Virus record (IMG/VR): IMGVR_UViG_3300037466_000352
Length of the DNA: 64,000 bases
Source of the DNA: a virus
Lineage: Duplodnaviria; Heunggongvirae; Uroviricota; Caudoviricetes
Direction: 5' to 3' (one strand)
Shown here: piece after piece, positions 1 through 64,000 of the stretch
Layout: every line of letters begins with the position of its first letter
How positions within the stretch are numbered: the stretch's first letter is position 1
Notes under the pieces: model-generated
Told to the model about the DNA's origin: nothing
The model's database searches: none
What the model saw: the letters and a program-made list of their open reading frames with translations, nothing else
Position numbers and translations under genes: made by a program

Positions 1-260
1 AAGTTGACGGCGAAGATGCGTGGTGCGTCAAGATCAGGGTCGGTGAGTACGCAGACGTGGTGTACAAGTACAACCATGTCCGTGTCATCGAGCCTGATAC
101 TCAAGACGGCTACGCTACGCTGAAGTACAACTATGAAGTTCTGTACCACGCAGAACTACCCGAAGAGAAGTTTGCAAAGAACAGTGCGTTCGAAACTCTG
201 ATCGGGGACATTCTTTATGATTTGATTATGTCCTTCGAAGAGAAGCAAGACAACGAGTAA
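1..260 (+). CDS. C-terminal part of a gene that begins upstream of the window (hypothetical protein)
   Basis: Open frame runs from position 3 with no stop until 258-260; the track ORF 57..260 is its tail. Confidence 0.4.
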   Translation, partial: VDGEDAWCVKIRVGEYADVVYKYNHVRVIEPDTQDGYATLKYNYEVLYHAELPEEKFAKNSAFETLIGDILYDLIMSFEEKQDNE

Positions 261-262
261 CA

Positions 263-1675
263 ATGGAACGCATAGAAAAGACTATCCTGCAAAGTCTGAT
301 CTATAACGAAGCGTACATGCGGAAGGTCTTCCCCTTCCTCAAGTCCGAATACTTCACAGATCAGATCGATGCCAAGATGTTCAGTACGATTGCCAAGTTC
401 ATCGCCACGTATAATTCGTGCCCGTCGAAAGAAGCAATCGAAATCTCTCTTCAGAACGACAGCACTGTTGGTGAAGACACGTACGAACAGTGCATCAACG
501 AACTGCGTGAGTATTCGGCATCCGAATCGGTAGATCAATTCCTGATCGACGAGACGGAGAAGTTCTGTAAAGACAAAGCCGTGTTCAACGCCATCACGCG
601 GGCCATCAAGGTCATGGATGGCAAGGACAAGGAAGTCTCAAAAGACGGGTTGCCGCAACTGTTGCAAGATGCCCTGGCTGTCGGGTTCAATACGAACGTC
701 GGCCACGATTACTTCGAGGACGCAGAATCGCGCTTCGAGTTCTACAACAAGGAAGAAGAGCGTATCCCTTTCCACCTTGAATTACTGAACAAGGTGACGA
801 AAGGTGGACCACCAAAGAAAACCCTGACGTGCGTGCTTGCGCCGACAGGTGCAGGCAAGTCGTTGTTCATGACCGATTGGGCTTCGTACCTTGTCAGTAT
901 CGGCTACAACGTCCTGTACATCACGGCGGAAATGGCAGAAGAGCGCATCGCAGAACGTAACGATGCGAACCTGTTAGATGTGCCCCTTGACCAACTGAAG
1001 AAGATGGACAAGGACGCGTTCCTTGGTCGCATGGGTAAGATTCGTGCGAAGACCCAAGGCAGGATGTTCATCAAAGAGTATCCGACATCAAGCGCACATG
1101 TGGGCCACTTCAAGGCGCTACTGAACGAACTGAAGATCAAGCAACGGTTCGTCCCAGACATCATCTTCGTGGACTACATCAACATCTGCCTGTCGCAGCG
1201 GTATCGCGCTGGTGGTAATGCGAACAGCTACACGATCATCAAGGCAACCGCAGAAGAACTTCGCGGTATGGCGGTCGAATACAACGTCCCGGTCGTCACG
1301 GCCACGCAGGTAAATCGTGATGGTATGGACAACAGTGACATCGACATGACCAACACATCGGAATCTATGGGCTTGCCTATGTCTCTTGATATATTTTTTG
1401 CACTGATCCCTTCAGAAGAGTTGGAGAAGATGAACCAGATCATGATTAAGCAGTTGAAGAATCGGTTCGGTGACATCAACTACTACAAGCGCTTCGTCGT
1501 TGGTATTGATCGAAGTAAGATGCGTCTGTACGACGTAGAGACATCGGCGCAAGACAACATCGTGGACGCAACGAAAGAGAAGGAACGATCAGCGTACGAA
1601 TCCGAGAACTTCAAGGCAGCGATGGTTGCAGCTAAACCGAAGACTGGATTCGACTTTGGATCGATCAAGTTCTGA
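263..1675 (+). CDS. Replicative DNA helicase, DnaB family (T4 gp41-like)
   Basis: 470 aa. Walker A APTGAGKS, and DnaB-type motifs (ITAEM, VDYINI, QVNRDG). Confidence 0.9.
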   Translation: MERIEKTILQSLIYNEAYMRKVFPFLKSEYFTDQIDAKMFSTIAKFIATYNSCPSKEAIEISLQNDSTVGEDTYEQCINELREYSASESVDQFLIDETEKFCKDKAVFNAITRAIKVMDGKDKEVSKDGLPQLLQDALAVGFNTNVGHDYFEDAESRFEFYNKEEERIPFHLELLNKVTKGGPPKKTLTCVLAPTGAGKSLFMTDWASYLVSIGYNVLYITAEMAEERIAERNDANLLDVPLDQLKKMDKDAFLGRMGKIRAKTQGRMFIKEYPTSSAHVGHFKALLNELKIKQRFVPDIIFVDYINICLSQRYRAGGNANSYTIIKATAEELRGMAVEYNVPVVTATQVNRDGMDNSDIDMTNTSESMGLPMSLDIFFALIPSEELEKMNQIMIKQLKNRFGDINYYKRFVVGIDRSKMRLYDVETSAQDNIVDATKEKERSAYESENFKAAMVAAKPKTGFDFGSIKF

Positions 1676-1720
1676 CCTCGAAGTCCTAAATATTCCGTCA
1701 ACAACTTCGGGAGTTGCGGA

Positions 1721-2395
1721 ATGTTTCTGGCACCAAAAATCAACAAGTGTGTCGCGCAACTACATCATGAGTTGTCCACCCGATCTGTGATCGGACACGA
1801 CGAACTTCGTCAGGTCTTCTATGATGCAATCAAGCCACTAGGTGTTCGTGTGGCACTCATCAAAGATGATCTGCCGAAGAATGCTTTTGCGATGGGCGGT
1901 TTCTTCGAGATTGATAGGAAACGTCAACCGATTTGTGTCGAACTATTCGTTTCGAAGAAATCTGATTCGCTTCGGATTACCAAGAAATGGGTAGCTAACA
2001 CGATGTTCGTGTTGTACCAGACCCTTAGTCACGAACTGATTCATAAGCAGCAGTATTGCCATCGCAAACCCGATTCCGTGGTTTGGTTGATCCCGTTAGG
2101 GGATGGCGCAGAGATGGACGAACAGCAAGCCTATCTGGCCGAACTGGACGAGATTGATGCCTATGCGCACGACATCGCCCTGGAACTGGTCTTCTACCAT
2201 CCCGACGATCACATGGAAGTTCTCAGAACCATGCGGTCGCCCAAGATTTCGTCATGGTTGCTGTATCTAACAACCTTCGAAGGAACAGAGTGGACAGAGA
2301 TTCATCACCGCCTGTTGAAGAAGGTATTCGAACATCTCACCCGGATACGGGATAACGGAGAACAATACGCATGTACGAAAACGTCTTCTCGTTGA
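1721..2395 (+). CDS. Hypothetical protein with an HExxH motif (putative zinc metallopeptidase-like)
   Basis: 224 aa. LSHELIHKQ (HExxH). RBS gggag at 1709; CTAAATA motif about 30 nt upstream. Confidence 0.55.
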   Translation: MFLAPKINKCVAQLHHELSTRSVIGHDELRQVFYDAIKPLGVRVALIKDDLPKNAFAMGGFFEIDRKRQPICVELFVSKKSDSLRITKKWVANTMFVLYQTLSHELIHKQQYCHRKPDSVVWLIPLGDGAEMDEQQAYLAELDEIDAYAHDIALELVFYHPDDHMEVLRTMRSPKISSWLLYLTTFEGTEWTEIHHRLLKKVFEHLTRIRDNGEQYACTKTSSR

Positions 2396-2602
2396 TGGAC
2401 CTCATACAAATCGTCAGCATTGTGTTTGTGTGCTGGTTCTGTTACCGTACCGGCGTACAGAACGGAGCACGCGCAGTCTTGTTGAAGCTTGAGGAAGCTG
2501 GTGTTGTGAAGATACAACGACCGGAAGATTCTGAAGAAAGTGATTGACCAAGGTTGGGAATACGTGTACAATGTAGTTTCAGTAGTTGATTGTTAGAGAA
2601 AC

Positions 2603-2675
2603 GGGTTGATAGTTTATCTGGCTAAAACACCGGACTCCAAACCCGGAGTGCAAGGTTCAAGTCCTTGTCGGCCCG
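2603..2675 (+). tRNA. tRNA-Trp (anticodon CCA); a genomic CCA follows at 2676-2678
   Basis: Hand-folded cloverleaf. Acceptor GGGTTGA/TCGGCCC with two G-U pairs; D-stem GTTT/AAAC; T-arm CAAGG-TTCAAGT-CCTTG; anticodon loop CTCCAAA. The anticodon stem has one A:C mismatch. Confidence 0.65.
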
Positions 2676-2923
2676 CCAAGATCATTCACAACTGCCGCTT
2701 GATGGCTAAGGAACTATCGTGTAACACGATCTGTATCACCATAGACATTTGAGAACACAGAACAGCAGTACCATTTCCCGTTGGTGGTCGGGATATAGTA
2801 ACCGCCTTCGCCCTGCAACCTTAACGGGTCGCGAGAGAACACCACACGGAGAGACGCAAAAGTTCGTCGATAGTCCGTGCAGCACGCAGGCAACCTTGAT
2901 AAACCTGAAGAGAAGTAGAGAAG

Positions 2924-3184
2924 ATGACGAAACAAGTTGCACCCCTGTCGCAAAAGGCACAAATCGAAAAGCTGCTTCGCCGTGGTCGTGTCCTGACCGC
3001 AGCGCAACTGCGTGAACTCGGTGTCACCAAGCCGAGCGCCCGCATCTGCAATCTGCGCAACGATGGCCTGAAGATCGTCAGCACGACGAACCGTCAAGGC
3101 ACCCCGGCATGGAAGCTGGACAAGTCCCTGTCGGTCGCGAAGACTGCATACGCAGCACCGCGCGCATTCGGTTTCAGCTACTAA
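2924..3184 (+). CDS. Small putative winged-helix DNA-binding protein
   Basis: 86 aa, basic. LTAAQLRELGVTKPSARICNLRNDGLKI resembles an HTH plus wing. GC-rich region with overlapping spurious ORFs on both strands. Confidence 0.4.
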   Translation: MTKQVAPLSQKAQIEKLLRRGRVLTAAQLRELGVTKPSARICNLRNDGLKIVSTTNRQGTPAWKLDKSLSVAKTAYAAPRAFGFSY

Positions 3185-3250
3185 GCTAACACCAACCGAT
3201 CAAACATCCGTGGGCTTCGGCCCACTTGAGAACTGTCTAAGACATCCTAC

Positions 3251-3724
3251 ATGCACGCAGACAACCTGAAAGCCCTTCTTTTCGCACAACTTGACGCATG
3301 CGAAGACGCCACAACCCTTCGCACGCTAGTAAAGATCGCTGACGAAGTGATCGAGCATCAAGGCAACGAACTCGATGCCACACGCGAAGTTCTTTATATC
3401 CTGCACGCACAGGCTGTAGAAAGTGATATCGATGCAGACCGCTATCGCCTTCTGAAGCTGATTCTGCCGTCGATGCTCGAAGTCGCCGCGTTCACTGGCG
3501 CACAGGCTGGTGACAAAGCAGTCAACCTGTTCTCGATCCTCGATCCGATGAAGTTGGACGAAGTTCTTGACGCACAACTGGCCGCAGGCGCACTCGAAGA
3601 ACTTGAAGCTAAGATCGAAGAACAAGCGCTGGCAGCACAGGCCGAAGACGATCAACAATCTGCGTACGGCGCACCTTTCCGCGAAGAATGTTTGCCTCAA
3701 GGCGTCTTGTCGGACGAGTACTGA
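3251..3724 (+). CDS. Hypothetical acidic protein
   Basis: 157 aa, D/E-rich, coding-like periodicity. Confidence 0.5.
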   Translation: MHADNLKALLFAQLDACEDATTLRTLVKIADEVIEHQGNELDATREVLYILHAQAVESDIDADRYRLLKLILPSMLEVAAFTGAQAGDKAVNLFSILDPMKLDEVLDAQLAAGALEELEAKIEEQALAAQAEDDQQSAYGAPFREECLPQGVLSDEY

Positions 3725-3815
3725 TTCACGCGTGACGTGTAGGTAGGGAAAGAAAACGGAGCATGGGAAGCGAAAAGGAACTGAAGCCCTAGTAGCGGAT
3801 ACCGCACCGGCCTAT

Positions 3816-3877
3816 ACAAGCCCAACGTTGGACATCTGAAAAAGGTGTTGACAACGTTGGGCTTTTTCGTTTATGAT
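3816..3877 (+). promoter_or_regulatory. Hairpin (AAGCCCAACGTTG...CAACGTTGGGCTT + T-run) acting as a terminator, overlapping a TTGACA-N18-TATGAT promoter for the 3911 gene
   Basis: 13-bp inverted repeat with TTGACA (3848-3853) in its loop. -10 TATGAT about 3872. Contains the CCAACGTTGG palindrome twice. Confidence 0.5.
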
Positions 3878-3910
3878 TCACGCATTGGTTCACGAAACGG
3901 AGTGTCGGAC

Positions 3911-5125
3911 ATGAAGATTGCTCAATACCGCGTCGAAGAATTCCTGAAGAAGATCGCTACGTTCAACCGCAAGGCGGTGAAGCTGGGTCTACCGGAAGTC
4001 AAGGCCGTCAAGATCGGTTCCGAACTGAAGGAAATAAAGGATAAGGACGATGCGGGCAATCATGTCACGTACTACATCGAAATCGAAGAGTACGACATTC
4101 AGGGTGAAATCCCGCGCATCGGCGGTTGGGCTATTCACTCGAAGGTCGAACCCGCCATCGAAGGCCAAGGAAACTTCGTCTACACGAACAAGGGTTTTAA
4201 GCCAGTCGAACGTCTGCGTACGACGAAGCTGATCTGCGAACATTGCAATATGGCACGTGCCCGTTCGCTGGTGTACTTGCTTCAGAACATGGAGACGGGC
4301 GAACAAAAGCTGGTCGGTAAGTCGTGCCTGAAGGACTTCTTGCCGAACCTGAACGTCACAGAAGTGCTTGGCTATCTGGAATCGCTGGAAAAGCTGAACG
4401 CACCGTACAGCCACTACGACGAAGACGGTGAGTACATCGAAGGTTCGAATCTTCCCCGCGCTGCATGGGTGTACCCGGTGTCGATGTTGGTTGCTGAATC
4501 GCTGATTCTGATTCGCAAGTACGGCTACGTTTCGCAAAAGGCCGCTCGCGAATACTTCGAGAAGTCGGCTGGTGAAGGCGAACTGTGCCCTACCTCTTCT
4601 CTGTTGGCAAACACGTCGCGTCAACGCGAAAAGCTGTACAGCAAGGAAGAAATCGCCGAAGTGTTTGGCGATGGCAAGGTTGACGCCTGTATCGATTGGA
4701 TCAAGGCACAACCGGCCAAGACGGACTTCTTCTACAATCTGCAACTGGCTATCGGTCAACAGGGCGCACCGTGGAAGATGTTCTCGTTCGTTGCAGCCGG
4801 TGTCAACATGTGGCTGCGTGCCGTCGAAGGCGAAGTCGCCAAGAAGCTGACGAAGGCTGACAAGAAGAACGAGTACATCGGTGAAGTCGGCCAACGACTG
4901 GTGTTCAACGACCTGATTATCACCCGCGAGTATGTGAGCGAAGGCCAATGGGGTTCGACGTTCATCACAACGTTGGAAGATTCTGAAGGTCGGTCGCTGG
5001 TCTGGTTTGCCTCGAAGCGTGTCGGTGACATCGGTGCGAAGGTCAGCATCAAGGCCACGGTCAAGGAACACAAGCAGTACAACGACCTGAAGCAAACGGT
5101 CATTACGCGCGGCGCGAAGATTTAA
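3911..5125 (+). CDS. Hypothetical protein (about 404 aa)
   Basis: The track ORF 3845..5125 is trimmed to the internal ATG (MKIAQY...) with RBS ggag. No family recognised. Confidence 0.55.
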   Translation: MKIAQYRVEEFLKKIATFNRKAVKLGLPEVKAVKIGSELKEIKDKDDAGNHVTYYIEIEEYDIQGEIPRIGGWAIHSKVEPAIEGQGNFVYTNKGFKPVERLRTTKLICEHCNMARARSLVYLLQNMETGEQKLVGKSCLKDFLPNLNVTEVLGYLESLEKLNAPYSHYDEDGEYIEGSNLPRAAWVYPVSMLVAESLILIRKYGYVSQKAAREYFEKSAGEGELCPTSSLLANTSRQREKLYSKEEIAEVFGDGKVDACIDWIKAQPAKTDFFYNLQLAIGQQGAPWKMFSFVAAGVNMWLRAVEGEVAKKLTKADKKNEYIGEVGQRLVFNDLIITREYVSEGQWGSTFITTLEDSEGRSLVWFASKRVGDIGAKVSIKATVKEHKQYNDLKQTVITRGAKI

Positions 5126-5147
5126 CGGGGGTAGTGCAGGGAGGTTT

Positions 5148-5175
5148 AGGGGGACTTCGGTCCCCTCTTTTTTTG
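5148..5175 (+). terminator. Rho-independent terminator
   Basis: AGGGGGACTTCGGTCCCCT stem-loop followed by a T7 run. Confidence 0.8.
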
Positions 5176-5460
5176 ATAGGGGTGAAAGATGCTGAGAAAG
5201 GTGAAGATCGAGTGCGAGAACTGGTACTGGAACCGAAAGTTGCAGCTACGCCTGTTCGAACTCGGAGTGGCGTGGCCGATGGGTACAGATCGATGTCAGA
5301 CGGTCTGGAACAGTCGGAGAAGGGGCAAGTACCTCTTCCTACAACAGAACCCTCAGAACGGCTCATTTTGGCTTGGATGGGGTTCAGAACGTGACTTCCA
5401 AGACTGCCCGTTTGAAGCGGTGACGGCCAAGGGATTTCTGAACGAACTGACGGAGAAACA

Positions 5461-5871
5461 ATGATCGTCAAAGCAGTGGATCGTGCATACCGGGTGATGC
5501 ACGAACGGGGCTATAACCGCGTGTATTGGGCTATAGACCTTCACGGGGTATGCCTGCATTCAAACTACGAGACAGGCGGTTACGCGTGGATTAACGAAGA
5601 CGCACCGCGTGTCCTGAAGCTTATCTCGGATCGACCGGAATCCGTCATCATCCTATGGTCATCGGTACATGATCGCGAGAAGTCCGACATCATGCAGTTC
5701 TTTGGGAAACATGGGATTGCCGTTCACGGCATCAACGCGAACCCATATGAAGGTAATGATGTCGTGTGCGTTGAAGAGAAGTTCTACTTCTCGATCCTGT
5801 TGGACGACAAGGCAGGGTTCGATCCGAAAACTGACTGGAAGTCCATCGAAGACTACCTGAAGTGGGTGTGA
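5461..5871 (+). CDS. Hypothetical protein
   Basis: 136 aa. RBS ggag 8 nt upstream. Confidence 0.55.
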   Translation: MIVKAVDRAYRVMHERGYNRVYWAIDLHGVCLHSNYETGGYAWINEDAPRVLKLISDRPESVIILWSSVHDREKSDIMQFFGKHGIAVHGINANPYEGNDVVCVEEKFYFSILLDDKAGFDPKTDWKSIEDYLKWV

Positions 5872-5877
5872 AGACGA

Positions 5878-5913
5878 GGGAACGCTAAATAGTAGGACAT
5901 CCTATGCGTTCCC
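5878..5913 (+). promoter_or_regulatory. Inverted repeat GGGAACGC/GCGTTCCC enclosing a CTAAATAG late-promoter-like motif
   Basis: 8-bp arms flank a 20-nt loop that contains CTAAATA (5885-5891) and a nested AGGACATCCT palindrome. Confidence 0.4.
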
Positions 5914-6056
5914 GTTGTTGACTTTGAGTTACGGGACACCGGGTGTTGTTGTACATAGTTGTTTCATATGTCTGCGCTGCGCGCATCTCGCTTCGCGAGA
6001 ACAACTTGTTCGTGGATTAGTAAATAACCATGAACCCCGAAAACCATTATACCAAG

Positions 6057-6084
6057 CTCCCAAAGTTGTGTCAAGCTAAATATT
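6057..6084 (+). promoter_or_regulatory. CTCCCAAAGTTGT box followed by AGCTAAATATT (putative late promoter of the 6114 gene)
   Basis: AGCTAAATATT is identical to the 11-mer upstream of the endolysin gene (52573). It lies about 31 nt upstream of the ATG. Confidence 0.5.
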
Positions 6085-6113
6085 GACACTAACACACTCA
6101 AGGATTCCCAACA

Positions 6114-6635
6114 ATGTCAAATTGGTCCCTCAAGAACCCACCTTCGTACCGCACCGATGCTGTTGCTGGTCCCGAGGGCTGGAAAGACCCGGTAACGGGT
6201 GAAGTGCTGGTCGCAATCGGTGGTCTGACGACCAAGCAAGTTCCGTTGGCAAGCTGGCCTACATTCACGCTGGCAGTCCCCGCAAACGGCACGTATCCGG
6301 CTGGTACACAACTGACCTTCACAGTCACTGCATCGGCGGCTGTAGCTGTGGCTGGTACTCCGTCTATCGACGTGACGTTCGGCACCACGGTTCGCCAAGC
6401 ACAGTTCACCGGTATTGACGTGACGAACAAGATTCTCACGTTCGAATACACGACTGTTGCTGGCGACGACGCACCTAGCGGTATCGTGGTCAACAACACC
6501 ATCGATCTGAACACAACTGGTAAGGGCAAATCTCGCGTCGTAGACGAATTGTCGCTGAACAGCGGTGAAACGATCCCTGGTGCTTCCCTGACGTTCACGG
6601 TTCCGGCTACGACTGGCATCATCACTACGGGCTAA
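6114..6635 (+). CDS. Putative virion/structural protein, beta-rich and Thr/Val/Gly-rich (Ig-like)
   Basis: 173 aa. Strong RBS aagga. Low-complexity beta-strand-like composition. Late-type motif upstream. Confidence 0.55.
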   Translation: MSNWSLKNPPSYRTDAVAGPEGWKDPVTGEVLVAIGGLTTKQVPLASWPTFTLAVPANGTYPAGTQLTFTVTASAAVAVAGTPSIDVTFGTTVRQAQFTGIDVTNKILTFEYTTVAGDDAPSGIVVNNTIDLNTTGKGKSRVVDELSLNSGETIPGASLTFTVPATTGIITTG

Positions 6636-6642
6636 TTGAACG

Positions 6643-7077
6643 ATGGATCAGAAAGTTAGCGGGCTTCCTCAAGCCACGTCAGTGATGGCGGCTGACAGCC
6701 TGATCCTGAACCAGAATGGAGTTACCAAGCGTATCGCCATTTCTGATTTCTATGGATCAGGAATCCCGGTCACAATCAACGCAAAAGGCGCTGTTCTCTT
6801 GGGTTCGACACCCGAGAACGTGTCTACTGGCGCTGTCTCACTGGCTGTTCTCCGAACGCACATCGATCTAACAGGCTCGCAAGCTATCACGATCCCAAAC
6901 GGCACTGATGGTCAAATAAAGGTCATCATCGCTGCAACGGGTACGGGTGGCGTCACGACCCTGACCGGTTCTTTGTACGCAAACACAATTCAGTTCTCCA
7001 AGGTTGGCGATACCGCAATGCTGCTATTCACTGGTGGTAAATGGGCGCTGATTGGCGGAACTGCTGCATCACTGTAA
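6643..7077 (+). CDS. Putative structural protein (beta-rich)
   Basis: 144 aa, immediately downstream of 6114..6635. Similar composition. Confidence 0.5.
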   Translation: MDQKVSGLPQATSVMAADSLILNQNGVTKRIAISDFYGSGIPVTINAKGAVLLGSTPENVSTGAVSLAVLRTHIDLTGSQAITIPNGTDGQIKVIIAATGTGGVTTLTGSLYANTIQFSKVGDTAMLLFTGGKWALIGGTAASL

Positions 7078-7080
7078 AGA

Positions 7081-7485
7081 ATGATTAAAGTCGATTTGAC
7101 CGAAGACAACTTCGAGTATTTCGCGATCAGGCACTACGATGACCCGAATTGTCAAGGACTGCAAGAATTCCGTGAGGATATGCAGCGGTTCAAGTACCTG
7201 AATCGACTCTTGAACAAGTACGAAGAGTGCGGCGAGATGCGTACCAACCTTGTGTTGAACCATATCGTCGTTCTCTACAATATCTTCAACGAGGCGGCAA
7301 CTAACATGCTGTTCTACCGCGTCGCTGAAAAACATTGGCCGATCTTGGTCCCATTCTTGATCTATATCAACCGACTTCCTTCAGACATCTATCTGTCGTC
7401 GAAGCGCTCGATCAAGGACAGTGATATTCCCATCGACATGCAAGTGGTCAAGATTCTCCGCGAATTCAACCGGCAAGGTTGCTAG
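7081..7485 (+). CDS. Hypothetical protein
   Basis: 134 aa ORF. Confidence 0.5.
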   Translation: MIKVDLTEDNFEYFAIRHYDDPNCQGLQEFREDMQRFKYLNRLLNKYEECGEMRTNLVLNHIVVLYNIFNEAATNMLFYRVAEKHWPILVPFLIYINRLPSDIYLSSKRSIKDSDIPIDMQVVKILREFNRQGC

Positions 7486-7492
7486 GATAACC

Positions 7493-8035
7493 ATGCAAGA
7501 TGCAATTGACACCGCGATCACGTATCGCATACTGCGGATTCTCACGAAACCGTGGACTGAACAAGACGCGTACAAGATGGGGATTGTCGATGCACACGGA
7601 AATCCTCTGCGTAAATACTCAGACCTGACACAAACTGAAAAGAATTGTTACACGATTCTTGTCCGACTGGTATTTCGTCTTAAACGATTGATCGAAAAGA
7701 TTCCGGTCGGCAACAAACAGTTGTTGTCGTATGCGGCGGCACTCGCACTTATCAAAGAGTGTCGCGACCTCGATCATGAACCGGTGGACCTCGAAGGCAT
7801 CTTCTACGAGGTTCGCGAGATGGAAGGACTGGACGTAAAGCTGGTCGAAGCATTCCTGAACGATGATCTGCCGATGAAGAACTTTAAACAGTTCTGTGAG
7901 GACGGTGGTGTGGCTGGTGCTGCACCTGTCGCCGCAAATAGTACTGGCCCCGCTGTCGCTGGCACTGGTGATGACAAGCAGACAGTGGTGGTCAAGAAGA
8001 AACCGAAGATCATCACAAGGAACATGCCGAAATGA
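7493..8035 (+). CDS. Hypothetical protein
   Basis: The track ORF 7421..8035 is trimmed to ATG 7493 (MQDAIDT...) with RBS agga, which removes the overlap with the upstream gene. Confidence 0.5.
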   Translation: MQDAIDTAITYRILRILTKPWTEQDAYKMGIVDAHGNPLRKYSDLTQTEKNCYTILVRLVFRLKRLIEKIPVGNKQLLSYAAALALIKECRDLDHEPVDLEGIFYEVREMEGLDVKLVEAFLNDDLPMKNFKQFCEDGGVAGAAPVAANSTGPAVAGTGDDKQTVVVKKKPKIITRNMPK

Positions 8036-8301
8036 AACTGATCCACAAGATCAAAGAATGGTTTAAGCGGTCACACAATGCAGACACCAAATCTGAACTG
8101 AAAGAAATCGAGAAGTATGAGACTGAAGTTACTCTTGATGTCACACCAGTTCCGAAGCCTGCGCCGAAATCGAAGTCAAATCGCAAGCCGGGTCCAAAGA
8201 AGCAAGTTCCCGGTCAGCCCTCAGTGAAACCAAGTACGCGCAAATCAACGCAAGCAGGAAAACCGAGGACCTATAACAAACCAAAGCCAAAGAAGGTGTG
8301 A
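8032..8301 (+). CDS. Hypothetical basic Pro/Lys-rich protein
   Basis: 89 aa. ATGA overlap with the upstream gene. Confidence 0.5.
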   Translation: MKLIHKIKEWFKRSHNADTKSELKEIEKYETEVTLDVTPVPKPAPKSKSNRKPGPKKQVPGQPSVKPSTRKSTQAGKPRTYNKPKPKKV

Positions 8302-8302
8302 G

Positions 8303-8809
8303 ATGCCCGAGAACGATGACGTAACGATTGCGCTTCTTCAACGGGACTACCAACAGACGGCCCAAATCGTGTCCAAGATGGACACTGCTATCGAGAAACT
8401 AACCGATCTTGGGACCGACATGAAGCAGATGTTGGCTCTTCACGATCAGCGAATTAACCGGCTTGAACAGATCGACAACGAAATTCATGGACTTGTTGAA
8501 AAACGTCGAACGGAACTACAAGACGACATCAAGGACTTGGATGGCAAATTGGCCTCAACTATCAAGGAAATCATCGGCGATCTTGCGAACGTCGAAACGC
8601 GAATCATGAAGGCGATTAGCGATGTGAAAGACGAAATCAAGAGCGACATCAAGACGGACAACGAAGAGCGCAACAAATCACACAACGATCTTGTCAAGCG
8701 GGTAGAGACGTTGGAGAAGTGGCGCTGGATGATGCTTGGTGGCGGCTTCGTCGTGGGCTTCATCATCGAGAAGGTCCTACCCCTCATCTTGCACGTGGCA
8801 ACAGGCTAA
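8303..8809 (+). CDS. Coiled-coil protein with a C-terminal transmembrane helix
   Basis: 168 aa. Heptad-rich, then WRWMMLGGGFVVGFIIEKVLPLIL. Confidence 0.55.
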   Translation: MPENDDVTIALLQRDYQQTAQIVSKMDTAIEKLTDLGTDMKQMLALHDQRINRLEQIDNEIHGLVEKRRTELQDDIKDLDGKLASTIKEIIGDLANVETRIMKAISDVKDEIKSDIKTDNEERNKSHNDLVKRVETLEKWRWMMLGGGFVVGFIIEKVLPLILHVATG

Positions 8810-8831
8810 CCCTATGTTGGGAAAACGCAAC

Positions 8832-8860
8832 AGGCGACTTCGGTCGCCTTTGTCGTTTCT
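8832..8860 (+). terminator. Rho-independent terminator
   Basis: AGGCGAC-TTCG-GTCGCCT followed by a T-rich tail. Confidence 0.7.
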
Positions 8861-8865
8861 AGGGC

Positions 8866-8894
8866 TTGCAAAATTCCCAAGGTTGTGAGATAAT
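8866..8894 (+). promoter_or_regulatory. Sigma70-type promoter (TTGCAA-N17-GATAAT) with an ATTCCCA spacer box
   Basis: TTGCAAAATTCCCAAGGTTGTGAGATAAT. Confidence 0.6.
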
Positions 8895-8920
8895 GCCGTT
8901 ACTGACCTAGCTCGACCCGC

Positions 8921-9256
8921 ATGAAAGTACATTCCATCTACCGCATCCTGAACCTTGTGAACGGGAAGTCGTACATTGGCTACACCAGTAAGCCGCCGAT
9001 CAAGCGGTGGTGGGACCATAAGGCGCAGATTCAGATAAACACCAAACAACGTCTGTACGCTGCTATACGTAAGTATGGCATAGACAACTTCCGCTTCGAT
9101 GTCCTGTATCAGTCGCTCGATGAATACCATGCACATCGTGTCATGGAACCCCACTTCATCCGAGAGTATGACACTTTCGGTAATAACGGGTACACACATT
9201 ACTACATCTGCGCACGTTTGAAAGACGGCAAAGACCAGAACATCTTTTATGTCTAG
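8921..9256 (+). CDS. GIY-YIG nuclease-domain protein (free-standing homing-endonuclease-like, catalytic domain only)
   Basis: 111 aa. SIYRILNLVNGKSYIGYT...RWWDH...E...N matches the GIY-YIG core. Confidence 0.6.
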   Translation: MKVHSIYRILNLVNGKSYIGYTSKPPIKRWWDHKAQIQINTKQRLYAAIRKYGIDNFRFDVLYQSLDEYHAHRVMEPHFIREYDTFGNNGYTHYYICARLKDGKDQNIFYV

Positions 9257-10313
9257 TTTGTACATTGACGTGAAGTACGTTAGCTTCATCGCTTCACGTC
9301 TTCAGAATTTCAAGAAGAAGGACGCTAATCTCTGGAATTGTCGCTGTCCAATTTGCCTCGATTCGAAGACAAACAAAACGAAGGCGCGTGGTTACATATA
9401 CATGCGCGAACAGCGATTGTTCTATCTCTGTCACAATTGTGGCGCATCGATGTCCTTTGGCAACTTCCTCGAATCAGTCGATCCGGTTCTTTATGGTGAG
9501 TACCGACTGGAAGTGTGGCGCGAGAAGAACCAGACGCGCGTTGATCGATCACCTGCCAAGCCACAGGAAGAAAAGGAACCGGACGTAGACCTCTTCAAAA
9601 CGTCTACAGCAACCCGGCTGAAGGCGAAGGTGTCGATCCCTCAACCGACTCTTCTGGACAGCTTGATGGACCGGCTAGACACACTGCCGTTCGATCATGA
9701 AGCTGTGGTCTATGCGATGAATCGGAAGATACCAGAAGACCAGTTGCACAAGATGTATTTCATCCCGAACATGCTGAACATCGTTCAGTTGAACAAGGAC
9801 AAGTACAAAGACCGTATCAAGACTAACGAACCGCGCATCGTCATGCCGTTCTATGACCTCAAAGGACAACTGACCGGCGTCACATGTCGGGCGATCCGTG
9901 GCGAGAAGTTGCGGTACGTGGTCGTCAAGGTGAAGGACGATGCGCCCTTGATCTTTGGTATCAACGACATCGACCGTACGAAGAAGGTGTATGTGGTCGA
10001 AGGTCCGATTGATTCGATGTTCGTTCCAAACTGTATCGCTGTTGGTGGCACGTCGATGGGTAAAATTCGATCCCTTGGTCTGAAGGACACAACCATCGTG
10101 TTCGATAATCAGCCGCGCAACAAGGACGTGTGTCGGATTCAGGAACAGGCGATCAACAGCGGATCAAACGTGGTCATATGGAATCCACGGATCGCACAGA
10201 AGGACATCAACGACATGGCGATGGCTGGTATCGACTACATGAAGGAAATCGATACACGGACCTTCTCTGGGCTACAAGCAAAATTAGAATTCAATGAATG
10301 GAAGAAATGCTGA
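9249..10313 (+). CDS. DNA primase (T4 gp61 / DnaG-like; zinc-binding domain plus TOPRIM)
   Basis: 354 aa. CRCPICLDS...CHNCG zinc ribbon. TOPRIM YVVEGPIDSMF and DNQPRNKD. Confidence 0.8.
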   Translation: MSSLYIDVKYVSFIASRLQNFKKKDANLWNCRCPICLDSKTNKTKARGYIYMREQRLFYLCHNCGASMSFGNFLESVDPVLYGEYRLEVWREKNQTRVDRSPAKPQEEKEPDVDLFKTSTATRLKAKVSIPQPTLLDSLMDRLDTLPFDHEAVVYAMNRKIPEDQLHKMYFIPNMLNIVQLNKDKYKDRIKTNEPRIVMPFYDLKGQLTGVTCRAIRGEKLRYVVVKVKDDAPLIFGINDIDRTKKVYVVEGPIDSMFVPNCIAVGGTSMGKIRSLGLKDTTIVFDNQPRNKDVCRIQEQAINSGSNVVIWNPRIAQKDINDMAMAGIDYMKEIDTRTFSGLQAKLEFNEWKKC

Positions 10314-10510
10314 ATCATAAGCATATAGAAATCCGTCACATCACGACAGAAGAAGATGGTGACGAGTATAACAGCATCGAAATCTACATCGATGGTATGT
10401 TGGCGCAGACGTTCAACCGAGACGCAAGAGTTGACATCGATGCAGAATCAGAAGCTTGGCTTAGTGCGGTATGTTACCTGTGTCCAGGTATTACGTGGGA
10501 ATACACATGA
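10298..10510 (+). CDS. Hypothetical small protein
   Basis: 70 aa ORF overlapping the primase 3' end. Confidence 0.4.
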   Translation: MEEMLNHKHIEIRHITTEEDGDEYNSIEIYIDGMLAQTFNRDARVDIDAESEAWLSAVCYLCPGITWEYT

Positions 10511-10692
10511 ACCTGTGCGCATGTATGGGACCGATCAAGGGCGAACCATATTGTCCTTGTAAGATGCAGACTCTAGGTCTTCGAATAGCCGAGGACTACG
10601 AATGGTCTGCCGAAGAAAAGGAAGCGTTCACCAAGGCGCTTGAACAATACGGCTGGAAAACAGATGCAAGCACGAATCATCAAACACTTTGA
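10507..10692 (+). CDS. Hypothetical small Cys-rich protein
   Basis: Trimmed to ATG 10507 (MNLCACMGPIKGEPYCPCK). ATGA overlap with the previous ORF. Confidence 0.35.
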   Translation: MNLCACMGPIKGEPYCPCKMQTLGLRIAEDYEWSAEEKEAFTKALEQYGWKTDASTNHQTL

Positions 10693-10912
10693 ACGCGACG
10701 AAGAAAGTGGCCGTCTTCTCACCGATAGTGACTACCACTATGTCACGGTAGAGATTCACGGCCACAAGGTCAAGAACTACGGCGACTACTACCACGAAAA
10801 AGGCTTCGAGCGAGCACAGGCATTCATCGAAGGCTACGCACACGCCATCGGAATGACCAAAGGCGTCAGCATCATGTATAGCGAAGCGGAAGTTGAGTAT
10901 GGGCACGCCTGA
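10664..10912 (+). CDS. Hypothetical protein
   Basis: Trimmed to the internal ATG (MQARIIKHF...). Confidence 0.4.
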   Translation: MQARIIKHFERDEESGRLLTDSDYHYVTVEIHGHKVKNYGDYYHEKGFERAQAFIEGYAHAIGMTKGVSIMYSEAEVEYGHA

Positions 10913-10923
10913 ATCTGAAAACA

Positions 10924-11277
10924 ATGATCTACTTGCCTCGCTATTCACCGAAGACGATGCAGTTAAGAAGATCAGGGCTATTCTGCCAGAAAAAATGCCG
11001 TCTCCACGTCAGATACATCGTCCCCACTATGGAATGGCGCATGTATTCTGACGTGGATGGCGCAAAAGAAGATTTCCGTCGATACATCAAGACATCGATG
11101 GCAACCTCTATGGGTCATTTGATTCTCGATGAAAAGCCAGACGCCTTCACGGAAAGTTTTGATTTCGATGTCGGCCAAAGATTTGATGGCGAGGCAATCG
11201 TGTTCAGCCCCAAAGAGTGGCGCGAGTTTCAAAACAAGCTGGCCGAAATAATCACTAACACAAGATATAAGTTCTGA
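10924..11277 (+). CDS. Hypothetical protein
   Basis: 117 aa ORF. Confidence 0.5.
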   Translation: MIYLPRYSPKTMQLRRSGLFCQKKCRLHVRYIVPTMEWRMYSDVDGAKEDFRRYIKTSMATSMGHLILDEKPDAFTESFDFDVGQRFDGEAIVFSPKEWREFQNKLAEIITNTRYKF

Positions 11278-12114
11278 ATGACAATTGAAGCAAAAGTAGT
11301 GGCCGACTCGGTATACATGCACCAAGGCAAGCCGCAACGCATCACCACGCTACAACTGCGATATCCCCGCTTCATCCACGCAGAATTCATGACACATCGA
11401 GTATTCTCGCGCAACGCATCATCGTCGCGTGCGATTCCTGTCATGAAGATTCTCGCGTCGATCTGGAAAGACCCGGCGATGCCGATCCATTGGGGCGCAA
11501 ACCAAGCCGGTATGCAAGCCAAGGCCGAACTGTCGGACTTCAAGGCATACGTCGCTGAAAAGCTGTGGCGTGGTGCTGGCAAGCTGGCCTGTGTGTTCGC
11601 CTATGGTATGACCAAGCTTGGTCTACACAAGCAGGTAGCGAACCGCATCACGGAACCGTGGCAGCATATCTCGGTCATCGTCACGGCGACTGAATGGAAG
11701 AACTTCTTCGACCTTCGCGATCACCCGGACGCACAACCCGAGATTCGTGAACTCGCGACGCAGATCAAGATCGCGATGGAAGAGTCCGAACCGGTCGAAC
11801 TTAGTTACGGACAGTGGCACTTGCCATATGTGACTGATGATGAACTATGCACGTATGACTTGCCGACTTTGAAGAAGATTTCGGCGGCACGCTGTGCCCG
11901 CGTCTCATACTTGACGCATGACGGACTGACGCCAGATGTCGAAAAGGACATCGCCCTTCATGACCGTCTTGTTGGTTCGGTTCCGATTCATGCAAGCCCG
12001 GTCGAGCACCAAGCCACACCAACGAAATCCAACAAGTTCTACAAGAATTTCCGTGGTTGGATGCAGTACCGATTCGAAGTTGAAGCACAACAAAACAGCA
12101 AGAAAACACGATGA
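11278..12114 (+). CDS. thyX: Flavin-dependent thymidylate synthase ThyX
   Basis: 278 aa. ThyX signature RHRVFSRNASSSRA (RHRX7-8S). Confidence 0.85.
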   Translation: MTIEAKVVADSVYMHQGKPQRITTLQLRYPRFIHAEFMTHRVFSRNASSSRAIPVMKILASIWKDPAMPIHWGANQAGMQAKAELSDFKAYVAEKLWRGAGKLACVFAYGMTKLGLHKQVANRITEPWQHISVIVTATEWKNFFDLRDHPDAQPEIRELATQIKIAMEESEPVELSYGQWHLPYVTDDELCTYDLPTLKKISAARCARVSYLTHDGLTPDVEKDIALHDRLVGSVPIHASPVEHQATPTKSNKFYKNFRGWMQYRFEVEAQQNSKKTR

Positions 12115-12335
12115 ACGAACAGCTAGAAGAACTCATTCGACTTTCGGCAAAACGTGACCCGGATCATCCAGGGTACAAGTTTTGTGGCGAAGGTATTCGT
12201 ACCCAATACGAAGCTGCACGCAAAGAGGCTATCGAAAAAGGTTTGCCTGGGTTCACCATCTTCTTTATGCACGAAGAGTTGATTTCGAAGAATCATATAG
12301 AAATTTCAATTAAGAAGGCAGTATTCTCAGTATGA
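12111..12335 (+). CDS. Hypothetical protein
   Basis: 74 aa. ATGA overlap with thyX. Confidence 0.45.
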   Translation: MNEQLEELIRLSAKRDPDHPGYKFCGEGIRTQYEAARKEAIEKGLPGFTIFFMHEELISKNHIEISIKKAVFSV

Positions 12336-12688
12336 CAACACGAACAAAAGAAGACCTCGAAGCAGCCGTGAATTCCGCCCGCAACGCACTCGCGTTTGCC
12401 GAGAAAGAACTACTGGAATTCGAACGCAGTCCCAATAACTTCCGATTCGACAACCTTGACGACGCATTCGAACTCGAATGGGAACTACGCGACCGCGCAA
12501 GCGAAGACTGCGAAGGTTCATACAACGTAGGTGATGACGAGTATCGCCAAGAGTTCTATATCGACGATAAGAAGTACACAGCAGTTCTATTCAACATCGA
12601 ATACAACCGCCACGACAAACGATACTACTACGTCGATTACGCGAAGTTCCGTATCGAAGACGAAGATGGCATCATTCACACTCCGTAA
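12332..12688 (+). CDS. Hypothetical protein
   Basis: 118 aa ORF. Confidence 0.5.
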   Translation: MTTRTKEDLEAAVNSARNALAFAEKELLEFERSPNNFRFDNLDDAFELEWELRDRASEDCEGSYNVGDDEYRQEFYIDDKKYTAVLFNIEYNRHDKRYYYVDYAKFRIEDEDGIIHTP

Positions 12689-12944
12689 CGTTCCGACTAT
12701 TGAAGCGTGCCAATTTAGCGACACTACTGAGTTCTATGAATGGGCGCAGGATTGGGGCTTCGATTTCGAAGTCGTGTTTGACCGCGATGATGTTATGAAC
12801 ATCCGGTTTCGTGTCAAACAAACGATGGCCGCTGAAGAGTGGGCTACAGCGAAACCGGGCGATTGGATCATCCACGGTGTGTTCGACTGCTACGTGATGG
12901 ACGATAAGTCGTTTCGTAGCTACTACAAAGCAATAGACAAATAA
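12666..12944 (+). CDS. Hypothetical protein
   Basis: The track ORF 12531..12944 is trimmed to ATG 12666 (MASFTLRN...). Confidence 0.45.
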   Translation: MASFTLRNVPTIEACQFSDTTEFYEWAQDWGFDFEVVFDRDDVMNIRFRVKQTMAAEEWATAKPGDWIIHGVFDCYVMDDKSFRSYYKAIDK

Positions 12945-12945
12945 C

Positions 12946-13383
12946 ATGGCATACGACGAAAGAAAAGAAGTCAGAGCCAAAATCAACAAAATCATTAAAG
13001 AGTACAGAATGAATCAAGCAATCATCGCCGCTGGCAACCTTATCACCAAAGTGTCGCACGACGCATCGCTGGCCGCTGGCTGGTGGCATGACCTGAAGAC
13101 TGGCGAATTGATCGAACCGAATATCGGCGAGAAGTTGTGTCTGGTCCACTCGGAAATCAGCGAAGCGATGGAAGGCGCTCGCAAGAACCTGATGGACGAC
13201 AAGTTGCCGCATCGCAAGATGATCGAAGTCGAACTTGCCGATGCAGTGATTCGTATCGGTGATCTGTGTGGCCGTTTGGGCTTGGACCTCGGTGGTGCAA
13301 TCGCAGAGAAGCTTGAATACAACGCAAATCGTCCTGACCACAAGAAGGAAAACCGTCTCAAGGAAGATGGTAAGAAGTTCTAA
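12946..13383 (+). CDS. mazG: MazG-like nucleoside triphosphate pyrophosphohydrolase
   Basis: 145 aa. LVHSEISEAMEGAR / ELADAVIRIGDL / EKLEYNANR motifs typical of phage MazG. Confidence 0.75.
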   Translation: MAYDERKEVRAKINKIIKEYRMNQAIIAAGNLITKVSHDASLAAGWWHDLKTGELIEPNIGEKLCLVHSEISEAMEGARKNLMDDKLPHRKMIEVELADAVIRIGDLCGRLGLDLGGAIAEKLEYNANRPDHKKENRLKEDGKKF

Positions 13384-13389
13384 TCGGTC

Positions 13390-13396
13390 CTAAATA
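13390..13396 (+). promoter_or_regulatory. CTAAATAG late-promoter-like motif upstream of the spanin genes
   Basis: CCTAAATAGTC. It is followed by a perfect 11-bp stem hairpin (13411-13437). Confidence 0.4.
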
Positions 13397-13410
13397 GTCT
13401 TCCCAATAAA

Positions 13411-13440
13411 GTCAAAGAAAACAGCCTTTTCTTTGACTTT
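13411..13440 (+). terminator. Hairpin (GTCAAAGAAAA-CAGCC-TTTTCTTTGAC), a terminator or 5' leader structure
   Basis: Perfect 11-bp stem, but only a short TTT tail. Confidence 0.5.
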
Positions 13441-13469
13441 ATGAAGATTTTGAACAAACATCATAGACC

Positions 13470-13853
13470 ATGTTCACACTCTCTGAAATCAAATTTGTCG
13501 TTGTGTCGGCTGCACTGATTGGCGCTATCGGCGGTTCGTTCTTCTACGGTCAGCATACGCAGAAGGAATTCGACGGGCTTCTGGAAGCGAAGCAACAGCA
13601 AATCATGCAGACCAAGATCGACGCCGAGACGGATCGCAGGAACCAGATTGCGAATGCTTTCGAAGACAAGCTGGACAACCTGCACATCGTCAACACGACG
13701 ATCAATCGCACGGTGAAGACCGAACTTCAGAAGCAAATCTACACGGACTGCAAACTGCCGGATTCCGGCGTTGCACTTATCAACAATAATGCTGACCTGT
13801 TGAACGCATCACGTCACGGATCGGCATCTGCACCTGTAGCTGCATCCCAATGA
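13470..13853 (+). CDS. i-spanin (Rz-like; N-terminal TM plus periplasmic coiled coil)
   Basis: 127 aa. N-terminal TM (VVVSAALIGAIGGSFFYG), coiled-coil remainder, directly upstream of a lipoprotein gene. Confidence 0.6.
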   Translation: MFTLSEIKFVVVSAALIGAIGGSFFYGQHTQKEFDGLLEAKQQQIMQTKIDAETDRRNQIANAFEDKLDNLHIVNTTINRTVKTELQKQIYTDCKLPDSGVALINNNADLLNASRHGSASAPVAASQ

Positions 13854-14125
13854 AAAAGCTGATCGCATCCCTTGCGATTTGTGCGGCACTGGCCGCGTGC
13901 GGTACTCAACCGCCAAAGCCAGAACTCGCACCTATCGCGACCCCGGCTGATCTGTCGCGTCAGTGCCCGGACCTTCAACACATCGATCCACAAGCAACAC
14001 TTGGCACGGCGATGACGTACATCACAGACCTTCAAAATCAGTACACGGTCTGTGCTACTCGCAATGACTCCCTTCGTGAAGTGACAACCCCCGCGCAACA
14101 ACCGTCAACTTCACAAGGCAAGTGA
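13850..14125 (+). CDS. o-spanin (Rz1-like outer-membrane lipoprotein)
   Basis: 91 aa. Lipobox LAAC-G after the signal peptide. Pro-rich. Overlaps the i-spanin stop (ATGA). Confidence 0.65.
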   Translation: MKKLIASLAICAALAACGTQPPKPELAPIATPADLSRQCPDLQHIDPQATLGTAMTYITDLQNQYTVCATRNDSLREVTTPAQQPSTSQGK

Positions 14126-15132
14126 TGGCAACACCGAACATTCAAAAGAAGACAGAAAGTCTCATTACGCAGTACCCAGAAGTCGAAGCCTTCACTAAGA
14201 AGCAACTCTCGATCTTCTGGCTTCCCGATGAAGTGAAGGCCGAGAAGGACGTTCAAGATGTCCTGGTCAACATGACCGAATCAGAGAAGCATGGCGTCAC
14301 TACAACCCTCAAGCTATTCACGAAGTACGAACTGAAGGCTGGTGCTGACTACTGGACCGGACGGTTCAAACGCCGTTTCCCGCGTCCCGAGTTTCAGGAG
14401 ATGGCCGCGACCTTTGGTATGTTTGAATTGGCGGTTCATAAGCGGTTCTACCAGAAGATCAACGAACTCACGTTCCTACACACGGACGAGTTCTACAACA
14501 GCTATACCGAAGACCCAACTCTCGCAGCACGGATGCAGTTCATTGATGACATCATCTCCGATAAGGACGATCTGGTGTCGCTGGCAGGATTCTCGCTGAT
14601 CGAAGGCGCGATCCTCTATTCATCGTTCGCATTCCTGAAGCACTTTCAGCAGCAAGGCAAGAACAAGCTTCTGAACGTCGTTCGTGGTATCAACTTCAGT
14701 GTTCGTGATGAAAACTTGCACTCCCTGGCTGGTGCATGGGTCTTCACTAAACTACTCGAAGAACTGAACCCGGATGACGGCTATCGTATCGACCTCGAAG
14801 CGAAGGTTCGCGAGATGGCACGTGCTCTGTACGAACACGAATGCCGCATCGTTGACATGATCTTCGAGAAGGGAAACATCCCCGGTATCACAGCACACCA
14901 GTTGAAGAACTTTGTGATGTCTCGCCTGAACGAATGTCTGAAGAACCTTGGCTACGAAAAGCTTGAGAAGGTCGAGTACAACCCGATTGCAGAGTGGTTC
15001 TACAAGGCGATCAACTCGTACACCTTCAACGACTTCTTTAGCGGTATGGGTTCACAATATCACCGCGACTGGAACGAAGACGCCTTCATCTGGAAAACAA
15101 AAGCACAACGAGAAGCAGAGCAAACAGTATGA
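14125..15132 (+). CDS. nrdB: Ribonucleotide reductase class I beta subunit NrdB
   Basis: Ferritin-like R2 (FAFLKH, NFSVRDENLH, EGAILYSS...). Start taken at ATG 14125 (TGATG overlap); the track gives GTG 14122. Confidence 0.85.
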   Translation: MATPNIQKKTESLITQYPEVEAFTKKQLSIFWLPDEVKAEKDVQDVLVNMTESEKHGVTTTLKLFTKYELKAGADYWTGRFKRRFPRPEFQEMAATFGMFELAVHKRFYQKINELTFLHTDEFYNSYTEDPTLAARMQFIDDIISDKDDLVSLAGFSLIEGAILYSSFAFLKHFQQQGKNKLLNVVRGINFSVRDENLHSLAGAWVFTKLLEELNPDDGYRIDLEAKVREMARALYEHECRIVDMIFEKGNIPGITAHQLKNFVMSRLNECLKNLGYEKLEKVEYNPIAEWFYKAINSYTFNDFFSGMGSQYHRDWNEDAFIWKTKAQREAEQTV

Positions 15133-16826
15133 GCCAGAACATCTATGAACAACTAAGCGAAGAACGCAAGCAACTTCAAACAGAAGGTCTTGTTCCAGAA
15201 TGGTACACGACCGCCGGTTGGCAGATGTTCAAAGACAAGTACATGTACGACACCACGCATGTACGCGGACAATTCGAACGCATCGCCAACACGGCTGCGT
15301 CACATCTTCCGACACACATGGTTAGTGAAGGCCGTGAGTGGTTCTTCAAACTGTTGTGGAATGGTTGGTTGTCACCATCGACACCAGTCCTTGCCAACAC
15401 TGGCACGAATCGAGGCATGTCCGTTTCGTGTTCGGGTGGAAAGATCGGAGACAGCGTGTACGACTTCTACAAGCACAAGCTTGAAGTTGCGATGTTGACG
15501 AAGAACGGTTTTGGCACGTCGGGCTACCTTGGTGGCATCCGCCCGCGTGGTTCGAAGATCAGCACGGGCGGAAAAGCGTCTGGTGTCCTCGATGTCTTCA
15601 CTGGCATCATTGACGACATGCGCAAGATCGCACAAGGTACGGCACGTCGCGGCGCATACGCGGGCTACCTTGAAGCCGATCACGGCGACTTTGATGAAGT
15701 GTGCGACTTCATCTATAACAACCCAGACGATGCGAATATCGGCTGGGTCATCACGGACGAATTCGTTGCACGTCTGGAAGATGGTGACGTAGATACGCAC
15801 CGTCGCTTCCGCAAGATGCTGAAGCTGAAGATGGTGCATGGCAAGGGATACTTCTTCTTCGTGGACAAGGCCAATCGCCATCGTCCCGAGATGTACAAGC
15901 ACTACAACCTGTTCATCAACAACAGCAACTTGTGTAGCGAAATCATGCTGTTCAATGATGAAGACCACACGTTCACATGCGTGTTGTCGTCGATGAACGT
16001 GGCGAAGTTTGACGAGTGGAAAGGTACGGACGCGGTGTATTGGGCGACGATCTTCCTCGATTGCATCGCAGAGGACTTCATCAAGAAGGCCCGTAACGTT
16101 CCCGGCCTCGAAGCTGCTGTTCGCTTCACCGAGAAAGGTCGTGCGCTTGGTCTAGGTCAGTGTGGCTTCCACACGTACCTGCAACAGAACATGATTGCGT
16201 ACGAGTCATTCGAAGCGCACATGAAGAACCTCGAAATTGCGAAGCACATCTGGGACGAAAGTCTGCGTGCTTCGCAATTCATGGCAGTCGAACTTGGCGA
16301 ACCGGAATGGTGTAAGGGATACGGCGTTCGCAACACACACCGCATTGCAATCGCGCCTACGAAGTCTACGGCGAACCTGATGGGCGGTGTGAGTGAAGGT
16401 ATCAACCCGGACCCGGCGTTCGTTTATACGGCCTCTGGTGCAGCCGGTGAGATGGATCGTATCAACCCGATCCTTCTGAATCTGATGAAGGAACGTGGTG
16501 TCTACACCAAGAAGGTCGTTGCAGACATCTCAGACAAACAGGGTTCAGTGCAACACGTCACGTGGTTGAGTGAAGAAGAGAAGGCCGTGTTCAAGACGGC
16601 ATTCGAAATCAACATGAAGGCACACGTGCGGATGTGTTCTACCCGTGGCCGATACGTTGACCAATGGCAAAGCGTGAACATGTTCTTTGCAGCCGAAGAA
16701 GACGAAGAGTGGATTGCAGAAGTCCATCAAGACATCTTCCTTGACGAGAACATGTTGGCGTCCTACTACATCTACACCCAAGCAGGCGTTCAAGCTGCGA
16801 AAGGTGAATGCGAAGCGTGTCAGTAA
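15129..16826 (+). CDS. nrdA: Ribonucleotide reductase class I alpha subunit NrdA (short form without ATP cone)
   Basis: 565 aa. Active-site NSNLCSEI, radical-site and C-terminal CEACQ motifs. Confidence 0.9.
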   Translation: MSQNIYEQLSEERKQLQTEGLVPEWYTTAGWQMFKDKYMYDTTHVRGQFERIANTAASHLPTHMVSEGREWFFKLLWNGWLSPSTPVLANTGTNRGMSVSCSGGKIGDSVYDFYKHKLEVAMLTKNGFGTSGYLGGIRPRGSKISTGGKASGVLDVFTGIIDDMRKIAQGTARRGAYAGYLEADHGDFDEVCDFIYNNPDDANIGWVITDEFVARLEDGDVDTHRRFRKMLKLKMVHGKGYFFFVDKANRHRPEMYKHYNLFINNSNLCSEIMLFNDEDHTFTCVLSSMNVAKFDEWKGTDAVYWATIFLDCIAEDFIKKARNVPGLEAAVRFTEKGRALGLGQCGFHTYLQQNMIAYESFEAHMKNLEIAKHIWDESLRASQFMAVELGEPEWCKGYGVRNTHRIAIAPTKSTANLMGGVSEGINPDPAFVYTASGAAGEMDRINPILLNLMKERGVYTKKVVADISDKQGSVQHVTWLSEEEKAVFKTAFEINMKAHVRMCSTRGRYVDQWQSVNMFFAAEEDEEWIAEVHQDIFLDENMLASYYIYTQAGVQAAKGECEACQ

Positions 16827-16827
16827 C

Positions 16828-17214
16828 ATGATCCTTACCCCAGAAAAGTTGATCTGGGTGAAAGCGCCATTCTCGAAAGAGCGTGGCGCTTTTTCGCTTG
16901 CATCGGCGCAACTTGGCGTGCATGTGGATCATCTGGAACACCAGTACGACGATGCTTCACTTCGACCCCTCACCGATATGATATGGCGTCGCCTAGAGAA
17001 CACGAAGTCTTGGACCGTGCGACGCCCGAATGACACCAAACTGGACCTCTCGTCGATGATCGACACCTTCAATGGCGGTCGCATCCCGGCCCCGGTGGTG
17101 ATTGAGTATGTGCGGGACCGGTACTGGATGGTTGCTGGCGAGCAACAGTTGCAGGTTTCCCGAGTATCCGGCATCACTCCCAAAGTTGTTTTTGTTCGCA
17201 CGAACTACCGATAG
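16828..17214 (+). CDS. Hypothetical protein
   Basis: The track ORF 16687 overlaps nrdA, so it is trimmed to ATG 16828 (MILTPEK...). Confidence 0.5.
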   Translation: MILTPEKLIWVKAPFSKERGAFSLASAQLGVHVDHLEHQYDDASLRPLTDMIWRRLENTKSWTVRRPNDTKLDLSSMIDTFNGGRIPAPVVIEYVRDRYWMVAGEQQLQVSRVSGITPKVVFVRTNYR

Positions 17215-17225
17215 TGTGGTATAAT
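17177..17225 (+). promoter_or_regulatory. CTCCCAAAGTTGT box plus an extended -10 promoter (TGG-TATAAT)
   Basis: TGGTATAAT at 17217-17225. Weak -35. The 13-mer CTCCCAAAGTTGT also occurs at 6057 and 41740. Confidence 0.45.
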
Positions 17226-17261
17226 GCGACATCACAACAACGTAGATGATTCGGAAGTACA

Positions 17262-17810
17262 GTGAAATATACGCAATACATCAACCTTGACATGGACGGC
17301 GTTCTCGTCGATTTCGATACGCACTTCCATGCGCTGCATTGCCGTTGGCCGCGCGAAGTAGGCGAAGAGAACTTCTGGAAAGTCTTCGACACCAAGCGTG
17401 ACGGATTCTTCCGCGACTGCCAACCGTTCGAAGGACATCTCGAATTCGTTCAAGCCGTCGAAGAAGTCGCAGAGATGAAGGGCTACGGTGTCCGTATCCT
17501 GACCGCCCTACCACGTCGATCCACGCATCCTCTCGCCGCGCAAGAGAAGCAGGACTGGTGCAACATGCACGGTCTTGGTCACATCGAGATGTGTACCGGC
17601 CCCTATGCCATCGACAAACAGAAATGGGTCGAGCACCCGCACGACATCCTGATCGATGACAAGCTACTGAACATCCAACAGTGGCGAGCTAAGGGCGCTG
17701 TCGGTATCCACCACGAACCGGGCGACTTCATCACGTCGATTCAAAAGCTGCACCAGTTCTCAAGCTTCAAGGATTGCCCGCTGGTCGGTCAGCACGTCCG
17801 TTTTCCGTGA
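17262..17810 (+). CDS. HAD-superfamily 5'(3')-deoxyribonucleotidase-like
   Basis: 182 aa. N-terminal DMDGVLVDF (DxDxV). GTG start with RBS ggaag. Confidence 0.6.
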   Translation: MKYTQYINLDMDGVLVDFDTHFHALHCRWPREVGEENFWKVFDTKRDGFFRDCQPFEGHLEFVQAVEEVAEMKGYGVRILTALPRRSTHPLAAQEKQDWCNMHGLGHIEMCTGPYAIDKQKWVEHPHDILIDDKLLNIQQWRAKGAVGIHHEPGDFITSIQKLHQFSSFKDCPLVGQHVRFP

Positions 17811-18052
17811 AAACCCTAATCTCATACAACGACGAAGGGACACTTGTCCTCTACAACGAGGAAGGTCTGATCGCGGTCATCAAGAAGTGCCCGTGGCAAG
17901 TGGCCCATCTGATCGGTGATGGGATGAAGGAAGCCTACAACATCACCAGGATGAACACGGACAAGTCTCTGTCCGAGATTCTTTCTCACATCAATAATGT
18001 CCCAACTGATTTTCGAGAATGGGCCGACCAACACCCCGGCCAAACTCCCTAA
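17807..18052 (+). CDS. Hypothetical protein (uncertain)
   Basis: Track ORF 17774..18052. Possible GTG start. Overlaps the next gene. Confidence 0.25.
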   Translation: MKTLISYNDEGTLVLYNEEGLIAVIKKCPWQVAHLIGDGMKEAYNITRMNTDKSLSEILSHINNVPTDFREWADQHPGQTP

Positions 18053-18527
18053 TATCGTCTTCCTAGATATTGACGGCGTTCTGTGCAATCCACGTGCTTG
18101 TATAGCGATGGGTGACATAGGCGGCGTATTTTCGTATCTCGATCCGGTTGCCTGTATGTTGGTTCGACGTATCTGCGAAGAGAAAGACGCCAAACTGGTT
18201 ATCTCTTCGTCCTGGCGTATTTTATACGACCGGTTCTCGATTCAGGCGATTCTAAATGCCGCTTGTCCGAAACTAGGTCGATACATGTTCATGGACGAAC
18301 GCTGGTGTACGCCATCTCATAATGGTGGTGACGGGTTTGAGTTCGGACGTGGCCGAGAAATACAGTCATGGATTCGCAACTATTCCGCAGAGTTCAACCG
18401 GTTCGTGATTCTGGACGACGATTCTGATATGGACCCGTATATGGATTCGCTGGTCAAGTGTGACACATACAACGGCATCGGATTTCATGAGTATCAGTCC
18501 GCATGCAAAATTCTGAAAGAAGAATGA
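17997..18527 (+). CDS. HAD-superfamily hydrolase (phosphatase/nucleotidase)
   Basis: 176 aa. VFLDIDGVL motif I. Confidence 0.6.
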   Translation: MSQLIFENGPTNTPAKLPNIVFLDIDGVLCNPRACIAMGDIGGVFSYLDPVACMLVRRICEEKDAKLVISSSWRILYDRFSIQAILNAACPKLGRYMFMDERWCTPSHNGGDGFEFGRGREIQSWIRNYSAEFNRFVILDDDSDMDPYMDSLVKCDTYNGIGFHEYQSACKILKEE

Positions 18528-19000
18528 AACAGAAAATGATCGAAGCGCATATGGATTGCGCTGAACGCTACGCGCGTCTTTCTACGGCACGTCGGCTGAA
18601 GGTCGGTGCTCTTGTGGTGAAGGACGATAGGGTTATCTCCATCGGTTACAATGGAACCGCACCGGGTGCAGACAACAACTGTGAAATCGAACCCGAGAAT
18701 TGGGACGGTGACATCCGCACGCTACGAACAAAGCCCAACGTGATTCATGCGGAATGTAATGCACTGGCGAAGCTGGTACATCAAACCGCTCGGATTGATG
18801 GCAACTACGCAGTAAGCGTGACTACCGTCAACGAAGCTGAAGGTGCTGACCTGTTCTGTAACTTCGCGTGCTGCAAGCCCTGTGCTGAAGCAATGATCGC
18901 GCACGGCATCAAACGGTTCTTCTACCGGTATGCCTATCGAGATACCGAAGGGCTTGACTACCTAGAACAAAACGGCGTAGAAGTCAAACAGATCGTGTGA
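18524..19000 (+). CDS. dCMP deaminase
   Basis: HAECNAL and CCKPCAEAM zinc-binding motifs. Trimmed to ATG 18524 (ATGA overlap). Confidence 0.8.
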   Translation: MKQKMIEAHMDCAERYARLSTARRLKVGALVVKDDRVISIGYNGTAPGADNNCEIEPENWDGDIRTLRTKPNVIHAECNALAKLVHQTARIDGNYAVSVTTVNEAEGADLFCNFACCKPCAEAMIAHGIKRFFYRYAYRDTEGLDYLEQNGVEVKQIV

Positions 19001-19051
19001 CAGCCATAAATATCGTGAAGATGAACCAATGAATAAGGAGAACATCTTCAT

Positions 19052-19207
19052 ATGGCAACCACACATTACGAGTGCAATGAATGCGAGGCAGTATTCGCAG
19101 TCAAGCACACCCTGGACAAGAACTACTATCGTGTCCTCAATTGCCCCTTTTGTGGGTCAGAATTAGACAACGAAGAATACGATGTAGATGACGAAGTAGA
19201 CGAATGA
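19052..19207 (+). CDS. Small zinc-ribbon protein (51 aa), below the track's 60-aa cutoff
   Basis: ATG 19052 with RBS aaggag. CNECE...CPFCG. ATAAATA motif about 40 nt upstream. ATGA overlap with the next gene. Confidence 0.5.
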   Translation: MATTHYECNECEAVFAVKHTLDKNYYRVLNCPFCGSELDNEEYDVDDEVDE

Positions 19208-19425
19208 AACAAATCAAGAAAGTCGTCGTGTACTACACAGACGGAACATACGAAGAAATAGAGTCTGCTAAAGGTGGCGGTGTAGGAACACCAACACCGT
19301 TCAAACCGACTAAAGAATCACCAACGACTCCCGTCATCCCAGACAATCCGTGGCCGTGGGGTATTCCTGGGGAAGCCGGAAAATGGCCGTACTACCCTGG
19401 TCGTCAACCGTCGATTGTTGACTGA
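19204..19425 (+). CDS. Hypothetical Pro/Trp-rich protein
   Basis: 73 aa ORF. Confidence 0.5.
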   Translation: MKQIKKVVVYYTDGTYEEIESAKGGGVGTPTPFKPTKESPTTPVIPDNPWPWGIPGEAGKWPYYPGRQPSIVD

Positions 19426-19440
19426 AACTACGAAGCATAA

Positions 19441-19476
19441 ATACCCGTACACTCACAATGTACGGGTATTTTCTTA
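19441..19476 (+). terminator. Rho-independent terminator
   Basis: ATACCCGTACA-CTCACAA-TGTACGGGTAT followed by TTTCTT. Confidence 0.7.
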
Positions 19477-19523
19477 TGTGGCTTTATCAAGGACAGGAAC
19501 AAACCGAGATTCCTGAAGGTATG

Positions 19524-19877
19524 GTCGGATTCGTCTATCTGATTACCGATCACGCGAACAACAAGTTGTATATCGGCAAGAAGCTTTACCACTTCCAGAA
19601 ACAGAAGCAAGTCAAAGGTAAAAAGAAGAAGATCAAGGTCGAGTCGGACTGGAAGGAATACTACGGTTCCAATGACGCACTGAAGGCCGAAGTCGAGAAG
19701 CATGGCCCCGAGAAGTTCACACGGGAAATCCTGCACCAATGCCAAGGCAAGGGCGAGATGGGCTATTGGGAAGCCTACGAGCAATTTTCGCGCCATGTCC
19801 TACTGTCTGACGAATACTACAACGGCTGGATCAGCGCAAAAATTACCAAGGCACATGTTGCCAAGTTGCGCAAGTAG
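19524..19877 (+). CDS. GIY-YIG nuclease-domain protein (free-standing homing-endonuclease-like)
   Basis: Trimmed to MVGFVYLITDHANNKLYIGKK (GIY-YIG). Lys-rich linker. Confidence 0.6.
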   Translation, partial: VGFVYLITDHANNKLYIGKKLYHFQKQKQVKGKKKKIKVESDWKEYYGSNDALKAEVEKHGPEKFTREILHQCQGKGEMGYWEAYEQFSRHVLLSDEYYNGWISAKITKAHVAKLRK

Positions 19878-19882
19878 TATGT

Positions 19883-19935
19883 AGAATCCCTCTCACGTCG
19901 TGCTGTGGCGACGGAACCCCACTAGAGAGGGAGTA
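19883..19935 (+). promoter_or_regulatory. Structured 5' leader with nested inverted repeats (CCCTCTC...GAGAGGG)
   Basis: 7-8-bp outer arms with an inner CGTCG/CGACG repeat, just upstream of the RBS ggagt of the 19940 gene. Confidence 0.4.
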
Positions 19936-19939
19936 AAAC

Positions 19940-20461
19940 ATGCAAGTCGTATCAATGCAAAGTCCGATGCAGGCCGCGTTCGCATCTTGGAACGTGGTCG
20001 AGAAGTGGTTGAAGGAAGCCCTATCCCACAAACTTCCCATATCAATCAATGGGTTATATGGATTGGATGAAGTCAAGAAGGTGTGTCGGGACTCCCAACA
20101 AATTCGCGACATCGTGAAAACTTTCATCACGAAAGGGATGGCTACCCAACATGACCTTCCAACCGAGATGCGAACCGGGAACAAACGGGACCGCATAGGG
20201 TTCATGTGGAACCCCGAGTACAAGGGCGAGTCCTACCGGCCATCTGCCCGTGTCATCACCCAGCGGGAACGTCGGGCGAGCAAAGTCACCAAATCCGCTG
20301 CACCCAAAGGACTCACCCAAGTCATCCGATCTGACAAGGCAGTACTGACCGAACTACCAAAGGCCGTCGAACTGGTCTTCCAAGGAATGATGATTACCGT
20401 CAGCCGCAATCCCGAGAACGGAAGTATGAGGCTGGTCATCGATACTACCGACACGATGTAA
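19940..20461 (+). CDS. Hypothetical protein
   Basis: 173 aa ORF. Confidence 0.55.
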   Translation: MQVVSMQSPMQAAFASWNVVEKWLKEALSHKLPISINGLYGLDEVKKVCRDSQQIRDIVKTFITKGMATQHDLPTEMRTGNKRDRIGFMWNPEYKGESYRPSARVITQRERRASKVTKSAAPKGLTQVIRSDKAVLTELPKAVELVFQGMMITVSRNPENGSMRLVIDTTDTM

Positions 20462-20490
20462 CCCATGAGTTACATCACACATCAATAAAC

Positions 20491-20533
20491 AAACGCCCGT
20501 GATCGTTGAAACGATCACGGGCGTTTGTTTTTG
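20491..20533 (+). terminator. Rho-independent terminator
   Basis: 17-bp stem AAACGCCCGTGATCGTT / ACGATCACGGGCGTTT followed by GTTTTTG. Confidence 0.85.
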
Positions 20534-20591
20534 TTGACAAACTCACATCTGGTCCGTAAAATCATTCCCAACTTTGGTAGGAGATTATTTC

Positions 20592-20993
20592 ATGGAAATG
20601 TTTCGCATCTGCATCGTCGGATCGTTCGGCAGTCACATCGAAGAAGTTCCATTCAAGGATCGAGATGAAGCCAGAACGTATGCAAAAACAACAGCAAAAG
20701 AGATGCAGGGCGTCTCGTATGGCTTGGTCAGTCTAGGCGAGGCCGTGTTGATGAAGGTCGAAGTCACTGACACGTTTGGTGGCGAAGCAAACTATTCATG
20801 GGTCGAACGGTACGAGCAGTGGATACCACGTAAGCTGACATCTCGCGCAAAGATTCGCACAGCGAAGCGCTTGGCTGGGTGGACGGGAATGCACTGCCAG
20901 AAGGACGACTTCGGCGATGCCTACACGCTTCATCCGCGCGGAATCTGTCAGGTCATGTTTGTGAATTTCGATTACGACCACGAAAACGGTTGA
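20592..20993 (+). CDS. Hypothetical protein
   Basis: Trimmed to ATG 20592 (MEMFRI...). Confidence 0.5.
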   Translation: MEMFRICIVGSFGSHIEEVPFKDRDEARTYAKTTAKEMQGVSYGLVSLGEAVLMKVEVTDTFGGEANYSWVERYEQWIPRKLTSRAKIRTAKRLAGWTGMHCQKDDFGDAYTLHPRGICQVMFVNFDYDHENG

Positions 20994-21018
20994 CAAGAAT
21001 TCCCAGACCTGTTAGTAT
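20990..21018 (+). promoter_or_regulatory. Conserved promoter TTGACA-N17-TAGTAT with an ATTCCCA box
   Basis: TTGACAAGAATTCCCAGACCTGTTAGTAT. Confidence 0.6.
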
Positions 21019-21045
21019 TCTGCTATCGACACCACGGAGGTTTCT

Positions 21046-21279
21046 ATGATTCTGACCCAAGCCCAAGCCGATGCAGTGTACCGCGCGATGGTTTCTTTGA
21101 ACAACGTGAGCGGCATCGTCGATATTCGTATCCCATGTGGCAACGGACGTTATGCCGTAGTGAAGGAAGAAATCATGTCCGATGACATTATTGTTCAGCT
21201 TCATTGGGGCGGCGCGATGCGCGATTCCGAACGCTACTACAATCAGGTGGCGTTCGCACAAGCGTACGGCGTGGAATAA
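21046..21279 (+). CDS. Hypothetical protein
   Basis: 77 aa. RBS ggagg. Confidence 0.5.
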   Translation: MILTQAQADAVYRAMVSLNNVSGIVDIRIPCGNGRYAVVKEEIMSDDIIVQLHWGGAMRDSERYYNQVAFAQAYGVE

Positions 21280-21313
21280 TAGGTACACCTACAACCTCAA
21301 GACGGAGAACAAA

Positions 21314-21511
21314 ATGTCACTCACACGCTCGGAAAGAGAACTGATGGAAGCCCGTGAAGGCGAACTGAACGATGCCGAACGTGGCGTCATCAACGCGACA
21401 TTCGACGCACTATACGACGCTGCATCGGAACGCGGCGTTAAACTCGCAAAGGATGATCGTGCGGCGGCGCTCGAAGCCGCTCTGGTACGATTCATTCTCG
21501 CGTCTCGATAA
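21314..21511 (+). CDS. Hypothetical protein
   Basis: Trimmed to ATG 21314 (MSLTRSE...) with RBS gagaac. Confidence 0.45.
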   Translation: MSLTRSERELMEAREGELNDAERGVINATFDALYDAASERGVKLAKDDRAAALEAALVRFILASR

Positions 21512-21547
21512 CCCGGCCATAGGCCACAACAACCAAGTGAGGATGAA

Positions 21548-21853
21548 ATGATCCAAGGATTCGTGAGACTCGTCAATTTCGTGTTCTGGTCAATCGTCGC
21601 GATAGTCGCGGCGTGGGCTGGCCTGATGTGGTATCTGGACCACAAGCAGAAGCAGGAACACCCGTTCGCCTACTATCAGGACCATCCGACCGAACGAGCC
21701 AAGGACGGCTATACGCCTACCGATGCCGAACTGGACAAGGAACTCGGTCCCAAGACCGAAGTGACCGAGGACGGGCGCTGGTGCGTATCCGGTCGTTGTC
21801 CGGGCGGATATGCTACCAAGGCGGATTACCTGAAGGCGCACCCCAACAACTGA
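21548..21853 (+). CDS. Hypothetical membrane protein (N-terminal TM)
   Basis: 101 aa. VNFVFWSIVAIVAAWAGLMWYL. Confidence 0.5.
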   Translation: MIQGFVRLVNFVFWSIVAIVAAWAGLMWYLDHKQKQEHPFAYYQDHPTERAKDGYTPTDAELDKELGPKTEVTEDGRWCVSGRCPGGYATKADYLKAHPNN

Positions 21854-21862
21854 GGGCAGACC

Positions 21863-22024
21863 ATGAAAGCGACGAGAAACGTTTTCGACATCGTGCGACA
21901 CATGGTTCGCATCGGTGAACATCCCGAACACAAGGCATTGCGTGAACGCAACGAAGCCCGTCTCGCCGAACTCAAACGATCCAAATCCCTCTACGAGACG
22001 CAAAGGCGACCGAATGTGCGCTGA
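21863..22024 (+). CDS. Hypothetical small protein (53 aa), not in the track
   Basis: ATG 21863 with RBS gaggg. Followed by a terminator. Confidence 0.35.
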   Translation: MKATRNVFDIVRHMVRIGEHPEHKALRERNEARLAELKRSKSLYETQRRPNVR

Positions 22025-22030
22025 CCTCTA

Positions 22031-22066
22031 GCCGATGTTGTGACGATTTCACAACATCGGCTTTCC
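22031..22066 (+). terminator. Rho-independent terminator
   Basis: GCCGATGTTGTGA...TCACAACATCGGC followed by TTTCC. Confidence 0.7.
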
Positions 22067-22067
22067 G

Positions 22068-22096
22068 TTGCACAATTCCCAAGGTTGGTGTATAAT
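22068..22096 (+). promoter_or_regulatory. Conserved promoter TTGCAC-N17-TATAAT with an ATTCCCA box
   Basis: TTGCACAATTCCCAAGGTTGGTGTATAAT. Confidence 0.6.
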
Positions 22097-22159
22097 ACGC
22101 AGTACAGTTGAGCAGTATCTACATGATGACCGAACAACCACAAACATCATGTAACAAGA

Positions 22160-23110
22160 ATGATCGTAGTAGATTACTCTGGCGTCTCGATCACGCAGAT
22201 CATGGGCGCTTTGCAGGGCGACAATACGGCAGTGATTGAACCTGACGCCTTCAGGCATCTCTTCCTCTTCAACCTGCTGGAATACAAGAAGAAGTACGGT
22301 CAGCGCTTTGGCGAAATCGTCTTTGCCGTTGACAACAAGCAATACTGGCGTAAGGCCATGTACCCCTGGTACAAGTGCTATCGCAAGAAGCAGAAGGAAG
22401 ATCAGGGCTTCGATTGGGACATGATTCATCACTGCATGGACGTGGTGAAGGCGGAACTGACTGAGTTCTTTCCGTATCCCGTGATCGACGCACCATTCGC
22501 CGAGGCAGATGACGTGATCGGTACGTTGGCAGAATACAGCCAGACGAGCGACGTGAAGGAAGATATGTTCGGCCAAAGTGAACCCAAGCCGTTCCTTATC
22601 ATTGCGTCCGACACCGACTTGGCGCAGTGTCAGCAGTATCCGAACGTCAAGCAGATTAGCCCGTACACCAAGGAACAAGTCGTTCCGAAGCTTGAGAAGA
22701 GTGGCGAGAAGGTGAAGGTGTCACTCGAAGAGTACGTACTTGACCACTTGCTGACGGGCGATGCCGGTGACTCTATCCCGAACATCCTCACTGAAGACGA
22801 CTTCTTTCAGAAGAAGCTGGACAATCCAGATACGAAGGTTCGTCAGAAGTCGGTCACGGCGAAGGTGAAGGAATTTTATCTGCCGCAGTGGATCGAACAC
22901 GGCGAGATTCGAGAGTTCCGTAACGAGGCCGAAGAGAAGGCATTCAAGCGGAACTTCAAGCTGATCCACTTCGATTCGATCCCTCAACGCGTGAAGGACA
23001 ATGTGATCCGCACGTACGAAGGTCAGCTTGGTAAGGACCGGTCACAACTTCTCGATTATTTCGTGAAGAACCGGTTGAAGAACTTGATGGATGAAATAGA
23101 GAACTTCTGA
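22160..23110 (+). CDS. rnh: RNase H / 5'-3' flap endonuclease (T4 rnh homologue)
   Basis: 316 aa. Matches T4 RNase H: QYPNVKQISP, LIIASDTD, C-terminal IENF. Confidence 0.85.
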   Translation: MIVVDYSGVSITQIMGALQGDNTAVIEPDAFRHLFLFNLLEYKKKYGQRFGEIVFAVDNKQYWRKAMYPWYKCYRKKQKEDQGFDWDMIHHCMDVVKAELTEFFPYPVIDAPFAEADDVIGTLAEYSQTSDVKEDMFGQSEPKPFLIIASDTDLAQCQQYPNVKQISPYTKEQVVPKLEKSGEKVKVSLEEYVLDHLLTGDAGDSIPNILTEDDFFQKKLDNPDTKVRQKSVTAKVKEFYLPQWIEHGEIREFRNEAEEKAFKRNFKLIHFDSIPQRVKDNVIRTYEGQLGKDRSQLLDYFVKNRLKNLMDEIENF

Positions 23111-23112
23111 CC

Positions 23113-23499
23113 ATGAAGACACCCGGAATCCGATACGGCCACGACCGCGATGGCACCGAGATTTACCCAAAGGACGGCGAACGCATTCTCGATGAAGGCG
23201 AACCTCTTCCTGAATTCTATCGACCGTGGCTGAACGGAACGGGCTGGATGGGAGTAAGTAGGCTACATACACATCCGGGTGCAAATCAGACAGCACGCGT
23301 ATTTGGGAATTATTGGGCGTATGCGGTTCCGGCGCGTCAACCTGTGCGTGAGGCTGTCGAATTGGTCGAGAAGCCAACAGAACCGATTCTGGTGGTTCCT
23401 GAAGCCATTCCGCAATCGGAACCCGAACCGGTCACGATCAAAGCGAAGAAGCGCAAGCAGTCGCCCGTGACCAATGCACTTATTTTTGACGAAGAATGA
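23113..23499 (+). CDS. Hypothetical protein
   Basis: 128 aa ORF. Confidence 0.5.
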   Translation: MKTPGIRYGHDRDGTEIYPKDGERILDEGEPLPEFYRPWLNGTGWMGVSRLHTHPGANQTARVFGNYWAYAVPARQPVREAVELVEKPTEPILVVPEAIPQSEPEPVTIKAKKRKQSPVTNALIFDEE

Positions 23500-23699
23500 A
23501 TCGAAAGTACAGAATCGTTCAACGCGGAAACAACCGTTTCTATGCACAAGAGAAGCGGTTCTTTTTCTTCTGGCGCGATGCGTCATGGTCCTCGCCGTCG
23601 CTGTTTCAAACTGGTCCCATGAATGATATCGAAAGACGCATCGACGAAGACAACCGAATCCTCAATTTCAAGACTATCAAGAAGGTAATTCCTGTCTGA
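23496..23699 (+). CDS. Hypothetical protein
   Basis: 67 aa. ATGA overlap. Confidence 0.4.
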   Translation: MNRKYRIVQRGNNRFYAQEKRFFFFWRDASWSSPSLFQTGPMNDIERRIDEDNRILNFKTIKKVIPV

Positions 23700-23802
23700 T
23701 GGATATTCACATTCCTACATGGTTTCTGTGGTTCGCAATGTTCATCTTCGGACATATTACCGGACTTGCGCACGCAGCACTTAACAAAGCAACCAACAAC
23801 TG

Positions 23803-24375
23803 ATGTCAACACAATTCCTCGCAGCCGATTTGCATCTCGGCCACAAGGGTGTCACAACGTTCCTCGCGCCGAATGGCGTAGACAAGCTTCGTCCGTGGGA
23901 TGATCCCGAAGTCATGGATGAAGCATTGATCGAGAACTGGAATAGCGTCGTGCGCCCGACCGACAAGGTGTATGTCCTCGGCGATGTAGTCCTGAACAAG
24001 AAGCATCTTCACAAGGTTGGACGCCTTAACGGTAAGAAGCATCTTATCAAGGGCAACCACGACATCTGCAAGCTGAAAGAATACGAACCGTACTTCTACG
24101 AAGTGTCGGCATGCCGTGCGTTGAAGGATATGATCTTGACGCACATCCCCGTTCACCCGGCCAACATCGGGCGATTCGGTGTGAATGTCCACGGCCATCT
24201 TCACGCACACAAGGTTCGTCTCCCGAACGGCGAAATCGATCCTCGATACCTGTGCGTTTCGATGGAACAGATTGCCTATCATCCGATCACGCTCGAAGAA
24301 GTACGCGAGCAATGCGACCGTCGTCGTCAAGCATTCCCCGAGATGTTCGGTGTGAATGAATGGCATGACGCATAA
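23803..24375 (+). CDS. Calcineurin-like metallophosphoesterase (Ser/Thr phosphatase family)
   Basis: DLHLGH, GDVV, GNHD and GHLH motifs. Confidence 0.75.
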   Translation: MSTQFLAADLHLGHKGVTTFLAPNGVDKLRPWDDPEVMDEALIENWNSVVRPTDKVYVLGDVVLNKKHLHKVGRLNGKKHLIKGNHDICKLKEYEPYFYEVSACRALKDMILTHIPVHPANIGRFGVNVHGHLHAHKVRLPNGEIDPRYLCVSMEQIAYHPITLEEVREQCDRRRQAFPEMFGVNEWHDA

Positions 24376-24409
24376 ATAGGGAATACATTCATTCCCGCAC
24401 ACGAAATAC

Positions 24410-25126
24410 ATGCGACTTCACATTCCAGAAATCCTTGATCTGGTGTCAAAAGCACAACGACACGAAGACAAGGTGCGCTTGCTGCGCGAACACCAATCCC
24501 TTCCGCTTGAACAGGTTCTTCAGTACAACTTCCACCCGGACATAGAAATGAATCTACCCGAGGGAGAAGCGCCGTACAAGAAGGACACGGGCATTCCTCT
24601 TGGCAAGTCGGAAACGAACCTCTACCGCGAAGGCCGTCGTCTCTACGTATTCCTAAAGGGCCAAGCACCGAACCTGAAGCCGTTCAAACGCGAACAATTG
24701 TTCATCGAACTGCTTGAGGGCATCCACTGGTCCGAGGCAGATATTCTTGTCGCAGTTAAGGACAAGCGGCTAACCGATCTGTATCCCGGCGTGACGTACG
24801 AAGCGGCCCGTGATGCGTTTGATCGACTGCTTCCGGCAGAACCGCCAAAGCCTATCGTCAAGGCCGTCAAGCTTGCGATTCCTGATCTGGAAGCATCGCT
24901 CGCTCGCGCTGGCATTGCCGAAAAGGAACAAGGTGAGCGCCCTTTGGCCCGACCGGCTTCTTCTACGAAGACGACAGTGGATTCAGCTTCGGAACAACCG
25001 AAAGAGAAGAAGCCGATGTCAGAAGCACGACGTGCCGGTCTACTGAAGGCGCAAGCCGCACGACGCGCAAGCGCAGCCGCCAAGAAAGCAGCGAAGGAAG
25101 CCGAACAAGCTTCACAAGCCGAGTGA
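24410..25126 (+). CDS. Hypothetical protein with a basic Ala/Lys-rich C-terminus
   Basis: 238 aa. ATAAATA motif about 31 nt upstream. Confidence 0.55.
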   Translation: MRLHIPEILDLVSKAQRHEDKVRLLREHQSLPLEQVLQYNFHPDIEMNLPEGEAPYKKDTGIPLGKSETNLYREGRRLYVFLKGQAPNLKPFKREQLFIELLEGIHWSEADILVAVKDKRLTDLYPGVTYEAARDAFDRLLPAEPPKPIVKAVKLAIPDLEASLARAGIAEKEQGERPLARPASSTKTTVDSASEQPKEKKPMSEARRAGLLKAQAARRASAAAKKAAKEAEQASQAE

Positions 25127-25247
25127 CCGACTGGTTTCTCGAAAAACTGAATTCGTTATTTGGACGGGACGACTGGACAACGGTCGATCCCAATGAAGAA
25201 CTTAAAGAATGGCTTGATAGAAAACATGACAACATCCAAGGCATTGA

Positions 25248-26783
25248 ATGACAACATGTCCACACTGCGACAGCGCACAAGTGCAAAGTCGCGGGACCAA
25301 AACGAATCAAGCGGGGATTACACGTAAGCGGTATCAGTGTATGGACTGCACCAAGTGGTTCAGCCATACCGTCGAACCAGTTGTACAGACGCAATCGAAG
25401 CATGACCGGTTTTCTTCAAAGATGCCGGATGACTTCAAGCGGTACAACAAGTTCGTGATTAGCGCCGTGCAGAACGACACACCTGTGAACGACGAATTCT
25501 TGTTCACGCTTCAATCGTACTGCCGAATGAATCACGCCAAGTTGATCCTGGTCCCGATCAAGTACAAGTACACGCAAGAATCGACGTTTGATGTTGATGA
25601 AGAATTGTTGTACACACGTGATGTTCTGATTGCCAACAAGCTTCGGTTGTTGGCGAACGTGCAGATCACTCCGACCATCGAAACACCACTTGCAGGACTT
25701 GATTATCTGTCGAAGGGAAACAGTCTGATTATCGCGCACCCACAGGTGCAGATGCGGACTATCGCGACGCTAGACAATCACCCGGCGCAACTTCATACCA
25801 CTGGCGCTATCACTTATGCCAACTACGCAGAAACCAAGACAGGCGAAAAGGCTCGGTTCAACCATTCACTCTCTGCACTTGTCGTTGAAAAAGACGGCGA
25901 TCAGTTCTACACTCGCCTTCTCAATTGCGACGACAGCAACGGATTTTACGACATCGACGGCTACTACATGGCCGACGCATTTCGTCCCGGTGCAGAAGTC
26001 GAAGCCCTGATTACAGGCGACGAACACGCTATGTTCGTCGATCCGAAGGTGAAGGCAGCGACGTACACAAGTGACGATTCTATCGTCAATGTACTTCGAC
26101 CAAAGAAGATTGTTCGTCATGACGTGCTGGACTTCTTCAGCGGTTCGCACCATCACCAGAACAGCTTCTTGCTTCAGTATGCCAAGCACAAGACGGCGAC
26201 GAACGATGTCGAGCGTGAACTAGACATCACGATTGAACACATCGCAAACACGACGCCGTTTGGTGTAGAGAACATCATGGTTGCTTCGAATCACGTCGAG
26301 CACATGAATAAGTGGCTGGACTCGATTGATCCGAAGCAAGAGGTATGGAATGCGAAGCTGTACTACCGCATGATGTACTTGATGCTGGAACACATCGACA
26401 AGCATGGCGTCGATATTCCGAACGCGTTCCAGTTGTGGGTCGAGAATACCGAACACTACTTCGATGCACCGATGCCGAAACTTCACTGGCTTGGTCGCAA
26501 CGAATCGTACAAGATTCAAGGTATCGAACTATCGAACCACGGTGACATGGGTTCTAATGGCGCACGTGGTAGTCCCACACAGTTCAGCCGGTTGCCAGAC
26601 AAGATGGTTGTTGGTCACTCGCACTCGCCGTCGATCATGAAGGGCTGCTACACGGTCGGTACATCGACTGGTCGTCTGGAATACACGCGCGGTCCTTCAT
26701 CATGGGCGAACACGCACTGCGTGATCTATGCGAACGGCAAGCGCCAGATGATTACAATTATCAACGGTCGTTGGAAACGGTGA
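25248..26783 (+). CDS. Hypothetical 511-aa protein with an N-terminal IS1/IS1595-type C4 zinc ribbon
   Basis: CPHCDS...QCMDC in the first 40 aa. No DDE motif recognised in the rest. Confidence 0.6.
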   Translation: MTTCPHCDSAQVQSRGTKTNQAGITRKRYQCMDCTKWFSHTVEPVVQTQSKHDRFSSKMPDDFKRYNKFVISAVQNDTPVNDEFLFTLQSYCRMNHAKLILVPIKYKYTQESTFDVDEELLYTRDVLIANKLRLLANVQITPTIETPLAGLDYLSKGNSLIIAHPQVQMRTIATLDNHPAQLHTTGAITYANYAETKTGEKARFNHSLSALVVEKDGDQFYTRLLNCDDSNGFYDIDGYYMADAFRPGAEVEALITGDEHAMFVDPKVKAATYTSDDSIVNVLRPKKIVRHDVLDFFSGSHHHQNSFLLQYAKHKTATNDVERELDITIEHIANTTPFGVENIMVASNHVEHMNKWLDSIDPKQEVWNAKLYYRMMYLMLEHIDKHGVDIPNAFQLWVENTEHYFDAPMPKLHWLGRNESYKIQGIELSNHGDMGSNGARGSPTQFSRLPDKMVVGHSHSPSIMKGCYTVGTSTGRLEYTRGPSSWANTHCVIYANGKRQMITIINGRWKR

Positions 26784-26968
26784 ATCTGACAACAGAAGAA
26801 AAGGCGATCATCGAAAAGCTGGCGGATGCGTTCAACTACTTCGTAGAGTTGGAGAACAAACATCCGTCAGATGTAGGCGAATTCGCACACCACATCCACA
26901 TCCTTCAGCGGCATGTAATGGCACGTCTTGCACGACGCTGTAACCCAGACATATTTCCGCCAAGATGA
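26780..26968 (+). CDS. Hypothetical small protein (uncertain start)
   Basis: Track ORF 26702..26968. A GTG start overlapping the stop is possible. Confidence 0.3.
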   Translation: MNLTTEEKAIIEKLADAFNYFVELENKHPSDVGEFAHHIHILQRHVMARLARRCNPDIFPPR

Positions 26969-27696
26969 CGATCCTATCCCTCAAAGAGTTCAAGACCGGC
27001 CTCGAATACCACGACACGTTGAACCCGGCGCTTTGGAACGGCGACGAACTGAAGCCCGAAGTCTATGCGAAGTTGATGAACGTCGCGAACGACTTCATCG
27101 CTTTCTGTGGCATCGATCCGACCAAGGTGTCAGACATCGTAATGACAGGTAGTAGTGCGAACTACAACTACAGCCCGCAGTCCGACATCGACCTACATGT
27201 GATCGCGGTGTATGAACCCGATCACATGAACGAAGCGGGTATCAGTGTGCAGAATGCGTTCAATGCGTTCAAGACGCTGTACAACGAGTCGAGGCATATC
27301 TCGATCTATGGTTTCCCGTTGGAACTGTACGTGCAACCGACGAGCGAACACTTCACGTCCAACGCGGGCGTGTATTCACTAGAGAAAGAGTCATGGGTTC
27401 AGAGGCCAGTTAAGCAGCACGTCGATCTTGATGATCGAGAGATTGAACTGAAGGCCCAGGCAGTCATACACGAAATCAAACAGATCGTGCATGGCAAGAT
27501 GGCTGGCGTACTCGCAAGGCCAAGGATCGATGCTGTGAAAGCAAAGATTCGGCAATTGCGAGCGGCAGGATTGGAAGCCGGTGGTGAGTTCGGAATCGAG
27601 AACCTTGCGTTCAAGGCAATCCGAAATTCCGGCTATCTGGACAAGCTATCGAAATATGCGAGCGCAGTAAAGGATTCTACGCTGTCGCTTTCATGA
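26965..27696 (+). CDS. Pol-beta-superfamily nucleotidyltransferase-fold protein
   Basis: 243 aa. TGSSANYNYSPQSDIDLHVI (GS-x10-SDID) motif. Confidence 0.6.
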   Translation: MTILSLKEFKTGLEYHDTLNPALWNGDELKPEVYAKLMNVANDFIAFCGIDPTKVSDIVMTGSSANYNYSPQSDIDLHVIAVYEPDHMNEAGISVQNAFNAFKTLYNESRHISIYGFPLELYVQPTSEHFTSNAGVYSLEKESWVQRPVKQHVDLDDREIELKAQAVIHEIKQIVHGKMAGVLARPRIDAVKAKIRQLRAAGLEAGGEFGIENLAFKAIRNSGYLDKLSKYASAVKDSTLSLS

Positions 27697-28189
27697 GTTC
27701 ACTACGTTTTCCTTCGTAGTGAACAGGAACGTCATGGTGGTTCAACACAACTGCCATGCCTCTATTGACGTATCCGCTGTACCCATGATCGACCACGGCG
27801 CGTTCGAATGCGTTGCCGTGGTCTTCTCCGTTGTAGACGTGCTTCGCAGCCGTCTCACGAACTTCTTTGGCATGTTCCTGTGAAGCAGTATCCGGGTTGT
27901 ACATGTTGTGCAGCTTCGCGCTGTACGTGTGTTGCCCAAGTCCCGATTCGTGGACCTTCGATACCTTTTCGCCTTCGTTGGCGTGGTAGAAGTAGACACG
28001 ACTCTTGATGCGTGCGTCCTTCGTCTCCGACAGGCGTTTCGCTTCAGCACCCTTGATTCCCGTCCCATAAATCCGACCGTCGAGACTGGTCAACCCTTCC
28101 TTGTGCGAATAGTGCAGGCCGTGGATCGTCTCGCCCTTGACCGGCGCTGCGACCTCGCGCTCGGTGATGAACTGTTTGAATGATTGCAT
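27677..28189 (-). CDS. Hypothetical protein on the minus strand (putative late gene)
   Basis: 170 aa. Convergent with the NTase gene, overlapping it by about 20 nt. On the minus strand CTAAATAAT lies about 28 nt upstream of its ATG. Confidence 0.55.
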   Translation of the reverse strand: MQSFKQFITEREVAAPVKGETIHGLHYSHKEGLTSLDGRIYGTGIKGAEAKRLSETKDARIKSRVYFYHANEGEKVSKVHESGLGQHTYSAKLHNMYNPDTASQEHAKEVRETAAKHVYNGEDHGNAFERAVVDHGYSGYVNRGMAVVLNHHDVPVHYEGKRSELMKATA

Positions 28190-28227
28190 TGACTGTTCCC
28201 AATGTTGATGGTATTATTTAGACTCAT
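28189..28227. promoter_or_regulatory. Divergent promoter region: + strand TTGACT-N17-TATTAT, and minus-strand CTAAATAAT late-type motif on the same AT tract
   Basis: TTGACTGTTCCCAATGTTGATGGTATTATTTAGAC. Its reverse complement contains CTAAATAATA. Confidence 0.5.
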
Positions 28228-28248
28228 CAACGGTTACGGGAGTGTTCT

Positions 28249-28524
28249 ATGCACCGACAATTCATTCTTTCCGATGTGGGTTCCGACGCACTTGGTAATA
28301 CCAAGACGTGGGTCACGGTCGAAGACACGCTTCGTCCTCTTGGCGGCGTGTGTGTGACTATTTCGACGACCTACAACAAGGCGCGAAAGCCCGAACAACA
28401 CGTGTCCAAGCTGCGTCTGGTCATCGAAGATCGGGCCAAGCTGGCGGAACTCGCGGCCTTCCTGCTGGGTTGCGCCGTATCGACCGAGGGTGTTCCCATT
28501 GACAACATTCCCAAACTTGGGTAA
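28249..28524 (+). CDS. Hypothetical protein
   Basis: 91 aa ORF downstream of the promoter. Confidence 0.45.
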   Translation: MHRQFILSDVGSDALGNTKTWVTVEDTLRPLGGVCVTISTTYNKARKPEQHVSKLRLVIEDRAKLAELAAFLLGCAVSTEGVPIDNIPKLG

Positions 28525-28527
28525 TAT
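28499..28527 (+). promoter_or_regulatory. Conserved promoter TTGACA-N17-TAATAT with an ATTCCCA box
   Basis: TTGACAACATTCCCAAACTTGGGTAATAT. Confidence 0.6.
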
Positions 28528-28554
28528 ACGCATTCCACCAACTTTGGAATCGTC

Positions 28555-28776
28555 ATGAGAACAGAAGACATGCTGGACCTGCGCGAAGGTATGAAGGTGA
28601 TCGTCTCGCCCGCTGCTGGTCTGGCAACTCGCCCGATCCGGGCGCAAGTACGCGGCATTGCGACATCGCCACTACCGGTGATCGGTCGAAACGTCATCGT
28701 CGAACCGGAAGTCAAGATTGGCGGCTTTTCGTGTCATCCGGCCTTCGAAATCCATCTCGCACCGGTCAACGAATGA
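28555..28776 (+). CDS. Hypothetical protein
   Basis: 73 aa ORF. Confidence 0.45.
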   Translation: MRTEDMLDLREGMKVIVSPAAGLATRPIRAQVRGIATSPLPVIGRNVIVEPEVKIGGFSCHPAFEIHLAPVNE

Positions 28777-29291
28777 ACTCAGTTGTTTGTATGCCGCCAC
28801 TGCGCCGATGGAAGAAGGCTGGTGTAGTTGAACGTTCGGTGTTCCTGGCGGGGACTATCGAGATGGGGCAGTCGTGGGACTGGCAATCAGAGATGATCGA
28901 GACGATCAAGGATCGAGCGTCAGTCATCTACAACCCTCGGCGAGCGGAATGGGACGCCACGTGGGAACAGTCGATGATGTCGGTGCCGTTCAATAACCAA
29001 GTGAATTGGGAATTGGACTTCATCGAGTACGCTGACCGGGTGTTGATGTACCTTGACCCCAATTCCAAGTCACCCATTTCTTTGCTGGAATTGGGGTTTC
29101 TTGCTGGCGCTGCACCTGATAAGCTATGGGTGTGCTGTCCCGATGGCTTCTGGCGAAAGGGCAACGTGGAAGTCGTTTGTAATCGCTACGACATCCCGTT
29201 GTATGAATCATTCAAGGTCTTCAAGGAAGCGGCCCGCTGCGACCTGGAACGAGCCTACGACATCTACAAGACCAAAAAGGTGACAGAATGA
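28773..29291 (+). CDS. Nucleoside 2-deoxyribosyltransferase-like protein
   Basis: Trimmed to ATG 28773. VFLAGTIEMG...LELGFLAG motifs. Confidence 0.65.
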   Translation: MNSVVCMPPLRRWKKAGVVERSVFLAGTIEMGQSWDWQSEMIETIKDRASVIYNPRRAEWDATWEQSMMSVPFNNQVNWELDFIEYADRVLMYLDPNSKSPISLLELGFLAGAAPDKLWVCCPDGFWRKGNVEVVCNRYDIPLYESFKVFKEAARCDLERAYDIYKTKKVTE

Positions 29292-29755
29292 AGAAAGGCG
29301 AAGCACTATCAAAAATGCTCAAAATCTGCGTCGAGAAGTTCGATGGGATTTTCGACAAGTCGGGCCAACCGTATATCCTTCATCTTCTGAAGGTGATGCA
29401 CTACTGCAAGACGGATGACGAAGAGATTCAGTGCATCGCCATCGGCCACGACTTCATCGAGGACATCTTCGCAGATGACCACATTGCCGGTTACGCGTAC
29501 CTTCGTCGAGAGGGTTTCTCGGAACGCATCATCAACGGCATCCGCAACATGACCAAGGTTCCGGGCGAAGACGAGAACGATTACATCATCCGCGTGTCGT
29601 CATCCAAGGATTCGACCATCGTCAAGCTGGCTGACCTTCGTCACAATTCCGACATCCGCCGTCTGAAGGGACTTCGCGAGAAGGACTTCGAGCGTATGCA
29701 GAAGTACCATCGCATGTACCTTCGTCTGACACAGGCATTGGAGATGTACCGGTGA
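29288..29755 (+). CDS. HD-domain phosphohydrolase
   Basis: 155 aa. H..H...HD.IED pattern (LHLLKVMHY...IGHDFIEDI). Confidence 0.65.
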   Translation: MKKGEALSKMLKICVEKFDGIFDKSGQPYILHLLKVMHYCKTDDEEIQCIAIGHDFIEDIFADDHIAGYAYLRREGFSERIINGIRNMTKVPGEDENDYIIRVSSSKDSTIVKLADLRHNSDIRRLKGLREKDFERMQKYHRMYLRLTQALEMYR

Positions 29756-29970
29756 AGTACTTATTCGGCTTCTGGGTGTCAGTATGCGTGCTGATTATTG
29801 CGTTCGCGATCTATGAAAAGGTCGAGCACCAACGATTCCTTGAACAACACGGATGCCAGATGTACTTTGACGCTTACACCGGTCACGACTATATTTCAGG
29901 AAAAGTCGTCTATCACGAACACGTCCGTGTCTACGAATGTGCCGATGGTCGTCGGACAGAACTGCAATAG
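29752..29970 (+). CDS. Hypothetical small membrane protein
   Basis: 72 aa. N-terminal TM. Confidence 0.4.
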   Translation: MKYLFGFWVSVCVLIIAFAIYEKVEHQRFLEQHGCQMYFDAYTGHDYISGKVVYHEHVRVYECADGRRTELQ

Positions 29971-29973
29971 GAC

Positions 29974-30002
29974 TTGACTGAATTTCCATGATTGGGTATG
30001 AT
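29974..30002 (+). promoter_or_regulatory. Promoter TTGACT-N17-TATGAT
   Basis: TTGACTGAATTTCCATGATTGGGTATGAT. Confidence 0.45.
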
Positions 30003-30032
30003 TCGTCATGTCAACAACACCGGGAGTCAATC

Positions 30033-30419
30033 ATGGGTCTGACAGCTTCGATCTACGCGAACAAGGAACCTGGATACGAGAATTGCAGCAACAACGGCAT
30101 TTCGTCATTCTTCAATCAGGTGTGCATCATGAACGCGGAAGGTCCGTCTTCGCCGCGTTCAGGGTGTCCTGCCGTAATCATCCAGTCTCATGTTCCTGGC
30201 ATCGTACGAGCGGTCCCGGCTGAACTGAAGGATGGTGAATGGGTCGAGTTCAAGTTCGAACACTGCGTTGGACCGATGTCTGGCGGTGCTTTCATCCACA
30301 CATCGGACAGTCGTTTCGGAGAATTGATCGAGAAGTTGACTGGCGCTCGCTTCTATGGCGCTGTCGCACTCCATGACCGATACGAGTCCACCGAGGACTA
30401 CGAGCGTCTTTCGCGATAA
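30033..30419 (+). CDS. Hypothetical protein
   Basis: Trimmed to ATG 30033 with RBS CACCGGGAGT. Confidence 0.5.
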   Translation: MGLTASIYANKEPGYENCSNNGISSFFNQVCIMNAEGPSSPRSGCPAVIIQSHVPGIVRAVPAELKDGEWVEFKFEHCVGPMSGGAFIHTSDSRFGELIEKLTGARFYGAVALHDRYESTEDYERLSR

Positions 30420-30424
30420 ATCAG

Positions 30425-30473
30425 TTGACAAGTAACCAACGTTGGGATAGTATAACACCTGTCCCAACGTTGG
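30425..30473 (+). promoter_or_regulatory. Promoter TTGACA-N17-TAGTAT flanked by two CCCAACGTTGGG palindromes
   Basis: CCAACGTTGGGA at 30435 and CCCAACGTTGGG at 30461 flank the -10. The same palindrome occurs twice at 3820-3863. Confidence 0.55.
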
Positions 30474-30497
30474 GACTCACTTACAGGAGAGCATCAC

Positions 30498-30809
30498 ATG
30501 GGTACGATCACGCTTCCGAAGTACGCGCTGGACATCTACACGAACAAGAACGTAGGCGGTAAGTGGACCAAGGTCAAGGTCGCCGACTGCTTGTCGTGGG
30601 ACATCAAGCAGTACGGTCGGCCAAACGAAGCGAACCTCGAAAAGTACGTACTCGCGTTCGGTAAGTCGCTCGAATCTGGTGGCACGAATGCCCACCTGTC
30701 GGAGTCCTTCGGTTTCATACCCTATCCGACGAAGGCCGTGATTCGTTACAACCACTCGCACGGCGAGGCAGTAGCAACGTGGGACGCCCCTACCTTCATG
30801 GCTTGGTAA
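30498..30809 (+). CDS. Hypothetical protein
   Basis: 103 aa. RBS aggaga. Confidence 0.5.
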   Translation: MGTITLPKYALDIYTNKNVGGKWTKVKVADCLSWDIKQYGRPNEANLEKYVLAFGKSLESGGTNAHLSESFGFIPYPTKAVIRYNHSHGEAVATWDAPTFMAW

Positions 30810-30819
30810 GGGGACAACC

Positions 30820-31035
30820 ATGAGTGCTCGTAAGGACATTCATCGCAAGGCCCGTGAGAAGGCGAAGAAGCTGGCTGAAGAGAACGACATCCAGATCGAG
30901 AAGACTGACGGCGGGTTCAGTGTGTATCCGCCGTCGCACTGGCAAGGTGATGATCCACACGAAGGACATCGCCATTGCAACGATTGGGAAGAAGTTCTGG
31001 TGATGGTGCAGGAATATTCGAGGGAACTGTCATGA
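30820..31035 (+). CDS. Hypothetical protein
   Basis: 71 aa ORF. Confidence 0.45.
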   Translation: MSARKDIHRKAREKAKKLAEENDIQIEKTDGGFSVYPPSHWQGDDPHEGHRHCNDWEEVLVMVQEYSRELS

Positions 31036-31265
31036 CCTTTCATTATTCGTGTTTGAAGATGCGCCGCATCCTGAAGAAGCACGGGACGCTGAATATCGTC
31101 ACTGGCGATATGAAGATGGAAGGCGAAGAGTGGGTCACAGAGAAATGTGGCATACCGCTCTTCGACGAGAAAGAGCGGACAAGCGGTATTTGTCGATCCT
31201 GCGCCATCGGATGGACTCACCCAAACAACTTCCCGGTCGAAGACGATGATGAACAACAAGCGTGA
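31032..31265 (+). CDS. Hypothetical protein
   Basis: Trimmed to ATG 31032 (ATGA overlap). Confidence 0.4.
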   Translation: MTFHYSCLKMRRILKKHGTLNIVTGDMKMEGEEWVTEKCGIPLFDEKERTSGICRSCAIGWTHPNNFPVEDDDEQQA

Positions 31266-31512
31266 ATATGCAACAAGAACCATTGGCCCGCTGGAACAAC
31301 TTCCCGATAACACGCGAGTCCGTGTCGGAACCAAGATCGGGACAGTCGTGAAATCGAAGATCGTGCCTGCGATCCCTAGCGGGAATATCGTGGTGCATAC
31401 GGTCGCTTTCACGCACAGGATCACACGATGGCCGTCGAAGCGCATAGTGCCTCTCGATAAGACCATCCGATATGATGTCAACTATTCAGGTATCAACGTT
31501 TTCGAGGACTGA
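31246..31512 (+). CDS. Hypothetical protein
   Basis: Trimmed to the internal ATG (MMNNKREY...). Confidence 0.4.
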   Translation: MMNNKREYATRTIGPLEQLPDNTRVRVGTKIGTVVKSKIVPAIPSGNIVVHTVAFTHRITRWPSKRIVPLDKTIRYDVNYSGINVFED

Positions 31513-31524
31513 CCAGAAGGAACC

Positions 31525-31716
31525 ATGCTGCTACGGGTGATTTTGCTTTTCATGCTGTTTGCTGGCGGGTGCTGGGTGTTTCTATCGACATTCCGACACA
31601 TCACCGGCAAACAGTGGTTAAAGGTCGGTGCGATCTTAACCAAGCTTGCGATTTGCGCGATATTCGCGGCTACAGCTATGACAACCATCGCGCTTCTACA
31701 ACACGCAACAAACTGA
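31525..31716 (+). CDS. Small membrane protein (two TM segments)
   Basis: 63 aa, hydrophobic. Confidence 0.4.
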   Translation: MLLRVILLFMLFAGGCWVFLSTFRHITGKQWLKVGAILTKLAICAIFAATAMTTIALLQHATN

Positions 31717-31730
31717 GGAATACCAACAAC

Positions 31731-32528
31731 ATGAAATATCTGAAGACTCTGTTTTTCGTCATGATGATCGCCGCTCTGTCCGCATGCGGACGAATCGACA
31801 CAGGTCATACGGGTGTCCGCACGCATTGGGACAAGACGGTCGATACGCAAGTCGTGCGTCCTGGCCCGTACATCGCAGTCACGGACTCGGTGCAACAGTA
31901 CGTCACCAACGAAGTGACGTTCGAAGTGAAGAACCTTCAACCGCAAACGCTGGACAAGTCGTACTTGAAGGACCTGGACTTCTCGTACACCTACAAGGTC
32001 GATGCGCCCGATCTGCCGAATCTCGTTACACAGTTCAAGAACCGAACACTCGTCATCAATGACGACGATTACCCGATGGGCTTATACGTCGATACGATGA
32101 TCCGTGCAGCCGCGTTCACGGCAGTCTCGAAGTTCAACGCGATGGATGCCAACCCGCACCGCGCAGACATCGAGAAAGACATCAAACAGACCGTACAGGC
32201 CAAGTTCGCCGAAGAACATTTGGACAATGTGATCCGCGTGTCTCAGGTGACGATCCGCAACATCGAAGTCGATCCACAGCTACAAGCCGCAGTGGTTCGC
32301 AAGTTGAACGCCCAGACCGACAACCAGACCAAAGACATCGAAATCGATACGGCACAGAAAGAAGCCAAGCGTATGCAGATGTTGACGGAAAACAGCGGTG
32401 GTCAGACGTACATCAACCTTCTGAACGCACAAGCGAACATGAAGATCGCCGAAGGCATCTCGAACGGTCGTGTGAACACCATCGTCGTACCGACCGACTT
32501 CAAGGGCATCGTCAACACGGCGCACTGA
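31731..32528 (+). CDS. SPFH/Band-7-like lipoprotein
   Basis: Trimmed to ATG 31731 (MKYLKTLFFVMMIAALSACG lipobox). The C-terminal region resembles prohibitin/HflC (AEG...NTIVVPTD). Confidence 0.55.
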   Translation: MKYLKTLFFVMMIAALSACGRIDTGHTGVRTHWDKTVDTQVVRPGPYIAVTDSVQQYVTNEVTFEVKNLQPQTLDKSYLKDLDFSYTYKVDAPDLPNLVTQFKNRTLVINDDDYPMGLYVDTMIRAAAFTAVSKFNAMDANPHRADIEKDIKQTVQAKFAEEHLDNVIRVSQVTIRNIEVDPQLQAAVVRKLNAQTDNQTKDIEIDTAQKEAKRMQMLTENSGGQTYINLLNAQANMKIAEGISNGRVNTIVVPTDFKGIVNTAH

Positions 32529-32529
32529 C

Positions 32530-32808
32530 ATGGGTTATTTCGAACGGTTCGGAACCGACATCACGGACTTCTGGCCGGATGATGACGAAACAACGCTGTA
32601 CTTATCATCCGGCCAACTAACGATGGCTGACCTGATCCAACACGCCAAGGAACACTTTGGCGACGATGTAAAGATCGAAGACATCGAAGTATCGGCAGAG
32701 AAGATTCACACGCATTGCATCTATTATGATCTGTACGATGCCAGCGACTATACCGACTTCGTTGTTCTAACACACAAGAAACAAAATCCCATCGTTGGGA
32801 ATGCTTGA
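32530..32808 (+). CDS. Hypothetical protein
   Basis: 92 aa ORF. Confidence 0.5.
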   Translation: MGYFERFGTDITDFWPDDDETTLYLSSGQLTMADLIQHAKEHFGDDVKIEDIEVSAEKIHTHCIYYDLYDASDYTDFVVLTHKKQNPIVGNA

Positions 32809-32859
32809 CAGAACTCCCGGTTGCGAGTATGATTCAGTTCATACCAACGCACCGGGAGT
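32805..32859 (+). promoter_or_regulatory. Promoter TTGACA-N17-TATGAT whose spacer and leader form an inverted repeat sequestering the SD (AACTCCCGGTTGCG / CGCACCGGGAGTT)
   Basis: The 5' arm lies in the spacer (32812-32825). The 3' arm (32846-32859) contains the SD GGGAG of the 32866 gene. The predicted TSS falls between the arms. Confidence 0.5.
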
Positions 32860-32865
32860 TTTCAC

Positions 32866-33270
32866 ATGAACGCAAACATTCGCAAGATCGTAGATGTCCG
32901 TGTCGAGTCCGACCTGTACGTTGCTGGTCGCGATCCCGAAGAGGGCTACGTTATTCACGGCGAATCTTTCAAGGTCGTGGCAGAGTTCGAAGGCGGCGAA
33001 GCCTATGCACACGAACATCACTTCCGCAACAAATCCTTCGTCGATGTGTGGGCTGACGACCTGAACGAGATGGTTCGCATGTGGGAAGATTCCACTGACG
33101 AATGCGTGGCCCGCGCAGCACGACTCTGTGATCGTGTCAAGGCCCACATCGAGAAAGGTGGTAATCTTGACATGGCACATTGGCACTTTCATCGGACGAT
33201 TTATGGTTCAGCCGCATACCTCGAAGAAGTTGCCTCGATGACACCGGCCCAGCGTGCCGGAGAAGAATAA
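32866..33270 (+). CDS. Hypothetical protein
   Basis: 134 aa ORF. Confidence 0.55.
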   Translation: MNANIRKIVDVRVESDLYVAGRDPEEGYVIHGESFKVVAEFEGGEAYAHEHHFRNKSFVDVWADDLNEMVRMWEDSTDECVARAARLCDRVKAHIEKGGNLDMAHWHFHRTIYGSAAYLEEVASMTPAQRAGEE

Positions 33271-33296
33271 CCCTACCACACTACGGAGTGAAGACC

Positions 33297-33500
33297 ATGA
33301 CATCACACAAAATCACCATCGAAATCGAAACCGGTAACGATGCGTTCAGAGAAAACGGCGAAACGTACGAAATCGGTCGCATCCTGACGGAGTTCGGTAA
33401 GCGCCTACATGACGGTGGGATGAACATTTACACCATGTCATCCAAACTGTACGACATCAACGGCAACGCAGTTGGCATCGTCAAGGTCGAGCCATGTTGA
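33297..33500 (+). CDS. Hypothetical protein
   Basis: Trimmed to the internal ATG (MTSHKITIE...) with RBS ggagtg. Confidence 0.45.
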   Translation: MTSHKITIEIETGNDAFRENGETYEIGRILTEFGKRLHDGGMNIYTMSSKLYDINGNAVGIVKVEPC

Positions 33501-33745
33501 CCTTCGATCAGTGGGGCCAACAGGTCCGAGAACTGTTACCTGACTTCGGGACGGTAGCAGTCAAACATAGCCTATTCCTCAACACAGAGGCCGCAGAACG
33601 GCTTCTCGATGTTGGAGAATATCTCACCGTGTTCGCGATGCTACAAGGCTTCTGTGAGGGATTACAGATCGACCCTAGCGCAGCATTAGAACACGCACAG
33701 CTTTGCGACATCCTCAAGTCATACCCACATGAAGAATCGCACTGA
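33494..33745 (+). CDS. Hypothetical protein
   Basis: 83 aa ORF. Confidence 0.45.
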   Translation: MLTFDQWGQQVRELLPDFGTVAVKHSLFLNTEAAERLLDVGEYLTVFAMLQGFCEGLQIDPSAALEHAQLCDILKSYPHEESH

Positions 33746-34049
33746 CACCAAGTATTTTCAGATCAGACACGAAGCTGGACTCTATGAGTATCGCGGGTTC
33801 CTGATCTGGAAAAACGATGCCCTGAAGAAGTGGGTGATTGATGACAATCGGGGCGAACATTTCAACAAACTTACAACTGCGAAGTCGTATGTGGACGCCA
33901 TCATCGAGCGTCCTCACCTTCGCAACAAGCCTTTACCCAAAGAACAAAAGTGTCAAAGACCAAACTCGGATTCGTCCATCTCAAAGCCAGTGAAGTTGTC
34001 GAACGCGCTGAAGGCGCTCTTAAACGCATCGCAGACAAACGCGAAGTAA
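33729..34049 (+). CDS. Hypothetical protein
   Basis: 106 aa ORF. Confidence 0.45.
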   Translation: MKNRTDTKYFQIRHEAGLYEYRGFLIWKNDALKKWVIDDNRGEHFNKLTTAKSYVDAIIERPHLRNKPLPKEQKCQRPNSDSSISKPVKLSNALKALLNASQTNAK

Positions 34050-34318
34050 GGCGCAAAGAATTCCTCTCTGATTACGTCAATCAGCCTGTCTGCTGGCTCT
34101 TCCGTCTGTTCGGCAAGAAACCCCTCACCGAAGAACAAGCCATCAAAGCCATCGAAGAAGACATGTGGCTTGGTCATCACTATTACTACCTCACTCCCGA
34201 CTTCGAAAGCCCGTGGCAAGAAGGACTTCGGTCGCTCGTCAAGGTTGGGAATGGGTTGCTTGAGAGTGGTGAAACAGAGATGGAAGTTTCCATTGAATAC
34301 GCAGACTTGTTGTTCTGA
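33950..34318 (+). CDS. Hypothetical protein
   Basis: 122 aa. Overlaps the previous ORF in another frame, so its start is uncertain. Confidence 0.4.
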   Translation: MSKTKLGFVHLKASEVVERAEGALKRIADKREVRRKEFLSDYVNQPVCWLFRLFGKKPLTEEQAIKAIEEDMWLGHHYYYLTPDFESPWQEGLRSLVKVGNGLLESGETEMEVSIEYADLLF

Positions 34319-34348
34319 TACAACATCAAACAAAAGTGTCAGAACCTG

Positions 34349-34376
34349 TTGACAAACGCACACACGTCTGTATAAT
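34349..34376 (+). promoter_or_regulatory. Promoter TTGACA-N16-TATAAT with a roughly 100-nt leader
   Basis: TTGACAAACGCACACACGTCTGTATAAT. The leader contains a direct repeat ATGTAGATTTCT / ATGTAGTTTCT. Confidence 0.55.
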
Positions 34377-34483
34377 TCGTTCTCAGGTTGTGACGCGAAA
34401 CGAAAAGCAAACGACCTGAACTTTAACCAACCATGTAGATTTCTACTCTATGTAGTTTCTGCACTTTGAAGAGGACCTTCATC

Positions 34484-34987
34484 ATGAAAAAGACCATCAT
34501 CGCACTCGCACTCGCACTCGCAATCTCGGCAACGGCTGCTTTCGCAGGCAACGGTAACGGCAACCAGGGCAACGGTGTCGGCAATCAAGGCGCTGCGATC
34601 AGCGGTTCGGCCTCGGCCTACCAAGGCACGGTCGTCGGCTCGGTTGGCAGCGTGTCGCAAGGCAACGCCGTGACCTCGGCGGAAGTCGTCGGCAACGGTG
34701 CTTCGTATCAGACGGCACAAAACGTGACGGGTGGCACGGCCACGGTCGGCGGTTCGATCAGCGCAAACGGCGCAACGGTCGGCACGCAGACGACGCAATA
34801 CAGCAACTCGGTCGTGACCGGCAAGACGGTCGGAAACGCACCTGCCATGAACGGCAACAGCATCGTCAACGGCGGCAGCGCGTTCGGCCAGACGCAGACC
34901 TCGGCCACGGGCACGGCGACGTTCGGTTCGGGCGCAATCGGCGGCACGCTGTCGATCCAAGGCATCGGCGCAATCGGCGCTCTGTAA
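34484..34987 (+). CDS. Secreted Gly/Asn/Ser/Thr-rich repetitive protein (Sec signal peptide); GC-rich gene
   Basis: Signal peptide MKKTIIALALALAISATAAFA. Low-complexity G/N/Q/S/T/V repeats. Local GC is much higher than the surrounding phage sequence. Confidence 0.55.
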   Translation: MKKTIIALALALAISATAAFAGNGNGNQGNGVGNQGAAISGSASAYQGTVVGSVGSVSQGNAVTSAEVVGNGASYQTAQNVTGGTATVGGSISANGATVGTQTTQYSNSVVTGKTVGNAPAMNGNSIVNGGSAFGQTQTSATGTATFGSGAIGGTLSIQGIGAIGAL

Positions 34988-35081
34988 TCTGATCGCCGAT
35001 TGAGTCTGGGGTCTGTCGGTCGTCAAATACGGTTGGCAGACCCTTGAGTATCCACTACATGAACTACCGGAGTATCAACAC

Positions 35082-35612
35082 ATGAAGAAAATCCTCGCCG
35101 CAGTCCTGTTCACATTCGCAACCGCATCTGCCTTCGCGCAAAGTAGCGCATCCACGAACACGACGACGAATTCGACATCCGGCGCATTGAACCAGGGCGT
35201 CAGTCAAGGCATCACGTTCAACAGTCCGCCCGAAGTTCACTACAGCGGCAGCTACACGGTACGTTCGACAGGCAACGCCTCGATCAGCGGATTTGCCGGT
35301 TCGTTCTCGTCCGATTACTGTGGCGGCACGGCTGGTGTCGCGGTCGGCGGTCCTGGCTTCGCAGTGAGTGGCGGTGCGCCCAAGATCGATCACGGTTGTA
35401 CGATGTTGCGTGCGTTCGAACGCATCCAACAAGCAGCGGCAGCGGACCCCGCACATGCCACGCAGTTGCGTGCAGCAGCGCTCGATGTTCTGGCCGACAT
35501 CGACCCCGCAGTCAAGGCAGCGCTTGTCAGCCACGGCCTGATCGAGAAGCCCAATGATAAGGTGACGACCAATGAACAAGGCCAGAAGGTGTACGTCACG
35601 GCGCAACCCTGA
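35082..35612 (+). CDS. Secreted Ser/Thr/Gly-rich protein (Sec signal peptide); GC-rich gene
   Basis: Signal peptide MKKILAAVLFTFATASAFAQ, two Cys. GC-rich. Confidence 0.55.
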   Translation: MKKILAAVLFTFATASAFAQSSASTNTTTNSTSGALNQGVSQGITFNSPPEVHYSGSYTVRSTGNASISGFAGSFSSDYCGGTAGVAVGGPGFAVSGGAPKIDHGCTMLRAFERIQQAAAADPAHATQLRAAALDVLADIDPAVKAALVSHGLIEKPNDKVTTNEQGQKVYVTAQP

Positions 35613-35617
35613 TTCGG

Positions 35618-35666
35618 TTGACACAAATTCCCAGACTTGATATAATGTGCGAATTCAAGTCTGGGA
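35618..35666 (+). promoter_or_regulatory. Conserved promoter TTGACA-N17-TATAAT with an 11-bp inverted repeat (CCCAGACTTGA / TCAAGTCTGGG) flanking the -10 and sequestering the SD
   Basis: TTGACACAAATTCCCAGACTTGATATAATGTGCGAATTCAAGTCTGGGAG. The 3' arm overlaps the SD GGGAG of the 35674 gene. Confidence 0.6.
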
Positions 35667-35673
35667 GTCAACG

Positions 35674-35841
35674 ATGAAGAAGAGCAAGAAAAAGAAGAAC
35701 TTCAATAATCACAAAAGCAACACAATTGTGATCGAGTTCGATTCTCCGAAGCCACGCATTGGTGTGATCTTCACCAAGGTCGTGTCTAACAAGAACCTGA
35801 AGAAGCACAAGATCAAGCACAAACACAAGGTTGTAGATTGA
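35674..35841 (+). CDS. Small Lys-rich basic protein (55 aa)
   Basis: ATG 35674 with RBS gggag. The track used the upstream GTG. Confidence 0.5.
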   Translation: MKKSKKKKNFNNHKSNTIVIEFDSPKPRIGVIFTKVVSNKNLKKHKIKHKHKVVD

Positions 35842-36209
35842 AACCTCTGATTCACGCAAAGATTTCGGTGAAGACCTATGGCGGCAAAGTCGAAGATTAT
35901 CTGCCTATTCATAACTTCATCGATAGCAGTAAGTCTGCTCACCCAGACATCCGCCATCGGGCAATTCTGCATTCAGCTTTTGGGTGCTTTATCGTCGAGC
36001 ATGTATTCGGGACCTACCTGACTAACAGCGATGGCAAAGATGTATCCGTTCGCGACATCGCGGAAGAACACATCATACAAGACCTCGGGTTTATCCCGAC
36101 GATGGAACAGTACTTAAACAACATGCAGATTCAACCGTGGATGTCTGGTACTGAAAAGAGAAACAATAAAAGCGAACGGAAGTTCATTTCACTCGAAGAT
36201 GCTGACTAA
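35838..36209 (+). CDS. Hypothetical protein
   Basis: 123 aa ORF. Confidence 0.5.
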   Translation: MKPLIHAKISVKTYGGKVEDYLPIHNFIDSSKSAHPDIRHRAILHSAFGCFIVEHVFGTYLTNSDGKDVSVRDIAEEHIIQDLGFIPTMEQYLNNMQIQPWMSGTEKRNNKSERKFISLEDAD

Positions 36210-36477
36210 AGAGCAATGTGACGTATGGGCGAAGCCCCGTGGCTATTCGCTGCATATGCGTAGTGGCAGCGATACGCTGACCTACAACAAAAGTTTCGAC
36301 AAGTATTTCCTCGCACTGACGTTTGATTTGGTGCGTAAGGAAATGGTTCTTCAAGCTTTCCCTGGATTTTTCACGCTGTCGTCTGGTAAGATGCAGGCGA
36401 TGCACCCCAACTTCGATGAATTGTTCGAAGCGCGCATGGTGCGCATGATGAACGCCATCGAGAACTATAACCAATAA
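36199..36477 (+). CDS. Hypothetical protein
   Basis: 92 aa ORF. Confidence 0.45.
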   Translation: MLTKEQCDVWAKPRGYSLHMRSGSDTLTYNKSFDKYFLALTFDLVRKEMVLQAFPGFFTLSSGKMQAMHPNFDELFEARMVRMMNAIENYNQ

Positions 36478-36941
36478 TGGCAAAGAAAAGCAACATCGAA
36501 AATCTGATTGCATCATTTCAAGAACAGCAAACGAAGTTCCGTGAAATGATGCAAAAGGAATTCAAGAAGACCTTCTCGGAGTTCTTCAAAGAAGTCCCCG
36601 AATGCACGGCAGTGATTTGGACACAGTATTCGCCGTATTTCAATGACGGTGAAGAATGTGTATTCCGTGTTTATTCTTCTACATTCACTAACTGTCCGGT
36701 CGATCAACTCGAATACATCGGTTGCGGCGAGTATGTTGGTGAAGAAGAGAACATCTGGACATATGGTGACGACAGCTATGGCGACGGACCACAACACAAC
36801 ATTCGTCCTGCAATGGATGCACTGGACCGGTTGATTCATTGCCGCGAAATGAGCGGCATCCTTCAAGCTATGTTCGGAAACCACGTCGAAGTCACTGCGA
36901 CGGCAGAAGGCTTTGACATCGACGATTACGATCACGATTAA
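36477..36941 (+). CDS. Hypothetical acidic protein
   Basis: 154 aa ORF. Confidence 0.5.
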   Translation: MAKKSNIENLIASFQEQQTKFREMMQKEFKKTFSEFFKEVPECTAVIWTQYSPYFNDGEECVFRVYSSTFTNCPVDQLEYIGCGEYVGEEENIWTYGDDSYGDGPQHNIRPAMDALDRLIHCREMSGILQAMFGNHVEVTATAEGFDIDDYDHD

Positions 36942-36952
36942 CTGAGACGATT

Positions 36953-37327
36953 ATGAGTGCGGAAGAAGAGAAGAAAGTCAGCAACACGAAGCTGGTAGTC
37001 ATTGACACCAAGACTCTCGTCGCTAAGTCGTTCGAAGGAAATTTCCCATGTGGCGAAGCCCACTTGCCGAACCCGAACGGCGAAGACGAGTACACGGCTG
37101 TCGAAATCACGGAACAGTTGAACGACTTCCTGAAAGCTGCTGACGGCGCTCGATACCGCGCTATTGCCGAAGCCGACAAGAAGGCCGCAATCGGAAAGAA
37201 GCTGGTTGAACTGACCAACGAATACGAAGGTTGGTTTGATCGTCTGGTTCCCGAAGAAGAATTCGATTCGTTCGGTTTTTTGAAAGCAACAAAACAGGTA
37301 GATAGTGAAGATGTCAAAACAATATGA
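36953..37327 (+). CDS. Hypothetical protein
   Basis: 124 aa ORF. Confidence 0.5.
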   Translation: MSAEEEKKVSNTKLVVIDTKTLVAKSFEGNFPCGEAHLPNPNGEDEYTAVEITEQLNDFLKAADGARYRAIAEADKKAAIGKKLVELTNEYEGWFDRLVPEEEFDSFGFLKATKQVDSEDVKTI

Positions 37328-38402
37328 TGTGGTGGTGTATCGCGGTCGGTTCCAAGGTTTCCATAACGCGCACCTTCAAACGATCCTCATGGGACTGAAG
37401 CTGGCGAAGAAAGTCATCATTGTGATTGGTAGTGCGAACGAACCGCGCACCTACTATCGCAATCCGTTCTTTGAGAACGAACGAATCGAGATGATTCGTG
37501 GCGCACTCGAAGAGCACTTCCGTCATGAAGACGTTTCGTTCGTATCTGTCGAAGATCACCCCGACGACGAACATTGGGCGTTCATGGTTCGCAAGGCAGT
37601 TCACGATCACATTCGACATGTATTGGATATCAAAGACCCATACGTGGCGCAGATCGGTTACAAGAAGGACGAGAATTGCGTACGCGATGTTTCACTCTTT
37701 CCGACGTGGGAATACGTCAATACGCCTCAATTCGAACCGCTCGACGCGACACAAGTCCGCGACATCTTCTTCAGCAAGCGTCCGTTGGGATTCCTTCGTG
37801 GCGTGTGTCCTGAATCTGTCATCCAATACCTGAAGGGTTTCCGCACAACGGAAGACTTCGCGAACATGATGGCTGAAAAGGAATACTGCGACAAATACAA
37901 GAAGCAGTTCGAACATCTCGAATATGCTCCCACGTTTGTCACTGGCGACAATATCGCATTCCAAGACGATACGGTGTTGCTGGTCAAGCGCAAGAACTTT
38001 CCCGGTAAGGGTCTGTGGGCGTGGCCTGCTGGCTTCTTCAATGCCGCTGATCGGGTGTCGAAAAGTGGTGAAATCGTGAAGGCCGACAAGTCTGTTTTCG
38101 ATTGCGCAGTTCGCGAACTCAGTGAAGAGACTAATGCCGGTGTCACGAAGGAACAGCTTCAAGAAGCACTGGTCGGCGAACAAATATTTGACGCAGAAGG
38201 CCGCGATCCGCGTGGACGAATCGTCACACATGCGTTCGTCTATAACTTCGACGACCAAGAAGTGTTCGCAGTCGAAGCCGCCGACGACGCGGAAGAAGTT
38301 CGACGCTTCCATATCTCGGAAGTGAATCGCCGCATGATGTACGCCGATCACTACAACATGTTCCTGCTGGCGCTCGATGCGTACTGCGACTCCAAGTTTT
38401 AA
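37305..38402 (+). CDS. nadM: Bifunctional NMN adenylyltransferase / Nudix ADP-ribose pyrophosphatase (NadM-Nudix)
   Basis: N-terminal GRFQGFHNAH (HxGH). C-terminal Nudix box REL-EETNAG. Confidence 0.85.
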   Translation: MKMSKQYDVVVYRGRFQGFHNAHLQTILMGLKLAKKVIIVIGSANEPRTYYRNPFFENERIEMIRGALEEHFRHEDVSFVSVEDHPDDEHWAFMVRKAVHDHIRHVLDIKDPYVAQIGYKKDENCVRDVSLFPTWEYVNTPQFEPLDATQVRDIFFSKRPLGFLRGVCPESVIQYLKGFRTTEDFANMMAEKEYCDKYKKQFEHLEYAPTFVTGDNIAFQDDTVLLVKRKNFPGKGLWAWPAGFFNAADRVSKSGEIVKADKSVFDCAVRELSEETNAGVTKEQLQEALVGEQIFDAEGRDPRGRIVTHAFVYNFDDQEVFAVEAADDAEEVRRFHISEVNRRMMYADHYNMFLLALDAYCDSKF

Positions 38403-38414
38403 GCCAACCACTAC

Positions 38415-39785
38415 ATGATGAACAACATAAACATCAACATTGCACTAGAACAAAACTTCATCCTCGAATCTGACTCGTACAAGTTCAGCCACATTCCCGA
38501 AATCTACCCCGAAGGCGCTGAAGCCCTGCACTCGTATCTGTCGGCCCGCGTGAAGGGTCAACGTGTGGTCCAGTTCGGCCTTCAGATGTGGATCAAGAAG
38601 AAGCTGTTGGCCCCGATCACCCGCGAGATGGTGGACGAAGCTGAAGACTTCATCAACAAGCACATCGGCCCGAACGCGTTCAACCGTCCTTTCTGGGAAC
38701 ACATCCTGAAGAAGTATGGCGGGTTCATTCCGCTGACTATCCGTGGTCTTCCCGAAGGCACGGTCACGAACAGCTACGACACGCTGATTACGGTCGAATG
38801 CGATGACCCGGTGGTGTTTCCGCTGGCGCAACACATCGAAGCTTCGCTGCAATCGGACATGTGGTACAGCACGACCATTGCGACCAACGACCTCGAAAAC
38901 TATGAAGTCGCCAAATCGCACTTCGACCTGTATTCGGACCAACCGTTCCTTCTGCCGTTCATGCTTCACGACTTCGGCGCACGTGGTGTGACCTGTGAAG
39001 AACAACGCCAGATTGGCGGTGCTGCGCACTTGCTGTTCTTCCAAGGTTCGGACACGATCAGCGGCATCCGTGCAGCGAATCTGTTCTATGGTTGCGAAAT
39101 GGCCGCGTATTCGGTTCGTGCCACGGAACATAGCATCCAGTGCGCCTACGGCCCGGAAGCCCAAGAAGCGTACATCTCGCGCGTTCTGACCGCACATGCG
39201 AAACCGGGCAACATCGTGTCGCTGGTGCTGGACGGATACAACGTCTGGCGCGAGTCAGAATTGCTGTGTACGAAGTTCAAGCAACAGATCATCGACAGTG
39301 GTGCGAAGATCGTATTCCGACCTGACTCGGGTGACATGTTCGAAGTGATTCCGCGTCTGCTGGAAATGCAAGCTAACGCGTTCGGCTTCACGGTCAACTC
39401 GAAGGGCAAGAAGGTCATCAACAACGTCGGCGTGATCCAAGGGGACGGTATCGATAAGACGACCTTCATGCTGCTGATGCAAAAGGTCGTGGCCCTCGGC
39501 TATGCCCCAGAATGCGTCGTGATGGGTTCCGGTGGCGGTCTTTTGCAGAAGTGCAACCGCGATACCCTGAAGTTCGCACAGAAGGCCGCAGCGGTCAAGA
39601 TCAACGGTCAGTGGGTTTCGATCTTCAAAGACCCGATCACCGATCCGGGTAAGAAGTCGAAGACCGGCATCCAAGATGATCCGCGATTCATCACGTTCTA
39701 CAACGTCGATGATGGTCTGCTGGTGGACGAATCGTTCGACGTGATCCGCGAACGTGCGTTGGCTGGCGCAGTGATCCGCAAATAA
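38415..39785 (+). CDS. nadV: Nicotinamide phosphoribosyltransferase (NAMPT/NadV)
   Basis: 456 aa. N-terminal DSYKFSH. Typical NAMPT length and motifs. Confidence 0.9.
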   Translation: MMNNININIALEQNFILESDSYKFSHIPEIYPEGAEALHSYLSARVKGQRVVQFGLQMWIKKKLLAPITREMVDEAEDFINKHIGPNAFNRPFWEHILKKYGGFIPLTIRGLPEGTVTNSYDTLITVECDDPVVFPLAQHIEASLQSDMWYSTTIATNDLENYEVAKSHFDLYSDQPFLLPFMLHDFGARGVTCEEQRQIGGAAHLLFFQGSDTISGIRAANLFYGCEMAAYSVRATEHSIQCAYGPEAQEAYISRVLTAHAKPGNIVSLVLDGYNVWRESELLCTKFKQQIIDSGAKIVFRPDSGDMFEVIPRLLEMQANAFGFTVNSKGKKVINNVGVIQGDGIDKTTFMLLMQKVVALGYAPECVVMGSGGGLLQKCNRDTLKFAQKAAAVKINGQWVSIFKDPITDPGKKSKTGIQDDPRFITFYNVDDGLLVDESFDVIRERALAGAVIRK

Positions 39786-39840
39786 ACCCAAGATTGGGTT
39801 GACGTAGCAAGAACCGACAGGTATGATAGTTGCCTGTCGG
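39785..39840 (+). promoter_or_regulatory. Hairpin AACCCAAGATTGGGTT plus promoter TTGACG-N17-TATGAT with inverted repeat CCGACAGG/CCTGTCGG around the -10
   Basis: TTGACG 39799-39804. The -10 TATGAT (39822-39827) sits in the loop of the 8-bp inverted repeat. Confidence 0.5.
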
Positions 39841-39887
39841 TCACTAGGACCGAAGTTCATGATCCACCATATTCGAGTTTCCGATAC

Positions 39888-40241
39888 ATGAAGAATCAGC
39901 TTACACAAGAAGGCATCCAAGAAGCGCGGCGCATCATATCGGAAATCCTTTCCGCATACGAAAACCGCACTAACGAATCTGAGTTTGTCTGCATCAACCT
40001 GATGAACTACGATATGGGTGTACCACTTAGCGGACTCACGTATCAGACGTGCTGGACGATCCGACAGCGGATTCGTCAGTACATCCGGCAGTTTGGTTGC
40101 GTCGAAGAACTTCTGGCAGCGGATATGAAGGGCGTCCAGTCGGCAGACGACCTTGAATGGGACGACCACGATGTTGATCCCGAAGATGCACATTCGTTCC
40201 GAATCGTCATGTTGAAAGATTTTCTGAAGGAACTCGAATAA
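39888..40241 (+). CDS. Hypothetical protein
   Basis: 117 aa ORF. Confidence 0.5.
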   Translation: MKNQLTQEGIQEARRIISEILSAYENRTNESEFVCINLMNYDMGVPLSGLTYQTCWTIRQRIRQYIRQFGCVEELLAADMKGVQSADDLEWDDHDVDPEDAHSFRIVMLKDFLKELE

Positions 40242-40245
40242 GCAG

Positions 40246-40274
40246 TTGACACGAATTCCCAAGATCGGTATAAT
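40246..40274 (+). promoter_or_regulatory. Conserved promoter TTGACA-N17-TATAAT with an ATTCCCA box
   Basis: TTGACACGAATTCCCAAGATCGGTATAAT. Confidence 0.65.
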
Positions 40275-40309
40275 TCTATTGATCGGTTGGACATCACTAG
40301 GAGCGAAAC

Positions 40310-40555
40310 ATGACCAAGTTTGCTGAATGGTTCAAGACCTTCAACGAAGAAAAGGGTATCGACCCGGAAACGGCCATCGAAGTCGAGGGTCCGAGTGGCA
40401 CGAACTTCATGACGCTTCAGAACGTGTTTGACGCAATCTTGTCCACGTCCGAAGCCGAACAGGGCGCGATCAAGGCGATGATCGTTAAGATCGACTTCCG
40501 CAATGGCGACGTGGTTGACTACTACAAGCATCTGGCAAAGGCCATCGCACAATAA
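40310..40555 (+). CDS. Hypothetical protein
   Basis: 81 aa. RBS aggag. Confidence 0.5.
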   Translation: MTKFAEWFKTFNEEKGIDPETAIEVEGPSGTNFMTLQNVFDAILSTSEAEQGAIKAMIVKIDFRNGDVVDYYKHLAKAIAQ

Positions 40556-40666
40556 AGAAGGCAGCGGGTACAACCAGTGAAGTCTGGTCGGGTATGCCGT
40601 GAACAGGGCTACCCGCTACACCCATCATTAACTCAAACCTGAAGTAGAAACTAGAGGAAGTAGAGA

Positions 40667-41728
40667 ATGAAAAAGTGGCTTATTGGTTTCCTGATGGCCT
40701 TCGTCTGGTCCATCGCATTTGCATTGCCCTCGCCTCACCAGATCGAAGACGCTATTGCATCGCAGCACTACAGCGATGCCCGCTCGATGGTTCAACAAGT
40801 CCTCGAAGAAAAGCCGGATTCGGCACGGGCGCACCTGTTGGACGCGTTCATCCTGATCCACGTCGATCACAACAAACAGGCCGCATCGCAAGAACTCGAT
40901 AACGCCCGTCGTCTCGATCAACGTGGCGATGTGAAGAACAGTCCGCTATTTGGCCGCACTGCCGCCGAAATCGACATGACCAAGGTCACGCGACAACCCA
41001 GCTATTCGGCACAGCCAACACCACAAGTTCAGCAGAATGTCGATATCGCGACCGTTCCACAAGAGCCGAAGCATGAAGGTCATCCGTTCCTGATCTTCTT
41101 TATCTTCCTGTTGGTATTCGGCGTCATCGGGTACACGATCTACCGGTATCTGAAGCGTCATCGACAAGTAGTCGAAACGCGTCTGGTGCATACGCCCTAC
41201 ACGGACAGCATCATGCACACGCCGTATGTCGCCCCAAATCGTCTGGTCCAGAACCCGCAAGATGCAGTCACAAAGCACTATGTGGATGCGTCACGTTCGG
41301 GCCTCTCGGTTCAGCAAGCCCCAGTCGTGCATCCGTCGTCGCCAGTCATCATCAACAATAGTGGCGGTGGTTACGGGTACGGTCGTGGTGATGGATTCGT
41401 CGAAGGCATGTTGATCGGTGAGATGATCGAAAACAATCGCGAGACACGCCGCGAACTCGCCGAAGATCGATACGAACGTCGCAACAGCTACAGTTCATCG
41501 AGCTACGATTCGTCACCTTCCTCGTCGGAACCGGTAACGTCGTACGCAAGTGATCGTCAGTCGTTCTCGTCCGGTTCGGATGATAGCTGGTCGAGCCGAA
41601 GCAGTTCGTCGGATTACTCGTCGTCTTCCAGTTCTTCATCGTCGTGGGATTCTGGTTCGTCGTCCTCGTCATGGGACTCGGGCAGTAGTTCGTTCGACAG
41701 CGGATCGTCGTCGGGTAGCGACTGGTAA
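40667..41728 (+). CDS. Membrane protein with N-terminal signal/TM, a central TM helix and an extreme Ser/Asp-rich C-terminal tail
   Basis: 353 aa. TM FLIFFIFLLVFGVIGYTIY. Final 80 aa are more than 50% Ser. Confidence 0.55.
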   Translation: MKKWLIGFLMAFVWSIAFALPSPHQIEDAIASQHYSDARSMVQQVLEEKPDSARAHLLDAFILIHVDHNKQAASQELDNARRLDQRGDVKNSPLFGRTAAEIDMTKVTRQPSYSAQPTPQVQQNVDIATVPQEPKHEGHPFLIFFIFLLVFGVIGYTIYRYLKRHRQVVETRLVHTPYTDSIMHTPYVAPNRLVQNPQDAVTKHYVDASRSGLSVQQAPVVHPSSPVIINNSGGGYGYGRGDGFVEGMLIGEMIENNRETRRELAEDRYERRNSYSSSSYDSSPSSSEPVTSYASDRQSFSSGSDDSWSSRSSSSDYSSSSSSSSSWDSGSSSSSWDSGSSSFDSGSSSGSDW

Positions 41729-41739
41729 ATTCGTACCAG

Positions 41740-41792
41740 ATTCCCAAAGTTGTAAAGCAAGTTGTTGACGTAAATCTGACATCGTTGTATAA
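41740..41792 (+). promoter_or_regulatory. TTCCCAAAGTTGT box followed by promoter TTGACG-N17-TATAAT
   Basis: GATTCCCAAAGTTGTAAAGC...TTGACGTAAATCTGACATCGTTGTATAAT. Confidence 0.55.
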
Positions 41793-41849
41793 TGTTTCAT
41801 AGTTGTACAGCGTTGTCAGTGCAGTAGCTAACACTTCTCGGAGAACATC

Positions 41850-42098
41850 ATGCAATTTCGGTGTAATGACGTTCAAGGCGTCATCGAATACGACTATTCC
41901 TACGGGGCTGGGTGGTCGGAGAAGGTCAAGAACTACTACAACAAAGATGAAATCATCGACGTAGATTTCGATGTGGTCATCGAGAGCTACTTCACGGTTG
42001 ACTTCCTCAACGGGAAGTTCATTCCGGTCGATCAAGAAGCCCAAGATTGGGCGAAAACGCTCCAAGAGTTCATGCAGACGGAAGAGGCTATCGCGTAA
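41850..42098 (+). CDS. Hypothetical protein
   Basis: 82 aa ORF. Confidence 0.5.
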   Translation: MQFRCNDVQGVIEYDYSYGAGWSEKVKNYYNKDEIIDVDFDVVIESYFTVDFLNGKFIPVDQEAQDWAKTLQEFMQTEEAIA

Positions 42099-42153
42099 TC
42101 CCGGTGTGGTTCAGTTGTACAAACGACCCTAAAATTCTCACCGAGACTAAGCA

Positions 42154-42408
42154 ATGATCCTGAACGACTATACCAACGATGAACTTATCGCAGAACTCAA
42201 GGACCGGGGTTTTGTGATCCAAACGAAAGAAGTAGCAGACGAAGTAGAAGATTGTGTCGATTCCGGTATCGCACTTTGCAACCTGATCGACGCGATGAAG
42301 ACCGCAATCGTTCAAGGCAATATCCGGCTTCAACAAAAGATCGTCAGTGCGATGATTTTCGCTGCGACCGGAGACGAGTTCCAGTTCGAAGAACAGGTTG
42401 CGGCATAA
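42154..42408 (+). CDS. Hypothetical protein
   Basis: 84 aa ORF. Confidence 0.5.
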   Translation: MILNDYTNDELIAELKDRGFVIQTKEVADEVEDCVDSGIALCNLIDAMKTAIVQGNIRLQQKIVSAMIFAATGDEFQFEEQVAA

Positions 42409-42739
42409 TTCCTCAACCCGCAGTTTAGAAGCAATGTCAAGCGCAATCCTTACTACACCTGAAGCAAAGCGCCGGATCAACGGCGCATTCCGTGACATCT
42501 CGGACGTTCTCATTAAGATCGAGGCCGGTCGAGATACGATTAAGCAAATCATCGCGGACTTCAGCGAAGAGTTTCAGATCGACAAAAAGCAGTTTCGCAA
42601 GATGGCAATGACCTACCACAAGGGCAACTTCGGCGAAGCAACGAAGCAAAACGAAGAGTTCGAAATCATGTACGAAACGCTCACGGGCGAACGTGCTGGT
42701 GATCCGGGCGATTCAAACAACGGTGAAGACGACGAATGA
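42398..42739 (+). CDS. Hypothetical protein
   Basis: 113 aa. The start may be the internal ATG at about 42434. Confidence 0.45.
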   Translation: MRHNSSTRSLEAMSSAILTTPEAKRRINGAFRDISDVLIKIEAGRDTIKQIIADFSEEFQIDKKQFRKMAMTYHKGNFGEATKQNEEFEIMYETLTGERAGDPGDSNNGEDDE

Positions 42740-42885
42740 AAGTCGAAACAAGTTTTGGCCTCGGTTCAGTAATCGCAGTCGTGATGTCGTGGTCGTGGAA
42801 CCATAGCGTAGCATGGGCCATTCTCCACGCCTTCTTTGGTTGGTTTTACGTGCTGTATGCACTCTTTGCGCATCACATCTTGTAA
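42736..42885 (+). CDS. Small membrane peptide (49 aa), not in the track
   Basis: ATGA overlap with the upstream stop. Hydrophobic, Trp-rich. TAATG overlap with the next gene. Confidence 0.3.
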   Translation: MKVETSFGLGSVIAVVMSWSWNHSVAWAILHAFFGWFYVLYALFAHHIL

Positions 42886-43115
42886 TGAATCGAGAAGAAG
42901 CAACCAAAGCAATTGCGGCCCTCACGGCGGCTGCATACGAGAAGCTTAAAGAGGCAGCAGACCTCGCAGAAGAGCATCAAATCCGTTTTTATTTCGAACC
43001 CGAATACGGGATGGGTGGGACCTATATTCCTGCCTCGGAATACAATGACAACTATCATCCATTTCGCGATGACACAACGCGCGGTGGTTGGTATCCGTCA
43101 TCACAGAGTTGTTAA
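42885..43115 (+). CDS. GW-SSxC tail family paralogue 1 (small helical protein ending ...GGWYPSSQSC)
   Basis: The track ORF 42813 is trimmed to ATG 42885. Shares an N-terminal helical segment and the C-terminal motif with four neighbours. Confidence 0.5.
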   Translation: MNREEATKAIAALTAAAYEKLKEAADLAEEHQIRFYFEPEYGMGGTYIPASEYNDNYHPFRDDTTRGGWYPSSQSC

Positions 43116-43144
43116 GCATTAACCCGCAATCGAGTACTATCTGA

Positions 43145-43513
43145 ATGACGACGAACGGAACTGGCATCACCCGTGAAGAAGCCGAAACCATTTTCAACAT
43201 GGTGAAGCTTTCGAAAGAACACAATGACGGAACAATCGCTGTATTGAAGAAGCTTCAGACTGCGTATCCAGATTTGCTTCACGGTACAGATTTTCCAAGG
43301 CTGATTAGAGAGTATGACGCGCGAATTCGCGTCAACAAGCAAGAAGCCAAGAAGAAGATTGACGCTCTTCTCGAAGAAGCGAAGAAAGCCGTACAAGAAG
43401 CGACTAAGATTGCGAGTGCATCAAAGGTCAGCTTCGAACTTTATGTTGGTGATCCCGACATTAGTCAGTATTACGATGCAGATTACGGTGGTTGGAACTC
43501 GTCCAACTGCTGA
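43145..43513 (+). CDS. GW-SSxC tail family paralogue 2 (...YGGWNSSNC)
   Basis: 122 aa. Helical KKIDALLEEAKKAVQEATKI, then VSFELYVGD...GGWNSSNC. Confidence 0.5.
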   Translation: MTTNGTGITREEAETIFNMVKLSKEHNDGTIAVLKKLQTAYPDLLHGTDFPRLIREYDARIRVNKQEAKKKIDALLEEAKKAVQEATKIASASKVSFELYVGDPDISQYYDADYGGWNSSNC

Positions 43514-43545
43514 ACCCTCAACACGAAGAAGACAAGTAGACAAAC

Positions 43546-43767
43546 ATGACGCAAATCACACAAGAAGAACACAAATCGGCCCTGGCCCGCATCTCGGAAC
43601 AACTCGATGTTGCCCGCGCTGCACTGAAGGCCGCTGAAGCCATCTCCATCGAAACTGGTGTCGGCTTTAGCTTCGAAATCGGCGATGGCTACGGGTATTT
43701 CGAGACGTACGAGTACGACGGCAAGAACGTTGGTTATTGGGACGGTTGGCAAGGATCGTCCTGCTAA
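43546..43767 (+). CDS. GW-SSxC tail family paralogue 3 (...WDGWQGSSC)
   Basis: 73 aa. FSFEIGDGYGYFETYEYDG...GWQGSSC. Confidence 0.5.
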   Translation: MTQITQEEHKSALARISEQLDVARAALKAAEAISIETGVGFSFEIGDGYGYFETYEYDGKNVGYWDGWQGSSC

Positions 43768-43768
43768 G

Positions 43769-44098
43769 ATGGACAAGCAATTCCTGAAGGACCGTCAACT
43801 GGCGGTCAAGACAATCGCGGGTCTGCAAGACAAGATCAAGAGCGCGATTGCAGACATCGAAGAACTGGCTGACAAGTACGGCATTCGCGTCGAAATCGAC
43901 GGCCTTCCGCAAACCGGTTACAACGGTGACGCATGGTACGTGCCGCATCCGCCCGAACAGATGCGCGAAGGTACGGAAGACGAGAACTTCGATCCGGCTG
44001 GAACCGATTGGATGTGGGAGCAATCGGCAACGGAACACATCTACGACCCATACGATGATGGTCCGTTCGGCTGGAAGAACAGTTCTTCAAGCTGCTGA
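43769..44098 (+). CDS. GW-SSxC tail family paralogue 4 (...GPFGWKNSSSSC)
   Basis: The track ORF 43658 is trimmed to ATG 43769 (MDKQFLKD...). Confidence 0.5.
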   Translation: MDKQFLKDRQLAVKTIAGLQDKIKSAIADIEELADKYGIRVEIDGLPQTGYNGDAWYVPHPPEQMREGTEDENFDPAGTDWMWEQSATEHIYDPYDDGPFGWKNSSSSC

Positions 44099-44289
44099 TG
44101 AAAATTAATCTGTCACCTGAACAGATGGAACTGATTCGGAGATGTTCACCGGCATCAATTGCGCAAGAACTGGTTGATGTTCAGCCAATGGACCCGAATC
44201 TGTTCCGCGAACTTCGCGACGATCCACTTGCTAACGCATTGGCAAATAGGTTTGTCGATAGTGCAAAAGGCAACACCAACCCTGAGTAA
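44098..44289 (+). CDS. Hypothetical protein
   Basis: 63 aa ORF within the paralogue block. Confidence 0.45.
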   Translation: MKINLSPEQMELIRRCSPASIAQELVDVQPMDPNLFRELRDDPLANALANRFVDSAKGNTNPE

Positions 44290-44296
44290 TAATTAA

Positions 44297-45223
44297 ATGA
44301 TCGTAATCGGAAGCGAAGCAATTAGGAAGCACGGCGTTCTCGTTGAGCGTCGAAAGCTTGACATCGACGTGGTTGGTGAATACGACGAAATTGTTGAATT
44401 TGCCAAGCAGTGCGGAAACATCAAGGCTTGCTATCCCATCGACGATGGCAAGAAGTTGGTCGTCAAGACGGACAGAATCATCGTCGAAGGCGAAATCACT
44501 TGGGAAGATTCGAACGCGGCACAACTGCGTGATCTTATCCTGAATGATCCGTACACAACCTACGAGAAGCGCCCCAACGGATTCGTGATCCCATCACTTA
44601 ATCTGTTGTACATGCTGAAGATGTCGCATCGCTATCTTCGCAACAGTCCGCATTTTCTCAAGACGATGCGCGACATCCAAATGCTTCGGGCACGTGGCGC
44701 GAAGATCGAAAAGTCACACGAAGAGTTCTATCAAGAGCGCATGCGTGTGACTTACGATTACGGTCATCCGAAACTCGATCAGTCGAAGAAGGACTTCTTC
44801 AGCGACGACGGTATCAAGTACGTGTACGATCACGACTCGATTCACGAAGCGATGAAACATCTTGAAAAGCCCGCGTACAACTACTACAAGCCCGACGAGA
44901 ACGAAGTGTTCTGTTCGAAGGACCTGTTCTTCGCTGCGCCCGAGATGGTTCGCCTTCTCGGTGGTCTTGAAGAATCCTACGTGTTGGCGCTGGAACGGTC
45001 GCAAATTCCATTCATCGGTCGGTGGACGCCGCGTAGGTCCTTCGAATTTGCACTGATGAAGGTCTGCACGTCGATCACGTCGGGCTGGTTCCGCGAGTAC
45101 TGCTGGGAAAACTACGACAAGATTCTTGACCTCTATGACGATGGCTACGTTGACCGATTCTGGCGCGCAGTCGAAGCCGGTGAAGTCAAGCATTTCGACG
45201 TTCAACAACGAGTTTATGGCTAA
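44297..45223 (+). CDS. Pol-beta-superfamily nucleotidyltransferase-fold protein (308 aa)
   Basis: N-terminal VIGSEAIRKHGVLVERRKLDIDVV (GS-x12-DID). Confidence 0.55.
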   Translation: MIVIGSEAIRKHGVLVERRKLDIDVVGEYDEIVEFAKQCGNIKACYPIDDGKKLVVKTDRIIVEGEITWEDSNAAQLRDLILNDPYTTYEKRPNGFVIPSLNLLYMLKMSHRYLRNSPHFLKTMRDIQMLRARGAKIEKSHEEFYQERMRVTYDYGHPKLDQSKKDFFSDDGIKYVYDHDSIHEAMKHLEKPAYNYYKPDENEVFCSKDLFFAAPEMVRLLGGLEESYVLALERSQIPFIGRWTPRRSFEFALMKVCTSITSGWFREYCWENYDKILDLYDDGYVDRFWRAVEAGEVKHFDVQQRVYG

Positions 45224-45505
45224 ATGAACCATCGCGAAAAAGAAGAAGCCGTCAAGATCATCGATTCCAAGCTTCAGGAAGCCTGGAAACTGGTTCAGGA
45301 CTGCGTGAAGCTGGCTGACCATAGTGGTTGCTGCTTCACTCTTCCGTGGGGCGGTGAAGGTGAACATACGCGCGGCATGGGTGCATCGTATGTGCCGGTC
45401 AAAGCAACGCAGACCGACAAACAGTGCTTCATGAATGACCGATGTGGCTATAACGACTACAGCGATGATTACTGTGGTTGGCAACCTTCTGCCGGAACAT
45501 GTTGA
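45224..45505 (+). CDS. GW-SSxC tail family paralogue 5 (...DYCGWQPSAGTC)
   Basis: 93 aa. Helical N-terminus, FTLPWGGEGE...YVP...CGWQPSAGTC. Confidence 0.5.
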   Translation: MNHREKEEAVKIIDSKLQEAWKLVQDCVKLADHSGCCFTLPWGGEGEHTRGMGASYVPVKATQTDKQCFMNDRCGYNDYSDDYCGWQPSAGTC

Positions 45506-45511
45506 CGTGAT

Positions 45512-45832
45512 ATGAAGACAAATAAAGAAGCGAATGTGGTGACGGGTCCACCATCTTTTTACGAAGATTATGGTCTGGTCCGAGACAAATACACGACACA
45601 TCTATCTCTGAAATGCGCTGCGTGTGGTCATGAAAATACGCATCAAAGCAACGTAATCGACACCGAAGACGGAATTCGACTCCCATACACATGTGAAGCA
45701 TGTGATGCTGTCTCTTTTCTCGACATCGTTCAACATAAGGGATGGACAGAACTTTCGGTTGGCGTATTGCCAAATGCAAAGAGAATTGATGGTAGACTTG
45801 ATTGGCTGTACGCGCAAGCAACGAAGAAGTAA
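45512..45832 (+). CDS. Zinc-ribbon protein
   Basis: 106 aa. CAACGH...CEAC. Confidence 0.5.
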   Translation: MKTNKEANVVTGPPSFYEDYGLVRDKYTTHLSLKCAACGHENTHQSNVIDTEDGIRLPYTCEACDAVSFLDIVQHKGWTELSVGVLPNAKRIDGRLDWLYAQATKK

Positions 45833-45833
45833 G

Positions 45834-46178
45834 ATGAATACTACCGAAAGTCGCGATGAAGCTATCGCTAGATCGGCGGTCGGTGCTGGTGAAGTATGGA
45901 TGAATGATGCGTTCGAAATGATGCACCGTTACGCGAGCGAACATCATGAATTCATGACCGAAGATGTGAGGAAGTTCTCCCTCGAATCAGGTCTTCCCGC
46001 ACCAAAAGATAATCGCGCATGGGGTGCAGTTACCATGCGCGCTATCAAGGCCGGTCTTATTCAGAAGAACGGGTTTGGTGTAACGAAGGTTTCGAGTAAT
46101 GCCAGACACATGTTGCAGTGGAAAAGTCTGATTTGTGGTGCGCCGCCGCGCATCAATATCGAAGACCTTTTCAGTTGA
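45834..46178 (+). CDS. Hypothetical protein
   Basis: The track ORF 45693 overlaps the upstream gene, so it is trimmed to ATG 45834 (MNTTESR...). Confidence 0.5.
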   Translation: MNTTESRDEAIARSAVGAGEVWMNDAFEMMHRYASEHHEFMTEDVRKFSLESGLPAPKDNRAWGAVTMRAIKAGLIQKNGFGVTKVSSNARHMLQWKSLICGAPPRINIEDLFS

Positions 46179-46255
46179 CAAAGATGGGAGTCCGTGATAG
46201 GATTCCCATTGTCGTTTATGGGTTAAATAGTTGATCCACATTAACGCATACAAAC

Positions 46256-47134
46256 ATGAAAACATTCCACGAACTTCGGCGCTATCTGAACGATCTGCCG
46301 CTGATTAGCGAAGAGCTTCACCAATCGATCCAGAACGTCCTGAACGCGGATCACATCGAGCCACAGTACAAGCTTCATCATATCACGACTGCGATCCGTG
46401 GCGCGATCAAGCGTGGCGAGGACACTGGCCTCGAAGACGCGAAACCCAAGAAGGGTTCGTCTCGCGCCGTGTTCTTTCCAAAGGAACCGACGAAGCTGAA
46501 GATCGATGGTCATGACACGCAGATGCACACGGCCCTGAAGGTAGCGTTCCCCGGTCAACTGGACAAGTATCGGCACAGTGACGAACCGCTTCTCGGCGAG
46601 GAACAGAACCGCGTGGAAGGCGATCACTGGACCAACAGCCAATACGGCGTCCTGCGCCAAGGTGATCGACACGACGAGTACCATACGAACGAACACGGGT
46701 TCCTTGCGCCGATGCTGCATGCCCACGACGAGGGACACTATGTTCACTTCGGGAAGATCGAACCTGTCAAGGCTGGCGATTTCAAGGCGCACACAAAGGC
46801 ACCTGGATTCGAGAAGGGAATTTCGCACGACGAGATGTTCGATTACCTGAACCATCACTACAGCGAAGCGCACGGCCAGAAGCACTACGGCAAGACAAGC
46901 CCGGAACGTATCGAGCAACTTGAACAGCACCCGATGCTGGAACGTATGCACGATTGGATGCTGAACACGGGCGCGCACCCGGCTGACCTGAACAAGCGCA
47001 ACATGGGTGTCTGGACTCACCCGGTGACTCAGAAGAAGCACATCGTGGTCAGCGACTACGGATTCACTGGCGACGTTGCAAAGATGTACGGCGAGCGCCG
47101 GAAGCGTTCGTTCCAAGCAAACCGAGGTTACTAA
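46256..47134 (+). CDS. His-rich hypothetical protein (paralogue-like to 53133..54410)
   Basis: 292 aa, about 10% His with many HxxH / H-G-H patterns. TTAAATAG motif about 30 nt upstream. Confidence 0.55.
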   Translation: MKTFHELRRYLNDLPLISEELHQSIQNVLNADHIEPQYKLHHITTAIRGAIKRGEDTGLEDAKPKKGSSRAVFFPKEPTKLKIDGHDTQMHTALKVAFPGQLDKYRHSDEPLLGEEQNRVEGDHWTNSQYGVLRQGDRHDEYHTNEHGFLAPMLHAHDEGHYVHFGKIEPVKAGDFKAHTKAPGFEKGISHDEMFDYLNHHYSEAHGQKHYGKTSPERIEQLEQHPMLERMHDWMLNTGAHPADLNKRNMGVWTHPVTQKKHIVVSDYGFTGDVAKMYGERRKRSFQANRGY

Positions 47135-47180
47135 TGGAAGGTTGGGACCTGTAAAAATTTTAGTTGGTGGTAAGTGGGTT

Positions 47181-47210
47181 AGGCCGGTCAAAAAGATCGG
47201 CCTTTTTTTA
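47181..47210 (+). terminator. Rho-independent terminator
   Basis: GGCCGGTC-AAAAA-GATCGGCC followed by a T7 run. Confidence 0.8.
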
Positions 47211-47218
47211 TTTTGCGC

Positions 47219-47271
47219 TTGACAAACATTCCCAGACATGTATAATCCATTCCGTCAACAACGCATCTGGG
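47219..47271 (+). promoter_or_regulatory. Conserved promoter TTGACA-N16-TATAAT with an inverted repeat (CCCAGACATG / CATCTGGG) flanking the -10 and covering the SD
   Basis: TTGACAAACATTCCCAGACATGTATAAT. The 3' arm overlaps the SD GGGAG of the 47282 gene. Confidence 0.6.
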
Positions 47272-47281
47272 AGAGATTCAC

Positions 47282-47497
47282 ATGACGACCAACCTTCTTG
47301 ACACGGCCATCGAAGCAGTACGCGAAGTTCTTGATTGTGACCGCCGTGGCGCACTGGAACACTTGTCGAACCAAATTGACCGCAAGGGCGCATACACCGT
47401 CGCCAAGCTACATGAAGTTCTCGTCAACAACTCGGCAGAGGAATTCATGATCGAGTTCATGACGGCCTACAACAACGAAGTCGGTCACAAGTACTGA
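47282..47497 (+). CDS. Hypothetical protein
   Basis: 71 aa ORF. Confidence 0.55.
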   Translation: MTTNLLDTAIEAVREVLDCDRRGALEHLSNQIDRKGAYTVAKLHEVLVNNSAEEFMIEFMTAYNNEVGHKY

Positions 47498-47589
47498 AAT
47501 GCACGCGATCTTCGAAGGATTCTGCATCGGCGTCGGGTCGGTGCTGTTTCTTCTTGTGCTGCTGATTATGTTGTTTGGGAGGTAACAAA

Positions 47590-47856
47590 ATGAAAACCGT
47601 CTACATCGTTCCCGCATTCTCCGACCAAGCCGGTCAGTGCCGCATCGTTGCCACGGTGACTGGACAGAGGCTTCAAAACGTCTCGCGCGACTATAACCAT
47701 TACCCGGACAAGTGGCGCGAAGTCGGCATCATGAACTCTCAAGGCAAGCTGGTCTGCTATGACGGAAAGTCAGAAGAGTTTGTAGAAATCAAGGCGTGCG
47801 AACCACTCGCCGCTGGTCTGGTCTTCGAGTTCGAAGGCATTCATCATTGGGCTTGA
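47590..47856 (+). CDS. Hypothetical protein
   Basis: Trimmed to ATG 47590 with RBS gggagg. Confidence 0.5.
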   Translation: MKTVYIVPAFSDQAGQCRIVATVTGQRLQNVSRDYNHYPDKWREVGIMNSQGKLVCYDGKSEEFVEIKACEPLAAGLVFEFEGIHHWA

Positions 47857-47881
47857 CAAGTATTCCCAGGGTTGGTAAGAT
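47853..47881 (+). promoter_or_regulatory. Conserved promoter TTGACA-N17-TAAGAT with an ATTCCCA box, followed by the conserved leader CATCGACAACAACTTTGGGGAGTG
   Basis: GCTTGACAAGTATTCCCAGGGTTGGTAAGAT. The leader is nearly identical to the one at 63872-63896. Confidence 0.65.
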
Positions 47882-47916
47882 TCACACATCGACAACAACT
47901 TTGGGGAGTGCAAGAC

Positions 47917-48117
47917 ATGGCAAACTACATCGTCCATCTTCAAAATGAATTGAAGGACGCGAACGCCAAGCTGGCCGCGATGCAGGAAGAGATTCAGAAC
48001 TTCCGCCGTCACCTTCAGTCGTCCAAGTTCCAGAACGTCGAAGGCCAAGACCGCAACGATTGGATCGCGGTGGCTGACGTGCAACGCTGGTTGGATAACA
48101 TCGTCAACGCGGAGTGA
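47917..48117 (+). CDS. Hypothetical coiled-coil protein
   Basis: Trimmed to ATG 47917 (MANYIVHL...). Confidence 0.5.
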   Translation: MANYIVHLQNELKDANAKLAAMQEEIQNFRRHLQSSKFQNVEGQDRNDWIAVADVQRWLDNIVNAE

Positions 48118-48122
48118 TAGAC

Positions 48123-48281
48123 ATGAGAAACGATAAGTTCCCCTTGTGGCAAGTGCAGGAGATGGGTGATGACGAAGATTACCCGGTGTTCACCGGCACG
48201 GAAGCAGAGTGCGAAGACTACTGCAAGCGTCGTGGTCTAAAGTTCACCCGATGGATCAGCCATCACATTCTGATGGTGTAA
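48123..48281 (+). CDS. Hypothetical small protein (52 aa), not in the track
   Basis: ATG 48123. Acidic. Ends just before the next promoter. Confidence 0.35.
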   Translation: MRNDKFPLWQVQEMGDDEDYPVFTGTEAECEDYCKRRGLKFTRWISHHILMV

Positions 48282-48298
48282 AAAAAGATGTGGGATGC

Positions 48299-48327
48299 TT
48301 GACAAGTATTCCCACACTTGGTAATAT
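48299..48327 (+). promoter_or_regulatory. Conserved promoter TTGACA-N17-TAATAT with an ATTCCCA box
   Basis: GCTTGACAAGTATTCCCACACTTGGTAATAT. Confidence 0.65.
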
Positions 48328-48360
48328 CCTTCCATCGACAGCAAAACCGGAGTGCAGAAC

Positions 48361-48678
48361 ATGACCAAGACCGCAAACAAGATCGTTGAGCAAAACTTCC
48401 CGAAACAAGCACTGGCCGACAAGGCATGGGACCGTTCAGTGCTGAACGACTGTGACTGCGATCCGCAGACGCGAGCAAAATCGGCACTGAAGATCGTGGA
48501 AGAAGAGTTCCGTCTTCGTTACTGCTTCGCCAAGGAAAACGGCGATCAAGTCCACATGGAACGCGCCCAGAAGAAGCTGTTGGAAATCCGTGCGGCGCTC
48601 GCTATCATCGAATACGGCCTGAACGATGGCGATTATCCTGTTGGTAAGGCAACGCCTTCGAAGATCGTCATCGAATGA
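48361..48678 (+). CDS. Hypothetical protein
   Basis: Trimmed to ATG 48361 (MTKTANK...) with RBS ccggagtg. Confidence 0.55.
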   Translation: MTKTANKIVEQNFPKQALADKAWDRSVLNDCDCDPQTRAKSALKIVEEEFRLRYCFAKENGDQVHMERAQKKLLEIRAALAIIEYGLNDGDYPVGKATPSKIVIE

Positions 48679-48679
48679 C

Positions 48680-48708
48680 TTGACAAACATTCCCAACTCT
48701 GGGATAAT
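48680..48708 (+). promoter_or_regulatory. Conserved promoter TTGACA-N17-GATAAT with an ATTCCCA box
   Basis: CTTGACAAACATTCCCAACTCTGGGATAAT. Confidence 0.65.
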
Positions 48709-48739
48709 AGTCACACGTTCAACGCACCGGGAGTCCACT

Positions 48740-49258
48740 ATGAGCCAACGTTTCCACCTGATCGACTCGAACAAGGCATACGACCAACTGCTGGCCGAAA
48801 TCGGACGCCGTAAGGCCCGTCTCATGGTTCTGAAGTTGGTCCTCGAATCCCTGAAGGGAATGGAAGGCAAACCTCTCACGTGGCACGTTGCGAAGGCTCT
48901 GTCGAAGAAGCATCCGCACCAGAAGTTCGAATTCGACAAAACGTATTCGTGGTACAGCCTCACCATCACTGGCGAAGGTATGTCTGGTCTGTCTCTGAAC
49001 CTCGGCTACAAGGGTTCGGTGCAAGGTGTGACGTACCAGACCATCGTGGACAACAATCAAGCGTATCTTCTCGACGAGGAACGCATCCCGCGCATGCAAA
49101 GCGAATTGAAGAACATCGAAGAACGCGTGAATCGCTACAACGCGGCCCTGATCGAATTGAAACGGGCACGCGAAGAACTCGGCGAAGGAAGCTACGCATT
49201 CACCGAAGACACGTCGATCAGCCTCGAAGATGCGAACGGACGGTGGTACAGCGAATGA
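48740..49258 (+). CDS. Hypothetical coiled-coil protein
   Basis: Trimmed to ATG 48740 (MSQRFHL...) with RBS CACCGGGAGT. Confidence 0.55.
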   Translation: MSQRFHLIDSNKAYDQLLAEIGRRKARLMVLKLVLESLKGMEGKPLTWHVAKALSKKHPHQKFEFDKTYSWYSLTITGEGMSGLSLNLGYKGSVQGVTYQTIVDNNQAYLLDEERIPRMQSELKNIEERVNRYNAALIELKRAREELGEGSYAFTEDTSISLEDANGRWYSE

Positions 49259-49476
49259 ACCCGACAACAATCCAGTACGTACGCTTTCGAAACGGCGAGT
49301 GGCAATACCTGTTTGAGTCGAATTTCAAACAGGGTGTCACTCTTGTTCCGGTAGTTGGGACCGTCGTCGCCATCCCCTCGATGACTAATGACTTCGTAGT
49401 GACGCGCGTGCGTTTCGACATCTTACACGGTAACGTGGAAATCGAAGTCAGCGAACTCTATGGGACGGCAGCATGA
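49255..49476 (+). CDS. Hypothetical protein
   Basis: Trimmed to ATG 49255 (ATGA overlap), 73 aa. Confidence 0.45.
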   Translation: MNPTTIQYVRFRNGEWQYLFESNFKQGVTLVPVVGTVVAIPSMTNDFVVTRVRFDILHGNVEIEVSELYGTAA

Positions 49477-49667
49477 GAATTTCCAAGATAATTTACGTCG
49501 GCGATCCCGGCGTTATCCGAGAAACCTACTACGATCATCGCTGGGATGTGATTCCGCGAGTTGGGGAATTCGTGAAGTTTCCCCACAAAGGGATGATGCT
49601 GGTTGAAGCCGTGTCGTACAACGTTTCGACGGAGACAGTCACGGTCAATCTTTCTCTCAACATATGA
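49473..49667 (+). CDS. Hypothetical protein
   Basis: 64 aa. ATGA overlap. Confidence 0.45.
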   Translation: MRISKIIYVGDPGVIRETYYDHRWDVIPRVGEFVKFPHKGMMLVEAVSYNVSTETVTVNLSLNI

Positions 49668-49906
49668 AGAAACTGGTATTTCTGCTGCTCTTCGTGTCGC
49701 TCGCCGCATGTCAACGAGAGACGCAACAAGAGCACTTGGCCCGTCAACAAGACGTTAAAAACAAACTAAAAGCACAAGAGAAGTGGATGCACGCGTGCGA
49801 CAACAATGGAGGTGTCGCTGACATCGCCTACAGTCGTTACGACAGCACGCTTGTCTGTGCCAACCATCTCGAAGCGTCACTCTCGACATTTCTGAATAAC
49901 CAATAA
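49664..49906 (+). CDS. Small lipoprotein
   Basis: Signal peptide plus lipobox LAAC-Q. 80 aa. Confidence 0.5.
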   Translation: MKKLVFLLLFVSLAACQRETQQEHLARQQDVKNKLKAQEKWMHACDNNGGVADIAYSRYDSTLVCANHLEASLSTFLNNQ

Positions 49907-49913
49907 CATTCTG

Positions 49914-51290
49914 ATGTCCATCCTTGCAATTCTGAATCGGGTCGCACAAACGACCAAGAAAACAGAGAAAGAAGCGATCCTCAAGGAAAACGCAGGCAAC
50001 GAAACCCTGCAACGCGTCTTCTATCTCGCATACCAACCGACCATCAACTTCTTCATCAAGAAGATTCCGCCCGTCATGCCGAAGTCTGGCGCTGGGTCGA
50101 TCTTTGATGAAGAGGAATTCACGCTCGACCACGCCCTTCAAAATCTCGTCGAAGTCATCTCGAAGCGCAAGCTGACCGGCCATGCGGCGCAGCAGTACGT
50201 CGGCAACCTTCTCGGACAATTGTCGGCAGACGACGCCGAAGTCCTGCAACGCGTCATCGGTCGCGATCTTCGCGTCGATTGTGGCGCAAGCACGGCAAAC
50301 AAGGTCTGGAAGGGGCTGATTCTCGATGTCCCATACATGCGGTGCAGTCTACCCAAGGAAGTCAACCTGAAGGCGTTTCCGTGGGCGCAAGGGCTATTCT
50401 CGCAACTGAAGTCGGACGGTTCGTTCACGAACGTCAACTACTTCGCCGATGGCGGTGTCGAATTCATGACCCGCAACGGCAACGTCTACCCGAATGACGA
50501 GTTCGGTGAAGTGATCGAAGCCGTTCAGCGAGTCCCGGCACAAGCACACCAGTTCCACGGCGAATTACTGGTCCTCGGCCCGGATGGAAACATTCTGGAA
50601 CGTGCTGAAGGCAACGGCATCCTGAACAAGTTGGCGAAGGGCGGCAAGCTTCCTGAAGGCCATAAGATCAAGTTCGTGGCATGGGACATGATTCCTCTCG
50701 ATCAAGCCGTTCCGAAGGGCAAATACGAAGTTCCCTACCGGGTCCGTCTCGCGACCCTCGAAAACCTCGGCCTGACTGGCGCAATCGAAGTAGTTGAAAC
50801 CCGTGTCGTTCATTCGATCCGCGAAGCCTACGAGCACTACCAAGAGATGTTGGCGCTTGGCCTCGAAGGCACGATCCTGAAGCACCCTGACGCGATCTGG
50901 GAAGATACGACCTCGAAGAAACAGGTCAAATTCAAGCTGGACGTTGACCTCGATCTGGAATGTGTCGGCTTCACTGAAGGCAATGGTCGTCGTGCAGAGA
51001 CGTTCGGTGCAATGAAGTTGCGTTCCTCTGATGGCTTGCTGACGGTGAACTGTTCGGGCTTCAAGAAAGACGACCTCGCACGCATCAACGAGAACCGCGA
51101 GGACTACATCGGACGCATCATGACGATCCGTTCGAACGCAATGACTAAGGTCCGCAAGGACGGTACGCGTAGCTTGTTCTTGCCGCGATTCATCGAAGAA
51201 CGCAACGACAAGATGGACGCTGACTCACTCGAAAAAGTCATGCTTCAGTTCGAAAGCGCCGTGACCGATCTGGAAGCACTGTTGGCATGA
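49914..51290 (+). CDS. ATP-dependent DNA ligase
   Basis: 458 aa. Adenylation motif LKSDGS (KxDG). OB-domain region follows. Confidence 0.8.
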   Translation: MSILAILNRVAQTTKKTEKEAILKENAGNETLQRVFYLAYQPTINFFIKKIPPVMPKSGAGSIFDEEEFTLDHALQNLVEVISKRKLTGHAAQQYVGNLLGQLSADDAEVLQRVIGRDLRVDCGASTANKVWKGLILDVPYMRCSLPKEVNLKAFPWAQGLFSQLKSDGSFTNVNYFADGGVEFMTRNGNVYPNDEFGEVIEAVQRVPAQAHQFHGELLVLGPDGNILERAEGNGILNKLAKGGKLPEGHKIKFVAWDMIPLDQAVPKGKYEVPYRVRLATLENLGLTGAIEVVETRVVHSIREAYEHYQEMLALGLEGTILKHPDAIWEDTTSKKQVKFKLDVDLDLECVGFTEGNGRRAETFGAMKLRSSDGLLTVNCSGFKKDDLARINENREDYIGRIMTIRSNAMTKVRKDGTRSLFLPRFIEERNDKMDADSLEKVMLQFESAVTDLEALLA

Positions 51291-51412
51291 TGAACTGGCC
51301 TCTCGTCATCGGTGTAGGAACCATCGTCTTCGGGTTTCTCTTCATCTGCCGGATTGATAACTGGCAGCTTCGATCCCTTGAACGGAATGGCGGCGTAATC
51401 GACCGCTGGTAA
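51287..51412 (+). CDS. Small membrane peptide (41 aa), not in the track
   Basis: ATGA overlap with the ligase stop. One TM. Confidence 0.3.
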   Translation: MMNWPLVIGVGTIVFGFLFICRIDNWQLRSLERNGGVIDRW

Positions 51413-51420
51413 CTATGACA

Positions 51421-51457
51421 GGAAGTGCTAAATAATTTTGTGATGTTTAGCACTTCC
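51421..51457 (+). promoter_or_regulatory. 12-bp perfect-stem hairpin (GGAAGTGCTAAA...TTTAGCACTTCC) containing a GCTAAATAAT late-type motif
   Basis: No T-run follows. The motif lies about 40 nt upstream of the FmdB ATG. Confidence 0.45.
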
Positions 51458-51470
51458 ACCATTCAACCCA

Positions 51471-51731
51471 ATGCCTCTCTACGATTACCAGTGCAAAGAA
51501 TGTGGTCACACATTCGAACGCACACTCCGAATTGCAGACATGAAGCTTCCAGAAAGCGAAACATGTCCTTCCTGTAACAAATCAGACACCGTTCAAAAAA
51601 CTCTTGCCGGTGCGCCGCCGATTGGCGATCCGGTTCGTTTGGGCGTCCGCAAACTTCCAGGTGATTTCAAAGAAGTCCTACAAAAAATACATGAAAGGAA
51701 CTACAGAAGTAACCTAAACCAGAAGTGGTAA
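51471..51731 (+). CDS. FmdB-family zinc-ribbon protein
   Basis: N-terminal MPLYDYQCKECGHTFE...CPSC. Confidence 0.7.
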   Translation: MPLYDYQCKECGHTFERTLRIADMKLPESETCPSCNKSDTVQKTLAGAPPIGDPVRLGVRKLPGDFKEVLQKIHERNYRSNLNQKW

Positions 51732-51773
51732 AGGTTTCGATCATCCAATCTCCCTAAGAAGGAGCAAAGTAGC

Positions 51774-52553
51774 ATGGCAAAGAAGAACAGGACGCAACAA
51801 CGTCCTTCCGCCGTGAATGCAGCACAAGCACAACAAAGTGTTCAACGTCAGTACACCGATAACCCGTCGAACCGCTTGAGGCTGAGAATTGATGATCTGC
51901 ATACCTTCGATCCGTTGACCCAAAATCAACGTGTGTTCTTCGAAGAGTACCATGATGAACAGAACATGGCCTTCGTGCTGCATGGTGTAGCCGGGTCAGG
52001 AAAATCGTTCATCGCCTTGTACAAGGCACTCGAAACCGTTATGGACCCAAGCCAACCGTTTGACGGTGTGGTGATTGTCCGTAGCGCCGTTGCTGGCCGT
52101 GACATCGGTCACTTACCCGGAACGGAAGATGAAAAACTGGCTGTGTACGAGCAACCGTACATCGGAATCTGTACCGACCTATTCGGTCGTCGCGATGCTT
52201 ACCAACGACTGAAGGAACAAGGTGTCATCGACTTTATGTCGTCGTCCTTCATCCGGGGCACTACGCTCGACAACAAGATCGTAATCGTTGACGAGATGCA
52301 GAACTACAGTTGGGAAGAACTCTACACAATCGCCACACGTGTTGGTCATCGCACTCGCATCATCTTTGCTGGCGACTTGCGTCAAACCGATCTTCGTAAG
52401 CGCGGTGATCCTTCTGGATTGGTGAAGTTCCTCGACATCATGGGCACACTGAACAATATCGCAATGGTCGAATTTGGTGTTTCCGACATCGTTCGATCTG
52501 CCTTCGTGAAGGCCGTCATCGTTGCAACAATGGCGTACGACGACGCGCATTAA
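51774..52553 (+). CDS. phoH: PhoH-like ATPase
   Basis: Walker A HGVAGSGKSF. The rest is PhoH-like. Confidence 0.8.
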   Translation: MAKKNRTQQRPSAVNAAQAQQSVQRQYTDNPSNRLRLRIDDLHTFDPLTQNQRVFFEEYHDEQNMAFVLHGVAGSGKSFIALYKALETVMDPSQPFDGVVIVRSAVAGRDIGHLPGTEDEKLAVYEQPYIGICTDLFGRRDAYQRLKEQGVIDFMSSSFIRGTTLDNKIVIVDEMQNYSWEELYTIATRVGHRTRIIFAGDLRQTDLRKRGDPSGLVKFLDIMGTLNNIAMVEFGVSDIVRSAFVKAVIVATMAYDDAH

Positions 52554-52560
52554 AACCTCA

Positions 52561-52607
52561 AGGGTTCCTTGCAGCTAAATATTCATTATTGGCTATGAGG
52601 AACCCAA
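52561..52607 (+). promoter_or_regulatory. SD-sequestering hairpin (AGGGTTCCT / AGGAACCC) with AGCTAAATATT late-type promoter in its loop, upstream of the endolysin
   Basis: The 3' arm includes the endolysin SD GAGGA. The loop carries CTAAATAT (52575-52582). The arrangement matches T4 gene e early/late translational control. Confidence 0.6.
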
Positions 52608-53120
52608 ATGTCCTACTCCCTTTCACAAGCTGGCGCACAACTGATCGGTCAGTTCGAAGGTCTTCGGTTGACCGCGTACTATGACTCGGTAGGCGTCCTC
52701 ACCATTGGCTACGGCACGACGAATGCGGTTCTTCCGCAGTCGATGAAGTTCGGCCCCGGCACGACAATCACACAAGCCCAAGCAGTAGAGTACCTTATGT
52801 ACGGCGTGAACAATGTGTTCGCACCGAAGGTAAATGCTTTGGTCAAAGTGCCTCTCACGCAAAACGAATTCGATTCGCTGGTGTCCTTCGCGTATAACGT
52901 TGGTTCTGGCAATCTCGCATCCTCAACTTTGCTTCGTCTGTTGAACGCGGGCCAGTACGGCGCTGCGCAGAAGCAATTCCTTGTCTGGAACAAGGCCGGT
53001 GGTGTCGCGATGCGTGGATTGACGAACCGTCGCCTCGGAGAAGCCGCGAACTTCGGTCCCCTAACACGTCAGCAACTAATCGACCAGTGCTTGAACGGCG
53101 TCGATCCCGCAAACCCATAA
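52608..53120 (+). CDS. Endolysin, GH24 (T4 lysozyme-like) muramidase
   Basis: 170 aa. EGLRLTAYYDSVGVLTIGYGTT (catalytic E, D, T region). Confidence 0.85.
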   Translation: MSYSLSQAGAQLIGQFEGLRLTAYYDSVGVLTIGYGTTNAVLPQSMKFGPGTTITQAQAVEYLMYGVNNVFAPKVNALVKVPLTQNEFDSLVSFAYNVGSGNLASSTLLRLLNAGQYGAAQKQFLVWNKAGGVAMRGLTNRRLGEAANFGPLTRQQLIDQCLNGVDPANP

Positions 53121-53132
53121 CGAGAACAACAC

Positions 53133-54410
53133 ATGTCAAAGAATTTTTGGCAGATGCGTTCGCAGCTTGACGCCCTGAAGCTGGTCACTGAGGCATTGAC
53201 CTCGGTCGATAAGGGCGATCATCTCGAAATCACGCCGTCACACATGAAGAAGCCGATGTACAAGGGCACGGCTATCGAGCATCGCAACAACCCGGAACAC
53301 TACGGCGCAGATGGTCATGCTGCACTCGATGCACATGTACGCGAAGTCGTGAAGAATCCCGAAAAGAACCAAGCGTTCAAATCGGCAGACAGCTACACGA
53401 AGGAAAACCTCGGCCACGGATACGAGTTCCATGACGACAAGCCGAAGTCATCGCTGCGCAAACAGTATGTGATCGGCAAGACATACGACCTCGCTACGCA
53501 GAATCACCCTGCATACAAGAAGGCCGTCTTTGAGGGCTATGCGAAGCATCGTCCTGACATCGTGAAGCAGACCAAGGCAACGGATTACGACTCATTGGTA
53601 CAGGGTTCGTACAAGCACGTCGCCAAGGAAACCAACAAACAGTTCGAACATCTGCCGGTCAAGACGCAGTTCCACGACGGCCACATGGGCTATCACAACA
53701 GCGGCGAGATGATGCGTGACATTCATGGTCACAATAACCTCACGGTCTATCGTGGTGGAGAAGAGCACGAATTCCTGCATCACAAGGACAAGACCGGTCT
53801 GAATGAGAACGAGAAGTTCCGTGCAGTCCACGACTACTATGGTCACGCGATCCACGGCAACCAGTTCGGCCCGAAGGGCGAAGAAGTGGCGTGGCATTCG
53901 CACCGCAAGATGTTCTCGCATGGTGCAGCAGTTGCAATGACATCCGAGACACGCGGCCAAAACAGCTACGTGAACTACACGCACGCGAACCTCGGCACCC
54001 AGAAAGAGATGGAAACGCATCGTGCAGCCAAGCGTGCATCGCTGAATGCGGGCGATCATGAAGGTGCAGCGAAGGCCGATGAACACCTTCGTGAAGCTGG
54101 TGGCAAGTGGAACTATGCGAAGCAAGCTTCGGTCGCACTGCCACACGAAATGCTGCATCCTCACTTCGACGGTCACGCACCATCGAGCATTGCACACATG
54201 CTGCACGATCCGGCTGCGAAAGAGAATCCGACATATGATGCACACAAGGATCATCTCGGCCTCGTAGACCTCGCACGTCACCACAACACGTCCTCACACA
54301 CGCACATGGGCGGTGGTGTTCTTGACCGCGAGAATGCACATGCGGACCTGAAGCACATTGCCGGTGTCCACGGATACACGAAACTCTCTCACAACCCCTT
54401 CAAGGGATAA
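53133..54410 (+). CDS. His-rich hypothetical protein (425 aa)
   Basis: About 11% His. Repetitive HxxH/HGH segments similar in style to 46256..47134. Confidence 0.55.
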   Translation: MSKNFWQMRSQLDALKLVTEALTSVDKGDHLEITPSHMKKPMYKGTAIEHRNNPEHYGADGHAALDAHVREVVKNPEKNQAFKSADSYTKENLGHGYEFHDDKPKSSLRKQYVIGKTYDLATQNHPAYKKAVFEGYAKHRPDIVKQTKATDYDSLVQGSYKHVAKETNKQFEHLPVKTQFHDGHMGYHNSGEMMRDIHGHNNLTVYRGGEEHEFLHHKDKTGLNENEKFRAVHDYYGHAIHGNQFGPKGEEVAWHSHRKMFSHGAAVAMTSETRGQNSYVNYTHANLGTQKEMETHRAAKRASLNAGDHEGAAKADEHLREAGGKWNYAKQASVALPHEMLHPHFDGHAPSSIAHMLHDPAAKENPTYDAHKDHLGLVDLARHHNTSSHTHMGGGVLDRENAHADLKHIAGVHGYTKLSHNPFKG

Positions 54411-54448
54411 TTGACAAAGCTGGTCGTCTGTGTTACGTTCGGACGACC
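54411..54448 (+). promoter_or_regulatory. Possible promoter TTGACA-N17-TACGTT with inverted repeat GGTCGTC/GACGACC around the -10
   Basis: TTGACAAAGCTGGTCGTCTGTGTTACGTTCGGACGACC. Confidence 0.35.
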
Positions 54449-54473
54449 TAAACCCTTGCAAGGACTCACGAAC

Positions 54474-54650
54474 ATGACAAACAGTACCAACGTTACCCCG
54501 AAGGCGAAGAAGATTCTCGACGACATCCTCGAAGAACTGAAGGATTCGGATGAACCAACAGAATCGCATCTTCCGCAAGAAATTTTCGACCTCGATAAAG
54601 CAACACTGTTGGCAATTGTCTACAGGTTGGTTGCGCGAGTTCGCGATTGA
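54474..54650 (+). CDS. Hypothetical small acidic protein (58 aa)
   Basis: Trimmed to ATG 54474 (MTNSTNV...) with RBS aagga. Confidence 0.4.
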   Translation: MTNSTNVTPKAKKILDDILEELKDSDEPTESHLPQEIFDLDKATLLAIVYRLVARVRD

Positions 54651-54677
54651 TGGTATGATCGCGTTTGTCGATCCGAG

Positions 54678-54706
54678 AAAGGGGGCTTCGGCCCCCTTTT
54701 CTTTTC
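54678..54706 (+). terminator. Rho-independent terminator
   Basis: AAGGGGGC-TTCG-GCCCCCTT followed by TTCTTTT. Confidence 0.85.
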
Positions 54707-54729
54707 CAAGTCTGTAAAATCAAAGAGGA

Positions 54730-55233
54730 TTGATTACGATGAAATCACTACTTGCAGCAATCTTGATGGCCCTGTCGATTCACATCGCAGTGCCGAAAGA
54801 CAACCCGCCACAGCTTCAACCAACGGTTCAGCACGACATCAACTGTCTGGCAGAGAACGTCTACTATGAAGCCCGTGGCGAACCCGAGGCTGGTCAAGTC
54901 GCGGTCGCTGATGTGACCCTGAACCGCACACAGGCCAATGGTTTTCCTAAGACGGTATGCGGCGTGGTTCACGAACAACGTGACCACAAGTGCCAATTCT
55001 CGTGGGTATGCTGGCGCAAGCGTCCGCCTATCGATAAGAATTCCCAACAGTGGGTCAAGGCGAGCAATATTGCCATCACTGTCTTGCTTTTCCGTTCAGG
55101 ATCGGATACAATGTTAAAACAGTCGGCGCTGTTCTATCACGCCAACTACGTTCACCCCGTCTGGGCGAAGAAAATGAAGTTCATCAAGAAGATTGGTGGA
55201 CACCTGTTCTACACGAAGCAAACGAACATCTGA
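54730..55233 (+). CDS. SleB-like cell-wall hydrolase with a signal peptide
   Basis: 167 aa. Signal peptide, then SleB-domain motifs (VADVTLNR, PKTVCGVV, QFSW). Confidence 0.7.
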   Translation: MITMKSLLAAILMALSIHIAVPKDNPPQLQPTVQHDINCLAENVYYEARGEPEAGQVAVADVTLNRTQANGFPKTVCGVVHEQRDHKCQFSWVCWRKRPPIDKNSQQWVKASNIAITVLLFRSGSDTMLKQSALFYHANYVHPVWAKKMKFIKKIGGHLFYTKQTNI

Positions 55234-55907
55234 TGATTTTTCAAAGTGAGATTCAACATCGCGGTACTTTCCCTTGTGAGTACCCCGATAGCGTAGTGAA
55301 GAACGAAACCATGTTCTTCAACTGCGACCTAGATTATGCGTACAAGCACGGGCACGACATCACACGTCACTTCCTCGATGGTCTTCCCGAAGACTGGAAA
55401 TTGGATGATGTCGTGCTCGACAGCCGGGTACATATGCTGATGCCGGGTTGGTATCCGTGCATTCCTGGCTGGCACCATGACGATGTGCCGCGCAGCACGC
55501 CTACCGGCCAACCGAACTACGAGAACCCCGAATATCACGCCGAACACCTGATCGGACTGGTGAACGGAAGTCTCGCGCCGACAGAATTTGCACTCGGTCG
55601 ATTCGAGATGTCTGAACCCGACATCAATTCAACGATCTATCAGGTATGGCACAAGGAAGTGCAACGTCAGCTTCACGTTGCCATGTGTCTCGATTTTAAC
55701 AATCCGGTCGTCACGCAGAAGTTCGCTGAATCTGGTGAGTACATCCAATTCGACGCACACGCGTTCCATACCGGAACCAAGGCAGTCGGCAACGGCTGGC
55801 GCTGGTTCATCCGTCTGTCACGCAATACCGACCGGGTGAAGTACATCACAAACGAAATCCGTCACCAAGTCCAAGTGTACATGGACGACCCGACCCAAGG
55901 CTGGTAA
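55233..55907 (+). CDS. Putative 2OG-Fe(II) oxygenase-superfamily protein
   Basis: Trimmed to ATG 55233 (TGATG overlap). GWHHDD (HxD) and a distal AFHTG His. Confidence 0.4.
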   Translation: MIFQSEIQHRGTFPCEYPDSVVKNETMFFNCDLDYAYKHGHDITRHFLDGLPEDWKLDDVVLDSRVHMLMPGWYPCIPGWHHDDVPRSTPTGQPNYENPEYHAEHLIGLVNGSLAPTEFALGRFEMSEPDINSTIYQVWHKEVQRQLHVAMCLDFNNPVVTQKFAESGEYIQFDAHAFHTGTKAVGNGWRWFIRLSRNTDRVKYITNEIRHQVQVYMDDPTQGW

Positions 55908-56237
55908 ATGACATATCTGACAAAAGAAGAGATTGTAGACGAACTTTTTGCTGCGTTGACCGAAGAAGACAAGCGCTCGCTGAAGACATATTACAAGTCC
56001 GAAGACGAACTCGGAATCTTGCATCACGGCTACGGCACACACATCCGCAACACATACAAGCTGTGGGAAGCAGCGAATCCGCTGACTCACGACTGGTTCA
56101 AAGACTGCGCGTTCGCTGAACGCGATGGTGTCAAGCACGCCTATATGATTGATGGCGTCGATCATCACCCGCAGCATCCCGATCAGGTGTCATTCGACAT
56201 CATCAAGGCCGTTTGGCACAAGGTAGTCGATGTCTGA
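55908..56237 (+). CDS. Hypothetical protein
   Basis: 109 aa ORF. Confidence 0.5.
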   Translation: MTYLTKEEIVDELFAALTEEDKRSLKTYYKSEDELGILHHGYGTHIRNTYKLWEAANPLTHDWFKDCAFAERDGVKHAYMIDGVDHHPQHPDQVSFDIIKAVWHKVVDV

Positions 56238-56454
56238 AGAGAAGTGGATAGAAGCAGGGCCGTTGCCGAACGGGCACTACCTGTTCTACAAAGAAAACGA
56301 AGTCGGTGGTCGCACCTACATGACCGATGAATGTGGTTGTGGTGTCGTGATCTGGGATACGGCGATCACGGATTATCACACCCTGTTGGCCGCAATTGTT
56401 CATGAAGACCATTTGCGTATCAAAGAGTTTTACGAGAAAGAGCATGCAAGCTGA
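56230..56454 (+). CDS. Hypothetical protein
   Basis: 74 aa ORF. Confidence 0.45.
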   Translation: MSEEKWIEAGPLPNGHYLFYKENEVGGRTYMTDECGCGVVIWDTAITDYHTLLAAIVHEDHLRIKEFYEKEHAS

Positions 56455-56719
56455 AGTACAAGAAGTCCACGCAACAGACGAATTTCTGATTACCAAGGAA
56501 TTCGCATCGGCAGAACAGTTCTCGATGTTCATCGAAGAGACAGCCATCAAAGAAGGTATGGACCTGATCGATGTCATTCTGAATTACTGCGAAGAGAAAG
56601 ACATCGACGTTGACGTTACCGCCAAACTCGTCACCAAGTCACTCAAAGAAAAACTCGCCGTCGAATTCCAAGAACGGAAGATGATGCGCTCCGAATCCGG
56701 CACACTGGAAGACCTGTGA
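56444..56719 (+). CDS. Hypothetical acidic protein
   Basis: Trimmed to ATG 56444 (MQAEVQE...). Confidence 0.45.
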   Translation: MQAEVQEVHATDEFLITKEFASAEQFSMFIEETAIKEGMDLIDVILNYCEEKDIDVDVTAKLVTKSLKEKLAVEFQERKMMRSESGTLEDL

Positions 56720-56849
56720 GTTGGAACAACGTTATACCGTGGTCCTATTTCCACAAGTTGGACCATCTCAAACTTGCACACATATCGTGCGCGTTCGTCA
56801 ATGAAGTTGATATTGGTGAACTTCGAAGCGATTGGTGCAACTTCTACTG

Positions 56850-57344
56850 ATGCTTTCATTCAAAGAATTCCTGCAAGAGAAGTACGGTACGACCGGAACC
56901 TATGCAGCCCTGAAGTTCGATCAACCGTCCACGGATGACATCGAAGCTTATCAGGCACACAACAAGATTCCGAACCCGGTCCCAGCGGACAAGCTACACG
57001 TAACATTGCTGTATTCGCGTAGACACATGGCCGGGTTCAAACCGCGCGGGCGACTAGAATCGCTCATAAAGGCTCGCGTCGCCGGGTTCGATGTCTGGGA
57101 TACCCAAGACGGAAAGAAGGCACTGGTGGCCCGTTTGGACGCCCCGGAACTCGTTGCACGCCATCGCGAACTGATGGACAAGTACAACGGGACTTACGAT
57201 TTCCCAGAATACAAGCCGCACACCACGTTGTCATATGATGTCGGCCCAGATTTCGATCACCAGAACCTTCCTCCATTTGGTCCTGTCCTCACGCTCGACA
57301 ACGAGTTCGGTGAAGACCTCGACCTCGATTGGAAGGCTGATTGA
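56850..57344 (+). CDS. 2H phosphoesterase-superfamily protein (LigT / 2',3'-cyclic phosphodiesterase-like)
   Basis: Two H-x-T-x motifs (HVTLLY and HTTLSY) about 80 aa apart. Confidence 0.65.
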   Translation: MLSFKEFLQEKYGTTGTYAALKFDQPSTDDIEAYQAHNKIPNPVPADKLHVTLLYSRRHMAGFKPRGRLESLIKARVAGFDVWDTQDGKKALVARLDAPELVARHRELMDKYNGTYDFPEYKPHTTLSYDVGPDFDHQNLPPFGPVLTLDNEFGEDLDLDWKAD

Positions 57345-57357
57345 ACAAGAAACACCA

Positions 57358-57750
57358 ATGAAACTCATTGAACAAATTCGCCAAGCAGAACGAACCCTTG
57401 AAACACGTCTCGCACAAGAAAAGCGAGATGCAGAAGAATCCCAGAAGAAGCTTGACGACGAAGACCGTCTCGAAGGTGCGAAGCGGGCCAAGACCGATAT
57501 CAAGGAAATCAGCAACAAGATTCTCTGCGCCGTCGATGACCAGTTAAAGTTCTACGTACATCCGATTGGTCGTGGTCGCGACAAACCGATGACACCATTC
57601 GAAGAAGGGTACTCGAATTATCTGATTCAGCACTACCTCTCTGAAGGTGTTCAAGCTGTGCTGACGAAGACTCCGCTACGTCGCAACACACCGGCTGGTC
57701 CATCGACTTCGCACGACTACAACATCCGTTTCTCATGGGATATCGAGTAG
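57358..57750 (+). CDS. Hypothetical protein
   Basis: Trimmed to ATG 57358 (MKLIEQIRQ...). Confidence 0.5.
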   Translation: MKLIEQIRQAERTLETRLAQEKRDAEESQKKLDDEDRLEGAKRAKTDIKEISNKILCAVDDQLKFYVHPIGRGRDKPMTPFEEGYSNYLIQHYLSEGVQAVLTKTPLRRNTPAGPSTSHDYNIRFSWDIE

Positions 57751-58022
57751 TCAACGTCGCGACGACGAGAGACTATGATGTCTATATCGGTCGCGGAACG
57801 AAGTGGGGCAATCCGTTCATCATTGGACGCGATGGTTCCCGCGATGAAGTGATTGCCAAACACGCCGAGTGGATCGAGTACGGTGAAGGGAGTTATCTCT
57901 TGACGCATCTTCATGAACTGTATGGCAAGACCCTTGGCTGTCACTGCGCACCAAAACCATGTCACGGCTGCACTCTCGCGCGACTGGCTATCAAGTATCA
58001 CATCCCAACCTTTTTCGAATGA
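57735..58022 (+). CDS. DUF4326-like protein
   Basis: RGTKWGNPF...CHCAPKPCHG motif pattern. Confidence 0.5.
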   Translation: MGYRVVNVATTRDYDVYIGRGTKWGNPFIIGRDGSRDEVIAKHAEWIEYGEGSYLLTHLHELYGKTLGCHCAPKPCHGCTLARLAIKYHIPTFFE

Positions 58023-58615
58023 CACCATACCAAGTCGGCAAAGCATACATAGCCCTGAAGGCGCACTTCACCAAGGACTCGTATGACGTAATCAAGTCGA
58101 ATGGACGGATCAACTATCCGCGTGCCAAGTTCGAAGAACGGAAGGACCGCCATCGTTGCGAGAAGATGGCTATCAACATGCGCGACGAAGAGATTGTCAA
58201 GTTCTTCGTCGCCAACTTCTCACGCAAGCCAGACTATAGCGGACTGTTTGATGACCAGTCCGAGACACGCTACAGGGAATGGTGCGGCTACATCGAATCG
58301 CTGTCGTACAACTATGGGAATGAAGTCAAGTCATTGCTACTTGATGCAAAAGATTCCCAGATGTGTTATAATGACGTTTTCGTTGGTGCTGAAGGTCAAC
58401 ATCCTCCCGTTCTCAATGCGTACATGGGGAAGCAAATCTCCATCGAGACGTTCATCATTCTGGACCGCCTAAATAGGTTTACGGACAACATAACAGTCGA
58501 TGTGGTGTCAGAAGACACGCTTCGCATCGCTCGCAAGTACAGTCCCTTCCTGAAGGTCGATCTGGAAACCTATGACAACATCACAAGAACCGTCAGAGAA
58601 CAAGTGTTCGAATGA
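58019..58615 (+). CDS. Helicase loader (T4 gp59 homologue)
   Basis: Trimmed to ATG 58019. Matches T4 gp59 segments (YDVIK..., ISIETFIILDRLNRF vs ISFETFILLDSFLNI). Confidence 0.7.
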   Translation: MTPYQVGKAYIALKAHFTKDSYDVIKSNGRINYPRAKFEERKDRHRCEKMAINMRDEEIVKFFVANFSRKPDYSGLFDDQSETRYREWCGYIESLSYNYGNEVKSLLLDAKDSQMCYNDVFVGAEGQHPPVLNAYMGKQISIETFIILDRLNRFTDNITVDVVSEDTLRIARKYSPFLKVDLETYDNITRTVREQVFE

Positions 58616-58640
58616 GGTAAAAGAACTGCAAGAGGAAGTC

Positions 58641-58772
58641 ATGTACTTGCAGGCAGAGAACGACAAGCTGTGGGCCAAGATCGAAGAGATGGAAGGTAAC
58701 TACGCGTCGCTGTTCGACCGCATCCGGTCATGGCCGTTCATTAAGATCAACGTTCCCGCTTTAGCGCAGTAA
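58641..58772 (+). CDS. Small coiled-coil protein (uncertain start)
   Basis: Track ORF 58572..58772. The first ATG after the gp59 stop is 58641. Confidence 0.3.
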   Translation: MYLQAENDKLWAKIEEMEGNYASLFDRIRSWPFIKINVPALAQ

Positions 58773-58939
58773 TGAGTAAGACAAGGCACTACCGTCCCGA
58801 AGAACGAAGCATTCATCGGGCGAAAATGGTCGCAGATAAGGCGACTAAATATAAGCATGACATCTTCAAAGTCACAGAAGAACCAGACGATGAAGACGAG
58901 TACGTGATGATCGCCGAAGATTTTGGCGACATTGAATAG
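58772..58939 (+). CDS. Hypothetical small protein (55 aa), not in the track
   Basis: ATG 58772 overlapping the upstream stop. Acidic C-terminus. Confidence 0.35.
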   Translation: MSKTRHYRPEERSIHRAKMVADKATKYKHDIFKVTEEPDDEDEYVMIAEDFGDIE

Positions 58940-59036
58940 TAGTACAACTCTTTGAGATTTTCCTTCATGAAGACCATACACGTCGAAACATACGTTTCAC
59001 AAATCAAAACACACGTAGACATAGGTAGAAATACAA

Positions 59037-60029
59037 ATGGCAAAGTCCCTCTCGGAAATGCGCAAGTCGCGCGGCAACTTCGAACAACTTACCAAAGAAA
59101 TCGAGAAGCAAGGTAAGAAGAACTACGACAAAGAAGATGACCGCTTCTGGCAGTGCGCAGTAGACAAAGCTGGCAACGGCCAAGCTGTCGTCCGATTCCT
59201 GCCCGCCCCGCAAGGCGAAGACCTTCCGTTCGTCCGTATGTGGTCGCACGGTTTCCAAGGTCCGACTGGCAAGTGGTATATCGAAAACTCGCGTACCACG
59301 CTTGGTGAAAGCGATCCGGTAACGGAACTGAACAACGAACTCTGGGCCTCGAAGGTCAAAGAGAACGAAGAAATCGCTCGCAAACAAAAGCGCAAGCTGT
59401 CCTACTACAGCAACGTGCTTATCATCTCTGATCCGGCCAACCCGGAAAACGAAGGTCAAGTGAAGATTTTCCGCTACGGCGCGAAGATTTTCGAGAAGCT
59501 TGAAGCAGCAATGAAGCCGGAATTCGATGACGATCCGACCTTCAACCCGTTTGACTTCTGGGACGGTGCGAACTTCCGCCTGAAGATCACGAAGAAAGAT
59601 GGTTTCGCGAACTTCGACAAGTCCTCGCTCGCAGAGTCGAAGCCCCTGTCGGATGACGACGAAGAACTGCAAAAGATTTGGGACAAGTGTCACTCACTTG
59701 CAGCGATTGTCGCACCGGATCAGTTCAAGAGCTACGACGATCTGAAGAAGCGCCTGAACTTCGTCCTCGCAACTGGCGCACCCGGCAAGAATGCCGAACA
59801 GTCGGAAATCGATCAAGACGACGAAGCATTCATCCGTCAGCAATCACGTTCGACCGCTGACCGCCTGAAGAAAGAAACCAAGGACGCACCGAACGCAGAG
59901 CAATTCGATGACGTTCCACCGTTCGATACGGAAAAGCCGAAGACGACCGCTGCGAAGTCCACGGCCAAGAAGGTCGAAGAAGAAGCAGACGACGACCTCG
60001 AATACTTCCGAAAGCTTGCTGGTGAGTAA
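59037..60029 (+). CDS. Single-stranded DNA-binding protein (T4 gp32 homologue)
   Basis: 330 aa. KAGNGQAVVRFLPAP...GKWYIE matches the gp32 core. Acidic C-terminal tail. Confidence 0.9.
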   Translation: MAKSLSEMRKSRGNFEQLTKEIEKQGKKNYDKEDDRFWQCAVDKAGNGQAVVRFLPAPQGEDLPFVRMWSHGFQGPTGKWYIENSRTTLGESDPVTELNNELWASKVKENEEIARKQKRKLSYYSNVLIISDPANPENEGQVKIFRYGAKIFEKLEAAMKPEFDDDPTFNPFDFWDGANFRLKITKKDGFANFDKSSLAESKPLSDDDEELQKIWDKCHSLAAIVAPDQFKSYDDLKKRLNFVLATGAPGKNAEQSEIDQDDEAFIRQQSRSTADRLKKETKDAPNAEQFDDVPPFDTEKPKTTAAKSTAKKVEEEADDDLEYFRKLAGE

Positions 60030-60088
60030 TCAACAGGTACAGCCTACGGGCTGTATTTGACAGATACAAATCATAAGCTGTAAAACAC

Positions 60089-60113
60089 AAAAGCCCGCGA
60101 AAGCGGGCTTTTT
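60089..60113. terminator. Bidirectional Rho-independent terminator between convergent gene 32 and the minus-strand operon
   Basis: AAAAGCCCGC-GAAA-GCGGGCTTTTT with T/A runs on both sides. Confidence 0.85.
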
Positions 60114-60123
60114 CTTTGGTGCT

Positions 60124-62040
60124 TTAGAACAGCACCGTATTCATCATCTGCCTGTCGAAGTAGGATTCGCGGGCGCGTGGTTCGGCTTTCACCGGCACTA
60201 CCTTTGGACCCGATTGTTGTGGCTGTGAGATGTTCTGTTGAACCACAACCTTCGGCGCGTCGTGATTCGCGCTATGGTTCGCAACTTGCTGTACGTCATG
60301 TGTCGGTGCTGGCTTCACATCGACCTTGCCATGTGGGCCGCCCATCCATTCCGGCATCCACGACTTATCGATCTTGTTCCAGTTCTCATAGACACCATCT
60401 GCGGCCCCAGCAATACCGCCCACAGCACCGCCGACCATCGTCCCTACACCCGGAATGAACGAACCGACTGCGGCCCCCGTAGCGCCCCAATCTGCCGCTT
60501 TACGTGCGACATCTGCACCGATGGCTAGTTGGTCATGCCCGGTCTTCTCAAGTTCGTCGTGTGCGTATCCGAGTCCCTTGTCTGCTGCGTATCCAACGAG
60601 CGCCGCTGCACCGCCCTTCAGTAGTCCCTTTCCAAGACCCTTCCCTAACTTCGCAAGCTTCGAAAGTGAACGCACGCCCTTCTTTGCACCAAACAAGGCA
60701 GGCAGAAGGCTTGTCGCATCACCGATTACTTCGGATGTTATCGACGAATCGGAACCTTCTTTTGCTGCTGCGTCACCTTGCGGATTGTCATCGATCTTCA
60801 ACGTAGGATCGGCTGACCGAGGACCCACGTCGTTATCAGGAAGGTCCGACTTCGGCTTGAACGCATCCGTGATAGTTGGCTTCGGTACGAACGTCGGATA
60901 CACATCAACCGCACCACGAACTGCCGATGCAATCGGCGATTCTTGCGTCTTCAGTGGCGCATGTGGATTGCGCGGTTTAACCTTGATCGGCGATTCGACT
61001 TCACGATGTTCAACGTCTTGTACAGCGAGTTCCTTGTGCGCGATCTTCGGTGCAGGAAGAAGATGCGGTTCGTGATACTCAAGCGCCTTCTGGTCAAGCG
61101 GTACGTGTGGCTTTGGATCAACTAGCGCACCTGTCGGGCCATGCGGACCCGGCAACTGTGGATGCAACTCTGCGCCAGACGATGAAGGTCCAGGCAACTC
61201 TGGATTGATCGGAACTGCACTGCGACCTTTCGGACCATCGAGACGATCTTGCATGTATCGCGGCGGCTGTTCGTCTTCGGCCTTCTTGACCATCTTCACG
61301 ATCAAGTTTTCGACATGAAGGTTCTCGATCTTCGATGGGAATCCACCCGAACCCTTTCCTTCACCCGAACCGCCCGCGATCTGTGATGCCATCGCGTTTG
61401 CTTTGTCCTTCTCTGCTTCGCCCGTGATCTGTTCACCCGCCTCTCGAATCAGCTTTTCGGCAGTGCCTTGGTTCTGTAGTTCGTGAAGCGGATTCAGTAC
61501 ACCCGCACCGTTCTTTTCAAGACCCGCCAGCTTTCTGAACAAAGGGCTTTCAAGATCGTCTTGTGTCGGCTTGAAGAACTTGGCTGCACGTTGCGAGAAC
61601 TCTTGACGAAGAACACCGCCTTTCTTCTTTGCATTCGGATCGGTGTGCTTCATTCCGATAGATGCAAGATGTTCCAGTTCTCCCTTGGCAGGATGGTCGC
61701 CATCGATTTCGTTCAGGCGAACGACGGCTGCTTTGAATTCCTTGTGAAGTGCATCAAAGTCCTTGGCGTCGGCGCGACGAAGCTTGTAGAAGTTCTCCGT
61801 GATACCACGGAACACTTCACGTTGTTCATCGGTGGCCGTCTTCATCCATTCTTCTTGATCCTTCACCGAGTCAGTGAATTGACGATACGCTTCGTCGATC
61901 TGCTGAACGAATTTGTCATCCTTGCCGTTATTCTTCGACACCTGATTGCGACGAAGCAACGCTCCGATCTTCCCGATGTAGGCATTCATGTCCTCATTCG
62001 AGATTCGAGATGTCTGTAATGATGGTTGCATCGCCGCCAT
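60124..62040 (-). CDS. Large hypothetical protein (638 aa) with a Pro-rich linker and a C-terminal glycine-zipper segment
   Basis: Long minus-strand ORF. GxxxG repeats in GVGTMVGGAVGGIAGAADG. The N-terminal half is helical. Confidence 0.65.
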   Translation of the reverse strand: MAAMQPSLQTSRISNEDMNAYIGKIGALLRRNQVSKNNGKDDKFVQQIDEAYRQFTDSVKDQEEWMKTATDEQREVFRGITENFYKLRRADAKDFDALHKEFKAAVVRLNEIDGDHPAKGELEHLASIGMKHTDPNAKKKGGVLRQEFSQRAAKFFKPTQDDLESPLFRKLAGLEKNGAGVLNPLHELQNQGTAEKLIREAGEQITGEAEKDKANAMASQIAGGSGEGKGSGGFPSKIENLHVENLIVKMVKKAEDEQPPRYMQDRLDGPKGRSAVPINPELPGPSSSGAELHPQLPGPHGPTGALVDPKPHVPLDQKALEYHEPHLLPAPKIAHKELAVQDVEHREVESPIKVKPRNPHAPLKTQESPIASAVRGAVDVYPTFVPKPTITDAFKPKSDLPDNDVGPRSADPTLKIDDNPQGDAAAKEGSDSSITSEVIGDATSLLPALFGAKKGVRSLSKLAKLGKGLGKGLLKGGAAALVGYAADKGLGYAHDELEKTGHDQLAIGADVARKAADWGATGAAVGSFIPGVGTMVGGAVGGIAGAADGVYENWNKIDKSWMPEWMGGPHGKVDVKPAPTHDVQQVANHSANHDAPKVVVQQNISQPQQSGPKVVPVKAEPRARESYFDRQMMNTVLF

Positions 62041-62051
62041 TTAGATAACCT

Positions 62052-62249
62052 TTATGTGTGTTGCTGTTGCTTACGGAGAAGTTCGTTTCGTTCTGCCTCT
62101 TCTCGAATGTGTTGGACAAGCTGACCGACGTAAATTTCTCGCTCCCACGGCAACATCTCGTCCAATTCGGTCAACGAATATTTATGGAACTGGACGAGAC
62201 TGAAGTTCAACTTGTAGTAGTTGAACAAACTGTCATGTGAGAGCATCAC
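62052..62249 (-). CDS. Hypothetical protein
   Basis: 65 aa. Overlaps the upstream gene's stop (ATGA on the minus strand). Confidence 0.45.
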   Translation of the reverse strand: MMLSHDSLFNYYKLNFSLVQFHKYSLTELDEMLPWEREIYVGQLVQHIREEAERNELLRKQQQHT

Positions 62250-62944
62250 CCGAAAAAAGCTTCGATGCCTTCCAGTGTGTATTGTGTATCTTTCTCACAG
62301 TGCGGGCACTTGTCAGTGAACGTATGCTTCAACACCGGCATAGTTGCGAAGAAGTTCTCGATCTGTTCGAACTGCTGCGATGTTAGTGATTCAAGGAAAG
62401 CCCGAACTTCTTCGAGTGGTTCGTCCTTGGTCGGGTGAACTTCTTCGTCAGTGAAAACAGTCTTGATGCACTTCATGATTGTTTCGTAGACCGTCTCGAC
62501 GCTATAGTTCTTGTTCAGATAATCGAGTTGTTCCGTTGTTGGATATTCCATCTCTACACCGAGATTGTCTGCCAACATGATCTTCGTGCTATGTCCATCT
62601 GTCTTGATAACTTTGACATCGGGAAGCTGAAGTCGATAATCGTGCTGCTGTTCACAGTGCCCACAAGTCAGAACCAAGTCAACCGATTCCCCAACTGATC
62701 GAATGCGAATCTGCATGAACATGTATTCAAGGTCGAAGTTCGGCAAACTCTCGATGTCAAGCTTTCCGAATGAACACGTATCGACCACATTACGGACAGA
62801 CAACAGGATGTCCGCGTCGTTGCTCTGAAGTGCCATCAAGAGCGTCTTCTGTTCTCCGACCAACCAGGGACGACACTTGATCTTTTTCCCGGTGGATGGC
62901 AGTGTCAGTTCAAAGATAGGGTAGTTGTTGCGTGGCAGAGCCAT
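62246..62944 (-). CDS. Hypothetical protein with two CxxC pairs (zinc-ribbon); putative late gene
   Basis: 232 aa. CGHC...CPHC. The minus-strand CTAAATAG motif lies about 27 nt upstream of its ATG. Confidence 0.6.
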   Translation of the reverse strand: MALPRNNYPIFELTLPSTGKKIKCRPWLVGEQKTLLMALQSNDADILLSVRNVVDTCSFGKLDIESLPNFDLEYMFMQIRIRSVGESVDLVLTCGHCEQQHDYRLQLPDVKVIKTDGHSTKIMLADNLGVEMEYPTTEQLDYLNKNYSVETVYETIMKCIKTVFTDEEVHPTKDEPLEEVRAFLESLTSQQFEQIENFFATMPVLKHTFTDKCPHCEKDTQYTLEGIEAFFG

Positions 62945-62964
62945 GAAATAGTCCTCAGTGATGA

Positions 62965-63008
62965 TCGACTATTTAGTTGTTGACACGCATTCCCAACCTT
63001 GGTAATAT
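62965..63008. promoter_or_regulatory. Divergent region: minus-strand CTAAATAG late-type motif (62969-62976) and + strand conserved promoter TTGACA-N17-TAATAT (62980-63008)
   Basis: GTTGACACGCATTCCCAACCTTGGTAATAT, followed by CATCGACA and RBS aggagg. Confidence 0.6.
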
Positions 63009-63036
63009 CTTGTTCATCGACACAGGAGGACGCACC

Positions 63037-63333
63037 ATGAACCATCAACAAGCACTCGATCTGGCAATCGACAACAACATCGAAGTCTCGGTGGATCGCG
63101 AAATGCGCGACTGCACGGCGATGCGCCGCATCCTCTCGACGGAATTCAAGGTTGGCGGCTTCCTTCTTGTCCGGGCACGCGGTCAGAACAAATGGTCTAT
63201 TACGTCACCCACTGGCGGCACGTACTGTCACGTGTCGGGTCCGTTGCAAGGCAAGACGATTCTTCTGCCTCGCGGCGATGCAATGAAGTACGCTATCGAC
63301 CTGATCCTTGAACAACGTGCAGCACAACAGTAA
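63037..63333 (+). CDS. Hypothetical protein
   Basis: Trimmed to ATG 63037 (MNHQQALD...) with RBS aggagg. Confidence 0.55.
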   Translation: MNHQQALDLAIDNNIEVSVDREMRDCTAMRRILSTEFKVGGFLLVRARGQNKWSITSPTGGTYCHVSGPLQGKTILLPRGDAMKYAIDLILEQRAAQQ

Positions 63334-63343
63334 GGGGACCGTC

Positions 63344-63634
63344 ATGGACATCAAGGAACTGAAGGCTGCACTGGCCTCGAAGGGTTGGACTGAAGATGCT
63401 TACGGGCACATGAAGAAGGAACTGAAGGTCCAGACCGCAGAGAAGGACGACATGCGTCTGTATCGCGTCAAGATTCAAAAACTATCGGTGAGATTGGAAC
63501 GCCAGTACACCATCGAAGCGACGCAGTATTCACCCGCACACAAGGAATGGACCAAGGTCGATTCGTGCTACCTGAAGGATATCAAGGTACGCGAAGACGG
63601 CTGCATTTTCATCGGCAAGAAAGGAATCAAATGA
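63344..63634 (+). CDS. Hypothetical protein
   Basis: Trimmed to ATG 63344 (MDIKELKAAL...) with RBS aagggga. Confidence 0.5.
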   Translation: MDIKELKAALASKGWTEDAYGHMKKELKVQTAEKDDMRLYRVKIQKLSVRLERQYTIEATQYSPAHKEWTKVDSCYLKDIKVREDGCIFIGKKGIK

Positions 63635-63843
63635 AGTACGAAAAGCTCGCAACGGACCTGATGTTCAGTAAGGTCGCAACGGCAGAACTAGCACCCGTCT
63701 ATGGACTTCAATTCCGCAAGGGAAAGACGGCCGATGACATCGCCAATGCCATCAAGAAAGCCAAGAAGAACGGCCACGCAAAGGTCGAATTCGAACTCTC
63801 TATGCTCGAAGTCTACCTAAAGAAATTGCTGAAGAAGGCTTGA
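63631..63843 (+). CDS. Hypothetical basic protein
   Basis: Trimmed to ATG 63631 (ATGA overlap), 70 aa. Confidence 0.45.
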   Translation: MKYEKLATDLMFSKVATAELAPVYGLQFRKGKTADDIANAIKKAKKNGHAKVEFELSMLEVYLKKLLKKA

Positions 63844-63869
63844 CGAATCACCTTCCAAGTCTGTATGAT
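63840..63869 (+). promoter_or_regulatory. Promoter TTGACG-N18-TATGAT with a CCTTCCAAGTCTG box and the conserved leader CATCGACAACAACTTTGGGAGTG
   Basis: The leader is identical over about 23 nt to the one at 47885-47908. Confidence 0.55.
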
Positions 63870-63902
63870 CTTGAACATCGACAACAACTTTGGGAGTGAA
63901 AC

Positions 63903-64000
63903 ATGGACTTCAAGACGAACGTGCGGGACTTCATGCCACATCTCGAAACGCAGGTGATCGAGTTCCAATTACACTTCCCGGTGCAGAACTTCGCAAATAT
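63903..64000 (+). CDS. 5' part of a gene that continues beyond the window
   Basis: ATG 63903 after RBS gggagtg. Open to the window end. Confidence 0.4.
   Translation, partial: MDFKTNVRDFMPHLETQVIEFQLHFPVQNFAN

Follow-up and report, generated by a model that had tools for sequence, protein, structure and literature searches.

Genes and promoters of the locus

At the locus described here, two genes meet tail to tail within a 64,000-nt stretch of phage DNA (the window) whose homologues of gp32, gp59, RNase H and the baseplate hub give it a T4-like gene content. No near-identical DNA was found in cultured phages, and in Rfam and tRNA scans of the window a tRNA-Trp at 2603 was the sole match. The plus-strand gene (26965..27696, 243 aa) encodes a nucleotidyltransferase (NTase) that has its NTase domain at the N-terminus, followed by a helical domain at the C-terminus. 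It ends a rightward, presumably early, gene run that also includes genes for RNase H, a phosphoesterase, a DUF6433 protein and a T5-A1-like protein. The stop codon of a small ORF immediately upstream (26702..26968, +; phrog_13916 match at residues 28-86) overlaps the NTase start (ATGA), and the two genes may be translationally coupled; in relatives this small ORF is called as a 64-aa version. The minus-strand gene (27677..28189, 170 aa) encodes a protein of the ADP-ribosyltransferase (ART) fold with candidate NAD-site residues H26, S28, Y66/Y68 and E81 or E129. That both frames are genuine genes, as assumed in an earlier sequence-only reading of this DNA, is borne out by many homologues of each and by codon-usage scores of 0.33 and 0.34 for the NTase and ART ORFs, the level of confident genes. 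All other minus-strand ORFs tested from ~8 to 60 kb score 0.07 or less, so the ART gene is the only convincing minus-strand gene in the region; the same reading had called it the sole one in 25 kb, and this is true over a far longer distance.

The start of the ART gene adjoins an AT tract that carries promoter-like elements on both strands. On the plus strand, a sigma-70-type early promoter, TTGACT-N17-(TG)TATTAT (28189..28217), touches the ART start codon with its -35 hexamer and would drive the rightward genes from 28249, the first of which (28249..28524, +, 91 aa, codon score 0.25) is kept in relatives. This promoter is a member of a plus-strand family, at least 10 strong, whose spacers share an ATTCCCA element, and it is conserved in three related lineages (L001, L004 and L005). 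On the minus strand, the late-type motif that had been pointed out for the ART gene is indeed present as CTAAATAAT at 28213..28221; its late-promoter-like core CTAAATA (28215..28221) ends 25 nt before the ATG. The tract is common to both elements, as had also been proposed, since the -10 hexamer overlaps the CTAAATA complement by 3 nt, and this arrangement is kept in four lineages.

Several observations point to CTAAATA as a late promoter. There are two copies of CTAAATAAT in the window, against 0.11 expected, and for 5 of the 10 occurrences of the core an ATG follows at a distance of 25-31 nt; among them are those before the genes for the baseplate hub (62944, -) and the endolysin (52608, +), whereas by our own estimate, not computed by a tool, a random site would be so placed ~0.5% of the time. 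Among 12 distinct stand-alone ART homologues bearing the N-terminal leader discussed below, 11 have CTAAATA or, more generally, [A/C]TAAATA 23-36 nt upstream. CTAAATA is a documented late-promoter variant or consensus of the T4-like phage Aeh1 (PMC1524935); the canonical T4 late box, TATAAATA, is absent from the window. In an otherwise plus-strand 60 kb, the ART gene is oriented as the baseplate genes are. Judged by the motif, the ART gene would thus be a late gene with a CTAAATA promoter of the gp55 type, and the NTase and ART genes seem to differ in timing, the first early and the second late. The shared AT tract would then form a compact divergent pair of an early (+) and a late (-) promoter, each used at its own time, which makes the locus a clean case of sigma-70-type and gp55-type promoters on opposite strands of one tract.

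The two proteins and their families

The NTase carries the GS-SDIDLH signature that had been noticed in it, with a spacer of 9 residues and not the 10 originally given: G62-S63-x9-S73-D74-I-D76-L-H78 (27148..27198, +). The third acidic residue is likely E120 (27322..27324), judging from conservation. In an alignment of 45 homologues, G62, S73, D74, D76 and H78 are invariant and S63 and E120 nearly so, and E119 (the equivalent of E120 in the first sequence of that alignment) is invariant in 64 further homologues. The hG[GS]-x9-13-Dh[DE]h motif, the later third acidic residue and the alpha-beta-alpha-beta-alpha-beta fold are those of the Pol-beta nucleotidyltransferase superfamily. The earlier statement that the protein has no recognisable partner domain is right only in part: residues ~157-240 form a conserved C-terminal helical domain with invariant R199, G207, E208, K217 and R220. 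The protein is best read from its sequence as a catalytically intact Pol-beta-superfamily enzyme, putatively built like the aminoglycoside ANT enzymes. With AAD(9), AadA and ANT(4') (KNTase-like) it shares a length of ~250 aa, the two-domain build and Glu as the third acidic residue (Foldseek E 2e-3 to 2e-2); however, the TM-scores, 0.24-0.29, are low, no match appears at the level of sequence, and the phage context lends no support to an antibiotic substrate. A strict regular expression found no second Pol-beta-type NTase motif in the window. What the sequence-only reading implied as a "first" NTase may correspond to the NMNAT-like cytidylyltransferase encoded at 37305..38402.

The NTase was also compared with known systems built on such enzymes. 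Its top Foldseek match is CdnE (E 4e-4, but TM 0.23), and across ANT and CD-NTase enzymes the TM-scores of Foldseek matches reach only 0.23-0.29; the third acidic residue of the NTase is Glu, PADLOC gave no CD-NTase match, and there is no effector gene nearby. An AbiE (AbiEi/AbiEii) system was rejected, with no match in Pfam, NCBIfam or PADLOC and just weak PDC-S09 matches (E 2e-3). Indeed, NCBIfam and PADLOC returned nothing significant for either the NTase or the ART protein. Sequence and profile searches of the PDB gave only marginal matches (E ~0.03-0.04), to DrrA and an MNT; the nearest sequence-profile relatives among solved structures are thus the protein AMPylase DrrA and the putative minimal (MNT-type) NTase 2rff. 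Compared with MntA, the NTase here is twice as long and has the extra conserved helical domain. The locus is also not a type VII HEPN-MNT system: it has no HEPN partner, the neighbouring gene is convergent and not in an operon with the NTase, and the NCBIfam MntA score is 13.4 bits against a cut-off of 60.

The NTase family is large (5,816 clusters at 50% identity) and occurs in cyanophages, Lak megaphages and pelagic myophages. Its surroundings give little away: across 80 loci there is no conserved neighbour (the best cluster occurs in 13), the neighbours are heterogeneous (WYL_2, glutaredoxin, AdoMet decarboxylase, ClpB-like and other proteins), and fusion partners, considered as a clue to the substrate, are too diverse to point to one. 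We suppose that early in infection the enzyme would use an NTP to place an NMP on a hydroxyl group of its acceptor. As the acceptor we slightly favour a host protein (AMPylation, as by MntA or DrrA), ahead of small molecules and RNA ends. The family may rank among the largest groups of phage enzymes that have no substrate assigned.

For the minus-strand gene, the sequence-only reading had suggested looking for a HEPN, MNT or AbiE partner of the NTase. The 170-aa product is like none of these; it is an ADP-ribosyltransferase-fold enzyme, with the split beta-sheet fold of that superfamily. The broader guess that such a partner belongs to the world of conflict and anti-defence proved right nonetheless, by virtue of the ART fold. 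Its top structural match is the protein ART AcrIF11 (PDB 6KYF, 8DWQ), with which sequence and profile searches of the PDB detect no similarity; with the 170-aa protein these searches gave no match at all. Pfam, including all 23 ART-family members, gave nothing either, and PF18760 (ART-PolyVal) did not match even at E up to 1. ARTs have a catalytic triad of the H-Y-E or R-S-E type in the canonical strands; as candidates for the NAD site here, H26, S28, Y66/Y68, E81 and E129 are conserved among homologues, and this H-x-S, Y, E pattern resembles H20, S22, Y46 and D146/E147 of AcrIF11Pae2, mutants of which have shown that the H/Y and D/E pairs are required and the S22/E25 pair is dispensable.

Besides transferases, NAD+ phosphorylases and NADases (MbcT, RES) are among the nearest relatives by structure. 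The protein might instead degrade NAD+ or ADP-ribosylate nucleic acids rather than proteins. We consider this unlikely, given that a protein ART is the top match and the H-x-S/Y pattern is similar. Moreover, the window also encodes NAMPT and NMNAT-Nudix proteins (NAD+ supply), and such a salvage pathway would be a poor fit with an injected NAD+-depleting enzyme. RES-domain toxins (Xre-RES, MbcT) are recognised by R-E-S residues and an adjacent Xre/MbcA-type antitoxin; the protein was rejected as one of them, and it has no RES-type Pfam match.

In most of its relatives, the 170-aa protein corresponds to one domain of a giant polyvalent protein, delivered by the virion, of a smaller phage. The ORFs that contain the domain in 50 of 80 loci have a median length of 2,639 aa and also carry ART-PolyVal and LPD38 domains, and in Limnohabitans phage DC33 it is part of a CDS of ~3,125 aa. 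In these proteins the domain often stands directly N-terminal of ART-PolyVal (PF18760; Iyer et al. 2017) and yet is separate from it; membership in PF18760 was rejected by hhalign against the ART-PolyVal domains of the same giant proteins (probability 1.3%). Here, in contrast, it is a stand-alone gene of a T4-like myophage, and homologues in two other T4-like contigs (L008 and L009) have other gene contexts. The family, which lies outside Pfam, therefore bridges the giant polyvalent proteins of small phages and stand-alone, leader-bearing late genes of T4-like phages.

The junction and the linkage of the two genes

The NTase and ART coding sequences overlap at their 3' ends by exactly 20 nt (27677..27696, both strands), in agreement with the ~20 nt first reported, and the overlap is the same in the P0065 lineage. 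Directly after the NTase stop, within the ART codons for VHYEGKRSEL, lies a perfect 10-bp inverted repeat, GTTCACTACG-N8-CGTAGTGAAC (27697..27724, both strands), and the RNA of 27670..27740 folds at -22.9 kcal/mol. The junction differs among relatives. In L001, L004 and L005 the genes do not overlap and a spacer of 44-52 nt contains a strong, terminator-like hairpin; the intergenic hairpins of relatives measure 13-17 bp, and the surrounding 86-91-nt segments fold at -27 to -32 kcal/mol. In L017 the overlap is 17 nt. In the syntenic L016 and L018 the NTase is absent and the ART gene is kept, overlapping the next convergent gene by 4 nt. The 10-bp repeat is possibly a remnant or a replacement of the relatives' intergenic hairpin. 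A role as a conserved terminator was rejected, the repeat not being kept in L011, the closest overlapping lineage.

Convergent overlap had been taken as a sign of antisense interplay. This could mean that late transcription to the left shuts down the NTase mRNA, or that the ART gene is repressed by rightward read-through early in infection. The 20-nt overlap itself favours this, as does the lack of a canonical intrinsic terminator on the minus strand between 26500 and 29000, owing to which late transcripts could run into the NTase gene. However, an antisense mechanism is difficult to reconcile with a junction that changes from one relative to another and with an ART gene that in L016 and L018 overlaps a different gene altogether. 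No Rfam family matches at the locus, and early and late classes would already be apart in time. Regulation by antisense RNA is therefore, in our view, highly unlikely, and the overlap is more readily pictured as a packing accident of a variable junction.

Even less probable, to the point of being hardly tenable, is a two-component module of the kind also suggested before, be it toxin and antidote or enzyme and regulator, with, for example, the NTase silencing the ART protein by nucleotidylation, as MntA does HepT. The idea has its attractions: the two genes are adjacent in five of the seven lineages examined in this phage clade, so that an interaction specific to the clade is conceivable, ART-fold toxins (MbcT, RES, ParT, DarT) normally come with antidotes, and an AMPylase and an MNT-type protein are the closest solved profile relatives of the NTase. 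Nevertheless, L016 and L018, with an ART gene and no NTase, largely refute it. The genes are convergent, lack co-transcription and have promoters of different types, while the MntA score falls far below its cut-off and the partner is not a HEPN protein. Nor are the families found together elsewhere. Within viral contigs, an ART gene lies within 10 kb of the NTase at only 1 of 80 more distant NTase loci (79 without), and an NTase within 10 kb of the ART gene at 3 of 80 ART loci (77 without); this co-occurrence is confined to close relatives, and none of 45 cultured-phage records with the NTase has the ART protein. The locus is thus best read as two unrelated accessory genes, tail to tail, of a ~173-kb uncultivated T4-like myophage. 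Seen this way, what looked like a coupled NTase-partner locus becomes ordinary: two unlinked genes colliding at a variable junction.

The leader of the ART protein and its predicted packaging

The ART protein begins with MQSFKQFITE (28160..28189, -), a leader that may target it to the capsid and that offers an I-x-E site to the prohead protease. The leader of T4 internal proteins is MKTYQEFIAE (PMC8442874); gp21 cuts C-terminal to Glu, and the T4 internal head proteins are all reported to associate with the prohead core via the capsid-targeting sequence. MQSFKQFITE|RE resembles the T4 leader and, by sequence, would combine capsid targeting with the Glu site of T4-type internal proteins, although the match spans only 10 residues. 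The pattern M..F..F[ILV].E is kept in stand-alone ART homologues, and the leader of L016 and L018, MKTFRSFLAE, is identical to that of T4 at 6 of 10 positions. In contrast, the leader is missing from the copies embedded in giant proteins, where matches begin at about residue 20, and residues 1-19 have low pLDDT in the predicted structure.

On these grounds it is probable that the ART protein travels inside the phage head and enters the host by injection. It would be made late, enter the prohead core and be clipped after E10 by a gp21-type prohead protease. No gene for such a protease lies within the window; from the T4-like gene content we infer that this phage has one. The clipped protein would stay in the head, go in with the DNA at infection and, ahead of phage gene expression, use host NAD+ to ADP-ribosylate some component of host defence or transcription. 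Such a route has a precedent in T4 Alt and the internal proteins: made late, they are directed to the prohead core, cut by gp21 behind a Glu and injected, so that they are the first to act in the next host, and Alt is itself an ART. There are also differences. The domain here resembles the diphtheria-toxin/AcrIF11/RES side of the superfamily and is probably not of the Alt/VIP2 type (R-S-E); packaging is predicted here; and the gene lies in an early-gene region and not in an internal-protein cluster. The leader is the only thing that T4 internal proteins have in common, and it is this leader that the ART protein resembles. As for AcrIF11, we know of no capsid-targeting leader and no evidence of packaging.

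A late protein need not be packaged, and the ART protein might instead act in the producing cell, modifying host or phage proteins or taking part in superinfection exclusion. The late-promoter evidence suits this equally, and part of the leader motif is not specific, because T4-type Acb1, which is no known head protein, shares M..FK.F. On the other hand, the full leader with its [ILV]-x-E site is kept only in stand-alone copies, and the embedded copies belong to polyvalent proteins that the literature predicts to be injected. We regard an unpackaged ART protein as somewhat unlikely, and on balance lean towards a late, head-packaged and injected ART effector that adjoins an independent early Pol-beta NTase gene. 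Head-packaged ARTs are a recognised theme (PMC9503650), and the gene provides a specific case, other than Alt, in which the packaging of an enzymatic effector in the head can be put to the test.

A wider and more tentative idea, which we put forward as a conjecture, is that freshwater phages of the T4-like kind carry, already loaded in the capsid, stand-alone enzymes that counter host defence. These would be drawn from the polyvalent repertoire, with a leader of the T4 internal-protein type redirecting them to the head. These effectors, of which the ART protein would be one, might ADP-ribosylate a host immune protein or degrade cyclic nucleotides before phage genes are expressed. The signature M..F..F[ILV].E after [A/C]TAAATA could serve for mining injected effectors of uncultivated T4-like phages. 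Some genomes also encode an Acb1 anti-CBASS nuclease with a similar leader, which in L008 may be co-transcribed; reading that leader as a capsid-targeting sequence is weakened by a control, the start MMEFKDFSTG of T4-type Acb1.

Convergent genes and their promoters

The two convergent ORFs, at 26965..27696 (plus strand, 243 aa) and 27677..28189 (minus strand, 170 aa), are real genes. They overlap by 20 nt, in agreement with the roughly 20-nt 3' overlap described in the sequence-only reading. Both have numerous homologues, and their codon usage scores 0.33 and 0.34, respectively, on a measure trained with 21 confident genes from the window. All other tested minus-strand ORFs between about 8 and 60 kb score 0.07 or less, and their plus-strand counterparts are positive. 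The 170-aa gene is therefore the sole convincing minus-strand gene, over far more than the 25 kb originally proposed.

The late-type motif postulated before this gene, CTAAATAAT, is located at 28213..28221 (minus strand) and occurs twice in the window against 0.11 copies expected. Read by eye, the second copy lies within an inverted repeat, GGAAGTGCTAAA...TTTAGCACTTCC (51416..51450, plus strand), downstream of the DNA ligase gene, and resembles a terminator hairpin rather than a promoter. The canonical T4 late box TATAAATA does not occur in the window. CTAAATA, the late-promoter consensus published for the T4-like phage Aeh1 (PMC1524935), occurs ten times, and five of these sites lie 25-31 nt upstream of an ATG that opens a long ORF with a Shine-Dalgarno sequence, a spacing for which we estimate a chance of about 0.5% for a random site. 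The ORFs so preceded include the baseplate hub (62944, minus strand), the endolysin (52608, plus strand) and the 170-aa gene.

On the opposite strand, a sigma-70-type promoter (TTGACT-17-TATTAT with an upstream TG; 28189..28217, plus strand) is one of a family of ten or more plus-strand promoters that share a conserved spacer element (TTGACA-N4-ATTCCCA-N5-6-TGnTAnnAT; for example at 20990, 28189, 28499, 35618, 40246, 47219, 47853, 48299 and 62980), and is for this reason taken as a genuine early promoter; minus-strand matches to the family are far fewer and poorer. The idea of a shared divergent promoter gains support from the presence and conservation of both elements, which are kept in three more distant lineages (the late element being ATAAATA in contig L004). 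The preferred reading is an early promoter and a late one, each active at its own time. Back-to-back pairs of a sigma-70-type promoter and CTAAATA are also found at the baseplate hub gene (62970..63008; early on the plus strand, late on the minus) and, on opposite strands, upstream of the 6114 ORF (6046..6082).

Genome context and linkage of the two genes

The window encodes replication and structural genes of T4 type: DnaB/gp41-like helicase, RNase H, gp59-like helicase loader, gp32, DNA ligase, ribonucleotide reductase, ThyX, PhoH, endolysin and a baseplate hub. It has a single tRNA gene, tRNA-Trp (CCA; 2603..2678, plus strand). Its gp32 matched 2,452 phage records, mostly T4-like coliphages and cyanomyophages, the best (45-48% identity) being T4-like cyanophages and Methylophilales phage Melnitz. 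A DNA-level search of cultured phages returned no close relative; the relatives of the window are metagenomic contigs of 128-177 kb.

Comparison of these relatives bears directly on whether the 243-aa nucleotidyltransferase (NTase) and the 170-aa ADP-ribosyltransferase (ART)-fold protein work together. The 20-nt overlap recurs in L011-L015 and is 17 nt in L017. In L001, L004 and L005, the two genes are instead separated by 44-52 nt that include a hairpin of 13-17 bp, the surrounding 86-91-nt segments folding at -27 to -32 kcal/mol. In L016 and L018, the NTase is absent and the ART gene overlaps the T5-A1-like (511-aa) gene by 4 nt. The window has its own 10-bp hairpin (27697..27724), which falls within the ART coding sequence; the closest lineage with an overlap does not retain it. 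With a junction this variable, the suggested antisense interplay is unsupported. The proposal of a toxin-antitoxin-like module of NTase and partner fares no better: besides the two contigs devoid of the NTase, an NTase occurs within 10 kb at only 3 of 80 ART loci and an ART gene at 1 of 80 NTase loci, all of them close relatives of the window, and the ART protein is missing from all 45 phage records that carry the NTase. In other T4-like contigs, ART homologues adjoin other genes, namely head genes and Acb1 in L008, and ribonucleotide reductase and an HNH gene in L009. Thus, there is no obligate pairing and the overlap is not conserved; a functional pair is not supported, the two families not travelling together beyond the window's clade.

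The 511-aa gene (25248..26783, plus strand; phrog_1745 'DNA transfer protein', E 3e-124), directly upstream of the NTase, is kept in all relatives. Its product has a zinc ribbon at the N-terminus as well as histidine-rich motifs that, judged by eye, resemble those of a metallophosphoesterase. The Nuc_deoxyri_tr2 gene of the window (28731..29291) has no counterpart in the syntenic IMG/VR contigs L016-L018 (about 168 kb), and neither do its small ORFs at 28555..28776 and 29752..29970; together with the absence of the NTase from L016 and L018, this marks the stretch as a variable accessory region.

An independent nucleotidyltransferase

The first reading's sequence observation holds as a whole, except that the NTase motif, though present, has a spacer of nine residues and not ten (GS-x9-SDIDLH). 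In 45 homologues, G62, S73, D74, D76 and H78 never vary, and S63 and E120 hardly do. The protein matches phrog_36119 (function unknown; E 1.3e-51) and barely grazes Pfam NTP_transf_2. Its AF2 model (pLDDT 89.3) comprises an NTase domain and a helical domain (residues 157-240); at domain level, the structural matches are MNT-type minimal NTases. Full-length Foldseek matches are CdnE, AAD(9)/AadA/ANT(4') and CdnB/C (E 4e-4 to 2e-2), with TM scores of just 0.23-0.29, and the sole hits of a profile search of PDB sequences were DrrA (E 0.028) and an MNT (E 0.042).

The family is very large and uncharacterised: 5,816 clusters (50% identity, E up to 1e-3), 2,960 of them below 1e-30, at least 588 relatives among viral contigs, and members in 45 phage records, including cyanophages, Lak megaphages, and Maribacter and Caulobacter phages. 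They occur singly, as tandem duplicates or as fusions to a wide variety of domains (Amidoligase_2, dCMP deaminase, GNAT, SLT+LysM, NUDIX, 2H, ParB), and no conserved neighbour was found. We infer an independent, early-expressed Pol-beta-type O-nucleotidylyltransferase, whose acceptor would be a host protein, a small molecule or an RNA end.

A putative virion-delivered ART-fold effector

The 170-aa protein has no match in Pfam, PHROG, NCBIfam, PADLOC or PDB sequences. Its invariant residues are H26, S28, R52, R64, Y68, E81-G83-L84-G85, N126 and E129, with Y66 nearly so; the H-x-S plus Tyr pattern recalls H20, S22 and Y46 of AcrIF11Pae2 (PMC11383003). It has at least 241 relatives in viral contigs. 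Among the best 80 loci, 50 have the domain as part of longer ORFs (median 2,639 aa), which are polyvalent proteins bearing Pfam ART-PolyVal and LPD38, and in Limnohabitans phage DC33 it likewise forms part of a CDS of roughly 3,125 aa. Such proteins are predicted to be virion-borne and injected (PMC5512222, PMC9503650). In the giant ORFs (L025-L084), the domain usually lies just N-terminal of ART-PolyVal (residues 1835-1995, then 2019-2178 in L031), to which hhalign found it unrelated (probability 1.3%); where this order holds, a tandem of two ART folds results whose sequences show no detectable relation.

Stand-alone copies, found in T4-like contigs, have about 19 extra N-terminal residues of low pLDDT that embedded copies lack. 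This leader has the conserved form M-x-[ST]-F-x-x-F-[ILV]-x-E (MQSFKQFITE in the window, MKTFRSFLAE in L016 and L018, MITFKQFLTE in L008). The capsid-targeting sequence of T4 internal proteins is MKTYQEFIAE, which the prohead protease removes by cutting after Glu (PMC8442874, PMC3012670, PMC5694885). Eleven of the 12 distinct leader-bearing starts have [A/C]TAAATA 23-36 nt upstream, including those of the distant contigs L008, L009 and L020. These sequence features suggest that the ART-fold protein would be made late, targeted to the prohead core, cleaved after E10 and injected, although the window itself contains no gene for a prohead protease.

An Acb1 anti-CBASS homologue (56850..57344, plus strand; PF23474, E 4e-38, residues 15-163) has an additional N-terminal MLSFKEFLQE resembling both the ART leader and the T4 sequence, and in L008 the gene next after the ART homologue is an Acb1 gene (6714..7253; leader MLTFRQYIIE) with an ATAAATA motif ahead of it. 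Since the control, T4-type Acb1, begins MMEFKDFSTG, the first half of the leader motif is not unique and Acb1 packaging is only a weak idea. The 170-aa protein itself is probably a late ART-fold effector, packaged in the head and injected, of a family outside Pfam that adds a member to the known class of virion-delivered phage ARTs.

A 425-aa protein encoded downstream of the endolysin (53133..54410, plus strand) contains a phrog_3170 segment common to polyvalent proteins, which in L031 (residues 1738-1796) sits just N-terminal of the ART-like domain, hinting that this phage has several polyvalent-protein modules as genes of their own. The phage also encodes an NAD+ salvage pair (37305..39785, plus strand), relevant as an NAD+ supply to an ART: an NMNAT-like cytidylyltransferase fused to NUDIX (37305..38402) and NAMPT (38415..39785). 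The former may be the first NTase-fold gene implied by the sequence-only reading.

What the first reader, a model, noticed from the sequence alone, without database searches (positions are those of the whole stretch)
34349..35612. Two adjacent GC-rich genes encoding Sec-secreted Gly/Asn/Ser/Thr low-complexity proteins, compositionally atypical of the phage
Both ORFs start with classic signal peptides (MKKTIIALALALAISATAAFA and MKKILAAVLFTFATASAFAQ). They encode repetitive G/N/Q/S/T/V-rich sequences reminiscent of curlin-like or amyloid repeats (…QGNGVGNQGAA…SxxQGxx…). Local GC is so high that long spurious ORFs open on the opposite strand (34448..35026 and 35064..35624), unlike the rest of the window. 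They have their own TTGACA-N16-TATAAT promoter and a roughly 100-nt structured leader. This looks like a horizontally acquired moron for secreted or cell-surface proteins, possibly affecting host surface, biofilm or superinfection.
Basis: seen in the sequence. Interest (0 to 1): 0.65.

Follow-up and report, generated by a model that had tools for sequence, protein, structure and literature searches.

The report
Exported two-protein phage cassette, function unknown
Two neighbouring early genes of a T4-like phage encode a conserved pair of exported proteins that also travels between unrelated phages and one bacterial chromosome; it matches no described family, it is not curli-like, and its high GC comes mostly from its amino-acid make-up rather than recent foreign origin.

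Summary
ORF A (34484-34987) and ORF B (35082-35612) are real plus-strand genes with Sec-type signal peptides. They sit in the GC maximum of the window, behind a perfect sigma-70 promoter and a structured leader of about 100 nt.

- **Conserved module:** A followed by B recurs in syntenic ~170-kb T4-like phage contigs, in the early-left operons of Caballeronia and Paraburkholderia prophages, in Achromobacter phage AXY1 (gp32/gp33), and as a stand-alone pair in the Achromobacter xylosoxidans chromosome. The B family has 622 clusters at 50% identity.
- **No described relatives:** neither protein matches Pfam, NCBIfam, PADLOC or PDB sequences, and no functionally annotated PHROG.
- **GC excess:** this is largely intrinsic. 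The cassette is 1-9 points richer than its surroundings in all 11 loci. Amino-acid composition explains more than half of the excess, and ORF A uses the phage's own preferred codons more strongly than any reference gene.
- **Age:** divergence from related phages equals that of neighbouring genes, so the cassette is not a recent arrival.
- **Not curli:** there are no internal repeats and no curlin similarity.

My best guess, at low confidence, is an abundant uncharged beta-rich subunit (A) plus a disulfide-loop/helical partner (B) made early to remodel or shield the envelope, for example by superinfection exclusion.

The parts
34349..34376 (+). Perfect sigma-70 promoter TTGACA-N16-TATAAT driving the A-B unit
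   Evidence: It is one of 5 perfect matches in the window (0.02 expected). The -35, the -10 and the first ~60 nt transcribed are nearly invariant in related phage contigs L002, L004 and L005.
34383..34483 (+). 5' leader of about 100 nt. It has a 5'-proximal stem-loop (about 34383-34419), a second hairpin, and the Shine-Dalgarno AGAGGA at 34470-34475.
   Evidence: MFE -27.4 kcal/mol, z = -3.45, with 1 of 200 shuffles folding as well. The homologous leader in L002 gives z = -3.62. It is conserved in alignment A5. The other perfect promoters in the window have leaders of only about 25-35 nt. No Rfam match.
34484..34987 (+). ORF A. It is a 167-aa precursor with a signal peptide (residues 1-21, nt 34484-34546). 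The mature protein is 146 aa, almost uncharged and rich in Gly/Ala/Thr/Ser/Val/Asn/Gln, and is predicted to be all-beta.
   Evidence: family of 22 homologues at 36-58% identity, including Achromobacter phage AXY1 gp32. AF2 gives four strands of about 20 residues at low confidence, pLDDT 48.5. Plus-frame purifying selection. Strongest use of the window's preferred codons.
35008..35044 (+). GC-rich hairpin (16 bp) between A and B
   Evidence: A strong GC-rich stem-loop occupies the A-B spacer in all 7 loci folded (window, L002, L001, L006, L008, L010, L011), although the spacer sequences are not alignable. In L011 it is followed by a T run.
35082..35612 (+). ORF B, a 176-aa precursor. In order it has: a signal peptide (residues 1-19, nt 35082-35138); an S/T/N/Q-rich linker; the conserved FAGSFSSDYCGGTAG...PKID..C loop between Cys80 (35319-35321) and Cys106 (35397-35399); and a three-helix domain (residues 104-150, nt 35391-35531).
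   Evidence: 36 homologues. (622 clusters at E<=1e-3). (two near-invariant Cys, spaced 26 in 73 of 80). (pLDDT 88-92 over the helices, below 50 over residues 18-99). (purifying selection).
35613..35678 (+). Strong hairpin directly after the stop codon of B. It closes the A-B unit. It also contains the next promoter (35618-35646) and the Shine-Dalgarno of the next small ORF.
   Evidence: -29 kcal/mol, z = -5.08, with 0 of 200 shuffles folding as well.

Best explanation
The locus is an autonomous early transcription unit of a T4-like phage. It carries a conserved two-gene module for two Sec-exported proteins.

**Shown or directly readable from the sequence**
- A consensus sigma-70 promoter, which should be used by unmodified host RNA polymerase as soon as the DNA enters the cell.
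- A conserved, structured leader of about 100 nt.
- ORF A, with the strongest codon bias in the window.
- A conserved-in-position GC hairpin, then ORF B, then a terminal hairpin.
- Cleavable signal peptides on both proteins and no lipobox.

**Inferred**
- A is made in large excess over B. The 5' stem-loop would stabilise the message, and the intercistronic hairpin would act as a partial terminator or 3'-end barrier.
- Both proteins reach the periplasm.
- Cys80 and Cys106 of B form a disulfide that closes a 25-residue Gly-rich loop.
- B's loop and helical domain nucleates, anchors or caps an assembly of the uncharged, small-residue, beta-rich protein A.

**Speculative (my commitment)**
- This assembly changes the envelope of the freshly infected cell so that further phage attack is blunted. 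That could mean superinfection exclusion, protection against lysis from without, or masking of a receptor or entry route.
- The role would be comparable to T4 Imm/Sp or T5 Llp, but with unrelated proteins.

I put about 0.85 on 'conserved exported two-protein envelope module expressed early'. I put only about 0.25-0.3 on the exclusion or shielding function.
For: **Real genes with conserved pairing.** A lies immediately upstream of B in every close locus:
- the window;
- three lineages of ~170-kb phage contigs;
- Caballeronia and Paraburkholderia prophages;
- Achromobacter phage AXY1;
- IMG/VR contigs.

The pairing also holds beside distant B-like genes. In three distant loci the order is reversed, with the Gly/Ser-rich partner downstream. 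No third gene is shared across contexts.

**Export.** Signal peptides are conserved family-wide.

**Early, strong expression.** The promoter is perfect, the leader is structured and conserved, and A has the highest preferred-codon score of 52 genes.

**Different amounts of A and B.** A hairpin sits in the A-B spacer in 7 of 7 loci without sequence conservation.

**Lytic-cycle role.**
- The window is the replication and nucleotide-metabolism region of a T4-like phage.
- In prophages the pair lies in the early-left operon, between the repressor and integrase next to RecT/YqaJ genes, with no promoter of its own detected.
- In AXY1 it lies among early nuclease genes.

**Mobility.** Movement among unrelated phages is typical of host-interaction or exclusion cassettes.

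**Precedent.** A periplasmic low-complexity effector that blocks phage DNA entry exists in the bacterial HXS system (PMC13128918). This is an analogy only.
Against: - The structure models are poor (A pLDDT 48.5, B 60.0), so the proposed assembly is not demonstrated.
- No A-B interaction was tested.
- The stand-alone chromosomal copy in Achromobacter xylosoxidans, flanked by ordinary cellular genes, shows the pair can serve a cell without a phage. That fits exclusion or defence, but it fits a purely cellular envelope function equally well.
- Localisation beyond the periplasm cannot be read from the sequence.
Confidence: 0.3

Rival explanations
1. Anti-defence or host-takeover factor acting in the envelope. 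The exported pair would neutralise a periplasmic or envelope-located host function, such as an entry-blocking defence, a periplasmic nuclease, an envelope-stress sensor or a tailocin or bacteriocin target. It would not act against other phages.
For: The features fit as well as for the main explanation: immediate-early expression, export, and mobility among phages of Burkholderiales. Envelope-located anti-entry defences exist (PMC13128918), so counter-measures are plausible.
Against: No similarity to known anti-defence proteins, and no PADLOC-related neighbour. The stand-alone copy in a bacterial chromosome is harder to explain for an anti-defence gene. An abundant, uncharged, beta-rich protein looks structural rather than inhibitory.
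Confidence: 0.15
2. Membrane-active or pore-forming protein with a partner. A would oligomerise through long Gly/Ser/Thr-rich beta-hairpins, or through glycine-zipper-like segments, into a ring or pore in the outer or inner membrane. B would act as its chaperone, regulator or immunity protein, making the pair toxin/immunity-like.
For: - The AF2 model of A is four strands of about 20 residues forming long hairpins.
- Its best Foldseek hits in the PDB are all stems of beta-pore-forming toxins, phage tail knobs or flagellar rings.
- The conserved loop of B contains GxxxGxxxG, and one B cluster was labelled 'YcfJ' by IMG.
- Two-gene toxin/immunity cassettes are mobile.
Against: - The Foldseek hits are not significant (best E = 0.028, TM <= 0.21), and the model is of low confidence.
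- The predicted strands show no period-2 amphipathicity (p = 0.07-0.64).
- There are very few aromatic or large hydrophobic residues, and no glycine-zipper Pfam hit.
- Strong early expression of a pore former would harm a lytic phage that still needs about a full cycle of host energy.
Confidence: 0.12
3. One reading: a surface fibre or functional amyloid, curli-like, with a major subunit and a nucleator. It would change host surface properties or biofilm formation as a lysogenic-conversion trait.
For: - The composition is G/N/Q/S/T-rich and both proteins are exported.
- The gene order is major subunit then partner, with a hairpin between them, as in many fibre operons.
- The N-terminal GNGNGNQGNG stretch superficially resembles the N22 segment of CsgA (my recollection, not tested).
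Against: - No Curlin_rpt hit, no internal repeats, no similarity to CsgA, and A and B are not paralogues.
- No outer-membrane export component (CsgG/FapF-like) is encoded in any of the loci examined.
- Expression is immediate-early in a T4-like lytic phage and within the lytic early operon of prophages.
Confidence: 0.08
4. Artefact. The plus-strand ORFs would be chance reading frames in a GC-rich stretch, and the real genes, if any, would be the long minus-strand ORFs.
For: The minus-strand ORFs (192 and 186 aa) are slightly longer than the plus-strand ones.
Against: - Plus-frame third-position substitutions are in excess, with abundant synonymous changes, in five pairwise comparisons.
- Plus-strand protein families are conserved at 36-75% identity across phages and bacteria.
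- There are conserved signal peptides, Shine-Dalgarno sequences and a promoter on the plus strand.
Confidence: 0.01

Closest known systems
T4 Imm/Sp, T5 Llp, phi80/T1 Cor, P22 SieA (phage superinfection-exclusion or receptor-masking envelope proteins; from established knowledge)
   Same: They are small phage-encoded proteins targeted to the envelope. They are made early or constitutively, are not needed for virion building, and are often carried as accessory cassettes. The early consensus promoter and signal peptides here fit that life-style.
   Different: No sequence or fold similarity was found. Those are single membrane proteins or lipoproteins. This is a soluble-type, non-lipoprotein pair, with an abundant uncharged beta-rich component and a disulfide-loop/helical partner. 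No exclusion phenotype has been shown.
Curli CsgA/CsgB (and other functional amyloids such as FapC/FapB)
   Same: Two adjacent genes for Sec-exported proteins of about 150-180 aa that are rich in G/N/Q/S/T. One is presumably the major component.
   Different: There are no curlin repeats, no internal repeats and no A/B paralogy. No CsgG/E/F or FapF export partners are present.
Phage 'morons' (an extra transcription unit with its own promoter and terminator inserted between conserved genes, as described for lambdoid phages; from established knowledge)
   Same: In this phage the pair is an independent unit bounded by a promoter and a strong hairpin, and it is dispensable-looking cargo that also occurs in unrelated phages.
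   Different: It is present at the same position in all related phage contigs found, so no empty site is known. The GC offset is intrinsic, not foreign. Prophage copies show no promoter of their own. Expression is early-lytic rather than from the prophage.
HXS anti-phage system effector HxsA (PMC13128918)
   Same: It is a periplasmic, low-complexity protein proposed to act as a barrier to incoming phage DNA. It is a functional precedent for the mechanism I favour.
   Different: [quoted passage not shown] None of these features is present here.
Achromobacter phage AXY1 gp32/gp33, phiAxp-2 homologues, and PHROG 20531 (all 'hypothetical protein')
   Same: These are true homologues. AXY1 gp32 scores E = 5e-30 against the A profile. 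AXY1 gp33 matches the B profile with hhalign probability 99.9%. The phiAxp-2 protein is the only meaningful BFVD fold hit.
   Different: None has any annotation or experimental characterisation.

Membership tests
Curli subunits (CsgA/CsgB, Pfam Curlin_rpt PF07012) | Matches the curlin repeat model | tested here: not met
   No Pfam hit at E<=1 for window A or B. None at E<=0.1 for any of the 23 A-family members.
Curli subunits (CsgA/CsgB, Pfam Curlin_rpt PF07012) | Five imperfect internal strand-loop-strand repeats | tested here: not met
   Profile comparisons between segments of A give probabilities of 12% or less. TRF finds only a 6-nt x3.8 repeat and a 21-nt x2.2 repeat.
Curli subunits (CsgA/CsgB, Pfam Curlin_rpt PF07012) | The major subunit and the nucleator are paralogues | tested here: not met
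   hhalign of the A family against the B family aligns only the 19-21 signal-peptide residues.
Curli subunits (CsgA/CsgB, Pfam Curlin_rpt PF07012) | A dedicated outer-membrane export apparatus (CsgG/E/F) is encoded nearby or in the host | tested here: inconclusive
   No such gene lies within 6-9 kb in any locus with gene and Pfam tables. Host genomes were not surveyed.
Sec-dependent, signal-peptidase-I secreted proteins | A basic n-region, a hydrophobic h-region of 10-12 residues, and small residues at -3 and -1 (AxA) | tested here: met
   A is MKK/TIIALALALAIS/ATAAFA|G and B is MKK/ILAAVLFTFA/TASAFA|Q. The pattern is conserved in alignments A2 and A3, and 146 of 150 representatives have the hydrophobic stretch. 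SignalP itself was not available.
Bacterial lipoproteins (the kind that Llp, Cor and o-spanins belong to) | A lipobox L-[AS]-[GA]-C at the cleavage site | tested here: not met
   Neither signal peptide contains a Cys. Only 2 of 150 B-family representatives have a lipobox-like string.
Phage moron | Own promoter and terminator | tested here: met
   In the window there is a perfect promoter at 34349-34376 and a terminal hairpin at 35613-35678 with z = -5.08, though it has no T run. This is not met in the prophage copies, where no promoter-like site was found.
Phage moron | Inserted between genes that are adjacent in related phages (an empty site exists) | tested here: not met
   Both related phage lineages found (L002-L005 and L023/L024) carry the cassette at the same position between the same neighbours. 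No relative lacking it was found.
Phage moron | Nucleotide composition foreign to the carrier genome | tested here: inconclusive
   - GC is the window maximum.
- 58.8% (A) and 58.1% (B) are already expected from amino-acid composition with the window's codon usage.
- A over-uses the window's own preferred codons.
- The same positive offset is seen in all 11 loci.
- A residual GC3 excess in A (0.777 observed against 0.601 expected) remains.
Superinfection-exclusion proteins | Homology to a known Sie family (Imm, Sp, SieA/B, Llp, Cor, and others) | tested here: not met
   No PHROG with a function, and no Pfam, NCBIfam or PADLOC hit.
Superinfection-exclusion proteins | Expression blocks secondary infection | not testable with these tools
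   This needs plating, adsorption and DNA-entry assays.
Beta-pore-forming or oligomeric beta-barrel proteins | Long amphipathic beta-hairpins (period-2 hydrophobicity) and structural similarity to known stems | tested here: not met
   Alternation scores for the four predicted strands do not differ from shuffles (p = 0.07-0.64). The best Foldseek hit has E = 0.028 and TM <= 0.21, on a model with pLDDT 48.5.
Glycine-zipper outer-membrane proteins (YcfJ/SlyB/Rick_17kDa_Anti type) | Matches the glycine-zipper domain models | tested here: not met
   No Pfam hit in 150 B-family or 23 A-family members. The 'YcfJ' label on one cluster comes from IMG only. That cluster's extra C-terminal region is a low-complexity tail.

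The most novel reading that the evidence does not exclude
The A/B pair would be the founding example of a new, widespread envelope system with at least 622 sequence clusters. It is so far carried mainly by phages of Burkholderiales and relatives. An abundant, almost charge-free, small-residue beta protein would be polymerised or organised in the periplasm by a disulfide-loop/helical partner into a physical barrier or ring. That structure would control what crosses the envelope: phage DNA, lysozymes or bacteriocins. It would be made within minutes of infection by lytic phages and captured by some bacteria as a stand-alone gene pair.
Probability: 0.2. Interest if true: 0.7.

Novelty: new variant of a known kind. 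Interest (0 to 1): 0.45.

Why it matters
Phage accessory cassettes that act on the cell envelope decide which phages can share a host. They are therefore relevant to phage therapy cocktails against Achromobacter and the Burkholderia group. This pair is conserved, mobile, strongly expressed and large as a family (622 clusters at 50% identity), yet it is entirely unannotated, without even a DUF.

It has a cultivable representative, Achromobacter phage AXY1 gp32/gp33, so a function could be tested directly.

The case also offers a methodological caution. A GC peak over a gene rich in Gly/Ala/Ser/Thr is not evidence of foreign origin. Here the same offset follows the cassette through genomes from 43 to 66% GC.

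Tried and rejected
- **DNA similarity to known phages.** blastn of the cassette found nothing, and blastn of 8 kb around it matched only the DUF6915 gene.
- **tblastn of B against phages and plasmids.** No match.
- **First word-indexed search with A alone.** It found nothing, probably because of low complexity. It worked once a 4-sequence profile was used.
- **Family libraries.** Pfam, PHROGs, NCBIfam and PADLOC were run on the window proteins, on 150 B representatives, on 23 A members and on distant locus proteins. Nothing meaningful was found.
- **PDB sequence profiles.** Only chance hits.
- **Structure.**
  - AF2 models were of low confidence.
  - BFVD found only an uncharacterised homologue.
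  - Foldseek on A gave non-significant hits to beta-pore stems. I treat these as a lead only.
  - The afdb50 library was unavailable.
- **Rfam on the leader and spacers.** Nothing.
- **Internal repeats and CsgA comparison.** Negative.
- **A third conserved gene.** None across contexts.
- **Chromosomal copy as a remnant of an AXY1-like phage.** The neighbouring RNase T gene is unrelated to AXY1's.
- **The search for related loci with the full B alignment.** It failed for lack of a conserved stretch. A narrower alignment gave 1 genome locus and 10 viral loci.
- **Literature searches.** They returned no description of these proteins.
- **'Phage_DsbA' gene near the cassette in L002.** I considered using it as support for periplasmic disulfide formation and rejected it. 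As I recall, that Pfam family is the T4 dsDNA-binding transcription factor, not an oxidoreductase.
Full report
**1. What is at the coordinates**

The window is part of a large T4-like phage.
- Its long ORFs match a DnaB/gp41-type helicase, primase, ribonucleotide reductase, DNA ligase, NAMPT and an NMNAT-Nudix protein.
- The helicase is closest (about 55% identity) to gp41 of T4-like cyanophages.
- No closely related phage is in the GenBank phage collection.

The finding covers a promoter, a leader and two plus-strand ORFs: A (34484-34987, 167 aa) and B (35082-35612, 176 aa).
- Both start with typical Sec/signal-peptidase-I signals, MKKTIIALALALAISATAAFA|G and MKKILAAVLFTFATASAFA|Q, with no lipobox.
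- The region holds the GC maximum of the whole 64-kb window. The 504-nt window at 34501 is 65.1% GC, against a mean of 51.3% and SD of 2.9%.
- Homologue comparisons show that substitutions pile up at the third codon position of the plus frame, with many synonymous changes. Differences at positions 1, 2 and 3 were 34, 22 and 59 for A (window against L002), 38, 29 and 94 for B, and 32, 38 and 87 for A between two prophages.
- So the plus-strand genes are real and under purifying selection, and the antisense ORFs are a by-product of the composition.

**2. Transcription-unit anatomy**

- **Promoter.** TTGACA-N16-TATAAT at 34349-34376 is one of five perfect matches in the window, where 0.02 are expected by chance. 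It therefore belongs to the phage's own class of strong early promoters rather than being an imported signal.
- **Leader.**
  - The other perfect promoters sit 25-35 nt from their start codons. This one is followed by a leader of about 100 nt.
  - The leader folds significantly better than shuffled sequence (z = -3.45). It begins with a 5'-proximal stem-loop.
  - It is almost invariant in the related phage contigs, where z = -3.62. It matches no Rfam family.
- **A-B spacer.** A 16-bp GC-rich hairpin lies at 35008-35044. A comparable hairpin occupies the A-B spacer in all seven loci folded, although the spacers cannot be aligned.
- **3' end.** Directly after the stop codon of B there is a very stable hairpin at 35613-35678 (-29 kcal/mol, z = -5.08).
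- **Inference.** Together with the codon data in section 4, this suggests that A is made in large amounts and B in smaller amounts. This is an inference and has not been measured.

**3. The two proteins form a conserved, mobile pair**

B has 36 homologues in the word-indexed search. A full HMM search against 1.84 billion cluster representatives gave 622 clusters at E<=1e-3 and 165 at E<=1e-10. A was missed as a single query, but a small profile recovered 22 homologues at 36-58% identity.

In every locus carrying a close B, an A homologue lies immediately upstream:
- Three lineages of ~170-kb phage contigs syntenic with the window (L002-L005 and L023/L024).
- Prophages in Caballeronia sp. LZ035 and Paraburkholderia saeva. 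There the pair lies in the early-left operon, between an S24 repressor and the integrase next to YqaJ/RecT genes.
- Achromobacter phage AXY1 (Casjensviridae), as gp32/gp33 among early nuclease genes. hhalign of gp33 against the B profile gives 99.9% probability.
- Several IMG/VR contigs, in some of which the pair lies between an HNH endonuclease and packaging genes.
- The Achromobacter xylosoxidans chromosome, as a stand-alone pair. It is flanked by ordinary cellular genes: a chemoreceptor, GST, an AraC regulator, an MscK-like channel and LysR regulators. The neighbouring RNase T gene is unrelated to the one in AXY1.

Distant B-like genes also have a secreted Gly/Ser/Thr-rich gene of about 160 aa next to them. 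It is usually upstream. In three loci the order is reversed. No third gene is shared between contexts. The module is therefore A plus B and nothing else.

**4. Is it compositionally foreign and recently acquired?**

Mostly not.
- **Amino-acid composition.** Back-translating A and B with the codon usage of 51 other genes in the window predicts 58.8% and 58.1% GC. The observed values are 64.9% and 60.0%. More than half of the excess over 51% therefore comes from the amino-acid composition: Gly, Ala, Ser and Thr all have G or C at codon position 2.
- **Codon choice.** The remaining excess in A comes from synonymous choices (GC3 0.777 against 0.601 expected). Those choices (GGC, TCG, ACG, GTC, AAC) are the window's own preferred codons. 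A's preferred-codon score (0.33) exceeds that of every reference gene (maximum 0.287). B (0.186) is within the normal range.
- **Same offset everywhere.** The cassette is richer in GC than its surroundings in all 11 loci examined. The excess is 3-9 points in ten of them and about 1 point in the 66%-GC Achromobacter chromosome. Backgrounds run from 43% to 66% GC. The offset is a property of the genes, and their absolute GC tracks each carrier genome.
- **Vertical inheritance in this lineage.** The cassette is at the same position in the related ~170-kb phages. A is 73% and 51% identical, and B 71% and 46%, against flanking genes at 36-96% and 28-86%. It has been inherited vertically in this lineage for as long as its neighbours.

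Horizontal mobility is real on a longer time scale, because the pair occurs in unrelated phages and in a bacterium. The GC peak is not evidence for it.

**5. What the proteins look like**

*Protein A*
- Mature A (146 aa) is 88% G/A/S/T/N/Q/V with one acidic and one basic residue.
- The whole family is nearly uncharged, with 0-6 acidic and 0-4 basic residues.
- It is nevertheless conserved position by position, with 18 columns at 90% identity or more. It is therefore not a mere low-complexity spacer.
- AF2 predicts four strands of about 20 residues arranged as hairpins, but at pLDDT 48.5.
- There are no internal repeats, no curlin or other Pfam match, and no similarity to CsgA.
- The predicted strands show no period-2 amphipathicity.
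- Foldseek hits of the weak model are all to stems of beta-pore-forming toxins, phage tail knobs or flagellar rings. They are not significant (best E = 0.028). I keep this only as a lead.

*Protein B*
- A variable S/T/N/Q-rich linker is followed by the conserved motif FAGSFSSDYCGGTAG...GGAPKID..C.
- Its two Cys are nearly invariant in the family and spaced 26 residues apart in 73 of 80 cases.
- Most family members have a second Cys pair further on.
- Next comes a confidently predicted three-helix domain (pLDDT 88-92), and in many relatives a long disordered tail.

*Both*
- A and B are not paralogues.

**6. Most likely mechanism, and how sure I am**

- **Shown.** It is an early, strongly signalled transcription unit for two exported proteins that always travel together.
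- **Inferred.** A is the abundant component and B the minor one. Both act in the periplasm or at a membrane face. B carries a periplasmic disulfide. B organises or caps an assembly of A.
- **Speculative.** The assembly protects the newly infected cell from further attack through the envelope, for example by superinfection exclusion, protection against lysis from without, or receptor masking.

The arguments for this are circumstantial:
- expression is immediate-early in a T4-like phage;
- the pair sits in the lytic early operon of prophages, without a promoter of its own;
- cassettes of this kind are typically mobile among phages that share hosts;
- a periplasmic entry barrier has a precedent in the bacterial HXS system (PMC13128918).

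I give about 0.85 to the structural description and 0.25-0.3 to the function. The amyloid idea failed every test that could be run here.

**7. Comparison with known systems, and novelty**

The module behaves like a phage accessory envelope cassette, which is a known kind. Its two protein families are undescribed, and the pair architecture has no characterised counterpart that I could find: an uncharged beta-rich subunit followed by a Cys-loop/helical partner, with a hairpin between the genes. I therefore rate it a new variant of a known kind, of moderate interest. It is not a member of the curli, lipoprotein-exclusion or glycine-zipper families; the defining features I could test were not met. 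It satisfies the 'moron' definition only in part.

**8. Limits**

- No experiment and no multimer modelling were possible.
- The hosts of the window phage and of the metagenomic relatives are unknown.
- The promoter and terminator scans are simple consensus matches.
- Statements about T4 Imm/Sp, T5 Llp, Cor and the T4 DsbA protein rest on general knowledge, not on tool results.

Noticed in passing
window 6046-6074 (-), 35618-35646 (+), 40246-40274 (+), 47219-47246 (+): There are four further perfect TTGACA-N16/17-TATAAT promoters (5 in all, 0.02 expected). Three of them share a spacer element, ATTCCCA(G/A)(A/G)A, that is absent from the promoter in front of ORF A. This may mark a sub-class of early promoters or a binding site.
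   Followed up: partly
window 35613-35678: The promoter at 35618-35646 lies inside the 5' arm and loop of a very stable hairpin (z = -5.08). The 3' arm of that hairpin covers the Shine-Dalgarno (GGGAG) of the next small ORF. Read-through transcripts from A-B would therefore hide that ribosome-binding site, whereas transcripts started inside the hairpin would not. As I recall, the same arrangement is described for T4 genes e, soc and 49. A weaker CCCAGA/TCTGGG pairing exists at the 47219 promoter.
   Followed up: partly
window 35674-35841: A small, very basic ORF (55 aa, Lys-rich, sequence ...KKHKIKHKHKVVD) has its own perfect promoter. It is 82-90% identical in the two related phage lineages, far more conserved than its neighbours A and B. 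It has no family match.
   Followed up: partly
window 35838-36209: A DUF6915 / phrog_8143 protein is 93% identical to its counterpart in L002. It is the only part of an 8-kb query with DNA-level similarity to known phages (Stenotrophomonas phage DLP_6 and Synechococcus phages B3 and B23).
   Followed up: no
window 37305-38402 and 38415-39785: An adjacent NMNAT-Nudix fusion and a NAMPT gene form an NAD+ salvage pair. The pair is conserved at 73-87% identity in the related ~170-kb phage contigs.
   Followed up: no
L020 8474-9702 (Achromobacter xylosoxidans JBMIXG010000002.1): A stand-alone chromosomal copy of the A-B pair lies between an ABM-domain gene and an MscK-like mechanosensitive channel gene. 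No phage genes are nearby. It is preceded by a 524-nt intergenic region with no consensus promoter.
   Followed up: partly
L016 1984-3645, L017 3360-4943, L018 5650-7377 (IMG/VR contigs): Distant B-like proteins (270-350 aa) carry greatly expanded Q/G/S/N-rich N-terminal regions. They are followed, not preceded, by a secreted Gly/Ser/Ala-rich ORF of 128-160 aa. This is the same pairing in reversed gene order.
   Followed up: partly
window 60124-62040 (-): The longest ORF in the window (638 aa, minus strand, in a region of reversed AT skew) has no PHROG match at E<=1e-5.
   Followed up: no

Follow-up and report, generated by a model that had tools for sequence, protein, structure and literature searches.

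Introduction

The closest described counterpart of the locus reported here is the NARP2 pathway of phage KVP40, which consists of the Nampt NadV and the Nmnat/Nudix protein NatV (Lee et al., 2017, cited in Osterman et al., bioRxiv 10.1101/2024.02.11.579819). The KVP40 pair synthesizes NAD+ and abolishes type I Thoeris and DSR2 defense, and NARP2 raises the NAD+ level even in cells without a defense system (bioRxiv 10.1101/2024.02.11.579819). The NARP1 pathway of Bas63/Felixounavirus, Staphylococcus Kayvirus, Bacillus, and Mycobacterium phages likewise has a phosphoribosyltransferase with PF18127 and PF04095 domains, NAD+ as its end product, and presumably an anti-defense purpose, but it uses ADPR-PP and has a gene for the Prs-like Adps immediately upstream. 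Here, we describe a pair of adjacent genes from an uncultivated T4-like phage lineage with a genome of ∼173 kb that probably form a NARP2-type module of two genes for NAD+ salvage/reconstitution; like KVP40, their carrier is a T4-like myovirus. All observations refer to the window (i.e., the whole 64-kb stretch of that genome that was analyzed), and negative results on gene content cover these 64 kb.

Results

The two genes lie within the early/replication region in the same direction, both intact and separated by 12 nt (Table 1). The first ORF spans 37305–38402 (+) and encodes 365 aa when counted from its GTG; the true start is probably the ATG at 37311, because this is where the identical database protein (P0001) is annotated to begin and where the N termini of homologs align. 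No obvious Shine-Dalgarno sequence precedes the ATG of the NAMPT gene. The lineage comprises about 19 protein clusters with 56–100% identity, every one of them metagenomic, and a megablast search with the locus (2.5 kb) as query gave no match among 50,697 phage records, so there is no cultured near relative.

Table 1. Features of the NadM-NAMPT locus and its putative promoter (window coordinates)
Feature	Position	Strand	Remarks
Perfect sigma-70 consensus promoter-like site, TTGACA-N17-TATAAT with TG	35618..35646	+	Nearest upstream promoter of the co-directional run holding the pair
NadM-type bifunctional NMN adenylyltransferase/Nudix (ADP-ribose pyrophosphatase-type) gene	37311..38402	+	363 aa; ORF opens at GTG 37305
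H-N-A-H, variant of the (H/T)xGH ATP-binding signature	37362..37373	+	Residues 18-21; both His present, Gly to Ala
D-A-T-Q-V-R, second NMNAT signature (xSxTxxR-type)	37743..37760	+	Residues 145-150
Non-canonical Nudix box, A-G-x18-D-x8-R-E-L-S-E-E-T-N-A	38028..38138	+	Residues 240-276
Lineage-specific 13-residue insertion in the Nudix box, AADRVSKSGEIVK	38043..38081	+	Residues 245-257; predicted beta-hairpin
R-E-L-S-E-E, intact metal-binding catalytic core of the Nudix box	38112..38129	+	Residues 268-273
Nicotinamide phosphoribosyltransferase (NAMPT/NadV) gene	38415..39785	+	456 aa; NARP2-type Nampt clade
NAMPT motif DSYK	38472-38483	+	Conserved
NAMPT motif HDFGARG	38967-38987	+	Conserved
NAMPT motif GSDT	39045-39056	+	Conserved
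T-E-H-S including His239	39123..39134	+	Aligns with autophosphorylated His247 of human NAMPT
NAMPT motif RPDSG	39318-39332	+	Conserved
NAMPT motifs QGDG, GSGGG, NRDT		+	Conserved

A reading made from the letters alone (the sequence-only reading) had proposed a bifunctional NMNAT/Nudix protein directly next to a full-length NAMPT, and profile searches placed the two proteins in exactly these families, with Pfam, NCBIfam, and PHROG matches for each. The first protein carries the Pfam domains CTP_transf_like and NUDIX and aligns over its full length with the NCBIfam PRK05379 models for bifunctional NMNAT/Nudix proteins. All seven PRK05379 sub-models score below their cutoffs (best score 241.6 bits for NF003786, against an equivalog cutoff of 397), which marks the protein, as judged from these scores, as a divergent member of the family rather than an equivalog of the cellular enzymes. 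Sequence and fold comparisons agree with this placement: matches to the crystal structures 2qjt and 2qjo have E values of ∼1e-45, and an AlphaFold model (pLDDT 92.3, pTM 0.86) was aligned by Foldseek with the full-length structures 2r5w, 2qjt, and 2qjo at TM scores of 0.84–0.93 over ∼355–366 columns. The two-domain layout, an N-terminal Rossmann-like NMNAT domain followed by a C-terminal Nudix domain, is thus present across the full length of the protein. By tblastn, it matches natV of KVP40 (E value 2e-27; 32% identity across 94% of the query).

The HxGH motif that the sequence-only reading ascribed to the NMNAT domain is in reality HxAH, at the positions given in Table 1. The whole signature reads G-R-F-Q-G-F-H-N-A-H, in which the GRFQ segment and both histidines are retained, and the Pro of GRFQPFH is replaced by Gly in the close clade. 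HxAH is kept in all relatives down to ∼38% identity (14 of the 23 aligned NadM sequences) and also in the cultured cyanophage B23, whereas KVP40 NatV, the NadM of Xanthomonas phage LucasX, and those of F. tularensis and Synechocystis have HxGH instead. In alignment A1, Arg150 of the second NMNAT signature is invariant and Thr147 nearly so. The subfamily-wide occurrence of HxAH, B23 included, implies that the variant is functional, and we predict it to be active on this basis. Pseudogenization of the NadM gene was considered and rejected.

The predicted Nudix box, in turn, is present in a modified form. Its RE-x-x-EE core is intact, with Glu269, Leu270, Glu272, and Glu273 invariant and Arg268 nearly invariant in alignment A1, but the box is interrupted by 13 residues and the canonical glutamate of GX5E is missing. 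Compared with GX5EX7REUXEEXGU, PGG has become PAG, the 13 residues are added, and the Glu is replaced by Lys with an Asp one position upstream. The insertion, which is modeled with a pLDDT of about 92–95, is carried by the nine closest clusters (≥56% identity) and, on the sequences compared, is specific to the present uncultivated lineage. Mean pairwise identity among these nine clusters is 74.8% in the insertion versus 65.0% in the rest of the protein. Active Nudix hydrolases with the D-x8-RE spacing and an Asn at the Gly position are known in NUDT16 and DR_0079 (PMC5389931). The NadM of F. tularensis also has Asn at that position of the box. Given HxAH and the altered Nudix box, full activity of either the NMNAT or the Nudix domain is, from the sequence, not guaranteed.

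The second protein has the Pfam domains NAMPT_N (PF18127, 3.9e-20) and NAPRTase (PF04095, 2e-39), scores 427.3 bits on NCBIfam PRK09198 (cutoff 405), and matches the NAMPT of Xanthomonas (PDB: 7yqo) and human NAMPT with E values of 1e-93 and ∼1e-72, respectively. When aligned by HMMER with the human enzyme (chain 6tac), it is identical in all of the motifs DSYK, HDFGxRG, G(S/T)DT, EHS, RPDSG, QGDG, GSGGG, and RD. In the human enzyme, we take the key residues to be Asp16/Tyr18, Phe193/Arg196, Asp219, His247, Arg311/Asp313, Gly383/Gly384, and Arg392; Arg311 is also cited as important in published work. In a neighbor-joining tree of 11 sequences, a small sample with three references of the NARP2 type and four that are Adps-linked, the protein joins the NARP2-type Nampt proteins (KVP40-like, Slopekvirus, LucasX) apart from the Adps-linked NARP1 Namat proteins in 500 of 500 bootstraps. 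A tblastn search with four Adps proteins found no Adps in the window (best E value 0.23), and no Prs-like Pfam domain was matched among all its other ORFs. The Nampt clade, the adjacent NadM/Nudix gene of the KVP40 NatV type, the lack of Adps in the window, and the intact catalytic residues together uphold the earlier assignment of the locus to the NARP2 type.

The order NadM-NAMPT is kept, with the two genes adjacent, in related metagenomic phage contigs of ∼170 kb (L002/L003 and L004), in L006/L007, where the phage context is an unrelated one, and in phage LucasX; in cyanophage B23 and roseophage DSS3P8, the two are near-adjacent. The metagenomic synteny was read via the relatives P0004, P0018, and P0023. 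Chance adjacency is ruled out, as the synteny recurs in at least four phage contexts that are independent of one another. In one relative, a NAD kinase gene is added. In the window, the neighbors are nucleotide-metabolism and replication genes (RNR, ThyX-like, dCMP deaminase, and a DNA ligase that is ATP-dependent by its PHROG assignment). A Pfam search of 10 neighboring ORFs gave only DUF6915 and one weak TPR match, with neither the NADAR nor the Macro domain that is reported beside NadM/NadV in some phages, and a batch Pfam search of the 74 remaining ORFs gave no other NAD-linked domain; nor did the window show any NAD-consuming domain, such as ART or Sir2. PADLOC, run on the pair and six neighbors, gave no matches.

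Five perfect sigma-70-type sites were observed in the window versus 0.01 expected, and the one upstream of the pair, a putative early promoter of the unit that holds it, has a spacer, ATTCCCAGA, that recurs in the sites at 40246 and 47219. From the 12-nt spacing and this promoter, we infer that the two genes are probably co-transcribed early by the host RNA polymerase. A terminator scan gave no excess over shuffled sequences (10 versus 9.2), and we do not claim a terminator.

Discussion

The enzymatic roles of the two proteins are well supported by homology, from which their activities are predicted. In the pathway that we favor, NAMPT would join nicotinamide, the leftover of NAD+ cleavage by TIR/SIR2-type effectors, to host PRPP to give NMN, and the N-terminal domain of NadM would adenylylate this NMN, at the expense of ATP, to NAD+. 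Most likely, the C-terminal Nudix domain would convert ADP-ribose to AMP and ribose-5-phosphate, and since the host Prs could then remake PRPP from ribose-5-phosphate, both products of NAD+ cleavage would be recycled. Expressed early, the pair would sustain NAD+ during infection and thereby blunt NAD+-depleting abortive-infection defenses. We infer this counter-defense role from the KVP40 experiments. Of the defenses named in the sequence-only reading, only type I Thoeris and DSR2 are systems against which NARP2 has been tested; SIR2-HerA and SEFIR come from the NARP1 experiments (bioRxiv 10.1101/2024.02.11.579819).

The locus shares with KVP40 the domain architectures of both proteins (NAMPT_N with NAPRTase, CTP_transf_like with NUDIX), the Nampt clade, and, within the window, the lack of Adps, at ∼33% identity for Nampt (to that of the KVP40-like phage D486) and ∼32% for NatV. 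It differs in that no Nampt gene lies within 6 kb of natV in KVP40 and in that both the HNGH motif and the Nudix box of NatV are canonical. The cellular NadM proteins of F. tularensis (2qjt/2r5w) and Synechocystis (slr0787; 2qjo) have the same two-domain fold at ∼30% identity, with GRFQ..H..H, T-x-x-R, and RE-x-x-EE in common, but their HxGH and GX5EX7RE are canonical, in contrast to the Gly-to-Ala change, the 13-residue β-hairpin insertion, and the Glu-to-Lys/Asp shift seen here. Two cultured phages, whose proteins have 33–44% identity to those of the window, can be compared further: Synechococcus phage B23 (Kyanoviridae) has HNAH and the “NANTD-x-S” variant of the Nudix box but not the insertion, and two small ORFs separate its genes, whereas LucasX, whose NAMPT is among the nearest from cultured phages (43–44% identity), has the same adjacent gene order but a NadM with canonical HNGH.

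The alternative that deserves the most weight, although we consider it doubtful, is that the same enzymes were selected as a general metabolic support (i.e., as auxiliary metabolic genes) that, in a host short of nutrients, would raise NAD+ for ADP-ribosylation, redox enzymes, or the nucleotide metabolism of the phage. The location of the pair amid RNR, ThyX-like, dCMP deaminase, and ligase genes fits such a role, as does the NAD kinase of one relative, which points to NAD(P) supply, and before 2024 the pathway was indeed read as a metabolic salvage route. The increase of NAD+ brought about by KVP40 NARP2 in defense-free cells (bioRxiv 10.1101/2024.02.11.579819) speaks for it as well, and counter-defense therefore need not be the sole selected function. 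On the other hand, the ligase of the window is of the ATP-dependent type, no NAD-consuming domain accompanies the pair there, and the KVP40 pair abolishes Thoeris and DSR2 defense; in any case, metabolic support and counter-defense are not mutually exclusive. That the phosphoribosyltransferase is instead a NARP1-type Namat, joining nicotinamide to ADPR-PP with NadM as an incidental neighbor, is already disfavored and of very low probability. Namat and Nampt do have identical Pfam domains, and KVP40 Nampt has some activity on ADPR-PP (bioRxiv 10.1101/2024.02.11.579819), but the bootstrap separation from four Adps-linked Namat proteins, the lack of an Adps in the window, and the NadM adjacency kept in several lineages all argue against this assignment, and no phage with both NARP pathways was found in the source paper (bioRxiv 10.1101/2024.02.11.579819).

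The remaining alternatives concern the unusual first enzyme. Loss of the Gly in HxGH, accompanied in the close clade by the change of the preceding Pro to Gly (GRFQGFH), could mean that the NMNAT domain is catalytically dead, in which case the pair would stop at NMN and leave the last step to host NadD/NadR. We regard this as very improbable: the recurrence of HxAH down to 38% identity and in B23 is a sign of purifying selection, GRFQ and T-x-x-R are kept along with the two histidines, and the predicted structure follows the NadM template with high confidence. Moreover, eukaryotic NMNATs have an (H/T)-x-x-H signature without the Gly. Somewhat less improbable, but still unlikely, is that the Nudix domain has ceased to act as an ADP-ribose pyrophosphatase and serves as an ADPR-sensing, NrtR-like ligand-binding domain or is otherwise re-specialized, regulating the NMNAT half, which alone would catalyze. 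The three departures from the Nudix consensus, a weak match in NCBIfam to NtrR, a repressor that responds to ADPR (1.8e-10), and a Foldseek match of the model to the NrtR Nudix domain point in this direction; yet the metal-binding RE-x-x-EE residues are invariant, NUDT16 and DR_0079 are active with comparable boxes (PMC5389931), and conservation of the insertion above that of the rest of the protein fits functional elaboration rather than decay. It is conceivable, if quite improbable, that the hairpin, the Glu-to-Lys/Asp shift, and HxAH have re-specialized the Nudix domain for a substrate other than ADP-ribose, such as an immune signal derived from ADPR (gcADPR or His-ADPR of Thoeris) or ADPR-PP/ADPR-cP; were this so, one protein would both destroy the defense signal or product and rebuild NAD+.

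The locus is thus a further example of the known phage NARP2 pathway in a new T4-like lineage, largely ordinary save for the lineage-specific variant of its first enzyme, and it leaves the general picture of phage counters to NAD+ depletion unchanged. It extends the NARP2-type module to an uncultivated T4-like lineage of ∼170 kb in which the genes are tightly linked and probably expressed early. It also documents a conserved phage NadM subfamily with HxAH, an altered Nudix box, and a lineage-specific hairpin insertion, which motif-based annotation rules would flag as atypical and which serves as a natural experiment on the positions of the Nudix box and of HxGH that can be dispensed with.

A NadM-Type NMNAT/Nudix Gene Followed by a NAMPT Gene

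The two ORFs lie exactly where the sequence-only reading had located them, co-directional and with 12 nt between the ORF1 stop and the ORF2 ATG (see table). We take ATG 37311, rather than GTG 37305, as the likely NadM start, because P0001, a 363-aa protein from a public collection identical to window NadM, begins there and the N-termini of homologues (MSKQYD/MEKKYD) align there.

ORF1 contains the Pfam domains CTP_transf_like (residues 11-70) and NUDIX (residues 219-353), is covered end to end by the NCBIfam PRK05379 "bifunctional NMNAT/Nudix" models (best score 241.6 bits, below the cutoff of 397), and matches PHROG 395 and the F. tularensis and Synechocystis NadM-Nudix crystal structures (E ~1e-45). 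An AlphaFold model with 23 homologues as input has high confidence (pLDDT 92.3, pTM 0.86) and superposes on full-length NadM-Nudix structures with TM 0.84-0.93, in agreement with the proposed bifunctional enzyme. ORF2, proposed as a full-length NAMPT, has both NAMPT_N and NAPRTase domains, scores 427 bits against PRK09198 (above the cutoff of 405), and matches PHROG 448 "nicotinamide phosphoribosyl transferase", Xanthomonas NAMPT (7yqo; 1e-93) and human NAMPT (~1e-72). Aligned with the human enzyme, it keeps DSYK, HDFGxRG, GxDT, EHS, RPDSG, QGDG, GSGGG and RD, all the motifs considered to hold catalytic or substrate residues there, EHS containing the autophosphorylated His. Profile searches, suggested earlier as a check and run here with Pfam, NCBIfam and PHROG, returned both family placements.

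Coordinates of features in the window
Feature	Position (nt)	Strand	Remark
Perfect sigma-70 consensus site	6046-6074	-	
Perfect sigma-70 consensus site	34349-34376	+	precedes first tandem ~175-aa gene
Tandem ~175-aa proteins	34466-34987; 35082-35612	+	signal-peptide-like N-termini
Perfect sigma-70 consensus site	35618-35646	+	just past second tandem ~175-aa gene
Four small genes	35838-37327	+	between 35618 promoter and NadM
DUF6915	35838-36209	+	then 92-, 154- and 124-aa proteins without family matches
ORF1 (NadM)	37305-38402	+	365 aa counted from GTG
ORF2 (NAMPT)	38415-39785	+	456 aa, ATG start
Perfect sigma-70 consensus site	40246-40274	+	
353-aa protein	40667-41728	+	weak TPR-like N-terminus, hydrophobic segment, long serine-rich C-terminal tail
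Perfect sigma-70 consensus site	47219-47246	+	

Pathway Assignment and NadM Motif Variants

The study that described NARP2 distinguishes the Adps-linked Namat of NARP1 from the KVP40-type Nampt of NARP2, with Nmnat co-occurring in 94% of phages carrying the latter (bioRxiv 10.1101/2024.02.11.579819). In a neighbor-joining tree with four NARP1 references (Felixounavirus HK3, Staphylococcus A5W, Bacillus Belinda and Mycobacterium DirkDirk, all with a Prs-like gene directly upstream) and three NARP2-type references (KVP40-like D486, Slopekvirus P-KP2 and LucasX), window NAMPT and its relatives group with the latter, the split of Namat from the rest being supported by 500/500 bootstraps. tblastn with four Adps proteins found no match in the 64-kb window (best E 0.23), an absence that holds for the window, 64 kb out of a ~173-kb genome, rather than genome-wide. 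Pfam and PHROG likewise found no Prs, NadR/PnuC, NAD kinase, ART, Macro, NADAR or Sir2 domain in essentially all other window ORFs. Given the tree split and the Adps queries unmatched in the window, a NARP1-type Namat is very unlikely; the Nampt clade, the adjacent NadM/Nudix gene and the lack of Adps in the window support the NARP2-type reading. The original finding is real and was correctly interpreted at the system level.

Its motif description needs revision. The nucleotidyltransferase signature of window NadM, given as HxGH, is HxAH (GRFQGFH-N-A-H, nt 37362-37373), whereas KVP40 NatV, LucasX NadM and both crystal-structure proteins (F. tularensis, Synechocystis) carry HxGH. The substitution could point to a dead NMNAT, but this is very improbable, as HxAH is kept in 14 of 23 aligned NadM sequences, including every relative with an identity of 38% or more, and in NadM of the cultured T4-like cyanophage B23; eukaryotic NMNATs have an (H/T)-x-x-H signature without Gly. 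The reported Nudix box holds for the intact R-E-L-S-E-E metal-binding core but is non-canonical upstream: PAG replaces PGG, a 13-residue insertion (AADRVSKSGEIVK, nt 38043-38081) separates the Gly from the helix, and Lys occupies the position of the GX5E glutamate, the residue before it being an Asp, which gives D-x8-RE. These changes might indicate a non-hydrolytic or re-specialised Nudix domain, which we consider unlikely given the intact core and the documented activity of NUDT16 with D-x8-RE spacing and of Nudix hydrolases in which Asn takes the place of the final Gly (PMC5389931). The nine closest NadM clusters (>=56% identity) retain the insertion; within them its mean pairwise identity is 74.8% versus 65.0% for the remaining protein, and it is predicted to form an ordered beta-hairpin. 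Because HxAH is widely kept, the insertion is extra-conserved and modelled as ordered, and D-x8-RE and Asn enzymes are active, HxAH and the altered box do not appear to be signs of decay; with the eukaryotic signature also in mind, we therefore expect both NadM domains to be active.

The B23 protein (L015, the Synechococcus phage B23 locus, 3004-4029; Kyanoviridae) combines HNAH with a "NANTD-x-S" Nudix variant and, unlike window NadM, lacks the insertion; B23 offers a tractable system for testing HxAH.

Genomic Context and Expression

The window forms a T4-like region for replication and nucleotide metabolism, encoding DnaB-like helicase, primase, RNR alpha/beta, a ThyX-like protein, exonuclease, ATP-dependent ligase, PhoH, gp32, gp59, a gp33-like coactivator, DsbA, a T4 baseplate protein, SegE, lysozyme, dCMP deaminase and one tRNA-Trp. 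Its nucleotide-metabolism set (11278-12114 and further ORFs: ThyX-like, dCMP deaminase, nucleoside 2-deoxyribosyltransferase-like, NT5C 5'-nucleotidase, HAD_SAK_2) is unusually rich for one region and may reflect modified-base or dNTP-pool remodelling.

Megablast found no DNA-level match to the 2.5-kb pair locus among phage records. The closest counterparts of window gp32 (~45% identity) belong to cyanophage and Methylophilales T4-likes, and the nearest cultured-phage proteins are 40-44% (NAMPT) and ~33% (NadM) identical; metagenomic relatives form ~19 protein clusters (56-100% identity) on contigs up to 177 kb. NadM directly precedes NAMPT in the related contigs L002/L003 and L004 and in LucasX, and nearly so in DSS3P8 and in B23, the B23 NAMPT lying two small ORFs downstream; in contrast to the closely spaced window genes, KVP40 has no Nampt gene <=6 kb from natV. 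The order also holds in a metagenomic phage of another type (L006 5691-9547, L007 8001-11857). There the pair is directly followed by a gene for NAD kinase (PF01513 + PF20143), suggesting a three-gene NAD(P)+ module; its NadM (40% identity) has HxAH and lacks the insertion.

The four small genes upstream of the pair have counterparts, likewise upstream of it, of 123, 97, 161 and 103 aa in L002/L003 and of 124, 155 and 61 aa in L004 (the ~92-aa gene is missing), and are absent from L006. The tandem ~175-aa proteins have Gly/Asn/Ser/Thr-rich bodies and no Pfam match, and are conserved as two 174-aa genes in L002/L003 and as 176- and 201-aa genes in L004. The L004 counterpart of the 353-aa protein matches DUF2076.

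Perfect TTGACA-N16/17-TATAAT sites number five in the window, versus 0.01 expected by chance, and three share the spacer ATTCCCAGA. They look like a phage early promoter family read by host RNA polymerase, and hint at a host with a proteobacterial-type sigma-70. The 35618-35646 site heads seven co-directional ORFs, NAMPT last; past NAMPT lie a weaker site at 39799 and the perfect one at 40246, and no terminator signal above chance was found in the window. Early co-transcription of the pair by host RNA polymerase is plausible.

Proposed Role

The pair is probably best explained as a NARP2-type pathway, in which NAMPT would convert nicotinamide and host PRPP to NMN, the NMNAT domain would convert NMN and ATP to NAD+, and the Nudix domain would probably recycle ADP-ribose to AMP and ribose-5-phosphate. 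By analogy with KVP40, whose NARP2 anti-defence experiments covered type I Thoeris and DSR2 only (bioRxiv 10.1101/2024.02.11.579819), the pair may act against host defence; of the defences listed in the sequence-only reading, SIR2-HerA and SEFIR derive from NARP1 experiments. A general NAD+-boosting metabolic role, compatible with the NARP2 explanation, is possible though doubtful. The known NARP2-type module now appears in a new phage lineage, with the conserved HxAH and hairpin-Nudix NadM as a modest twist.
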